A DNA stretch of 63,726 bases, counting the filler, from Octopus bimaculoides (Eukaryota): assembly GCF_001194135.2 (NCBI RefSeq). It is 11 parts of 10 records of this genome, joined end to end, with 100 filler letters (N's around TTAATTAATTAA, not from the genome) between each part and the next. Parts side by side here need not be neighbours in the genome. Positions count along the whole stretch, not along the records: positions 33,522 to 41,909 come from NC_068989.1; 10 more parts are not named here. The stretch is one strand, 5' to 3'. The notes below the pieces were generated by a model. The model made no database searches and had not been told where the DNA came from. It saw nothing but the letters and a program-made list of their open reading frames with translations. The translations under genes and the position numbers were made by a program. Shown piece by piece: positions 1-63,726 of the stretch; position 1 is the first letter of the stretch, and each line of letters starts with the position of its first letter.

Positions 1-222
1 ACAATTTTTTTTTTTTTTTTATCTCAGAATCCTTACTATTCCTCTTATACATACTTTTCCTGGTTTCACTCATTACACTGTGGCCATGCTGAAGCAATCT
101 CTTCATGGGTTTTAGTCCCTCGAATCAACCCCAGTACTTATTTTCAGTGGATATCTTCGTTTCTGTATTTATCAACCCATGCCAAGCGGACGTTAAATGA
201 CGATGATGATGATGATGATGAT

Positions 223-421
223 GATCATCATCATCATCACTGTCAATTAATGTCTGCCTTCCATGCTGGCATGGGTGGGATGGGTACCACAACAGCTGGC
301 CAGGTAGAAGCCTGCACCTGACTTCTGTGACTGTTTTGGCAGGATTTTTACAGCTGGATGCCCTTCCTGACACCAACCACTCAGCAGAGTGGATTTAATG
401 CTTTATACGTGGCACAAGCAC
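223..421 (-). mobile_element. Non-autonomous RTE-tail element (SINE-like, (GAT)n tail), family A
   Basis: Shares CAGCTGGATGCCCTTCCT..CACCAACCACTC and the (CAT)n end with many other copies in the window. Confidence 0.7.
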
Positions 422-555
422 ATTCCACAAAAAAAAGGACTTTATACAAGAGTTGAAGATAAGCAATTTCGTTTTTATGGTAATTTCTTTGGAATCCCAG
501 ATGTTCTTCAGAATGGTGAAGGCTGTTCTTTGGCTTTGCCCATTCTGATTGTTTC

Positions 556-624
<69 letters not shown>

Positions 625-800
625 CCCCTCTCTCTCTCTCTCTCCTGAGCTAATTAAACCCATCTCTTCTGACTGGGTTGTTATTAAAAGTGTCTATCAT
701 CATCAGGTTGGTGTTCTCTTTGTTGATCCTCTCCCCTGTCTCAAGGGATTCAGCTGCCAGTCTGGTTGCCAAACACTGGGCCCATTGCATCATTTGTAAA
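420..800 (-). mobile_element. RTE-clade LINE RT fragment interrupted by a (CT)n microsatellite
   Basis: Minus-strand frames give LAAESLETGERINKENTNLM and RMGKA..AFTILKNIWDSKEITIKTKLLIFNSCIKS, typical of the RTE RT C-terminal region. Frameshifted. Confidence 0.65.
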
Positions 801-1336
801 TGGCTTTTTAATTACCTCCAGACAGCTCCTTTGATTGGAAGTGGGTCACATCGAAGACACACACACATGCACACACGCACACATGCATGCACACACACAT
901 ACATGCACACACACATGCATGCACACACACATGCATGCACGCATGTGCACACATGCACATGATGAGCTTCTTTTAGTTTCTGTCTACCAAATCCACTCAC
1001 AAGGCTTTGGTTGTGAGAAACTTTTCATGAGTTAGATTCCAAAATACCTGCTTTTAATGAAAATATTAGCTGTTTATTAGATCTCTCCAGATTCTTCCTG
1101 ATTTTCAAAAATGAATTGAAGCACAGAAAGCTGTGTATTTCTTTGGGAATGGAATCATAAAAGAATCGATGTGGAGAAAAAAATTCTGAGGAAGTGTTTG
1201 GTACTTGACATTTCTATTCCTACCTGACCCTCACCTACACAGCTTATGTACGGAGGAGATTTACATTAGAAGGGGTTAACCCCAATCTCTTTGATGAAGG
1301 TTTTACTCACCATTTATTTATTTATTTGCTTTTCTG

Positions 1337-1500
1337 CTAGTGGTTAAGAAGTTTTACTTCCTGGCCATGTGGTTTCAGGTTCAATCCTGTGGTGTGGCAT
1401 TTTGTACAAGTGTCCTCTGCTATAGTTGTAAGCTGACCAAAGCCTTGTCGGTGGAATTTGGTAGACAGAAAGTGAAAGAAGGTCATCATATGTATATGTA
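1337..1500 (+). mobile_element. tRNA-derived SINE (family B), 5' half
   Basis: Degenerate A/B boxes (TAGTGGTTAAG...GGTTCAATCC) followed by the family core CCAAAGCCTTGT.GGTGGAATTTGGTAGAC.GAAA. Confidence 0.65.
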
Positions 1501-1849
1501 TGTAATTGTGTGTGTGTGTGGGTGTCTGTGTGTGTGCGTGTATGACCAAGTAGTTAGAATTTTGCACTCATTATTGCAAGATTGTGGTTTCAATTCCTGG
1601 AACAGATGTTGCATTGTTTCCTTGAGCAAAACACATCATCTCACGTTGCTCTGCAATCACTTCGACAGCTGCCTTGTGGTCCACTGTGCACCTGTTCAGG
1701 CAACTTTGATTTGATGGAGGGAATGAGCTAATATACTACGGCACAAACATTCGATCTCTAGAAACAAATTATTTATGCAAGGAATTGCAGAGCTGACGTC
1801 TCATGCTACAACAGACAACCATCATGCATGCATTTCTCTGTGCTTGCAT

Positions 1850-2175
1850 GTCATCATCATCGGCACCATTTAACCTTTGCCTTCCATGCTGGCATGGAAT
1901 GGGGACTGGCAAACCAGGAGGCTGCACCAGGCCCCAAGGTTTCTACAACTAGATGCCCTTCCTAACACCAGCGACTTTGAGAGTGGGTGCTTTTTATATG
2001 CCTCTAGCATGGAAGCCAGTCAGGTGGCACTAGCATCAGCTACACTGAAATGGTGCCTTTTATGTGCCACTAGCACAGGGCCCAGTCAGATGGCACTAGC
2101 ATCAGCTACACTCAAATGGTGCTTTTTATGTGCCACCAGCACAGGGGCCAGTCAGGTGGCACTGGCATCAACCTG
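1850..2175 (-). mobile_element. Family A RTE-tail element with internal subrepeats
   Basis: (CAT)n end, GATGCCCTTCCTAACACCA core, and repeated GGCAC..GCATCAGCTACACT.AAATGGTGC..TTTATGTGCCAC units. Confidence 0.7.
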
Positions 2176-2362
2176 TGCATTTGTTTAAATCTCACTTGTG
2201 CCTATGACGTTTGTGCTGTTGTTTTTCTCAGTTCAGCAAATCTTTGTTTTGCTTTGCACCTTCAAAGATACATGAAATAAGGGACCCTCTGCTTGAAAAA
2301 CAGAAAAGGGTTTGAGACAAGAAGGGCATCTGGCTGTAAAACAATAACATATTCACCTAACC

Positions 2363-2672
2363 CTGTGGATCTCAGCTAGGGTCTACATGACCCTTAGGGG
2401 TCCATATAAAATTTTGTTGTTAAAGTTTTTGTGCAATAAATTGGTTAAACATCTACAATACACAAAATCTTTAGAACGATTTCTTTTTGTACAATGCCTG
2501 ATAATATTTAATTATACAAATATGATTGTAATTATACAAATATAATATTTAATTAAAGAAATATAATAGGACTTTTTTAAAACATCAAATGGTTATGAGG
2601 GTCTGTCTGAGTGAAAATAGTAATCAAAGGGGCCCATAGGTAAAACAAAAAAAAAATGATTGAGAACCACTG
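2363..2672. mobile_element. hAT-type MITE
   Basis: Ends CTGTGGATCTCAG / TTGAGAACCACTG. Near-identical 8-bp flanks ACCTAACC / ATCTAACC. Homologous to 3692-3953. Confidence 0.65.
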
Positions 2673-3049
2673 ATCTAACCCATGCAAGCATGGAAAGACA
2701 GAAGTAAATGAAAGAATGAAAAGAGAGAGAGAGAGAGTAGAAGATAATCTTTAGCATTAAAGCCATGTAGTGCAATAAGAGTTATTAGTTACAGACATAG
2801 ACACGGCACATTTCAGCTCAGGTTTCTTCTATCAAATTTCATGCAAAAGATTCTGGTCAACCTCGGGCCAGAGTGGTAGGCACTTACCTGAGATGCTGCA
2901 AAGTGAGATTGAACCAGGAACCACATGAGTACAAAGCAAGCTTCTTAACCACACAACTAGGTATGTTTGTGGGTGTGAGTGTATGTCAGTGTCTCTCTCT
3001 TTCTCTCTATTTCTGTATATGCATGCTGCTACTCCTGCCACTGCCACTG

Positions 3050-3087
<38 letters not shown>

Positions 3088-3341
3088 GCTACCGCTGCTA
3101 CACCTGCATATATGTATAGTCCAGCCCATGCTAGCATGGAAGATAGTTGTTAAAAGATGATGGTGATGATGATGATGATGATGGTGACTATGATGATGAT
3201 GATGACGATGGTGATGGTGGTGGTGGTGGTAATGAAGATGATGGATATGATGATAGACACACACACACGCACGCATGCGCGCGCACACACACATGCACAT
3301 ACATGTACTTGCACATAAGTATATAGATATAAATAAATACC

Positions 3342-3379
<38 letters not shown>

Positions 3380-3691
3380 GTATGCTTCTGTTTGTGCTGT
3401 GCTTAATAAACCGTATCAAAAATAGGTTGTAATATTTCACACTTCACTACACACTACAACAGACTCCGCTTCTGTAAGCTGCTGCTGCTACTGCTACTGC
3501 TGCTGTCTCTATTAATGTTCACTACACTATATACTATAGCCTATACTACTGTATTTGGTAGAATTTACTGTCCTATTTTCTATCCTGCTCACCAACATTT
3601 AATATCACGTACCTAGGTTAAGGAGACAACCACTGGTTGTTGGACTGACTAGAAATAACAGTCAACTCTCCCTCAACTCTCTACTCTACTG

Positions 3692-3953
3692 CAGTGCTTC
3701 TCCACTGGGATCCACATGACCCCTGGCAGTCCACATACGTTTTTGTGGTCAAAATTTATCTGAAATAAATTGTTTATATTTCTACAAAACACAAAATATT
3801 TTAACAATTTTTTTTTAATACAATTCCCAGTAATATTTGATTATAAAAAAATAATTGGATTTCATTGAATGGCTATGAGGGTCCAGTTGAGTAGAATAGG
3901 AATGAAAGGGGTCTCAAGGTAAAAAAAAAAAGAAAAGTGCTTGGGAGCCACTG
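3692..3953. mobile_element. hAT-type MITE with perfect 8-bp TSD
   Basis: CAGTG...CACTG termini flanked by CTCTACTG on both sides (3684-3691 and 3954-3961). Confidence 0.75.
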
Positions 3954-3964
3954 CTCTACTGTCT

Positions 3965-4193
3965 TATCCCTTTAGCATTTAAACCAGCCAGATCCAGCCT
4001 CTTGCACCTACCCTACGGTGTCATTCTAAAAACAAATAATCACATTGAAATCACATTGAAAAGCAAGAAAGAACTGAACGCAATGTGAATAAATAAACAT
4101 CACATTTGATGGAAGAATGTGAATAAATAAACATCACATTTGATGGAAGAATGTGAATAAATAAACATCACATTTGATGGAAGAATGTGAATA
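3965..4193. mobile_element. piggyBac-type MITE copy, truncated, with a 34-bp tandem triplication
   Basis: Starts CCCTTTAGCATTTAAACC like the 9223 and 49847 copies. Unit AATGTGAATAAATAAACATCACATTTGATGGAAG occurs x3.3 at 4082-4193. Confidence 0.6.
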
Positions 4194-4307
4194 TCAAAAG
4201 GCTTCAATAAAGATGAATGTATTGGGCAACAAGTGTGGCTGTGTGGGTTGAGAAGCTTACTTCCCGGCCATGCGGTCTTGGCTTCAGTCCCACTGCATGG
4301 TATCTGT

Positions 4308-4310
<3 letters not shown>

Positions 4311-4364
<54 letters not shown>

Positions 4365-4507
4365 GTTTAACGTCCGCTTTCCATACTAGCATGGGTTGGA
4401 CGATTTGACTGAGGACTGGTGAAACCGGATGGCAACACCAGGCTCCAATCTAATTTGGCAGAGTTTCTACAGCTGGATGCCCTTCCTAACGCCAACCACT
4501 CAGAGAG
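4311..4507 (-). mobile_element. Family A RTE-tail element
   Basis: (CAT)n CGTTTAACGTCCGCTTTCCAT..AGCATGGGTTGGACGATTTGACTGAGG...GATGCCCTTCCTAACGCCAACCACTC. Confidence 0.8.
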
Positions 4508-4513
4508 TGTATA

Positions 4514-4546
<33 letters not shown>

Positions 4547-4558
4547 GTATACATACAT

Positions 4559-4589
<31 letters not shown>

Positions 4590-4689
4590 NNNNNNNNNNN
4601 NNNNNNNNNNNNNNNNNNNNNNNNNNNNNNNNNTTAATTAATTAANNNNNNNNNNNNNNNNNNNNNNNNNNNNNNNNNNNNNNNNNNNN

Positions 4690-4995
4690 TATATATAAAT
4701 GCAAAATCCAGGGATCGAGGTGTAGGAAGAAAGTTAGCTAACTTTCAGGAGCAACAGTGGTTTATTGAGACGGAAGGTTACGGATTTTTTTTTTTTTTAC
4801 TTTTATCGAAAAACAATGAATAGAAGAAAAGTTCTTTTTATATACCTCAGTAGGCAACCAGGGTTGCCGAGTGTGCTAAAAAGAATATCGTCGCAAGTAG
4901 GTACATGTTGACGCAAAGATTCAATCAGAATGTGTGGAGGGCACGGTATATGAGGGATATATAAATGAAGGGAGAAATAAGTAATGGAAAAAGGA

Positions 4996-5034
<39 letters not shown>

Positions 5035-6270
5035 TTTAATCACAGAATTCAATTGTGGCATTTGAAGAGAAATGGGGGCGGGGGAGCGGGGGAAATAGTT
5101 TTGGTCGTTGAGGACAAGAGAAAGTATGTATGAAAAAAGCAAGGTAAGGTGGCGAGTTTGAGTACGGCAAGTGGTTTTATGGTCAAAAGGCGTAAAATAG
5201 TATAAGAAAAAAACATGAATGAAGCTGTGAAGGTGTATGTAGACGTATGCATTTTTACGTTTATGGGTGTAGGGGGTAGGAAGGGAGAGATTAGAAATAT
5301 AAAGTGAGAGGAATATATTAGGTAGGAAGTAAAAATACAGATAGAAAATTGTATTTGACGATTTAGGAATTAAAAGGGGAGAAAAATATTGTTGGGTTAA
5401 TACGCAGTGGTAGTGAGGGTGAATGAGTGGGAAAAAGAATATATGAGAGTTATGGGGAGACAAGATCGGGGTGGGGTTGTAATTATTTGTATTTCGGAAA
5501 TAGATTTAGTGCCCGATGTTTGCTGGTAAATATTATATTGCAGCATTCATTGATACAGTTCGTGGAATGCAAAATAGCCATGACCTCGGCTATGCAGTGA
5601 TCACACATTTTTATATCAGCTGTAAGGTTTGGCGTGGGTGATTATGGACCATTTGAGAGTGTAAGGAGTTGAATCAAGCGTTAGTTTATTGTCGAGATAA
5701 TGATGTACTGTTAGATTTTGCATGGGATTTGAAGCTAGAGTAGTGATTGCTCACCCTAGCTTTGAAGGTGGTGTTACATGAGCCGGTGTAAATGTAGTTG
5801 CAATTGTTAGTTGATACTGTGCACTTATAAACTAGGTTTTTAGTTAGACAGCAGTTATCTAAAGGACAGGAGGTTGGGCGTTTGAAGTTCCATAGGTTTG
5901 TAGGGGGTGCTCCGGAGGATCTTCTGAGAGGATTGTTGGTTTGTTATTATAGTTGGTGTTAAGGTTATCAATTGTTAAGGGTTTGAGGATGGTGTTGTTG
6001 GGTTGTAAGTTATTATTATTCTGTCCGGTGGTATCCTCTGTATTATTCTCTATCATGGTAGGAGGTATATTTGGGTATTGTAAATTTAAGGGTCGGGTGT
6101 TAGCAATAGCATTATAGTTGTAGTTATGAGGGTTTGTTTTGTTATGGAGGTCAGTTGGGTTTATAAGTATGTATGGAGTTGGAGGTTATGCTGAATTAAT
6201 TTACTTGGGTGGGTGTTAGCCGTTACTGGATTTCAGAGTTTCTCGTTAAGATGTCGCACATCTGGCAATG

Positions 6271-6302
<32 letters not shown>

Positions 6303-6760
6303 GGTGGCGGTGGTGGTNNNNNNNNNNNNNNNNNNNNNNNNNNNNNNNNNNNNNNNNNNNNNNNNNNGGTAGTGGTGGTGGTGGTGCTGGTGGAGGAGGA
6401 GGAGGAGGAGGAGGAGGAGGATTTTATAGATGGGGAGAGGGTAAATATTTTTCTAAGGAGGTTAGATTTAGGTAAATGTTTATCAAGTTGGGTGAAGAAG
6501 AGTTTAGATACTCGAGTCTGGACGTTAAGGGCGAAAGGGGGTGAAACCATATAACGTCTCAGGTTCGAGTTCGTTTAATCCGATTAGGGGGTTACCTGGG
6601 TGGAGATAAAAGGATGTGTATATTGGTACCTGTTTTGGTGGGCTGTGGTGTATATAGGATTAGGGGTTATCTGTAGCGGGCGCGTTTGTTAGATCGATTT
6701 CTATTCCCATGTTTGGGTGGATATTGTGGAGTAAGGTGATTTAGGTCCATGCTATGGGGG
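4690..6760 (-). mobile_element. Penelope-like element, C-terminal part (linker + GIY-YIG endonuclease) and 3' flank
   Basis: Minus strand: W.PPFALNVQTRVSKLFFTQLDKHLPKSNLLRKIF (~6430-6555) and VYKCTV...YIYTGSCNTTFKARVSNHYSSF...LKWSIITHAKPY...CDHC (~5530-5835). Both are Penelope hallmarks. Stops present. Confidence 0.75.
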
Positions 6761-7128
6761 TTGGAAACTGTTTTTGCATAAATACATACATACATGCATG
6801 CATACTGTTTTTTTTTTTGCATGCATGCATACATAATGCATACATGCATACGTACACGTATACATACATACATACATACATACATGCAATGCATACATAC
6901 ATACATACATACATACATACATACATACATACATACATGCAATGCCTACATACATGTCCATCCATATTGCCAGCCCTTGTATCATCTCATCAACATTATT
7001 ACCGTAAACCATTCAAGATATGTGTGCGTGCGTGTGTGTGTGTGTATGTTTGTGTGCGCGCGCGCACATGTGTGTGTGTGTGGTAGAGACGGTGGTGCAT
7101 TATTGCGGTGGCGATGATGATGGCAGTG

Positions 7129-7183
<55 letters not shown>

Positions 7184-7721
7184 CAGTGGCGATAGTAAGT
7201 AGTGGTCGTTGTGAGCGAGGTGGGAGATAACCGACTGACTGTTAGGTGTCGTTTCCTTTTCTTTAAGTACGTATTAGTCGACATTTTTCTAAACTTTCAC
7301 TTCAAATTTACACATTTCTGGATGTCACGTGCAGTTTTGTTGATACGATTGGTGCGATCGTTGTTGCCGTTGTTTTTTGTTTGTTCATTGGTTGGGTTTT
7401 GTTGATCTTCGTGTTATGTTTTCTTTTGTGTCGTGTGTGGGGAGGTCGTTTTGCTATTGTTGTTGTTCCTGTTCTTGCTAGACATAATATATTAGTTATT
7501 CTGTCATGAGGCGGATTACATAAATTAGTATACACAGAATTAATACCTCCATTTGCACACGCATACACAGAAACATGCATACATACATACATGCATATAT
7601 ATATATATATATATATATATANNNNNNNNNNNNNNNNNNNNNNNNNNNNNNNNNNNNNNNNNNNNTTAATTAATTAANNNNNNNNNNNNNNNNNNNNNNN
7701 NNNNNNNNNNNNNNNNNNNNN

Positions 7722-8147
7722 CTCCCTCATTGGACACGAAACTCAGCTTGCGAAGACTTATTGGGGCAAGCGAAAGCGAAATTGTGATGGCACCTGTGCC
7801 CAGCGTCGCCTTTCTGGCACTTGTGCCCTCGGCATGTGTAAGGACTTTCGAGAGAGATCGTTGCCAGTGCCCCTGGACTGGCTCTTGTGCGGGTGGCACA
7901 TAAAATACACCATTTTGAGCGTGGCCATTGCCAGTACCGCCTGACTGGCCTTCGTGCGGGTGGCACGTAAAAGCACCCACTACACTCTGAGTGGTTGGCG
8001 TTAGGAAGGGCATCCAGCTGTAGAAATTCAGCCAAATCAGACTGGAGCCTGGTGTAGCCATCTGGTTTTCACCAGTCCTCGGTCAAATTGTCCAACCCAT
8101 GCTAGCATGGAAGGCAGACGTTAAACGACGATGATGATGATGATATA
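7722..8147 (+). mobile_element. Family A RTE-tail element, young copy
   Basis: Near-identical to 42010-42246 and 44217-44563. Ends CCAACCCATGCTAGCATGGAAGGCAGACGTTAAACGACGATGATGAT into (TA)n. Confidence 0.8.
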
Positions 8148-8841
8148 TATATATAAACCATGCAAAAACAGACCTAGAACCTGATGTAGCTTTCTGGCTT
8201 ATCTGTTCTCGTTAAGCTGTCCAGCCCATGCCAGCATGGAAAAAATGATATTAAATGATGACGACATTACATATATAATTATCTCTCTGTAGCAAATATA
8301 CTATATGGTGATTAAGGGGTTCACCATATTTATATGGGAAGATGTGTTGACATACACCCATTTTTGTCTCAAAAATTTATCAGTATTTCTAGTTTTGGAA
8401 CATCAGAGATTACTGCTGAAAAGTTTCCAGATTTTGTCAGCTACTTCTAGTTTTATTTCTGAATGCAACAACCTACATTATCTATTTCAGTCACAGTCAG
8501 CCTGAGCAATGGGATGTAGGTATTGCTTGATTATAAGTTGAATATAATTATAGACCAGTAGTAGAAATGAAGTTGAGTGTGTAGGAGACACCACATGTAT
8601 GGGAGAATACTGTTGTTCATAGCTGAATCTCATGATATCTATGTACAGTAACCAGCTTTATGGAACTGGCTGAATCTTATGATACTCATGTACAGTAATC
8701 ACCAGTGTGGTGTGAACTGAGTAAAAGATCAAAAAACTTCAACCAATCTAGATTGGACAAACATAGCTACCTTAAGTTGCAACTTCCTTGAAGATGTCCA
8801 TCGTTTGAGCAGTTTTTTAAAATAGTAGCTGTAATACTTAC

Positions 8842-8998
8842 CCATTTTCATAGGCATTCTGAATCTCATATAGATCTTGGTCAGTGATAACTTTATGAAA
8901 ATAGACCAGGAAGTCCTTTAGGTTTGCAGGAATAATATAGTCTGGCTGGCTGTACTGATGATGACTTTCAGAATAGTCTTGATCCTGGTAAGTGTCAC
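8842..8998 (-). CDS. EIF3L: Eukaryotic translation initiation factor 3 subunit L, internal coding exon (157 nt, phase 1 to phase 2)
   Basis: Minus strand: long poly-T tract + TAG acceptor (AG at 9000-8999) and GG|GTAAGT donor. Translates (G)DTYQDQDYSESHHQYSQPDYIIPANLKDFLVYFHKVITDQDLYEIQNAYEN(G), matching the eIF3L N-terminal motif IPEVIKNFIQYFHK...VYEIQDIYEN. Confidence 0.92.
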
Positions 8999-9222
8999 CT
9001 AGTAAAAAAAACAAAAAAAAAAAAACATTATTTGAGCAATGCTAAATTATGTACACAAACATTATACACTGGCTTAAAGACGAGAAAATATTGATGATTG
9101 AATATTAATTATTTCTATTTATTATGACAAGCTATATATGAATAGAGAGAAATTTTTACTCCTTTATTTGATAAACACAATACTTAAAAATTAATCATAA
9201 CATCATCTATTGACAGTATTAA

Positions 9223-9443
9223 CCCTTTGGTGTTTAAGCTGGCCATATCCGGCCCAAATATCCTACATGATTTACATTCAAACTGGCCATATCTAACCTC
9301 TCACACCTAACCTACATTGACAGTCTAAGAATAAACTATCACACCGCCGAAACTTCAAAGCTGTAAGATAATGTATGATTAATTCAAAACAATTTGAGTG
9401 AAAAAAGTATTACATTTAACAGATTAATCTGAACACTAACGGG
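9223..9443. mobile_element. piggyBac-type MITE, complete
   Basis: TTAA|CCCTTTGGTGTTTA ... TGAACACTAACGGG|TTAA: TTAA duplication at both ends and imperfect TIRs. Confidence 0.75.
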
Positions 9444-9699
9444 TTAATACCATAAAAATGAATGTTAGAATGTGTGCAGTAAAGATTGAGAAGAACAAAA
9501 CCATATGATACTAATACTTGATTGGGTACCCAAATTCTTTCAAAACACAACACCTTCAACACATAGATTCGATAACTCTGATGTTCACATTATCTGGCTT
9601 TTCTTCTCATTGTTTGAGCTTAATTTCATTGAAGATTTCCACACACACATACATACATCAATCCATCACAGTAATGCTTATTATTTTATACTAGTGTAA

Positions 9700-9875
9700 A
9701 GGCAGTGAGCATCAGAATCATTAGCACACCAGGAAAAATGCTTAGTGGCATTTCATCCGTCCTTACTTTCTGAGTTCAAATTCCACCATGGTCGACTTTC
9801 ATCCTTTCAGGGTTGATAAAATAAGTACCAGTCAAGCACTGGGATCAATGTAATCAACTAACCCTCTCCCTGCAA
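9700..9875 (+). mobile_element. SINE with a Nin/Deu-like conserved core
   Basis: GTCGACTTTCATCCTTTCAGGGTTGATAAAATAAGTACCAG core. An inverse copy lies at ~18225-18400. Confidence 0.55.
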
Positions 9876-12192
9876 AAGTTACAGGGTTGTATGATGGGTA
9901 ACTTTGGAAGTTTACTTTTGCTGCCATGGTAATATCAGGAAATATGGCCTGCCATACAATAATAATAATTCAACTTTTATCAAATGTCTTGGTGCGTATA
10001 CAAAATAATGAAATGAATACTAACTTTAAAAAGAAAAATATTTATTAGTCATTCACTTCCCCACCTCTTCCTCTGACTATGATTCTTTCACTCAATGTCT
10101 GAGCTGTCAGCATTCCTAGTATGAACACACATCTTGCACCTTTTAATGTTACTCTCTCTCTCTGAGTGGGGAAATCAACTAACCAACCAACATTTATATT
10201 AGCTATGATTAAAGAGTAATTCCATGCTGGTATGGGTTGGACAAAATTGTCACAGTCTGACTTGGTTCTTATTCAAATCTACTGTCCACCTAAGTGAAGC
10301 AAGAAGAACCAGCCTCACCTTTAGGTTTCATTTTTGATCAGATTTGTGGGGCTGGATGCTCTTCCCGATGCCAACCACAGAGCCTACTGAATGCATCTTA
10401 TCATGGCACCAGCATTAGAAAAGTTGTCATGTCCTCAACAAGAGTAAAGGGTCTCTTGACCTTACATTATCTCTCCTCACTGGTTGCTCACTTTACAGTA
10501 TGTCCATTTGCTCAAAGCATTGCAATAAAGAGTGTATAATGGGAGAGCAATGAGAGAAGAAAAAGCAAGTGGAGCAAGTGAAGGGAATAACCCCACAATG
10601 TCAAGGTAATTTTAACCATCTAGGTCAGGTATAGACAATCTTTTTCGAGAAGTAGGCCATATGAAACATGGCTCACATTCAGGTGAGCTGCATTACTAAA
10701 AGAAATACTCAAGGTAATTTTTTCGTTAACATGCCATTCAGAAAGTTTTGCTGGTCAGTATGCCCATGACTGCTCTAGACAATGATGGACCCAGAACATA
10801 CATCTCTTGGCAGAGTTGTTAGAAAGCTTTGTGGTGATCACACCAGTGGTGTTCTGAATTCAAAAAATAAATACCAGTTTAATGCTAGAGTTGATTCTTC
10901 TCTCTTTTTCTCTGGAAGGAGTCCACCAAGCTTAACCCATAGTGCTGGGATTTGCACTTACAGAGCATGGGCTGCAGAGCACATTTTATGAAAATGAGAC
11001 TACCATGCATACACAAAAGATGAAAAATAGTTAAAACATCCCCTTAGTATATAATGGTAGCAAGTTTTACATCATCTGAAAAGTCATTAGTTGAACTATT
11101 AGCCCTCTTGCATTCTGGGGGGTATTGGAGCATTTGAATGACATTAGACCCCAACAAAAGCCCATAAATTAAATGCATCTATTTAGGCCATGATCATGGC
11201 CCGTCACACTTTATGTGTTAAGTATCAAGGCATGCCATACTTCACTTAACAGTACCCCTATGAGTCCACCAACACACATACATACATCATCTATTCACTT
11301 TTTCCAATTATTTCCTCCACAGCAAGACACCTGTTCAGGTCCCTGTATCATATATTAACTTCTCAGTATCTTGCATAAAGCCACCTCCCTCAATAATGAA
11401 CAACCTGCTAATTAAACTAGCACACAAAGTGACCAAGTATTCCACAGGCACATGAACCCACAAAAACATTTTTTAACTAGAATTAGAGGGATACAAATAT
11501 AAGTGGACTGAACCTTTGAATTACAAGAACAATCTATCTGACAGTCTTCTACAGTTTCTGTCCACCCAAATTCATCCAGAAGGCTTTGGTTGATCTGAGA
11601 CTATGATAAAGACACATGTGCAAAACTGAACCTGGAACCTCATGATCGCAAACAGAACTTCTTAATTACTCAGCCATAACTGCATACATGTATCACCATC
11701 ATTTCAACATCCACTTTTCTATGCTGGCATGGGCCAGGTGGAATTTGTTAAAGTAGATTCTCTATGGCTGAATGCTCTACCTGTGGTCAATCATCAGTTT
11801 CAGAAGAAAGCAATATTTCCCCAATGGAAAACAGGAAACAAACAAACAACAATGCTTGTATGATGGTGAGGCACATCTACAATCACCACATGGTATCAAG
11901 ACAAGGCTACATACATACGTATGTGTATATATATAGATAAATAGATATGGTTTTCCCTAGGCTATTGCAGAAGACACTTACCCAAGGTGCTATGCAGTGG
12001 GACTGAATGCAAAACCACATGGTTGAGAAGCAAGGTTCTTAACCATGTAGCCATACCTGCACCTGGTATATATCATGGTAAAATTGGAATGGTGCTTTAA
12101 TGAAGTACAAAACTGCTAAAATTTGGGTTGGAAAAAAAAAAAAAAAATGAAGATATTCAACAGCTAAATGAAGTGTAGGTAAATTTCCTTAC

Positions 12193-12232
12193 CTGAATGA
12201 GCTTCATAATCTGAGTACCCACCATAAGCATC
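12193..12232 (-). CDS. EIF3L: EIF3L small coding exon (40 nt, phase 0 to phase 1)
   Basis: TTCTATTTTACAG|GATGCT...TCAG|GTAAGG. Encodes DAYGGYSDYEAHS(G), collinear with human eIF3L DPYAYPSDYDMHTG. The phase-1 end joins the 8842-8998 exon in frame. Confidence 0.85.
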
Positions 12233-12304
12233 CTGTAAAATAGAATAACAGATTAATTTAACAATTATATAAATAAATTTGACACGATACTTATTCCACA
12301 CCTA

Positions 12305-12480
12305 CACACGGGCTGGATGGTTTGACTGGAGCTGGTAAGGCCAGGGGCTGCACCAGGCTCCATTGTCTGTTCTGGCATGGTTTCTACGGTTGGATGCCCT
12401 TCCAAATGGCAACCACTCCACAGAGTGTACTGGGTTCTTTTTATGTGGACCAGCACCGGTATCAATTCTGCTGTGGTCTT
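12305..12480 (-). mobile_element. Family A element, degenerate
   Basis: GGCTGCACCAGGCTCC...TTTCTACGGTTGGATGCCCTTCC core. Confidence 0.6.
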
Positions 12481-12819
12481 CTTGAGTACATCAAAGCACC
12501 AAATATCTTTGTCATTTCCTTTATAAGGTCCAGTGTCGCGAGATCGACCTTCAATACTTCGTCCCATGTCTTCCACAAGTTCCATTCATTTTAAGTGATC
12601 AGCACTTCTGTATGCAACTGTCTATATACACATATGTATACATACACACGTGTGTGGCCCTGCTCAATCTGTAGAAAAGGCATAGGTAGAAACTCTATAA
12701 GATGTACCCAGTGAAAGCTATGGACACATGGTGCAGTAATATCAAAGAAAGGTTAATTAGGAAGTTTTTGTATGTGGCAGATGTTCAGGAGCAATAAACA
12801 CTGAAAATGTGCAGAAAAC

Positions 12820-13306
12820 TTCTGCCACATTTCAGGGAGAAAAACTAGACGTAGTTGATAGCTTCTGCTATTTAGGTGAATAAGTTAGTAGTGTAAGTAC
12901 CTTGAGAGAAAAGTTGAACCTAAGAAGCATCAGTTGTGGTGTGCAAGAGAGACGATTGCGCTGGTATGGTCACGTGGCGAGAATGGATGAGGATAGCTGT
13001 GTGAAAAAGTGCCACAACCTAGCAGTTGAGGGAACCTGTGGAAGAGGCAGACCCAAGAAGACCTGGGATGAGATGGTGAAGCATGACCTCTGAACATTAG
13101 GCCTCACCAAGGCAATGACTTGTGACCGAGACCTTAGGAATATGCTGTGCGTGAGAAGACCAGGCAAGCCAAGTGAGACCAAAATCCAAGGCCTCTGCTA
13201 GGGATGTAGCCAGCCCACTTATGCATACTTTTCCTCCATTGGACACTAAACTCCGCTTGCAAAGACCTGTTGAGGCAAGTGAAATCAAAATCGAAATCGA
13301 ACTAAA
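12820..13306 (+). mobile_element. RTE LINE 3' fragment
   Basis: GEKLDVVDSFCYLG, then LREKLNLRSISCGVQERRLRWYGHVARMDEDSCVKKC...EGTCGRGRPKKTW; internal deletion. Confidence 0.8.
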
Positions 13307-14094
13307 NNNNNNNNNNNNNNNNNNNNNNNNNNNNNNNNNNNNNNNNNNNNNNNNNNNNNNNNNNNNNNNNNNNNNNNNNNNNNNNNNNNNNNNNNNNNNN
13401 NNNNNNNNNNNNNNNNNNNNNNNNNNNNNNNNNNNNNNNNNNNNNNNNNNNNNNNNNNNNNNNNNNNNNNNNNNNNNNNNNNNNNNNNNNNNNNNNNNNN
13501 NNNNNNNNNNNNNNNNNNNNNNNNNNNNNNNNNNNNNNNNNNNNNNNNNNNNNNNNNNNNNNNNNNNNNNNNNNNNNNNNNNNNNNNNNNNNNNNNNNNN
13601 NNNNNNNNNNNNNNNNNNNNNNNNNNNNNNNNNNNNNNNNNNNNNNNNNNNNNNNNNNNNNNNNNNNNNNNNNNNNNNNNNNNNNNNNNNNNNNNNNNNN
13701 NNNNNNNNNNNNNNNNNNNNNNNNNNNNNNNNNNNNNNNNNNNNNNNNNNNNNNNNNNNNNNNNNNNNNNNNNNNNNNNNNNNNNNNNNNNNNNNNNNNN
13801 NNNNNNNNNNNNNNNNNNNNNNNNNNNNNNNNNNNNNNNNNNNNNNNNNNNNNNNNNNNNNNNNNNNNNNNNNNNNNNNNNNNNNNNNNNNNNNNNNNNN
13901 NNNNNNNNNNNNNNNNNNNNNNNNNNNNNNNNNNNNNNNNNNNNNNNNNNNNNNNNNNNNNNNNNNNNNNNNNNNNNNNNNNNNNNNNNNNNNNNNNNNN
14001 NNNNNNNNNNNNNNNNNNNNNNNNNNNNNNNNNNNNNNNNNNNNNNNNNNNNNNNNNNNNNNNNNNNNNNNNNNNNNNNNNNNNNNNNNNNNNN

Positions 14095-14135
14095 TATGAG
14101 AAGTCATCGTTTTGATAAAGATCATAAACAGCCAA
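14095..14135 (-). CDS. EIF3L: Probable start of EIF3L exon 1, truncated by an assembly gap
   Basis: Lies just upstream of the 13307-14094 gap. One frame reads YQNDDFSY (cf. eIF3L N-terminus SYPADDY); another gives ATGs at 14125 and 14107 (MIFIKTMTSH). The donor site is not visible. Confidence 0.4.
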
Positions 14136-14139
14136 ACTG

Positions 14140-15140
14140 AATGCTTGCTATACCCAGTATTAACGTTTTAATACTACATCACTTTCTTTTAAGTGTTCAT
14201 ATCCATACAAATATCTTCCACCACATAAAGAATCTTTTGTTGATATATTCTAAACAGCGGCATGATCTACGATAAATGGAAATACTCTATTTTACTAAAT
14301 TCCCCGAAATTCCTCATGAGCATTATGGTCACAAAACTATTCACATCGTATTAAGATGCGATATCTGAAGTGAATTGTCAAGTTGTCACGGAAACAAGCC
14401 ACTTTTTCTTTTGGTTTCGCAGAGTCAAAACGAAGGATTACATATAACTGTTTGCTTCATTATCTAAAAATGCAAGGCCTTTACTCAGTGAAAAGAAGCA
14501 GATGTAGGAAATGCTCGACATATGCCGGTAAAATTTTTTTCTTCGCTTGTTTTTATGGCTGCAGGAAATTAAAGCTTAGTGAAGCGAAATAATTTAACTA
14601 TATTCTTATATAAGTGGGAGAAGTTTCATATAAAACAATTGGTAAGAAATTATTGCGTTATTAAAAGGAAACTCCTGACAATTTGAGGTAAATCTGAAAG
14701 GAAGTTCCACCATGTTAATGTAACTGGACACATTGTAAACCATGTGGCGGCAAGATACACGCGACAGAGATCACGAGGATTACAGAATTTTCAGAATAGA
14801 AAGAAAAAAAAAAGATAATTGAAGAAGAATTTCGTAAGATAAAATATTAATAAATATATACCGAAGGTTCGTGGGCATCGTAATTCGAATCACTCCACTG
14901 CATTTTTGTAAAGTAGAATGGATGTTATACCGATGAAAAGACGTTTTCAATCAAAACGAGGCTCAACCTATTTAAAGAATAGACTATTCCTTTAATATCT
15001 AAATCCGAAAGTGTATTCTTCCATTCTTGTATTCCGTTATACGATTACAACGGAATAATCTCAGGAAGAGTAAGCAGAGCGTTTGATATTGTTGTCTGTC
15101 CTCACTTTTTTTAATGTTATTTAAGTAAATAATTTCGACA
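14140..15140. promoter_or_regulatory. Candidate (bidirectional) promoter region
   Basis: Non-repetitive and relatively CpG-containing. Lies between the inferred EIF3L 5' end (minus) and a plus-strand ATG...G|GTAAGT candidate exon at 15140-15212. Confidence 0.4.
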
Positions 15141-15212
15141 TGTCTAATGTACCTCTAGAATTAAGGAAACAACTCTTTAGGTCGCCTAGTGTTGAAGGTG
15201 AAAGAGTGTCTG
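15140..15212 (+). other. Candidate first exon of an unidentified plus-strand transcript
   Basis: ATG at 15140 opens 24 codons (MSNVPLELRKQLFRSPSVEGERVS) ending at a consensus TG|GTAAGT donor at 15213. No recognisable homology. Confidence 0.3.
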
Positions 15213-15713
15213 GTAAGTAGTATTTTCCGCCTTTTCTTGAAATAAATAATTTCTAACTCACGTAATATCAAGATTTATTCGATTGGGACGATTTTATAAT
15301 ATTTGTAATTCGGCATAACTACAGGGTTTTACCCTGTAGTTATGCCTGTAATTCTTCGTTAACTCGAAATATTACATTAGGCAAATGTCTGTTACCAAAT
15401 AATGTAGGAAGACTAACAGCCAAATATCCCTCATTATACTGTAGGATTGAGTGCGGTTTACACTAAATATTTGTAATAGCGCACCTCTCCAAGAAAATGA
15501 AATGCAATTAAAAAAAAGTTATGAAAATGGAAAATATATAGAAGATAAATGATGGATGCCAAAAAATTAGAAAGATTCACCCATTTTTAAATATTTTATA
15601 TTAAAAAAAAAGAAGAAAAAAACCGAAAACGGGCACTTGCGAATATAAACAAGCATGTCGGACGATAAAAGGGGCGATAATTTACTTTTGCCAGCCAGGT
15701 ATTATAAATGAGT

Positions 15714-16092
15714 GGAGGCGCAATGTCCTAGTGGTTAGGGCAGCGGACTTGCGGTCATAGGATCGCGGTTTCGATTACCAGACCGGGCGTTGTGAGTGTT
15801 TATTGAGCGAAAACACCTTAAGCCCCCACGTGGCTCCGGCAGGGGATGGTGGCGAACCCTGCTGTACTCTTTCGCCACAACTTTCACTCTTGCTTCCTGT
15901 TTCTGTTGTGCCTGTAATTCAAAGGGTCAGCCTTGTCACACTGTGTCACGCTGAATATCCCCGAGAACTACGTTAAGGGTACACGTGTCTGTGGAGTGCT
16001 CAGCCACTTGCACGTTAAATTCACGAGCAGGCTGTTCTGTTGATCGGATCAACTGGAACCCTCGACGTCGTAAGCGACGAAGTGCCAACAAT
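15714..16092 (+). mobile_element. tRNA-derived SINE (family C), near full length
   Basis: GGAGGCGCAATGTCCTAGTGGTTAGGGCAGCGG...GGTTTCGATT (A and B boxes), followed by a ~300-bp non-tRNA body. Confidence 0.75.
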
Positions 16093-16204
16093 TATTAATG
16101 ATACNNNNNNNNNNNNNNNNNNNNNNNNNNNNNNNNNNNNNNNNNNNNTTAATTAATTAANNNNNNNNNNNNNNNNNNNNNNNNNNNNNNNNNNNNNNNN
16201 NNNN

Positions 16205-16252
<48 letters not shown>

Positions 16253-17107
16253 AGAGAGAATTAGGAGAGAGAGAATTAGGAGAGAGAGGTGGAGGCTGGT
16301 GCAAAATTGATATGTGGAGAGGTTGTACCTGGCGGTATTTTGACAGATTCGTAGGCAATTAGTTTCCTGTCAAATTAACCTTCATCTCGCCCACAGCATT
16401 GCAATTTACGAAGGAAATGACCTTGGTTCTACTAGATGCTGTGAGTGACAAGACAGGAAGGTAATAGAAAAAAGGATTATTGTTAAAGTAACTTGAAATA
16501 TTTTGAATAAGTTGAATGTTATTAGCCAGTTTGGTTAAATAGAGAGACTATTCACAAATGTTTAAAGCTGTGTACAGTATACAGCTGTAAGGTCTTGTAT
16601 AAACTCTTTTGCTTGCGTAATATTTTCATTCAAGCGCAGTCTTCAACTTGGTGATCTCATTGCAATATATAATGCTGGTTTATATTGTAATGCAGCGAAA
16701 GTCCCTGTCTGAGCTAACTACTGGAGAAAAAATCGATCGTTTTTATACACCTGTGTGGACGAATGTCTTGATATCAATGCATTGGACTGGTTAAAAAGTT
16801 CTCTTCGTAATCAAGAGACACTGGGCTCAAATCTGTTGCATGGCACTTAAAGCAAAAGTCTAAAAATCTAAACTAACACCTGGTGAACTCAAACCTTATG
16901 AGTGACTATGATGTATCTCAAAGGACTTCGATAGATTCTGCAGCAACTCATATCTTAAATAACCAAAGATCAGAGATAACATGAAAGAGCAAAAGAGCAA
17001 AAAAAAAAAAAAAAAGAGCCTAAAAGTACTCTACACAAACTCGACATGTGACAGGTTTAGCATGATAGCCGTAAGTGATGTGGACACAAACCGTCTACGC
17101 ATGCGTG

Positions 17108-17142
<35 letters not shown>

Positions 17143-17275
17143 GCTATCTGTTTTCCTATGTGTTCGTTCCGTGGTCTGTAGTTCATTGTTCTAACGTCCT
17201 GTACCCTGCTATGCATCTATATACACATGTAGATGTATGTACATATATGTGTGTATACATGCATATATATTCTTT

Positions 17276-17353
<78 letters not shown>

Positions 17354-17447
17354 ACAAGCAAATTAGCTAGTTAGAAACTCTCTACAGGAGATGAAAGTAG
17401 TAACTATACCGAGAAGTAATATTTATCGCCAGTTCAACATGGCTGTT

Positions 17448-17547
17448 CCGTAGGGACCGACGTTACTACCATTTTTAACCCCAGGAAGACTTCTCATGTA
17501 GCTGGTTATCCAGGGGTTAAAAACGATAGTAATGTCGGTTCTTACTG
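17448..17547. mobile_element. 100-bp MITE-like foldback
   Basis: ~35-bp imperfect TIRs: CCGTAGGGACCGACGTTACTACCATTTTTAACCCC versus the reverse complement of the right end, CAGTAAGAACCGACATTACTATCGTTTTTAACCCC. Confidence 0.6.
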
Positions 17548-18224
17548 ACCACTACATGTATATATATATATATGACTGATACAGAATTAAACAGCAACAA
17601 CTACAACAACAAGGAAAACAACAATGTCAGAGGTAGGCAGTGACAATAGTAACAACAGCAGCAATACCAACCTATTAATGAGTTATTGCCAATAGAGAAA
17701 GAGCCGGTTTCTAACCTAGATCCAAAGCTCCTTCAACTCTAATTTCAACAACATCAACAGAGTATTTTTGTATGTATATGTACAGATTTATATGTTTTGT
17801 TTTATGTATGTATTCTCATGCATATAGTTGTCTATCTAGACATGCGCATATATACTTAACTGATAAACTTCTGGAGAGTTTTACAAATTGTTACAGTTCC
17901 AGTGATGGCTTGGATCTGTAGTCATCGAATCAGCTTTATGTATGCATGTACGTATGTATTTAGGGATGTATGTATGTATGTATGTATCATGCACTTACTT
18001 TTGTTGTTCAAATTGATAATTTTTTTTACTGTATATTTTGGTTTCGTTTGTGGTATAGCAAACTCACCGCAAAGAGGGTATTGTAGCAAGATCTCGACAG
18101 AGATTCGAACCATAGTTTTCATATTTTCCCAGTCAAGAGTTACAATCTAAATTATTACGATAAGAGGAAAAGAGTTACCATACTCGAATGATATTGATTT
18201 CCAATTTTTGTACAAGTCTTGCAA

Positions 18225-18400
18225 GTTCAGTGGAAGGATAAGTCGATTACCAGTACTCAACTGGTACTTATTCTATTGACCCCGAAAGGATGAAAGGTAA
18301 AGTCTACCTCGGCGGAATTTGAATTCAGAGCGTGCAGACGAGCGAAGTGCCGCTAAGCATTTTGCCCTGCGCGCTAAAGATCATGCTTGTTCACCGCCTG
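18225..18400 (-). mobile_element. SINE with a Nin/Deu-like core
   Basis: CTGGTACTTATTCTATTGACCCCGAAAGGATGAAAGGTAAAGTC.ACCTCGGCGGAATTTGAA, the reverse of the 9700 copy. Confidence 0.6.
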
Positions 18401-18929
18401 ATCTACTCGAATTGTATTAACCAGTCGGCACCAGTTTAACTTATATATGGCTGAAGTAACTACTTGAGAGGAAGTTTTTCTACTAAATTGATTCTAGAAT
18501 CTTCTAGGCCTACAGTTATTTAAAAGTAAGCTACTTTCAACTTAAGGAGGTCTACTTCAAGATTTGTACGGATCGGTCGTTTTTTACCCGGATGTCGACC
18601 TCTTATCTCTCTCGTCTTTTTCTCGTATTCACAGGTCTAAACAAGTTGTATCAATCAACGAATATATTCATTATATGCAGTGATAAATATACCGTATACC
18701 ACTTTCACAATATTAACTTATTCGATGTACATCCGTAACTCAACGAGGTGGGGAAATATAATACTTGGTAACTCATACAAACCTTAATGTGGATATTTTC
18801 AAAGCACACAGCCTCTCAGACGTTGAGAACATTTAAAGAAGGCAGGACTTAAAACCGCACTAAAAATGGACTACCTACCCAACTAATTCAATTTTCAAGG
18901 TTAAATACATTCTGTGTTTTATCTTTTAA

Positions 18930-19271
18930 TTTATTTTCTTTCAGTCATTAGACTGCAGCCATGCTGGGGGCACTGCCCCGAAGAATTTTTAGTCGAATGT
19001 TTCGATCCCAGTACTTATTTATTGTTTCTTTGAAGCCTGGTACTTACTCTATCGATCCCTTTTGCCGAACCGCAAAGTTACGGGGACGTAAACACACCAA
19101 AACCGGTTGTCAAAGGATGGAATTGGACAAAAAAAAAAAAAAGATAGAAACACACACACTCACTCACACACACATGTGTATATATATAAACGACGGGCTT
19201 ATTTCAGTTTCCGTCTACCAAATTCACTCACAAGTTTTTGGTCGGCCGGTGGCTATAGTAGAAGACATTTG
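18930..19271 (-). mobile_element. Family B tRNA-derived SINE, 3' portion
   Basis: Reverse complement of the 62305-62725 copy; its 5' end is lost in the gap. Confidence 0.75.
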
Positions 19272-19908
19272 NNNNNNNNNNNNNNNNNNNNNNNNNNNNN
19301 NNNNNNNNNNNNNNNNNNNNNNNNNNNNNNNNNNNNNNNNNNNNNNNNNNNNNNNNNNNNNNNNNNNNNNNNNNNNNNNNNNNNNNNNNNNNNNNNNNNN
19401 NNNNNNNNNNNNNNNNNNNNNNNNNNNNNNNNNNNNNNNNNNNNNNNNNNNNNNNNNNNNNNNNNNNNNNNNNNNNNNNNNNNNNNNNNNNNNNNNNNNN
19501 NNNNNNNNNNNNNNNNNNNNNNNNNNNNNNNNNNNNNNNNNNNNNNNNNNNNNNNNNNNNNNNNNNNNNNNNNNNNNNNNNNNNNNNNNNNNNNNNNNNN
19601 NNNNNNNNNNNNNNNNNNNNNNNNNNNNNNNNNNNNNNNNNNNNNNNNNNNNNNNNNNNNNNNNNNNNNNNNNNNNNNNNNNNNNNNNNNNNNNNNNNNN
19701 NNNNNNNNNNNNNNNNNNNNNNNNNNNNNNNNNNNNNNNNNNNNNNNNNNNNNNNNNNNNNNNNNNNNNNNNNNNNNNNNNNNNNNNNNNNNNNNNNNNN
19801 NNNNNNNNNNNNNNNNNNNNNNNNNNNNNNNTATGTATATATCTATTTATATATCTCTCTATCTCTCTATCTATTTATTACTGTATTCACTGACGCACAC
19901 ACGTACGT

Positions 19909-19941
<33 letters not shown>

Positions 19942-20038
19942 TATACACATATTTATATAAATATATATTCATAGTTGGCTGACTTGTGTTTTGAGTGTGT
20001 ATGAGTGTATGAGTTGGCTGTATAAATATATAATATAC

Positions 20039-20076
<38 letters not shown>

Positions 20077-20724
20077 AAGCAAATAAGTAACAAGGATGTC
20101 AAGGTATTAGTGCATCACGGCCGTTTCAGGCAGCTCCATTTAATCGATCAATGCAAGCATTATGTCAATTCCATGGATGCATAAGACCATATAGGTTTTC
20201 AATATGCAGGATACCCCATTATAACTTTTCTTTAGCAAATTTTTCATCAGAACTAGAGAATAAAAGAATTACATGTTTATTGCTATTATTGTAGCAGAAT
20301 GGAACTTAGGCAGAAAATACCCCAACTATAATTTGGAGTGGCAGAAGAGAATAACAAAGGGGTTCCTGAGATGGTAGTGTAGCTACATTTATCTATCTCC
20401 TTATCATCATCAAAAGATCTAATGCAGCTAGTATATTAAGAATTAATACCACTGGGAATTGACTGTTAAGTTCTATCTGCTGATGATTAATTAATTAATG
20501 TTAGATACTCTCCCAAACACCTAATTTACTATGGCTATATAAAGAACTAACATAAAGGAACAAATCTCAGTAAACGTCAGTAAGATGGTGGCATATGCCC
20601 AGAAAAGGGGAGGGTAAAGATGACAAACTATTTTATTATTATCAGTTAAAAGGAGCCTAAAATAGAAGAAATAAGACGTCACAATGAGACGTGGAGGAGA
20701 TGATATTACTGTGGGCTCACACTT

Positions 20725-20873
20725 GGCAAGAAATTAAACATTTTTTGGTCTATGACACTACATGGACCCTAAGTAAGGCATGTGTAAAATTTGAATGAAA
20801 TTGGTTGTGTAGTTCTCAAATTTTAGGGATTCACACAGACAAACACACATTCTCATCTTTATATATATATAGA
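20725..20873 (-). mobile_element. Non-autonomous Helitron-like 5' end
   Basis: Minus strand starts TCTATATATATATAAAGATGAGAATGTGTGTTTGTCTGTG...CAACCAATTTCATTCAAATTTTACAC, a typical Helitron-N 5' terminus. Confidence 0.5.
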
Positions 20874-21195
20874 CAATGTAATTCCGTGCCCAAATCAAAG
20901 TCGGATAAGTAATTGCATAAACACATATAGATAAATGAAGAAGTCCAAGCTGATGAGATAACAGTTCACAATAATGCAAAAGGGAACTCCTCAAAATGAA
21001 TCCTAAAATAGATCTTGCTGATGTTTGTCAATTGAATCTCTTCTCTATTCTCTTCCTTGCCTTATATATNNNNNNNNNNNNNNNNNNNNNNNNNNNNNNN
21101 NNNNNNNNNNNNNTTAATTAATTAANNNNNNNNNNNNNNNNNNNNNNNNNNNNNNNNNNNNNNNNNNNNTATATATATATATATATGGGTGTGGG

Positions 21196-21245
<50 letters not shown>

Positions 21246-21406
21246 CATATTTATAGGTATACGGATGCACACGCACAAGCACAGTATGGTATAGATCATA
21301 CAAATCTCTGTCATGATGGAAATATTTACAAATAATTCTTCTATGGTATACAACCATAAAAATTCCTTCGAATAAATTCATATATCGAGAGACAGAGAGA
21401 CGTAGG

Positions 21407-21495
<89 letters not shown>

Positions 21496-22947
21496 CTGAG
21501 ATGCTTCTGTTATAGACATGAATTGAAGTTTCGTGTGAATACCTCTGAGAACTAAGAAAGAGAAAAAAAAGACTAAAAGAAAATGAGATAACACACACAG
21601 ACTATTTAATAGGAAATTCTTGCTGCTATGATAGCAAAGCTCTTCTTTCGTTGAGAAATAGGGCATACGCTAACCATTTGAAATACCCCATTTGACTGGT
21701 GCCTTTTACTGCGCGAATATATATTTTACTTGTATTTTACCAGGAATTCAATGTTGTGGCGAAGCTCTGCGTATTGTGACGTATGTTGTTTTTTATGTCT
21801 TTTTTCTTTTCTCTATTTCTCTCTCTTTCTCTCCCTCCCCCTCTCTCTCTCATGTAATACAAACGGTCATTCACAGACATACGCACGGACATACGACAAA
21901 CACACGCAAATACACACACGCAAACACACATATTCCTTCTAATACATTTTTATCCACCGTCTCTGAGAGGTTGTGGCGTTCAATGCTATTTCTGCTAACA
22001 TAGGCGAAATGTTGCGTAAGTTTGTAATCGAAAACGGATCTGTTTTCTTAACTTACGTGAGTTGATACACTTGTTGTTTAACACCAGGCCAGGACTCATT
22101 ACGGACAACTGTTACGAGGGGTGCTGAAGGGTTCTTAGCTTTGAAGATATCGCTCGTGGAAGGCCTGATAGGAGGCGCAACCTTTCGGGTTCCTTTACAG
22201 GGCTTAGAAAAGGTGAAGGACTGCTGCAATAAGTGCGTGATTTTGAGAGGGGAATATGTTGAATATAATCATAATTAACTGAAAGTCCTGTATTTTCTTT
22301 TACCGAAAGCCAGAAAATTTTCAGCCCCTGTCGTGTCTAAACCATTCCAGAACTGACAATACCATCTCTTTTTCCTTTCAGTTATTTGTCTGTTATTTCG
22401 AACTATATTATCCAATATATCGTCTCATTTGTAAAACGTCTTCATAGTCCTGCATTCAGATATTGGGAATTCAATTGTTTTTTTTAATTTCCTACCTTAA
22501 TTATGTTTGTCCGTTCCTAACTATATGTTCTTCTTCAACGATAGAAGCAATTCTAGCTAAATATTCCAATACCATTATTTTAAATTGCCTAATCAGCATT
22601 ATTTTACATATTCTGAATATAGACAGTTTTGTAAGGAGATAGATAAATCATTATATGTTTTACCTCATATTGTCAGGATATATTTTATCAACTGTAGAAG
22701 AATGAAAGTCAAGTTGACATCATTGGTACTTGAGCTGAAAAAAGAAGACGAAAAGAAAAAGGAAGACTAAACTAGATGCTACAAAACTTTTAGGCCAATA
22801 TTCTTAGAATATTCTTTTCTACTCGAGGCATTCAAAAAACTGAACATTACAGCATCTCATTCTTTGATCCGAAACTCCAGGAATTTCTACTTATAAAAAA
22901 TGTTTACAGGGGCTAGATAGGCATCTCCAACTAGCAAGCCATGCTAC

Positions 22948-22990
22948 TCCAGACTGAAGACGTGCAATGACTCAGAAACTAGTCTCTGGA
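22948..22990 (+). ncRNA. Minimal type-I hammerhead ribozyme motif (Penelope/retrozyme-like)
   Basis: TCCAGA-CTGAAGA-[CGTGCAATGACTCA]-GAAACTAGTC-TCTGGA. Perfect 6-bp stem I, CUGANGA and GAAA cores, palindromic ACUAGU stem III, GUC cleavage triplet. Stem II is degenerate. Confidence 0.7.
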
Positions 22991-25134
22991 TGCTGGCTTA
23001 GCTGCATGGAGGTGCTTATCTCCCCTTTGTAAACATAAAGACTCAGGAAATGTGTCAAGGCCGACGGGAAGCGGTGCTGCTTCCTAGGGCAAAATACCAG
23101 TAGTATTAGTCCCTCTCATGGGACTGTCACATTAGGTTGACAGCATACAACTATTTTATCATATCACTACTGTATAAACTTCTCCGAGAGATTTAGAAAC
23201 GTATTATTTCTATTTTAAAAAATAAAACTATTCTATAAAAATTGATTGCAGAGTCTTGATTGTTTACGTTAGCTAATAGTTTGATTTTAATTCATGTCAT
23301 CAAGTAACCATTTGCAGATCCATTAACATCACAGCTTTACACACTATCTTCGATAATAAAGGGCCTCGTTCTTGTGCAATTGAATCCATCGTGTAGAAAT
23401 CAAACTAAATTCTTGGAGTGTCTTTCTTCACAGCGCTTCAACTTAAGCACCAACGAATTACTATCAGAGGCAGAGAACGGCAACTACGTGGATTTTATGT
23501 CACACGATCCGCAGTGTCCATATTCCAACATTAACGTAAAGCTATAAATGAAGACCAATTTTTATATCGAACGTTGTATCGAAAATTAAGACCACGCTAA
23601 TTAAATCCAATGAAATAACCAATAGCTCACAGCGGGGTTAGGAATAATTTCTGTCTCCATATTACTAAAGCCGTCTAGCAAATATAAAATGTTAACACGC
23701 ATTGTAAAATCAATAAAGGCTAAATATTGGAAACATCTTGCTACTAAAATACTTCACCGTTCTGTTGTAGGAGAGCTTAATTTGACAGATTTCCCCATTA
23801 AATATGTAAACACTGCTGCATAATTGATACTATTTTTGAGTAGCAGCGAGCATTTATTTCTTTTTATTGTATTTTATCTTATTTTATTTTTTATTTATTT
23901 CCTGTCTCTCATTTGTTCGTTTTTAAGAAAGTGATGGTACATCAATCTGAATATGTCAACTTTATCCAGTGAAAAATGAATTTATCTCAATATCCCATGT
24001 TCGTCTTGCTCTAAGATTAAACTTCGACGCCTTCTGGCATTAATCAAGTTGGTTTTGATCTACAGTCACAACGCCCAACCCATTTCTGTTCTTATGAAAT
24101 GTTCTCTTAATACATAATAGTAACACTGACCATGAATTATTTTTGAAAGCACGCAGAATAATATCGGTTATTTACAAATATATTATTCAACGGATAAACA
24201 TCTACGTTTGCGGTTTCTTCAACTTTCCATGCAAGGTGTACTAAGGCTGGATTCTTCTTCTAATTCAAAAGTTAAATACAGTAATGACGAGTTAATTTGT
24301 TCCCGGAAACCACTCGTAAAGCGAAAACTCGTAAAGCAGTGCAATAATGTTCCATAGTAGCAATGTTCAACTATTATTACCTAATAATCTAAAGAAATAT
24401 ATACTTAAAATTAATTTAATTAAACTATAACAACACAACATACATTAAATATTATTATCTATTATCAAAAACAAAATTAAATAATCTACTTTATACTCAG
24501 ATATAATTTAAATATGCATACCATTAAGCACTTATTATTTTTATATTTAAATAATATTTATATATTATACAATATGCAAAAAAAGAAATTAATATATATA
24601 TATCCTAAGTTTTATATATANNNNNNNNNNNNNNNNNNNNNNNNNNNNNNNNNNNNNNNNNNNNTTAATTAATTAANNNNNNNNNNNNNNNNNNNNNNNN
24701 NNNNNNNNNNNNNNNNNNNNAGAGAGAGAGATAAAAAGCACATCACTAAGCAAAATAGATCGTTAACACATTTCATTCATTATGTTCTATATATATAGAT
24801 ATATAGATATATATATATATATATGTGCATGATATATTTTGAGGCAGTGTGCAGTGATGTGTAATATGACTACCGCAGGGGATCACCAAACCCCCACCTC
24901 CGTAGTTAGAAGCTATTTACCGTTGTGAAGTAGAAATGAATGACAACAACATTTCAGAGCCCTGTCTGTCTATTATTGAAAGCATTCACCTCTGTTTCTC
25001 AGTACAGATGCACAGAAATATATGCTTCTGCTTACACAAGTATGTTTACATCCATACATACTTACTAACACACATATACACAAATAAATATAGACAATGC
25101 GTGTATGTATGTGCATATATACATATATATATAC

Positions 25135-25204
<70 letters not shown>

Positions 25205-25340
25205 NNNNNNNNNNNNNNNNNNNNNNNNNNNNNNNNNNNNNNNNNNNNNNNNNNNNNNNNNNNNNNNNNNNNNNNNNNNNNNNNNNNNNNNNNNNNNNNN
25301 NNNNNNNNNNNNNNNNNNNNNNNNNNNNNNNNNNNNNNNN

Positions 25341-25421
<81 letters not shown>

Positions 25422-26559
25422 GTACTACAATGCATGTACACGCACACACGCCACACAAACACACACAAACACACACACACACACGATACATAGGAAATAA
25501 ATGGATCTACCACGTAAGGAAGGACTCAATACATTTTCAATGTAAAGATCAGTGGTGTGAAATGTTCCGGATTGCAAGACAGTAGGATAGAAAAAACTGG
25601 AAAGGAGAAATTTATTCAAAGTGAAGAAGGCACACTTGCCATCAACATGGGAAACAAGTGGCATAAAAGTATTGTTTTGAGAAGTTGTTGGACATGGAGA
25701 ATCACCAACAATTCAAGTGGACAGTAAAGTGATTTATATTTATCAGATCTACTCTAACCCAGAATAATACCACTTGTTAATGTTCCAGCTGTGGATTAAT
25801 TAGCATATTAGAGCTGGTGAAGATTGGATCCATCAAATTCTGTGGAAGGAACCTTCATGGTTCATAAGAAGAAAAGATGGCTGCAGCAATGGATAGTGGA
25901 GAACAAAGAGCAAGATTTAGCAAGTTAAGACATCGTGGTCATCAACTGCATCTGTCACCATCACCAGTCATCTTGATCTAGTCTTGCCTCTGGATTGAAG
26001 ATGGTCACAGACAAGAGAGTGAGTTGACAGTGCACAACTTTTATTGTTTTAATCAAAGACACTATGCAAGTCATCAGACATCCTTAGGGATGACTAGATG
26101 ATCCTCATTGCTTCAATGGATAAACATAAGATAAAGTGATGAAGGACATGAAGAGGGAGGAAAGCCGTCAGTCCATCAGTGACAGTTGCAAAGATGCTCA
26201 AAATACCTAATGATGTAAGATTAGAGGGAGTGCTGAAAAGGTCCTGGCTTTAAGGGTATTGTGAAAGGCCTTTCAGAGAAATAGTCCTGCTCTATATGCA
26301 GAAAAAGAGTCAGTATAAACTCCATGTGCTGTACTTGATGTAAGTTATGGACAAGCTAGAGGTGTAGTAGAATCGCAGATTGACTAACAGAAAAGTTAAA
26401 CTTTGATTGTGACAAATGCACTGAAGCAATATGTACTATGAGCACACTGGAAATAGATTCTTTTAAATGCCCAAATGGCTCATTAAAAGTAGTTGGTAGC
26501 TTCTGTTACCTCAGGGAGTAAATTAGTGAGGAAATTTGCTCTGAATGTGTAGCAGTGAA

Positions 26560-27010
26560 GGTAAGAATAGGATTAGAAACATTCAGGGTGATATTACTAC
26601 TGCTGACAACAAAGGTTTTTCCCATAAAGAGAAGGGTAGATTATATGATGCTTGTGTTAGCACTGTAATACTGCATAATAGTGGGATATGTGCTGTGAAT
26701 CCAGAACACTTGCAAAAACTAGAAAGAAAAGAATCTAACATTCTCCATTGGATGCATAATGTTAGTGTGCATGGAAACAAGAGTACAAATGAGCTAACTG
26801 GGTATAAAAGGAATCATGTGTAATATGCAAGAAAAGAGGCTACACAAGTGTGATGCATATGGAAGATGATTGCTGAATATAAAAATGTTTTAGCATTCCA
26901 AGTTTGTGGTACCTGGAAAACTAAGGGAGACCTGGGCTGAAGACTGACTTGGAAAATGTTACATATCACAGAAGAGATGATATAGGACTATAATGAACAG
27001 TGATATGCAG
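26560..27010 (+). mobile_element. Old RTE 3' fragment
   Basis: KGRLYDACVSTVILHNSGICAVNPEHLQKLERKESNILHWMHNV, cf. RTE KGRLYDACVR..MLHGSETW; highly decayed. Confidence 0.65.
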
Positions 27011-29530
27011 TTCTACAGAACACTCATCCACTCATGAAAAAAAGAAAAAACACCCTACAGCAGGGGTAGTGATTAAGAAGCTATATTAAGAACCTATACA
27101 TATATAATGCCCCATCACCTTACACCTCCCCTCTCATCTCTTCATCAATCAAACTAAAATCTCTCGAGTTACCCCTGTTGTCATCCAACACCTCCAGCTA
27201 CCTTTATCTCATTACCCACCCTTACATTGCTAGGATACCCTCTAATTTTTCTTTCCCTCTCTGTACCCATCCATTGTTTCCCCTTACCTCTTTCTCTCCT
27301 CATCCTTTCCATTGCCTCTGAATCTAGGATTCTTCCACAGCATTCATACTCCACTCTTCATCTTCCTCCCCTAGCTATATGCTGCCCTCTAGTGCCGATT
27401 CCTTTCCCCCACAGTTTCTCTGCCTCCTCAACACCCCTTCTTTCTACTTCCAACCTATCTTCATGAACTCCCACAGCTCTCATCAGCTCTCATTCCTTTG
27501 ATGACTCTCAGGATCCCTCACCCCCTTAGGCTATTGTTCCCTTCCTGTCTCTTCTCATACACTGTCCATACTTACCCATTCTAATGTTGGATAGCTATAG
27601 ACACACTTCTTACACATCTTATCACTTTCCAATTATCCTTTCCTTTTACCCAACAATCCATCATTAATCACTTCCTTCTCTCTTGTTCCCCACTATATTC
27701 CCCCATTTTCTTTTCTTACTTGCTGCCCCTCATTCCTCCACCTAGAAACATTGTCCACTCTTCTCTCCCTTAGTTATAGTGGCTATGCAAGTTATGAGGC
27801 AGTCATTACCAGTGCTGGTGGCATGAAAAATATACCCACTTGATACTGATACGAGACACCAACAACAGCTACATGTAGTCAGTAGTAAGAGAGAGTGACA
27901 GATATAAGTAATAGGTGACAATGACATCAAAGAGATGATTTGCAGAATCACCCATCCATACATCCAGACATTCCAATCAGGTGATGAGGCATAGATGTCT
28001 GGCTTGGGTTTTAATCACATTGGTCTTTCACTAACTGAAATACCCCATTTGTATACTCCACGACTACACATGATAGCAGTAGTTCACTAACTGAACTGAT
28101 TGATCTGGGCTATTGACAGTTTGTTGTCTGTTCATTCACTCAGCATTTAGGATTATTTGTCATTGATGCAATGAGTTCATCTACCGAAATAGTTCACATT
28201 CACCATGCTGCATCTCATGACTTCAATTTACTATGGCTCAGGTGAGACCATGATAGGTGCTACTACTCAAGGTCAGAATGGACATGGAAGCAAAAGTTGC
28301 TAAGAGGTGGATAGACTGTTTAAAAGAGAGCACAAGTCAAGATGGCAATGGTGGAAAAGAGATGGTTGTCGATAAAAGCATCACCTAAATGAGAAGGATG
28401 GCAGGGTGGGTAATTGAGGAGGTGCTTCTTCTGATACAATTTGATGCAAATATTTGTTATTTGGGCATTGTGATGGAAGAGATAAAACTTGTGTCAGACA
28501 CATGCTAGATTGGAAGAGAAAGGAACAATGCAGTTATAGAAATGGTTAGCAGTAAGTGTGTGATGGGTGTATACACCCATCACACACTTAGTATAGCAAA
28601 ACAGGAGATGAGTGATTGAGGGATGAGAGAATATGGAATAGGCAAAAGTGGATGCAGATAGAGCTTAACAAGTACAGAATGGGTGCAAGACCTAGTGTAG
28701 ATATATATTATACACTCAGACCTCCATCACTAGCACCAAATAATATATGTTTTGCTATATTTGCATGAGTGATAGGTAGACAGGCCTTCTCAAGCATGAT
28801 ATATGTATATATATTAGCATTTATCTTTTACTTGTTTCAGTCATTGGACTGTGGCCATACAGGGGCACCACCTTGAAAAATTTTGGTTAAGCAAATCTAC
28901 CATAGTACTTAATTTTTTAAAGTTTGGTATGTATTCTATTGGTCTCTTTTACCAAATTGCTAGATTACATGTGTGTGTGTGTGTGTGTGTTTAAAGACCA
29001 TGACAAATGTGTGTATGTAGTAATATATTTGGAGAAAGTGAAATATTCCATCCAAATAAAACATTAGTAGTTATAGAACAATAACAGCAACATCAACAAC
29101 TACAACTATAACAGCAAGTACAACAAATCAACAACAGTGACAACAACAATGACAGTAACAAGAGCAAAAAGAATAGCAGCATTCTGAGGAATTGCAAATC
29201 AAAGTTTGGTGTGGCACTGTCTGGGTAGGGACGTAGAGTCTTAGAGGATGTGGTGCTGGTAATGTAGGAGTTGGCAGTGCAGAAAGAAATGGTACAGTTA
29301 AGAAAGAGAATCAAAGACAGTATATATGAGAGAAAAATACTGGAACACAGGTGAGATAAATAAACAAATCTTCATATTTGTTTACTGAAATTCTTGGATT
29401 CAGTGAAGGTTGATATTGGCATGAGAACAGGAGTTGGATGGTATGTAGGCAGGGATATTTATGGTGCCACCATATCGCTCATTGTATGTGTGTATATATA
29501 TGTGCATATATATATCTGTGTGCTTGTGTG

Positions 29531-29596
<66 letters not shown>

Positions 29597-30165
29597 NNNN
29601 NNNNNNNNNNNNNNNNNNNNNNNNNNNNNNNNNNNNNNNNTTAATTAATTAANNNNNNNNNNNNNNNNNNNNNNNNNNNNNNNNNNNNNNNNNNNNTGTA
29701 TGTATGTATGTATGTACAGGGGTTGGACAAAATAATGGAAACAACTTAAAATTTCAAACAGATATATTTCAATATGGAGTAGGACCGCCTTTGGCAATAG
29801 TTAGAGCTTGAATTCTACGAGGTATGGACTCGGACAAAGTTTCAACTGTTTCCAAAGGATTTTTTTGTCCATTCTTCAGCTAAAACAGTCTCCAGTTCTT
29901 GTAGTGATGATGATGGATGGTATCGACTCCTTACTTGTTTTTCTAAAATGCACCATAAATGTTCAATAATATTGAGATCTGGGGACTGTAGTGGCCACAT
30001 AAGATGTTCAGCTTCACTAGAATGTTCTTCTGCCGTTCAGTACCAACTTTAGCTGTTTGAAATGGAGCATTATCATCATGAAAGATTGCGTTTCCCTCCG
30101 GTATTAAGGAAGGATAAGAAAATATTAGATTCATAAGTCCTAAAATTCACTCCATAATTGCCAAC

Positions 30166-30420
30166 GGGCATATGGCGTAGTGGTTAAGAGCGCGGGCTAC
30201 TAATCCCAAGATTCCGAGTTCGATTCCAGGTAGTGACCTGAATAATAATAATAATAATAATAATGATAATAACATCGAAAAATATCTTAGGAATGAGAAC
30301 CCAGGTTGGAAATTTCTCCAAGACACCTGATGAAGGATGGAGGGTATATCAGCCGAAACGTTGAGTTAACAACAAACAAGATGTGGACAAATATCCGTCA
30401 AATGTAAATAATGTAAACAA
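30166..30420 (+). mobile_element. tRNA-headed SINE (family D) with (AAT)n spacer and a hammerhead-like body
   Basis: GGGCATATGGCGTAGTGGTTAAGAGCGCGGG...GAGTTCGATTCC A/B boxes. Inserted into the Tc1 coding remnant. Confidence 0.75.
30322..30367 (+). ncRNA. Degenerate minimal type-I hammerhead motif inside a SINE
   Basis: GACAC-CTGATGA-A-GGATG(loop)CAGCC-GAAACGTT-GAGTT. Cores intact, palindromic ACGU stem III; stems I and II each carry one mismatch. Confidence 0.55.
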
Positions 30421-31061
30421 TGATCCTCCTCCATGTTTAACAGTTGAAAGAAGGTAGTCTGGGTCAAATGCTTCTTATGGCTATCTCCACACGTATACTC
30501 GATCGGTGATCGGAAATAAGGTGACCGGAAATAGGGGACCAATTTTGTAGGTTTTTACTCCACTCTAAACAACGTTTGTTTTTGAAAGTAGTGGTTTTGC
30601 ATGAAAATCCGGCTTTGTGCAGCTCCCAGCGAACAGTTTCTGTGGAAACTGGCTTCTCCAGGTGGTCATTAAGCTCTGCATACGATCTCTTAGAAAGTCC
30701 GATAGATCAGTCATTTTAATGTATTTTAATTACCTTTTTCTGATATCTTCAAAGAAAAAGTAGTTTTAGTAAAACATATTAAGTAACACTAATAATAAAT
30801 CAAAAAGCATAAAAATAAACAGGCTTTGACGGTTTTATAGATATCTCAGAATTATGATGCTATGATGCTCGTGTTTTTGAATTACGTGTATTTACTTTAT
30901 ATACATGAGTTGCAAACTTTCTTTTAACATTTCACTTAACGTCTATGTTCCATGCTTGCATGGGCTGGAGAGTTATTAATGTAGAAAGTTTGTATCTCAG
31001 CTACTAGCAGTTGAGACCTACGTAATCTAGACGGCGTTTTTAAATTTCATTATTCTCTTTA

Positions 31062-31090
31062 ACCCGAGCAACGCCGGGTATATCTGCTAG
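31062..31090 (+). mobile_element. Helitron 3' terminus
   Basis: GC-rich hairpin ACCCG-AGCAACGC-CGGGT, followed 7 nt later by CTAG|T. Confidence 0.6.
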
Positions 31091-31739
31091 TTTACTAATA
31101 AAATCAATAAAATGATGAATAAAATACTTCGCGTTATTTGTATTGTGTACTTGCGGTCCGAGTTGAAATCCTACTGAGATCGACTTAAGTCTTATTGTTT
31201 CTGTTAAATAGCCGTAGAGTACTTGACCTATGTTAGAAAGCAGTAGCAACAGTAATAGCCATCTTTTAAAATTGAATACTAAATGAATTTAGAGAAAGAA
31301 GGATTGAATTAAAGATTCACAAATGTGAATAGCTACAATCCATCACAATCCAAACCAGATGTTGTCAGTTCCTATAAAAATTTTATGAAACGGAACAACA
31401 ATCGAAAACAATAAAAAGAAAACGAAATGAACGAATGAAGAATAAGAAAAAGTATATTAATCTCCGATAAACGTCGTAATTCGAATAATCTGGAAGGACA
31501 AGTCTACTTAAAGAATAATTAAAATTTCAACAAGAGTACTCCACCAAGGCAACACCAACATCCTCTCAACGATTAGCCAGAGATGATATTTTAAATGAGA
31601 ATGTCTGAAATAAACTCGACTACTCTCACAAACGAAAATACTAAAAATGAACGCGACTGCTCTCAAAAATTAAGTCAAAAAAAAACAGGAGAAATAGTCC
31701 AGAATCCTTGTTCGGTACCGATCGATCCCAAAATCTAAT

Positions 31740-32800
31740 CAGTGCGAGTCGGTGGTTTTTGTTTGGATAGTTTTTTGTGCTGCTTTGCAACGTTTTGAGT
31801 GTTTACGTGTGTTTGTTTGTGCTTTCTCTTCTCGTAGGAGAAGAGACAACTGGTTAAAGGATGTCTGAAGACAGTTATTCAGACATATCATCGTCCGAGG
31901 AGGAGTTGCTAGAGGCTGTTAAAACAATGGACCAAAAACTGAGAACAGAGAAGAGGAATTTTGCTGATGCAGCTAGGTGTGAGGAGACAGAAGTGAATAT
32001 CGGGGAATTAGGAAGACACAAAGGAGAAATGATCCGAGATGGGTTCGAAGTGAAGCTGTCGCCCCCGCAAGAGGTTAAAAACGGAATAAGGGAGAAAACT
32101 ATAAACTATCGAACCTTTTCGATAAATAAAGGAAAAATTGATGTCGTCACGACAGAACAAGTAGAAAAGGCGTTAAGGCAGATTTGGGACTAGAGGTTCA
32201 ACACTTGGAACAGTAGAAGTGAGGTTTTGTAATGCAGCAGCAGCAAGGAAACATGCAGCGTCGACAATTCGGAGCGAAGAAGTGGCGCTGTTGCCCACGT
32301 ATAGAGGCATGAGAGCAACAAGGGTCACGGTTGAAGGAATCCCACCGGAGATTGATGTGACCTGAGTGGCAGATGCGGTCCTCTTTGGTAATGAGGACAA
32401 CATAGTGCTCCAGACCAAGAAAAAAGAGTGCGTCAACTGGAGAGGTCAACAACTGGAGATGATAGTTCAAGGTTCAAAAGAAACGATGGAAAAGATTATG
32501 GAAACCATAATTATGGAAGAAACAATTATGACTGTCAGGGTGGAAGAAAGAGTTCCATGCTGCTTTAAATGTGGCCTGAAGGGACACATAAGAGCAGGGT
32601 GTATGTCAAAGGCAAGAAAAAAGCAACCAGAAAATACGGAAGAGAAGAGAGAAGAAAGCCGCAGAAAGGAAGTAGCGGAAACAGGAAAAAATAAATGGCA
32701 AAATGTAAGAGAAAAAAGAACGAAAAAAGGGAAGTGAGCTAAACTGTAACCCACATTCCACACCCATCCCACCCACACCCTCTCAGACCCACCCACTCAC
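31740..32800 (+). mobile_element. Tx1/L1-clade LINE ORF1 (gag-like zinc knuckle), 5' remnant
   Basis: Broken ORFs 31861-32193 and 32366-32737 with CX2CX4HX4C (CFKCGLKGHIRAGC) and a RATRVTVEGIPPEID segment. No ORF2 follows. Confidence 0.65.
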
Positions 32801-33521
32801 TGTAAACACTAGGCCTATCCATTCCCATCCGACACAAAAACAAGAGGCAAACACATACAAAGAAACCCAAAACCCCTCCCCCAAGTCAAAAAAGAGAAGG
32901 AAAAAGGTAGGATTTATATGTTGCTTAGCGACTAACTGTTAAGGGATACGGCGGAATGGGACATAAAATGTATTGGAACTGCGGGGTATGATGATGTGGA
33001 GGAACATCACTTGCGTGTAATACCAGACAAATAGCAGGAGGAAAAAATACAAGAGTATTTGGTAGAAATTTAGATTACCCAACGGACTGATATAGTTCAT
33101 CCAATAACGTTGATTGTCACTGCGTTAGTAAAACTTAAAAACGATCAGGATAACCTGTAGAATCTATTGATGTCTGTAGTGACAGACGATTAAATAAATT
33201 GAGCAGAAGTTAACCATGACTAAACATAGATTAAAAATAATGCTAATAAGATACTTAATGTTAATTGAAAATAAAATAAAAGATTAATATGATGATAAAA
33301 TTTAATATTTAATGTGGATCAACTGTGCTTTTGTTAATCTTGTAAAATCATATGAATATACATACACATATATGTATATGTAACACACGCAGATATATAT
33401 ATATACATACATATATATATANNNNNNNNNNNNNNNNNNNNNNNNNNNNNNNNNNNNNNNNNNNNTTAATTAATTAANNNNNNNNNNNNNNNNNNNNNNN
33501 NNNNNNNNNNNNNNNNNNNNN

Positions 33522-33577
<56 letters not shown>

Positions 33578-34384
33578 ACACACGTAATACACGCACGCAC
33601 ACACACACACGCACATATATATGTACATAATACATAAATATATATACAGATGCATACGTTTATATCCACATATATACACACATATGTGAGAGTGTGTGTA
33701 AGTTATGCATTTATGTAAATATGAGTGTGTGCGTGTGTGTATGTATGTGTGCATGTGCGTGTGCGTGTATGTGTGTGCGTGTGTGTTTGTGTGTGTGTAT
33801 GTGTGTGAATGTGCGCTTGCACTGTAATAGTTGCCTGTTGATTCTCTTCAATAATACTCAGAATTTCAAATATGAGTTGTACACATCAGAATTCATTTGA
33901 TGAATGGTTGAAGCAGGGACAGGATATCAGCAACTTTCTGGCAGGGCTAATGTCATCGATTAAGACAAATTAGATCACAAAATAATTAGAAGACTTGAAA
34001 TATTATTAGTATCTAGAATTCTATAGCCTAAATATATAGTAGCCAGGCCAAATTTAGACTCATCGGAGCAGTTGCTTCTCCACGGTTGTTCAACTAATTG
34101 GCTATAGATTCGAATTGGTTGGACGTAAACTTTAATCGGTATTTGATCATGAACGATTTGCAGAAGATTCTGGTGTAAATAGAAGCTGCCCGGTCGTAAG
34201 CTTGGCTTAGCTTGAGGTTAGCACTTTCTTTATTATATTCACCAAACTTGCTTTACTGTGATATAGTGTGACATTTAAAGTAAAATAAAGATTTAGCAAC
34301 TTTGCATCAAGACTCAGTCAGATATGATTCTTTTCCTTTATTTTTTCTTTCTTTCAGAATTTCATCAACAATTGCGACGTTCAT

Positions 34385-35871
34385 ATGATGGAAGGACTGA
34401 AATATATTTTCATAATTTCTCTTTTAAAAATTTACGTTCTTGCGGAAGATCCGATAATTGATACTACCACTGGAACGATTAAAGGATCAACAATCTCAGT
34501 CCAGAATGTTGATCTTGATGTCTTTCTTGGAATACCATTTGCCAAACCTCCTGTTGGTAATCTAAGATTTAAAAGACCAGAGCCAATTGAGCGGTGGAGA
34601 GGTATAAAAGAGACTAAGAAACATATTTCCTCGTGTATACAAGTAGTTGATGCATTTGATAATATTGAAGGTGCAGATTCTTTCAAAGTAAATACTAATA
34701 TAAGCGAAGACTGTCTTTATTTAAACATTTGGGCGCCAACAGAATCCCGAAAGTCCCATTCAAATTTAGCCACAATGATATGGATATATGGGGGTGCACT
34801 TGTTTCTGGGTCAAGCACGCTGGACGCATACGATGGACGATTGTTAGCAGCGACTCAAAAGATTATCGTTGCATCACTTAATTATAGAGTTGGACCCTTC
34901 GGTTTTCTTTCCTTAAATGACGAACGTGCTCCAGGCAATATGGGATTTCTTGATCAAACCCTTGCAGTAAATTGGATTCGTGATAACATTGCATCATTCG
35001 GCGGAGACCCTGATAAACTGACACTGTTTGGACAGAGTTCTGGTGCAATGTCTGTTAGCTTTCATGTTATGTCACCAATTTCTCGAAAATTATTCAGGAA
35101 TGCAATTATAATGAGTGGGATATCTACCACTGATTGGTCAATTAGGTCAAAAGAGGAAAATATTGAAAGAGCGAAAGAAATGGCTGCCTTCTTGAAATGT
35201 CCAACTGAGAACGATAAGGTGATGTTAGATTGCTTTCTAAATGCCGATGCAAACAACTTAGCTGTGGGACAATTTTATAATTTAAAGAACATCACAGAAT
35301 TTCCTTTTTCTCCTATTATAGATAACTATTTCTTACAAAAGAAGCCGAAAGAAACTCTACAGAATAAAGAAATGAAAAAGGATGTGATGATTGGTTTTCT
35401 TAAAAATGAAGGAAGTTTGATGATTGTAATAAGAAACCCTGAATATTTCGCTCCAAACACAAATGTTCCGGTAAACAAATCTATCGCACACAAAATAATG
35501 AGAAATCTAATCGAACCAAAACAATTAAATTCTCTGCAGTTGGATTCCATCTCGTATCTTTATGGTTCTCATGTTGATACCTCTTCTGAAACTGAAAAAT
35601 ACAGATATATATTGGACCAAGTAGCTGGCGATATAATGTTTAAATGTCCTACTATTCACTTTTCCGAGGAATTCAGTACCTATTCCAATGTTTATATGTA
35701 TTCTTTTGAGTATCGTTCAAGAGCTACGCCCTGGCCGGAATGGATGGGTGTGATACATGGAACTGATGTTTATTTCGCGTTTTCCCAAATATTATTAGGA
35801 GAATATTCAGCAGAAGACAAATCTGTGGCAAAAATGGTGTCAAGTTATTTTGCAAACTTTTCCAAATCAGG
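34385..35871 (+). CDS. ACHE-like: Acetylcholinesterase-like carboxylesterase (type-B carboxylesterase/cholinesterase family), large first coding exon, aa 1-496
   Basis: Intact 496-codon ORF. Signal peptide MMEGLKYIFIISLLKIYVLA. Family motifs FLGIPFAKPPVGNLRF, SEDCLYLNIW, WIYGG, NYRVGPFGFL, GNMGFLDQ, FGGDP, GQSSG (Ser218), NEG (Glu342), WPEWMGVIHG (His458). Acceptor TTTCTTTCTTTCAG at 34357 just before the ATG; donor GG|GTAGGA at 35872. Confidence 0.95.
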
Positions 35872-36092
35872 GTAGGAATTTTATCTTTTAACCTTTTGCT
35901 TTTATCTTTTAACCTGTTGCTTTATCTTTCACTTTTTTATTTTCAACTTTTTATCTCTTATCTTATAACTTTTTCCTTTTATTTTTAGTCTCTTTATTCT
36001 CGCTTTTACTTTCTCGTTCATAATCCCTAAATATCATATGTATTCACCCCATACTTTCATATATGTTTTTGTTCATTCCGACATACAGGCAA

Positions 36093-36190
36093 ACACACAC
36101 ATACATACATACATGCACAGTTACACACACATACATACATACATGCACAGTTACACACACATACATACATACATGCACAGTTACACACAC
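36093..36190. repeat. 30-bp minisatellite x3 in the AChE-like intron
   Basis: ACACACACATACATACATACATGCACAGTT repeated perfectly three times. Confidence 0.85.
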
Positions 36191-36312
36191 GCGCACACAC
36201 ACGCACATAGTCATATGCATATGTATATACACATACATTCGCGAATGCACACATATATATACACATACACACACGAACATATACACACACACTCAGACAA
36301 TGTATGTGGGTG

Positions 36313-37580
36313 AGTGTTGCAAGCACTTTGTCATGGCACCACTTGTATCTTCCTCGAGTAAGTGCTATTTTGCATCCTGATAAGATGTGTGCCAGGATGC
36401 CCCTTTCCCAACAAAGTCTTCACAGCTGATCTCCCTTCAAACGCCATCTGTGCAGGTTTTTTGAAGTTGGGAGTGGATCATCATCTGCAGCAGGAAAAAA
36501 AGTACGGAAAGGTTCCAGTCTTCAGAGGTCTGTCTATGTGTAATTCATTTTAGGGAAATCCCATTTAGTCCAGGCTCCCTGAGATCCTAGCTCCACAAAT
36601 CTTGATCTTCGTCTTTCTGCTTCCTGGTTCCGTACTTCTGCTTGGATCATGTCTCTCCTCTCCTATATGTTCATCTTCTTCAAACGAGACCCTTCTGCAT
36701 GCAATTCCAATGATGTCATGTAGCTTCAGCAGGCTTTCAGCCTGTGCAACTGTGGTACTGGCCACCTGCTTTGGCCTGAGCCTTGTTGTGATACTTGTAT
36801 GTCAGACACGCTCATCACGGGGAGATCCTGTACGTCATTATAACTCTACATCTCGTGACTTGGAATTCCCCCACCAACGATGACAGGAGATGTTGAAGCT
36901 GTCCAGATCTTATGTCCATGCCAATTGAAGTGAACCTTGAGGAGGATACCTAGCCGCCCTCTGTGGTGGTGGTAATGATATGTTTTTACCTTTCTTTCCA
37001 TTCTTGTCACTGAAATCTCACACGCTGTCAATAACCATATGAATCTTGGGAGTAGTTTGTGTTGTTAGAGCCATGTCTTGAATTTTTCTGGAAGCCCTGA
37101 TTCTTTCAGTCCCACTCCTCTGCTTGTTTTTCAATATTGGTGACATTTCGTCTGTCAAGGAGTGAATTGTCAAGCCTCTTCCCAAAGCATTTGATTGAAT
37201 TTTCCTCTATTGATGGAATAGCCTTACCTTGCACTTGCAGCTTGATGTTCGTTAATTTGCCGCGTCTGATCACCATACGGGATATAACCGTCACTGTAGC
37301 CCATGTTATCGTGTGTTCAAGTGAAGTCAGTACCTGTTCTTCCACCATATGGGTTGTGGTTGTCACTGTAAGATCATGCATGAAATTCCTTATTGGATGT
37401 TGTTGGCCACCTGATCCTATCGTTGGTCTTTAGACTTCTTAATCAGCAGCTGTTATGAATAGATTCAATTCCATGATCAAAAAGGTAGAGAAAAATGTGC
37501 AACTAATTATGATTCCTTTCTCCAGGTTTTGCCACCAAGTTGTTAAACAGGCTGTTTTGAAGCGGAAGAACGCCATGGCG
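36313..37580 (-). mobile_element. HERO/R2-group (restriction-like endonuclease class) LINE fragment: RT + CCHC finger
   Basis: Minus frames: WQNLEKGII, PIRNFMHDLTVTTTT, LQVQGKAIPSIEENSIKCFGK, ELGSQGAWTKW, LHRW...RLC..RGILAHILSGCKIALTRGRYKWCHDKVL. Multiple stops. Confidence 0.75.
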
Positions 37581-37689
37581 GAACGTCCGTGAACCGCACT
37601 ACTTGACTGGCGGAGGGCTGTGAGCGCTTAACGACATTTCAGCTGCTAAGCACCATCTTGATCTTTGTTTGAATCAAGTCTGTTACTCT

Positions 37690-39000
37690 CTCAATGAGAA
37701 GAATAGTGAAAATGAGAGCTTTTGTAAATGATCAGGGACATATCTATGCCAGGGTCTGTACTCACCCTCACTATGTATTGCAGAAGGAGGAGCCTGTGGA
37801 TAAATCTATTCAGGACGGAACATCTGAGCATTACTAAGCAGACCATTGACGATAAACGTCAACGTCTTTGTTAAGATTTTGGACAAAATTTTGATATATG
37901 TGTTTAGTAGTAGAGTTATGGCCCTAAAATTATCCATGCGATTCCCTGTCTCGGTAGTAATCTGCCAACTGGCCTTCAAACAAGTTTGGAATATAAAAAT
38001 AAATCGCGTTGGGCAGGCCATCCAAACCAAATGATTTGCACCCCAACCTCGTGCAGCCAATCACTGCTTCCCGTAATTCCGCGGATGTTATCAGTTTTTC
38101 ACATCACTTCACCTCTTTTGCCGAGAGCTGTGGTCGGCCATAGAAGTAGGCACTGAGCTCCAGCCTTCCCTCTGCCCGGCCATTCGTTCCAAACAATCGG
38201 CCGAAGTGCCATTGAAATGCTGCACACATCTGCTTGGACCCGAGGAGCACAACAATTAGGATCTACTCAAAACGATATTGTAGATCTGTTGCTACATTGT
38301 ACCTCCGACACTTGGGATAACCAATCGGTTTCATTCCTTCGCATTTTATTGCACGTGCCTTAGCTCTCTCAATGCAACCTTCGTGCTTTGTGTTGATGAA
38401 TTGGTCAAGGGTCAGTCTCGCCGGAGAACCTCGGTTACTATAGCTCTCCTAAGCGCCTCTCCTAAGTTTCTAAGTTGCCCTCTATTATATTTTTCTATCG
38501 CTACGAGGTTGAACTCTAATCGCCTTTACAAGATCAACCACCGTTTGTTGTGGCCTACTGACACCACCAACGCCCATATTACTAATTCGCTAATCAGCTC
38601 CCTGTAAGCTTGGCTCTCCGGGAGTGATGCATTCAGCTTCCATTAACTGGGACTCTGTCTGCTAAACCTCTCTAGGTTGACCGTACAGATAATAAATTTG
38701 TGGTCTGTGTGGATGATGATATTAAAATGTAGACAACCTATGCAATCGTTATTTACTTGCCAATATAATACTCTATCTACAAGTCTGACAGGTTTGCGAG
38801 GCTTTCACAAACTCTTCTCATATCAGGTAGCCCTTTCTAATCCAAACGTGCATCTAATAAGCTCCCAGGGAAACCTCTAAGTACCTGATGAAATCCTGCT
38901 GTCCCTCCCCTGTTGGAGCATAACCAGTTACTAAACTGACGGCACCCCTTCCCTGCTGCTTACATTCAAGACCACTAACTTAGCTGTCGATGAGTAGGAT
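37690..39000 (-). mobile_element. Tx1/L1-clade LINE ORF2 fragment
   Basis: CKSFGLDGLP and NFRAITLL.NT.IKILSKIL (RT domains 0-1). Decayed; the upstream boundary is approximate. Confidence 0.65.
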
Positions 39001-39415
39001 CAATGAAATTTATGCCAATATTAGCCACAATTCTTAGTTTACAATCCACGAGAATATATAAAGATAAATTGAATTTGCTTATTATTGTAGATTAATAAAA
39101 TGAAGGGATTAATTACCAACACAACTAATTTTGTCATCTCCCAACTTTTACTTGACACCTGTAATCTGTTCTGACATTGGCGCAAGGCTACTTATTTGAG
39201 GTAAGGATATAATAGATAAAATCGATCTTAGAACTTGACTATTATGTTACCTATCCAGGTAAAATGACAGGCGAAGTTGATATTGACATGATTAGGAATA
39301 CAAACAAGAATGGGGCGTATGGAGTTACTGCGAGACATCATCTGTTACATTCTAAAGTTTTCAACAAAATATCTATTTTCAATTACCTAAAATGATACCA
39401 CTTTATTTCCTCCAG

Positions 39416-39656
39416 TAATCCTAATGATGGAGATTGTTCTGATTGCTCATATGGACCATGGTCAAAGTACACACCCGAAAACCAGAAATATCTTCTAATT
39501 GATGAAAAACCAAGGATGGTGTCTAAGGAGACCTCTCTGTACAGTATATGCAGTTTTTGGACAAATCTTCTCCCGCAATTAGGGGAACCTCCTTGCTCAG
39601 GTAACTTTCCATACTTTTTCCTTTTCAGTTTCTTTGTGGTTGTCACATATCCATGA
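39416..39656 (+). CDS. ACHE-like: AChE-like gene, second coding exon (splice donor at 39601, or read-through to TGA 39654-39656)
   Basis: CTTTATTTCCTCCAG|T acceptor completes the phase-2 Gly codon. Encodes NPNDGDCSDCSYGPWSKYTPENQKYLLIDEKPRMVSKETSLYSICSFWTNLLPQL, matching the cholinesterase G|xPN...WPxY...YL...CxFW...LP motifs. Read-through adds GNFPYFFLFSFFVVVTYP*. AATAAA at 39808-39813. Confidence 0.9.
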
Positions 39657-39683
39657 GTACATACAACACACAACACACAGTAC

Positions 39684-39725
<42 letters not shown>

Positions 39726-40089
39726 TACACATGTCTAAATATGCATATGCACATACACATATGCATGCATACATGCATACACACACACACACACACACAC
39801 ACAAATTAATAAATATCTAGATTATCTAGAACAAAAGAAATAACTAATAAGAACCATATGATGGTATCTGGGCAGATAATCATACACGCTAGAAAGAGCA
39901 GCAATGAAAGAGTAAATATTCAAATCAGAGATAGTAACCAAATGCATAGCAACAGAAAAATTAATGATAGAGATGTAGTGAGTACTAACTAAAAAAATTA
40001 TAACGGAAAGTGATACACAAAATCTCGATAATCAAAACGGAATAAATAAATTAACATAAAAAGAACAAATGTTGGAATATAAATAAGCA

Positions 40090-40430
40090 AGTGGAAAATG
40101 GAGATAAAGAAAGTAGAGTTAAAGATATGTGATTGCGCAACAAATAAATTTTGCCCGTTAGAATCTAACTGCAAAATTAAAGAAACAGTGTACAGGTGTA
40201 AGGTAATTTCTGACGGACAGGTATATTTATACATCGATTCTAGCGAGATATTTATTACATGCAGAATAGCTAATCATGAACTTTCGTTTAGGGATAGAAA
40301 TAAGAAAAAATAATACGAGTTTAAGTAAATCAATTTCGTCGATAAAAGATAATAATAAAGCATATACAATTAACTGGGAGATAATTAGTATAGCCAAACC
40401 ATATAGTAAAGGAAGCAAAAGAATTGTGCG
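40090..40430 (+). mobile_element. Penelope GIY-YIG endonuclease fragment
   Basis: CDC...CPLESNC...VYRCKV...YLYI.SSE.F..R.ANHELSF...INWEIISIAKPYSKGSK. Confidence 0.7.
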
Positions 40431-40738
40431 GTGAAGAAATTTATCAAATTCTTACATCAAAATATATATTAATTAACCACAGACAGGAAAGTGCACTCAG
40501 ATGTTTTCATCAATCGAAGTATACAATTAATATTTAAATAAATGTATGATACATACTACTGAAATTAGAATTAGAATTAAGTAAACCATCATTAATAAAG
40601 AACCTAATTAAATCAAAACTCATACATAAATTAAGGTTGAGAGTAAAGAGTTGAAAATGTAGTCTAAGTTGAACAAAATTAACTCTAAGAAAAATATCAG
40701 ATTAATTCTAAAATTAAGGAATAAATCACAGATCTATA

Positions 40739-40912
<174 letters not shown>

Positions 40913-41604
40913 GTTGATACATCGAAAAATTGAAAAAAAGAAAAGTTCTAGATTGCCGGAATGTTAAAGCAGAATAAAAACTAGAATCTGAAAACATTTG
41001 TGAGTGTTGACGTAATTTCAGGACAGTAGAAAGTATTCCTTACGGGCCAGCTTATTGAGCAGGTTAAGAACTCATAAAAAATATATGTGACTATTTTTAG
41101 TAACGCTAACACCAAACAAAAGAAGAACTTTGGCCGTACTTATAAGATATTCAGATGATATCTGATTATCAATTAATTTGTACCCCGATAAAGCAGTGGC
41201 TATAATTAACACTAAGTTGCATACTTTGCAGTGTGCACCAACAGACAATGCGCGTAGGTCCTGATAAAGAAAGATGTGATTAACTGTAAAATAAAACTTA
41301 GATATGTTAAATGTTTGTTCTCTTGGTATTTATTAATTTACTATTACTTCTCTACCGACTCTGTGCAATCTTCATTAAGACATTTGGATTTATCGAAGTG
41401 AGGATTAACTGAGTATAGTAAACTCAACTAATTGGAGTTTATCTACATTCACTGAAGTTAGCCAACATTGTTAACAGATGTTAATTAGTTAATTTGAATT
41501 AACTGATGGGACATAAAAACAATAGTAGGTTCTATGAGTTTGATATTGTTCGAAATTAGATTTGTTTTCAATAAATTGATGTATATATATCACCATTTAC
41601 TTCT

Positions 41605-41676
<72 letters not shown>

Positions 41677-42009
41677 AAATAGTAAATGAGTATATGCATA
41701 TATACGTACAGTTATGTGCATACCGACATCCACCTGTATGTATAGGTGCATATTTGGGTACAGGACATTGCAAACAAAACGTAAACGAGAAAACACACAA
41801 GCCACATAGAGAACATTCTTCTTCATCAGCTACCCCCGTTTTAACACCGGCGTTTCGAAGAGCTGGGCAGGACGCATCGCTAAAACGGCTCTTCCCATGG
41901 ACCGCAAATNNNNNNNNNNNNNNNNNNNNNNNNNNNNNNNNNNNNNNNNNNNNTTAATTAATTAANNNNNNNNNNNNNNNNNNNNNNNNNNNNNNNNNNN
42001 NNNNNNNNN

Positions 42010-42297
42010 GTGGCACATAAAAGACACCATTTCGAGCGTGGCCGTTTTCGTGCGGGTGACACGTAAAAGCACCCACTACACTCTCTGAGTGGTTGGCGTT
42101 AGGAAGGGCATCCAGTTGTAGAACCTCTGCCAAATCAGACTGGAGCCTGGTGTTGCCATCCGGTTTCACCAGTCCTCAGTCAAATCGTCCAACCCATGCT
42201 AGCATGGAAAGCGGACGTTAAACGATGATGATGATGATGATGATGATATATATCATCATCATCATCATCATCATCGTTTAACGTCCGCTTTCCATGC
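42010..42297 (+). mobile_element. Family A element plus an inverted second tail (perfect palindrome 42202-42297)
   Basis: Young copy whose (GAT)n tail abuts the reverse-complement tail of a second copy. Confidence 0.8.
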
Positions 42298-43759
42298 AAG
42301 CGTCCATACATATGTACACACACATACACACTTGGATACATATTTATGTGTGTATGCATGTAGCATTAGGGTGTGCCAAAGCCTGAAAAAAATTTAGAAA
42401 TTTGAATTGCCTTATTTTCATCTGGTGACAAATCATCAGAAACCGATACATGTCAAATATCAGGTCAACTATATTTATTGAATGATACAATTATGGAGTC
42501 TCACATACACAACTTCAAATTCCTGTTTCAATAATACAAATTCTTGTTAAAGTTGAATGGTCAAGGCATCTCTTTTCTTATACATTTCAATAGCTTTTTT
42601 TTTTATCTTTCTTGCATTTTCTGATATTTATTTAATATAATTCTTATCAAATCAGCTTAAATGCATATCAGTCCCACCCAAAATTTCAGATCACAAGATT
42701 TCTGCAGATCATTCTTTGTTGTGTTCATTTTTATCTGATTGTGTTTCTGCTCATTTTTATCTGATCACATTTGTGTTCATTTTTATCTGATTGCTTGTAA
42801 AATATGCAACCTTATCAAATAAGTTTTTTTTTTAATTTGTCAGATAGTCATTGAAAGTAGGCCTTTTCTTGTAACAAATTAGTCTAACTCTCTCTTCAAT
42901 TAGGGTCTTTAATTTTCTTCTGGGCCAGCATGTTTTACATCTTAAAATAGAATACTTGCTACATCCCAAAGTTCTTGAATTTTATTTAACACAACTCCAA
43001 TTGTGAAGCTCTGATTTTCATGTTTAAGTTAATAATTAGCTAAATTTAGGAAGTATTTCATAGCTTGATTGTTAGATAGCGGCATACTTAGTGGTTTACA
43101 GGCTATATATATATGTTGTAAGGCTCCCCACATTTTCATCTGCTGGAAGATGTTTTCTCAAATATAAGGTTTTTCAAATTTTAAGGTAACAAATTTTAAA
43201 CCCAACCCACTTTTAATTTAACTCTCATCATATACCTGAAAAATATCATAACAATAATTGATAATTACTGATAGTATGAATGAACATATCAGAGAAGGTG
43301 CAAAATAAATCTAATAATCAGTAAAGTAAAATTCATATCTATGAGAATTTTGCATGATGATGTTCTTAAATTAAAGTTTATGACTATTCTATTGTACACA
43401 TTGTTACATATCACTGAAATTGCTTTTTCTTTCTCGACCCAATGCAACAAACAATGAAAATCAGCCATAAATAAAAGAATATCAGTGAGATAACTGATAA
43501 ACTAAGGCTCCTAAAGGGATCAATACTTTGCATGTCAAATATCAATTGAATATTTGACATGGTTAGGTTTCTGGTGATTAATCACCAGATGAAAAGCAAA
43601 GCAATTCAGATTTTAAAACTTAAAAAACAAACACACACACACTCACCATGAACTTTACGTAAACAGATGAAGATTCCACAGTTTTTAGAGAACCTACCTG
43701 CACAGATGATTTGTATATATGTATGCATACATATATATATAGATACATGCATACACACT

Positions 43760-43983
43760 TTTACTTTTTTGCTTGTTTCAGTCATTTGACTGCAGCCATG
43801 CTGGAGCACCACCTTAAAGGTTGTTAGTCAAAGAAATCAATCCCAGAACTTATATTTTGTAAGCCTAGTACTTATTCTATCAGTCTCTTTAGCTGAACCA
43901 CTAAGTTATAGGGACATAAATACACTAGCATCAGTTGTCAAGTAATGGCAGGGGGACAAACACACACACACACAGATACATAC

Positions 43984-44018
<35 letters not shown>

Positions 44019-44730
44019 NNNNNNNNNNNNNNNNNNNNNNNNNNNNNNNNNNNNNNNNNNNNNNNNNNNNNNNNNNNNNNNNNNNNNNNNNNNNNNNNNN
44101 NNNNNNNNNNNNNNNNNNNNNNNNNNNNNNNNNNNNNNNNNNNNNNNNNNNNNNNNNNNNNNNNNNNNNNNNNNNNNNNNNNNNNNNNNNNNNNNNNNNN
44201 NNNNNNNNNNNNNNNNCAGTGTCGCCTTTCTGGCACTTGTGCCCGCGGCATGTGTAAGGACTTTCGAGTGAGATCATTGCCAGTGCCCCTGGACTGGCTC
44301 TTGTGCGGGTGGCACATAAAATACACCATTTTGAGTGTGGCCGTTGCCAGTACCGCCTGACTGGCCTTCGTGCCGGTGGCACATAAAAGCACCCACTACA
44401 CTCTCTGAGTGGTTGGCATTAGGAAGGGCATCCAGCTGTAGAAACTCTGCCAAATCAGATTGGAGCCTGGTGTAGCCATCTGGTTCACCAGTCCTCAGTC
44501 AAATCGTCCAACCCATGCTAGCATGGAAAGCAGACATTAAACGATGACAATGATGATGATGATATATTTATATATATGACAGGCTTTTTCCAGTCTCTGT
44601 CTACCAAATCCACTGACAAGGCTTTGGTCAGCCTGAGGCTATAGTAGAAAACACTAGCCCAAAGTGTTATGCAGTGGGACTGAACCTGGAACCATGTGGT
44701 TGCGAAGCAAGCTTCTTACCACACAGCCAT
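43760..44730 (-). mobile_element. Family B SINE split by a nested family A element (44217-44563, plus strand)
   Basis: The SINE 3' part (43760-43975) and 5' part (44570-44730) flank a (TA)n tract, a gap and the family A copy. Confidence 0.7.
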
Positions 44731-45043
44731 GCCTGTATATGTATATTATATACATATTATATTTTTATATATATATTACACAGAGGCATTGCGATACTAA
44801 CAACCTGGTGTAGAACTCAATGTACATATACCTCTGAACGAAGCATTAGCCAAGTACAGAGTAGTGTTAAGAAAAAAGAAATGACAAAAGAATAAATGTT
44901 GAGGTTCCAATGAAGCTTTAAGGTGTTACTCAGGTACTCAACTATAAGTCCATCAGTTATTGCCAAAACAACTGTTAGCTAATGAAGTTCATAACATAAT
45001 CGTTTATTCAATTATCATTTCTTTTTCCTTATACATACATATA

Positions 45044-45886
45044 CAGGGTGCGATGGGTAAGTTGTCACCATTTTATATTGTTAATTTCACGCATGCGCAT
45101 TGTTTGTTTTTGATTTCATCAACTACACAGTATAGTAGGATCAGTTGGGCACTGTCTGTGAGAAAAATAGCACCATGATGCAATTCTCTCTGCCAGAAAT
45201 TTGGAAACATGCTGTACTGCTTGGCGTTCATGCCGGAACTCCAATACAAATATTTTGGAGTGTTTGGGTATCAATTTGAGGGCAATGCAATCTGAGTGGT
45301 GATAAAAATCAAACATCTGGTCAACATCATGGTGCTTGGAGTGATCACTAGTGATGGTGACATTATGCCTCCATTCATCTTCCCACATAGCCTCAGACCT
45401 ATGGAGGCCTATATCAAGTGCCTGCAGGAGGTAGTGCTACCCTGGGTCTAGAGGGTAGCTGCTGAAATACCCTATGTCTGGCAACAGGACTCTGCACCAT
45501 GCCACACAAGCAGGAGAACCCAGTCGTGGCTGTCAGACAATTTCTGTGACCACATCACCCCTAACATCTGGCCACCTAACTTCTCAGACTGCAAATCCCT
45601 TGATTATTATGCGTGAGGCGCAGTTGAGCAAGAGACCAACAAGGCTCCTTGTAATACCAAAGATGAACTGAAGGCAAGGATTTTGGCAGCATTCACCAAC
45701 TGAAACAAGGAGACCACTCAGAAGAGTTACAGGAGATTCCCAAGTCATCTGGAGGATGTGGTTGAAGCCAATGGCGATTTTATTGAATAAATTTACTAAT
45801 TTTGGTAAATATATCTTCTAAAATGAGATGCCAGTATTATTTTCATTTTTGCATAATTTAGATAACAGTTTATTTACCAAACCTTG
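45044..45886 (+). mobile_element. DD37D (maT-type) Tc1/mariner transposon, internally deleted
   Basis: TA flanks and decayed TIRs. MVLGVITSDG..PPFIFP, WQQDSAPCH, then 37 residues to the LDY Asp; ends EANGDFIE*. Confidence 0.75.
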
Positions 45887-46022
45887 TATATGCATGCTTT
45901 GAATTACAAATTAAAAGCAACGCTAGTGTTGTAAACATTATTGACTGCACACACTCAGTGTATGTGTTTTGTTTGCTCCCCAGTTTGCTGCATTATAGAG
46001 CTTTTTTGGGGTGGGGTGACAA

Positions 46023-46460
46023 CCTCATAATCTTGGGTGTCAAAACACCTGGAAGTCATAGACAGGTGAGACAACAGACCTCCAATTCCATTCAAGAGTG
46101 ACAGATACTGATATTGCACCATTTTTATGATTTATCAACATCACGTGCCTGAACAGAACTGGGGACGAACTGAATCACCATTTTATGACTACATACAAAT
46201 AGCGTCAGAGCCATTCACTGGTATGCTATGGCAATGCATATCTAACATTAAATTCAAATATGGATTAAAAGCAGTGAAACACTACTTGTATATCGTCATA
46301 GACTGGCGATTTGGTTTGTCCCTTATTCAATTCAGGTATGTGATGTTGATAAGGCACAAAAGGGTGAAATATTAGTATCCATCACTCCTGAATGGAATTG
46401 GAAGTGAGTTGTCTCACTAGTTTATGACTTTCGGGTGTTTTAACACCCAGTGCTATGAGG
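46023..46460. mobile_element. ~440-bp foldback element with long imperfect inverted arms
   Basis: Left arm CCTCATAATCTTGGGTGTCAAAACACC...TTATCAACATCAC aligns to the reverse complement of 46340-46460; similarity continues inward. Confidence 0.7.
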
Positions 46461-46599
46461 GAATTGTCTCCAAAGTGCTATACTACAACAAACCAGCAAA
46501 ACACATGTTGAGTATGTGTGGTCATCAGTGCTGCTTTTAGTTCATAATTGAAGTGTTTGACAAGGTACCAAATTCATTAATTTGGTGGTAATTAAGGAA

Positions 46600-46820
46600 A
46601 CTAGGTGTAGATGAATAACTTGAGAGGGCTGTACAGGCTATGTACAAAGATGTAGTAAGTAAATTTAGTGTCAATAATGATTTCAGCGAGCAATATAGCA
46701 TGAGGATGGGAAGCCATCAAGGCTACATCTTCAGTCCTTTCCTATTCATTATAGCCTTGCAGGCCATTACAGAGTAGTTCAAGATTGGTTGCCCATAGGA
46801 ACTCTTATGTGCCAGTAATA
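46600..46820 (+). mobile_element. RTE RT fragment (continues at ~48895-49520)
   Basis: RAVQAMYKD...GSHQGYIFSPFLFIIALQAIT...GCP.ELLCA; later VLIAESIGELERKFQAWKLNLES and ILYGSET. Confidence 0.7.
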
Positions 46821-46822
46821 TA

Positions 46823-48089
46823 TCAGGTCAGCCCATAAGTTCTGTCCGAATTTTGAATAAAGAAAACAAGTGATCAAATGTTATATTTAATTGAAATTTA
46901 ATCATCAATGTACTTTCCCTGATTATCTATGACTTCCTTCCATCTATTTACAAGATTTTTAATCCCATTAATGTAAAACTCTCTTGGTTTCAAAACGAAG
47001 AACTCTGAAATGTCAGTTTCGACCTCCTCCTGGCTTGTGAAAGTTATGTCACCCAAATGATTCTGTAAACTACGAAACAAATGGTAGACTGAAGGAGCAA
47101 GGTCAGGAGAATAAGGTGGATGAGAAATGTTTTCCCAACCAAGCTCTTCGATCTTCTGTGATGTGATCTTTGCAGTGTGGGGTCACACATTGTCCTGATG
47201 AAGCATCACTCCTTTTTGATTCACTAAAGGGGATCTTTTTTTTCTTCAAAGCTTGGTTCAACTGCTCTAATTGCTGACAGTAGACTTGAGCATTGATTGT
47301 TACATTAGGTGGTAACAATTCAAAGTAAATTTGCAATCCCACCAGATAGAGATAAGAACCTTTTTCCTATGAAGTTCCCTTCTCAGTTGTGGTTGAGCTT
47401 TTTCCCTTTTACTAAGCCACTGTTTACGATGTTTAACATTTCGATAGACGATCCATTTATCATTACCAGTCACAAGTCTATCTGAAAAGGGTGAAATGAG
47501 TTCACGAGAATGGAGAGAAGATCAGATGTCAACTCAGGATTTGCGGTTGCTTTCAGACAATTCATGAGACACCCGTTTTCCAAGTTTAGGAACCTTTCCA
47601 AGTTGTTGAAGATGATGATGAACAGTTGTATGGTTTGAACTAAACTTTATTGCCAATTCTTCAACTGATAATGCAGGGTCTTCTTCAAGTAATGCCTCAA
47701 ACTCAACTGGACATCCTGTTCGATCTTCATCTTCAAAGCAAAAATCTCCACTTCTCAATTTTGCAAACCACCTCCTGCAAGTTCTTTCAATGAAGCATTC
47801 TTTCCCATAAACTGAGTGTATGTTTTGAGTTGTTTTAGCTGCAGAGTTTCCTTTTTTGTACTCATAAAGCATTATGTGCATCAAATGCTCTTTGGATACT
47901 TCCATGTTAGAAAGGGTTTTAATCAAAGAAATTTTAATTCAATTATTCTGTAAAATAATATTTAATTAGTTTAAATGTACACAAATGCATAAAAATAATT
48001 TTTAATTCCATTAGACATTCTAAAATACCATTAAATTTCATTCAGTTTTAAAAAAGGTAAAATCGGACAGAACTTATGGGATGACCTGA
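46823..48089 (-). mobile_element. Full-length (1267 bp) defective mariner transposon
   Basis: 27-bp TIRs TCAGGTCA(G/T)CCCATAAGTTCTGTCCGA (26/27 identical) and TA TSDs. Transposase remnants: HLMHIMLYEYKKG...RTCRRWFAKLRSGDF, RVSHEL (WVPHEL), HPPYSPDLAPSVYHLFRSLQ, ending GKYIDD*. Confidence 0.92.
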
Positions 48090-49846
48090 TATCATATTTG
48101 CTGGTGTATAAGACACACTTTCAAGTAAGACTCACTCCTATTTTACAAGTACATTTCGTAGAAAAATATAAATCTAAAATGTTTCATCATACACCTTTTG
48201 AATGATATATTAAAGTGGCATTGTAGAGGAAAATTCATAATTCTGTACATGTAAATACAATATAGTGACAGTATTTGAGAAAAAATATGAAACCATTAAT
48301 TTATCATATATAAACTATGTTATCGGACTACAGTGTATCAATTTTATTATCTTTCAGATCAGCTGTATGGTTTTCATCGTTTGTCAAAAGAATTCTCCTG
48401 CAAAGAATAAAACTTGTTTTTCTGGCTGTGAGGTTTTGTGTTTCCACAATTGGCAATCAAGGTGATGTGCCAGCTTTATGGTTTTTTTATCATCCACTGA
48501 TTGCAAATAGCCAATACATGAATGAAAAATCTAACAATTTTTTCATGTTACTACAAGAAATTTTCATTTAGATAATTAAAAAAATGTTTCTTAAATGTAA
48601 TACAATCATTAAGTAATGTAAGACACCGATCAGGTGTAAGTTATGCATGTTGTGAAAGCAGATATAATGAGATGATATGACTTCCTCAAATAACTGTCTA
48701 TGTACTATAAACAAATTTATATAAGTTTGTACTAACAGTCTGTGATAATTTGGTTTGTTTTCAATACTTTATTATTTGTAACAATTATTATACCTGGCCA
48801 TTTGGCTCCCTTGTCTATAGCACTCAGTCCTCCATCTGTGAAAAAAAACTCAGGGCAATGTATGGATACATTTATAAATAGAAAATGCCTGTCTTATATA
48901 CTGGCAAATACAGTAGTTCTCATAGCTGAATCTATTGGAGAATTAGAGAGGAAATTCCAGGCTTGGAAGTTAAACCTAGAATCAAGTGTTCATAAAATAA
49001 ACTTAGCAAGGATGAAAGTTTTAAGAGGAAAGAAGACTGGATTCTGGTATCCTCCAGGAAATGGCCTTGCTTGAGATGCAGAAAAAGAGTTGGTACAAAC
49101 TTCATATGCTATGCCCATTGTAAACTATGGACACACAAGAAATATATGGAATCACAGTCAGACTATCTGAGAATGTACACTTTACATATGGTTGATGCAC
49201 TGGAGCAGTATGTAAAATGAGCACACCAGATATAAATTTCAGATATAGATACTCTTAAATACTTGGATGGTTCACTAGAAGAAAGTTAATAGCTCTTGTT
49301 ATCTAGGAGATGTAATCAGTAGTGGAGGTGGTTGTTCTGGAAATATAGCAGAAAATTCAGTAACTGCTGCCTTCAATTTGTTCCAGCCAGCTGCTGGCTG
49401 CAAAGGTTATCTCTCTCAGAGTAAAGAGCAGAGTGTATAACACTTCCTTAGTATTGTGATACTGTATGGAAGTGAGACACCTGCCTTGAATGCAGAGGAC
49501 TTGAGAGAACTGGAAAGTAATGAGAAACTTTAACCATATTGGTCCTGCTAGTTTTGGAGAGCCTGTAATATTTTCTTTCTTCAGATCAAACCATTAAAAA
49601 TATAACAAATATTCTAAAATTTTTTCTGTCAAAAACAGGACAAGTAATTTTCCATGTCATTGTTCACATAATTGCAATTACAAGGTACTAGATTGGGTAT
49701 TATGATCTTAAAGAATCTGGGACGCTATTTAGGAACTGATTCCAGATTCACCTTTTATAATATTTAAGCTAAAAAGTTTTTATGAGCCTCTTGTGATACA
49801 TAAGATAAATTTCAGTCAGCAGTAACCTCAGTCATATCAACTTTAA

Positions 49847-50047
49847 CCCTTTAGCATTTAAACCGACAATATCGGTCCACAATATTTAACTTGCTTTATA
49901 TTCACTGGCCAGATTTAGCCTTGCACACCTATCCTACAATGTAATTTCTAAAACCAAGCAATCACAAAGCTATGAGATAACGCCTGATTAATTCAAAACA
50001 AAGTGAATCAATAAGGATTACATTTGACAGAGTTATTTGAATACTAT
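49847..50047. mobile_element. piggyBac-type MITE, right end truncated
   Basis: TTAA|CCCTTTAGCATTTAAACC; homologous to 9223-9443. Confidence 0.7.

Positions 50048-63681: not shown

Positions 63682-63726
<45 letters not shown>

What the first reader, a model, noticed from the sequence alone, without database searches (positions are those of the whole stretch)
34385..35871. AChE-derived enzyme with an intact catalytic triad but a dismantled choline-binding gorge
Seen: an uninterrupted ORF with Ser218/Glu342/His458, Cys pairs 84-110, 272-283 and 421-541, and WPEWMGVIHG identical to Torpedo AChE. By-eye alignment (Torpedo numbering) gives W84->F100, E199->Q217, Y70->V, F120->L, Y121->V, W279->F, F288->T, F330->L, F331->M, Y334->I, Y442->T. 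Established: W84 and E199 form the choline subsite, and Y70/Y121/W279 form the peripheral anionic site. Inference: an active, extracellular, non-cholinergic esterase with an open aliphatic gorge suited to bulky or hydrophobic esters. If the host is an octopus, it could be the enzymatic counterpart of the nAChR-derived chemotactile receptors that lost ACh binding (a ligand-clearing enzyme in suckers or skin), or a salivary/detoxifying enzyme. That would be a second repurposed arm of the cholinergic toolkit.
Basis: partly seen in the sequence, partly recalled or inferred. Interest (0 to 1): 0.85.

Follow-up and report, generated by a model that had tools for sequence, protein, structure and literature searches.

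The report
Octopus cholinesterase paralog with altered gorge
This is the main coding exon of an already annotated Octopus bimaculoides gene ("cholinesterase 2"), one of several tandem copies of the octopus acetylcholinesterase gene that keep the catalytic machinery but have lost the residues that hold choline. It is probably a general extracellular esterase, but its substrate and tissue are untested.

Summary
Window 34385-35871 is coding exon 1, and 39416-39600 is coding exon 2, of Octopus bimaculoides "cholinesterase 2" (XP_014781044.1). The spliced product is identical to that RefSeq protein. The stop codon that ends the ORF is intron read-through, and Cys541 lies in exon 2.

The triad, oxyanion hole and three disulfides are intact.

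The gene lies in a tandem array on one chromosome. In an NJ tree it sits inside an octopod-specific expansion that branches from the lineage of the cloned O. vulgaris AChE. It is under purifying selection against its O. sinensis ortholog (dN/dS about 0.5, p=0.002) and diverges no faster than the AChE itself.

"Dismantled gorge" is overstated:
- Y70, Y121 and W279 are already non-Torpedo residues in the octopus AChE, and those positions vary across cholinesterases.
- W84 becomes Phe, which is still aromatic.
- The aromatic count is 7 of 14, against 8 of 14 in BChE.

The real departures are at four near-invariant positions: W84F, E199Q, F331M and Y334I.

Loss of choline specificity is plausible but unassayed. 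This is an ordinary family diversification of moderate interest.

The parts
34358..34384 (+). Untranslated start of the exon. It begins after an AG acceptor at 34356-34357 that follows a polypyrimidine tract.
   Evidence: Sequence read. O. sinensis isoforms with an upstream N-terminal extension align colinearly from 34367. The status as 5'UTR is inferred.
34385..35871 (+). Coding exon 1 (aa 1-496, phase 2 at its end). It holds nearly the whole cholinesterase-type catalytic domain.
   Evidence: ORF. Pfam COesterase covers residues 22-496, E=2.2e-137. 100% tblastn match to XP_014781044.1.
34385..34444 (+). Predicted signal peptide (MMEGLKYIFIISLLKIYVLA|EDP).
   Evidence: Hydrophobic N-terminus shared with all octopod paralogs, including the cloned AChE. 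It forms a helix at residues 2-17 with low pLDDT in the model. No predictor was run, so this is inferred.
34682..34684 (+). Phe100 codon, at the position of Torpedo Trp84 (the cation-pi choline-binding residue).
   Evidence: Alignment. Trp is present in 98 of 100 aligned non-cephalopod homologues.
35027..35041 (+). Nucleophile elbow G216-Q217-S218-S219-G220. Ser218 is the nucleophile, Gln217 replaces Torpedo Glu199 and Ser219 replaces Ala201.
   Evidence: Glu is present in 100 of 103 and Ala in 99 of 103 non-cephalopod homologues.
35408..35428 (+). Triad Glu342 followed by G343-S344-L345-M346-I347-V348. Leu345 and Met346 replace Torpedo F330 and F331. Ile349 (35429-35431) replaces Y334.
35756..35758 (+). 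Triad His458 codon, within WPEWMGVIHG.
35872..39415 (+). Intron 1 (GT at 35872, AG at 39414-39415). It contains microsatellites. No Pfam or Rfam features were found in it.
   Evidence: It is 84-89% identical to the O. sinensis intron.
39416..39600 (+). Coding exon 2 (aa 497-557). It holds Cys541, the partner of Cys421, and the C-terminal Cys556, which aligns near the Torpedo interchain Cys. A GT donor follows at 39601.
   Evidence: tblastn; reading frame and splice sites; alignment.
39601..41909 (+). Start of intron 2. The alternative 3' coding exons lie beyond the window piece, at L001 about 21533, 21883-21987 and about 27033-27086.

Best explanation
The interval is the large coding exon of the annotated O. 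bimaculoides gene "cholinesterase 2" (XP_014781044.1). This gene is one of at least five tandemly arrayed paralogs that arose within octopods from the lineage of the gene cloned as Octopus vulgaris AChE.

The product is most likely a catalytically active serine esterase, either secreted or GPI-anchored.
- Ser218, His458 and Glu342 form the charge-relay triad.
- The backbone NH groups of Gly137, Ala138 and Ser219 form the oxyanion hole.
- Three disulfides and the cholinesterase fold are kept.

Three of the four residues of the catalytic "anionic" site are changed (W84F, F330L, F331M), and so are the adjacent carboxylate (E199Q) and the gorge-mouth residue (Y334I). I therefore infer reduced affinity and selectivity for quaternary-ammonium esters and a wider, more aliphatic pocket. 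On that reading the enzyme is a broad-specificity, BChE-like or carboxylesterase-like enzyme, not a synaptic AChE.

Shown here: gene identity, gene structure, residue states, the paralog array, the phylogeny and purifying selection.
Inferred: catalytic activity, substrate shift and cellular location.
For: Gene identity:
- The piece matches CM046609.1 exactly, and the spliced product equals XP_014781044.1.
- Pfam COesterase at E=2e-137. The best PDB hits are cholinesterases.
- AF2 model pLDDT 90. Foldseek top hits are Torpedo AChE and human BChE, target-normalised TM-score 0.92-0.93.

Active site:
- Triad, oxyanion hole and disulfides are intact, and the listed substitutions are confirmed.
- W84, E199, F331 and Y334 are present in 98/100, 100/103, 92/103 and 93/103 non-cephalopod homologues, but are F, Q, M and I here.
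- The CAS is defined as Trp86, Tyr133, Tyr337 and Phe338 in human numbering (PMC12447245).

Gene family:
- Other paralogs lie about 95 kb upstream and about 60 kb downstream on the same chromosome.
- In O. sinensis the AChE lies about 230 kb from the ortholog of this gene.
- NJ tree support: cephalopod clade 99%, octopod clade 99%, derived paralog clade 84%.

Selection:
- dN/dS is 0.47-0.61 depending on method; Fisher p=0.0023.
- The orthologs are 88.5% identical, the same as the AChE ortholog pair at 88.8%.

Location:
- Annotated isoforms end in a GPI-like hydrophobic tail or in short tails with no such stretch.
Against: - There is no enzymatic or expression data.
- Phe at position 84 can still make cation-pi contacts. 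From my own knowledge, aromatic replacement of human AChE Trp86 is far milder than Ala replacement (Ordentlich et al. 1993/1995). I could not check this in the paper library.
- D72, Y130, W432, W114, W233 and F290 are kept.
- BChE has only 8 of 14 aromatic gorge residues and still hydrolyses choline esters.
- dN/dS of 0.5 indicates only moderate constraint.
Confidence: 0.6

Rival explanations
1. It is still a working cholinesterase: a second, BChE-like enzyme that hydrolyses acetylcholine or other choline esters at physiologically useful rates, possibly acting as a bioscavenger or at non-synaptic sites.
For: - It is nested in the cholinesterase clade, and its best structural and sequence matches are AChE and BChE.
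- Position 84 is aromatic (Phe).
- D72, Y130, W432, W233 and F290 are retained.
- The aromatic count is 7 of 14 against 8 of 14 in BChE.
- It has H-type (GPI) and soluble C-terminal isoforms like true AChEs.
Against: It departs at four positions that are near-invariant in cholinesterases: W84, E199, F331 and Y334. Three of the four CAS residues are changed. BChE keeps all four of the near-invariant positions.
Confidence: 0.25
2. The enzyme is a sensory-tissue (sucker or skin) esterase that clears hydrophobic ester ligands of the nAChR-derived chemotactile receptors, analogous to insect odorant-degrading esterases. Alternatively it is a salivary or venom esterase.
For: - It is an extracellular enzyme with a more aliphatic gorge.
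- The expansion is octopod-specific.
- The E199->Q/H change gives GQSxG or GHSAG elbows, as in insect JHE and the odorant-degrading JHEdup and Est6 (PMC5626784).
- AChE-like transcripts were reported in anterior and posterior salivary glands of Paroctopus digueti, with the paralog not identified (PMC12607849).
Against: There is no expression data for this gene. No paper links cholinesterase paralogs to suckers. The GQSxG motif is a single-residue convergence, and the protein is not in the JHE clade. The salivary-gland report cannot be assigned to this paralog.
Confidence: 0.1
3. It is a non-catalytic cholinesterase-like protein (adhesion or structural, as in neuroligin, gliotactin and glutactin) or a decaying duplicate.
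For: dN/dS of about 0.5 is fairly relaxed. Sliding windows over codons about 200-350 give dN above dS, though on very few synonymous changes. Neighbouring paralog gene models are fragmentary or chimeric.
Against: - The triad, oxyanion hole, six cysteines and the reading frame are intact in O. bimaculoides and O. sinensis, and in the O. vulgaris protein model.
- Overall dN is significantly below dS.
- Divergence is no greater than that of the AChE.
- Known CLAMs lack the nucleophilic Ser, which is present here.
Confidence: 0.05

Closest known systems
Octopus vulgaris acetylcholinesterase (AHG95983.1 / A0A075D677) and its O. bimaculoides and O. sinensis orthologs
   Same: 63% identity. It shares the leader peptide, the two-exon layout ending in ...FSKSG|NPN..., the three disulfides, the triad and a GPI-type tail. 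In O. sinensis it lies on the same chromosome as the ortholog of this gene, about 230 kb away. It already shares Y70V, Y121M, W279F, F288L and G119A.
   Different: The AChE keeps W84, E199, Y at position 330, F331, Y334 and Y442, giving 11 of 14 aromatic gorge residues. This gene has F, Q, L, M, I and T at those positions, giving 7 of 14.
Vertebrate butyrylcholinesterase (e.g. PDB 1P0I, 6EMI)
   Same: It is the best PDB sequence hit (E=4.7e-113), with TM-score 0.93. It is a cholinesterase paralog with a reduced aromatic lining (8 of 14), an enlarged acyl pocket and broad specificity.
   Different: BChE retains the Trp82, Glu197, Phe329 and Tyr332 equivalents that this protein has lost. It arose by an independent duplication.
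Insect juvenile-hormone esterase and the odorant-degrading esterases JHEdup and Est6
   Same: They belong to the same Pfam family. Gln or His replaces the Glu before the nucleophilic Ser (GQSAG, GHSAG; PMC5626784). They are extracellular enzymes acting on neutral hydrophobic esters, so they model what this protein might work like.
   Different: They belong to a different clade of the family and are not close homologues. Only the single elbow residue is shared. No substrate data exist for the octopus protein.
Cholinesterase-like adhesion molecules (neuroligins, gliotactin, neurotactin, glutactin)
   Same: They have a cholinesterase fold recruited to non-cholinergic roles.
   Different: From established knowledge, they have lost the catalytic Ser or other triad residues. 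Here the triad is intact.

Membership tests
Type-B carboxylesterase/lipase family (Pfam PF00135, alpha/beta hydrolase) | A profile match above the curated cut-off. | tested here: met
   459.5 bits against a cut-off of 27, E=2.2e-137, covering residues 22-496.
Type-B carboxylesterase/lipase family (Pfam PF00135, alpha/beta hydrolase) | A GxSxG nucleophile elbow and a Ser-Glu-His triad. | tested here: met
   G216-Q-S218-S-G220, Glu342 and His458 align to Torpedo S200, E327 and H440.
Type-B carboxylesterase/lipase family (Pfam PF00135, alpha/beta hydrolase) | The alpha/beta-hydrolase fold. | tested here: met
   AF2 model with pLDDT 90. Foldseek gives TM-score 0.92-0.93 to Torpedo AChE and human BChE.
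Cholinesterase clade (AChE/BChE lineage) | Phylogenetic placement among cholinesterases, and the three conserved disulfides. | tested here: met
   The top 60 PDB hits listed are all cholinesterases. The protein is nested in a cephalopod cholinesterase clade with 99% support. C84-C110, C272-C283 and C421-C541 align to Torpedo 67-94, 254-265 and 402-521.
Cholinesterase clade (AChE/BChE lineage) | A choline-binding Trp (Torpedo W84) and the adjacent Glu (E199). | tested here: not met
   Phe100 and Gln217 occupy these positions. W is present in 98/100 and E in 100/103 other homologues.
Cholinesterase clade (AChE/BChE lineage) | Hydrolysis of choline esters and inhibition by eserine. | not testable with these tools
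   This needs recombinant enzyme kinetics.
Acetylcholinesterase sensu stricto (EC 3.1.1.7) | An aromatic gorge: the 14 Torpedo residues, including CAS W84/Y130/F330/F331 and acyl pocket F288/F290/W233. | tested here: not met
   7 of 14 are aromatic. CAS is F/Y/L/M and the acyl pocket is T/F/W. Site definitions are from PMC12447245.
Acetylcholinesterase sensu stricto (EC 3.1.1.7) | A peripheral anionic site (Y70, D72, Y121, W279, Y334) and substrate inhibition. | tested here: not met
   The residues are V87, D89, V140, F297 and I349, so only Asp is kept. The kinetics are not testable here. The octopus AChE itself has V, D, M, F, Y.
GPI-anchored (H-type) cholinesterase subunit | A C-terminal exon with a small-residue omega region followed by a hydrophobic tail, and alternative C-terminal exons. 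| tested here: inconclusive
   Isoform X1 ends ...CSVASGSQNDWTFYMKILTSVTAILFIFMLFQKILF. X3 and X4 have other short tails. These exons were located in L001, outside the window piece. No GPI predictor or experiment was available.
Juvenile-hormone esterase family | A GQSAG elbow plus membership of the arthropod JHE clade. | tested here: not met
   The elbow is GQSSG here and GQSAG in O. sinensis. However, the protein is nested in the cholinesterase clade, and the other JHE motifs (RF, DQ, GxxHxxD/E) are also present in Torpedo AChE. The resemblance is limited to one residue.

The most novel reading that the evidence does not exclude
Octopods have built a tandem family of catalytically intact cholinesterase paralogs that have lost their choline-binding residues and are secreted or GPI-anchored. 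This gene is the member that has lost the choline-binding Trp itself. The family could serve a lineage-specific extracellular chemistry: clearing hydrophobic ester ligands at chemotactile sensory epithelia, or acting in saliva or venom. That would make it a second cholinergic component repurposed alongside the nAChR-derived chemotactile receptors.
Probability: 0.1. Interest if true: 0.75.

Novelty: new member of a known kind. Interest (0 to 1): 0.4.

Why it matters
If the inferred substrate shift is real, this array would be a clean natural experiment. It shows how a cholinesterase gorge is converted step by step into a general esterase pocket, with graded intermediates sitting side by side in one genome: the AChE has 11 aromatic gorge residues and the paralogs have 5 to 8.

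It also warns that "cholinesterase" or "AChE" annotations, and AChE activity or toxicology biomarkers in octopus, may pool several different enzymes. Tissue expression would show whether the expansion is tied to octopod-specific biology such as suckers or salivary glands.

I found no paper describing the expansion. The gene itself is already in RefSeq under an automatic name.

Tried and rejected
I did not attempt read laying, so expression was not tested.
- A second protein search with the C-terminal 162 aa, meant to find spliced transcript fragments, returned one unrelated partial hit from only 8 candidates. It is uninformative.
- Exact look-ups of P0001 and P0006 were not on record. I therefore could not compute dN/dS for the AChE ortholog pair and used amino-acid identity as a proxy.
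- Literature searches for an octopus cholinesterase expansion, for "cholinesterase 2" with octopus, for accession numbers, for sucker transcriptomes and for W86F all found nothing relevant.
- The third coding exon is not in the window piece. It lies further downstream in L001.
- Intron ORFs had no credible Pfam hits. One had looked like a reverse-transcriptase fragment by eye, and I rejected that idea.
- Rfam found nothing. The introns share almost nothing with neighbouring loci.
- Rejected: pseudogene or non-catalytic adhesion protein, because the triad and reading frame are intact and dN is below dS.
- Rejected: JHE membership, because only one motif residue is shared.
- Gorge volume could not be measured because model coordinates are not exposed.

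Full report
**What is in the sequence.**
The piece 33522-41909 carries one long ORF on the + strand, 34385-35875, of 496 aa. It matches Pfam COesterase over residues 22-496 at E=2.2e-137. Its best matches among solved structures are butyryl- and acetylcholinesterases, at E=1e-113 to 1e-91 and about 40% identity.

- Ser218 in GQSSG, Glu342 in NEGS and His458 in WMGVIHG.
- Cysteines at 84, 110, 272, 283 and 421.

The ORF's stop codon (TAG, 35873-35875) is intron read-through. The exon ends at 35871 in ...TCA GG|GTAGGA. A second coding exon, 39416-39600, follows an AG at 39414-39415 and precedes a GT at 39601. It continues the frame as NPNDGDCSDC...SICSFW...EPPCS and supplies Cys541.

**Identity of the gene.**
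The piece is an exact substring of Octopus bimaculoides chromosome CM046609.1 (GCA_001194135.2), at about 20,915,338-20,923,725. The spliced product is identical to XP_014781044.1, "cholinesterase 2 isoform X1", 591 aa.

RefSeq lists four isoforms that differ only after ...EPPCS:
- X1 and X2 end in a hydrophobic tail of the GPI-signal type (SGSQNDWTFYMKILTSVTAILFIFMLFQKILF).
- X3 ends in a short Cys- and Trp-rich tail.
- X4 ends in a 5-residue tail.

Their 3' exons lie downstream of the window piece. This mirrors the alternative C-terminal splicing of true AChEs. Together with the hydrophobic N-terminal leader, it supports an extracellular enzyme, either membrane-anchored or secreted. That is an inference; I ran no signal-peptide or GPI predictor.

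**Checking the residue table.**
I verified my Torpedo californica AChE sequence against the PDB. It is identical over residues 1-537 to the chain shared by 1amn, 1ea5 and others.

It also adds G119->A138 and A201->S219. Both are oxyanion-hole positions that act through backbone NH groups.

The following are retained: D72 (D89), Y130, W114, W233, F290 (F306), W432, the triad and the three disulfides.

The AlphaFold2 model is confident (pLDDT 90, pTM 0.88). Its closest solved folds are Torpedo AChE and human BChE, with target-normalised TM-score 0.92-0.93 and rmsd 2.3-2.5 Å.

**Context: a tandem, octopod-specific expansion.**
The homologue search returned a set of octopod proteins 51-89% identical to the ORF. 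They include the cloned O. vulgaris AChE, at 63%.

In O. bimaculoides the paralogs lie on the same chromosome:
- One at 20.815-20.822 Mb (- strand).
- This gene at 20.916-20.933 Mb (+ strand).
- Further copies at 20.996-21.039 Mb.

In O. sinensis the AChE is at 55.80-55.84 Mb and the ortholog of this gene at 56.07-56.11 Mb of CM016868.1.

I built a neighbour-joining tree from 535 columns with 200 bootstraps. It shows:
- A cephalopod clade (99%).
- Within it, two unnamed transcriptome-derived sequences as sister to an octopod clade (99%).
- Within the octopods, the AChE and one Argonauta gene branch first.
- A derived clade (84%) then splits into an Argonauta-only expansion (100%) and an Octopus expansion (70%).
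- In the Octopus expansion, this gene pairs with its O. sinensis ortholog (100%).

This is not the ordinary AChE. A second, more distant cholinesterase also exists in octopus (P0044, 39% identity). It groups with gastropod and bivalve AChE-like genes, so which gene is the synaptic AChE is not settled here.

**How unusual the substitutions are.**

| Protein | Aromatic residues at the 14 Torpedo gorge positions |
|---|---|
| Torpedo AChE | 14 |
| Octopus AChE | 11 |
| Primate BChE | 8 |
| This protein | 7 |
| Other octopod paralogs | 5-8 |

Y70, Y121 and W279 are already V, M and F in the octopus AChE, and F288 is already non-aromatic there. These positions, together with Y442, vary widely among 103 non-cephalopod homologues. 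Their state says little.

Four positions that are almost invariant in that sample are changed here:

| Torpedo position | Conservation in non-cephalopod homologues | Residue here |
|---|---|---|
| W84 | 98 of 100 aligned | F |
| E199 | 100 of 103 | Q |
| F331 | 92 of 103 | M |
| Y334 | 93 of 103 | I |

Position 330 is usually Y or F and is Leu here. By the definition of the catalytic "anionic" site as Trp86, Tyr133, Tyr337 and Phe338 in human numbering (PMC12447245), three of its four residues are altered. One of the three acyl-pocket residues (F288->T) is altered.

Some of these changes are shared with sister paralogs: E199Q or H, loss of Y334, and F330L. Among the Octopus genes, W84F is unique to this lineage.

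**Is it maintained?**
Against the O. sinensis ortholog, over 556 codons:
- NG86 gives dN=0.052, dS=0.101 and ω=0.51.
- YN00 gives ω=0.47 and ML gives ω=0.61.

The counts are 65.5 non-synonymous differences over 1313 sites, against 33.5 synonymous differences over 355 sites. Fisher's exact test gives p=0.0023.

Orthology is supported by 84-89% identity across the intron and upstream DNA. The ortholog pair is 88.5% identical in protein, the same as the AChE ortholog pair at 88.8%. This copy is therefore not decaying faster than the AChE.

Sliding windows give dN above dS for codons about 200-350. That rests on very few synonymous changes, so I draw nothing from it.

**Most likely mechanism.**
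It is a Ser218/His458/Glu342 esterase with a normal oxyanion hole and the cholinesterase scaffold. It is displayed outside the cell as a GPI-anchored protein, possibly a disulfide-linked dimer, or as a soluble form.

Three changes weaken binding of a quaternary ammonium group:
- The Glu199 carboxylate is lost.
- Trp84 is replaced by a smaller aromatic ring.
- F330, F331 and Y334 are replaced by aliphatic residues.

The F288->T change enlarges the acyl pocket. The most likely outcome is a broad-specificity esterase with poor efficiency on acetylcholine (confidence about 0.6).

The main rival (about 0.25) is that it remains a BChE-like choline esterase. Phe can still give cation-pi binding, and BChE shows that few aromatic residues are needed.

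The E->Q change gives a GQSxG elbow, like that of insect juvenile-hormone esterases. A sister paralog has GHSAG, as in the odorant-degrading JHEdup and Est6 (PMC5626784). This is a one-residue resemblance, not family membership.

I found nothing for or against a sucker, skin or chemotactile role. No paper in the library mentions this gene, "cholinesterase 2" in octopus, or a cholinesterase expansion in cephalopods.

[quoted passage not shown] The four RefSeq isoforms suggest transcript support, but that rests on my general knowledge of NCBI's annotation pipeline and was not checked here.

**Verdict.**
The gene is an already annotated but unstudied member of an apparently undescribed octopod cholinesterase expansion. 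It is a new member of a known kind: cholinesterase-derived esterase paralogs. Interest is moderate and would rise sharply only with tissue-specific expression or substrate data.

Noticed in passing
L001 about 21533, 21883-21987 and about 27033-27086 (outside the window piece; window = L001 + 24384): Three alternative 3' coding exons give four RefSeq isoforms: a GPI-type hydrophobic tail with or without one Val, a short Cys/Trp-rich tail (VGQSALLLCWCWYC), and a 5-residue tail (DGRQI). This echoes the alternative anchored and soluble C-terminal splice forms of true AChEs.
   Followed up: partly
L003 (O. bimaculoides CM046609.1 20.986-21.049 Mb) and protein P0130 (O. vulgaris): Neighbouring paralog gene models are artefactual. 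P0005 joins an N-terminal exon fragment, an exon-2-like piece and the rest of another copy; the first fragment's translation ends in X, probably at an assembly gap. P0130 (1189 aa) fuses two adjacent paralogs. The true copy number of the array is therefore uncertain.
   Followed up: partly
window 34388-34630 compared with L002 10001-10240: The first 80 or so codons of exon 1 are much more alike between this gene and paralog D than the 3' half. Third-position identity is 0.75-0.78 against 0.45-0.65. This could reflect gene conversion at the 5' end of array members.
   Followed up: partly
window 33522-33813, 36093-36190, 39666-39803, 40739-40912, 41608-41673: Dense microsatellites flank and interrupt the gene: (AC)n and (GT)n upstream, a perfect 30-bp x 3.3 repeat in intron 1, (AC)n just after exon 2, (TAC)x45 immediately followed by (TAA)x14, and (TC)n(TA)n. 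They create the long low-complexity pseudo-ORFs listed.
   Followed up: yes
window 36500-38500 (intron 1): This stretch is richer in G+C (0.43-0.48 against about 0.35 elsewhere) and has several 80-100 aa ORFs on both strands. None has a credible Pfam hit, and the stretch is not repeated in the neighbouring loci. Its nature is unexplained.
   Followed up: partly
window 35000-35430 (codons about 200-350): In sliding windows against the O. sinensis ortholog, dN exceeds dS (ω about 3) over the region that holds the acyl loop and gorge-mouth residues. dS there is only about 0.017, so the ratio rests on very few changes.
   Followed up: no
protein P0044 (O. sinensis, not in the window): Octopus has a second, distant cholinesterase, 39% identical to this gene. 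It keeps W84, E199, Y121, F290, F331 and Y334 and groups with gastropod and bivalve AChE-like genes. It is therefore unresolved which octopus gene is the synaptic AChE.
   Followed up: partly
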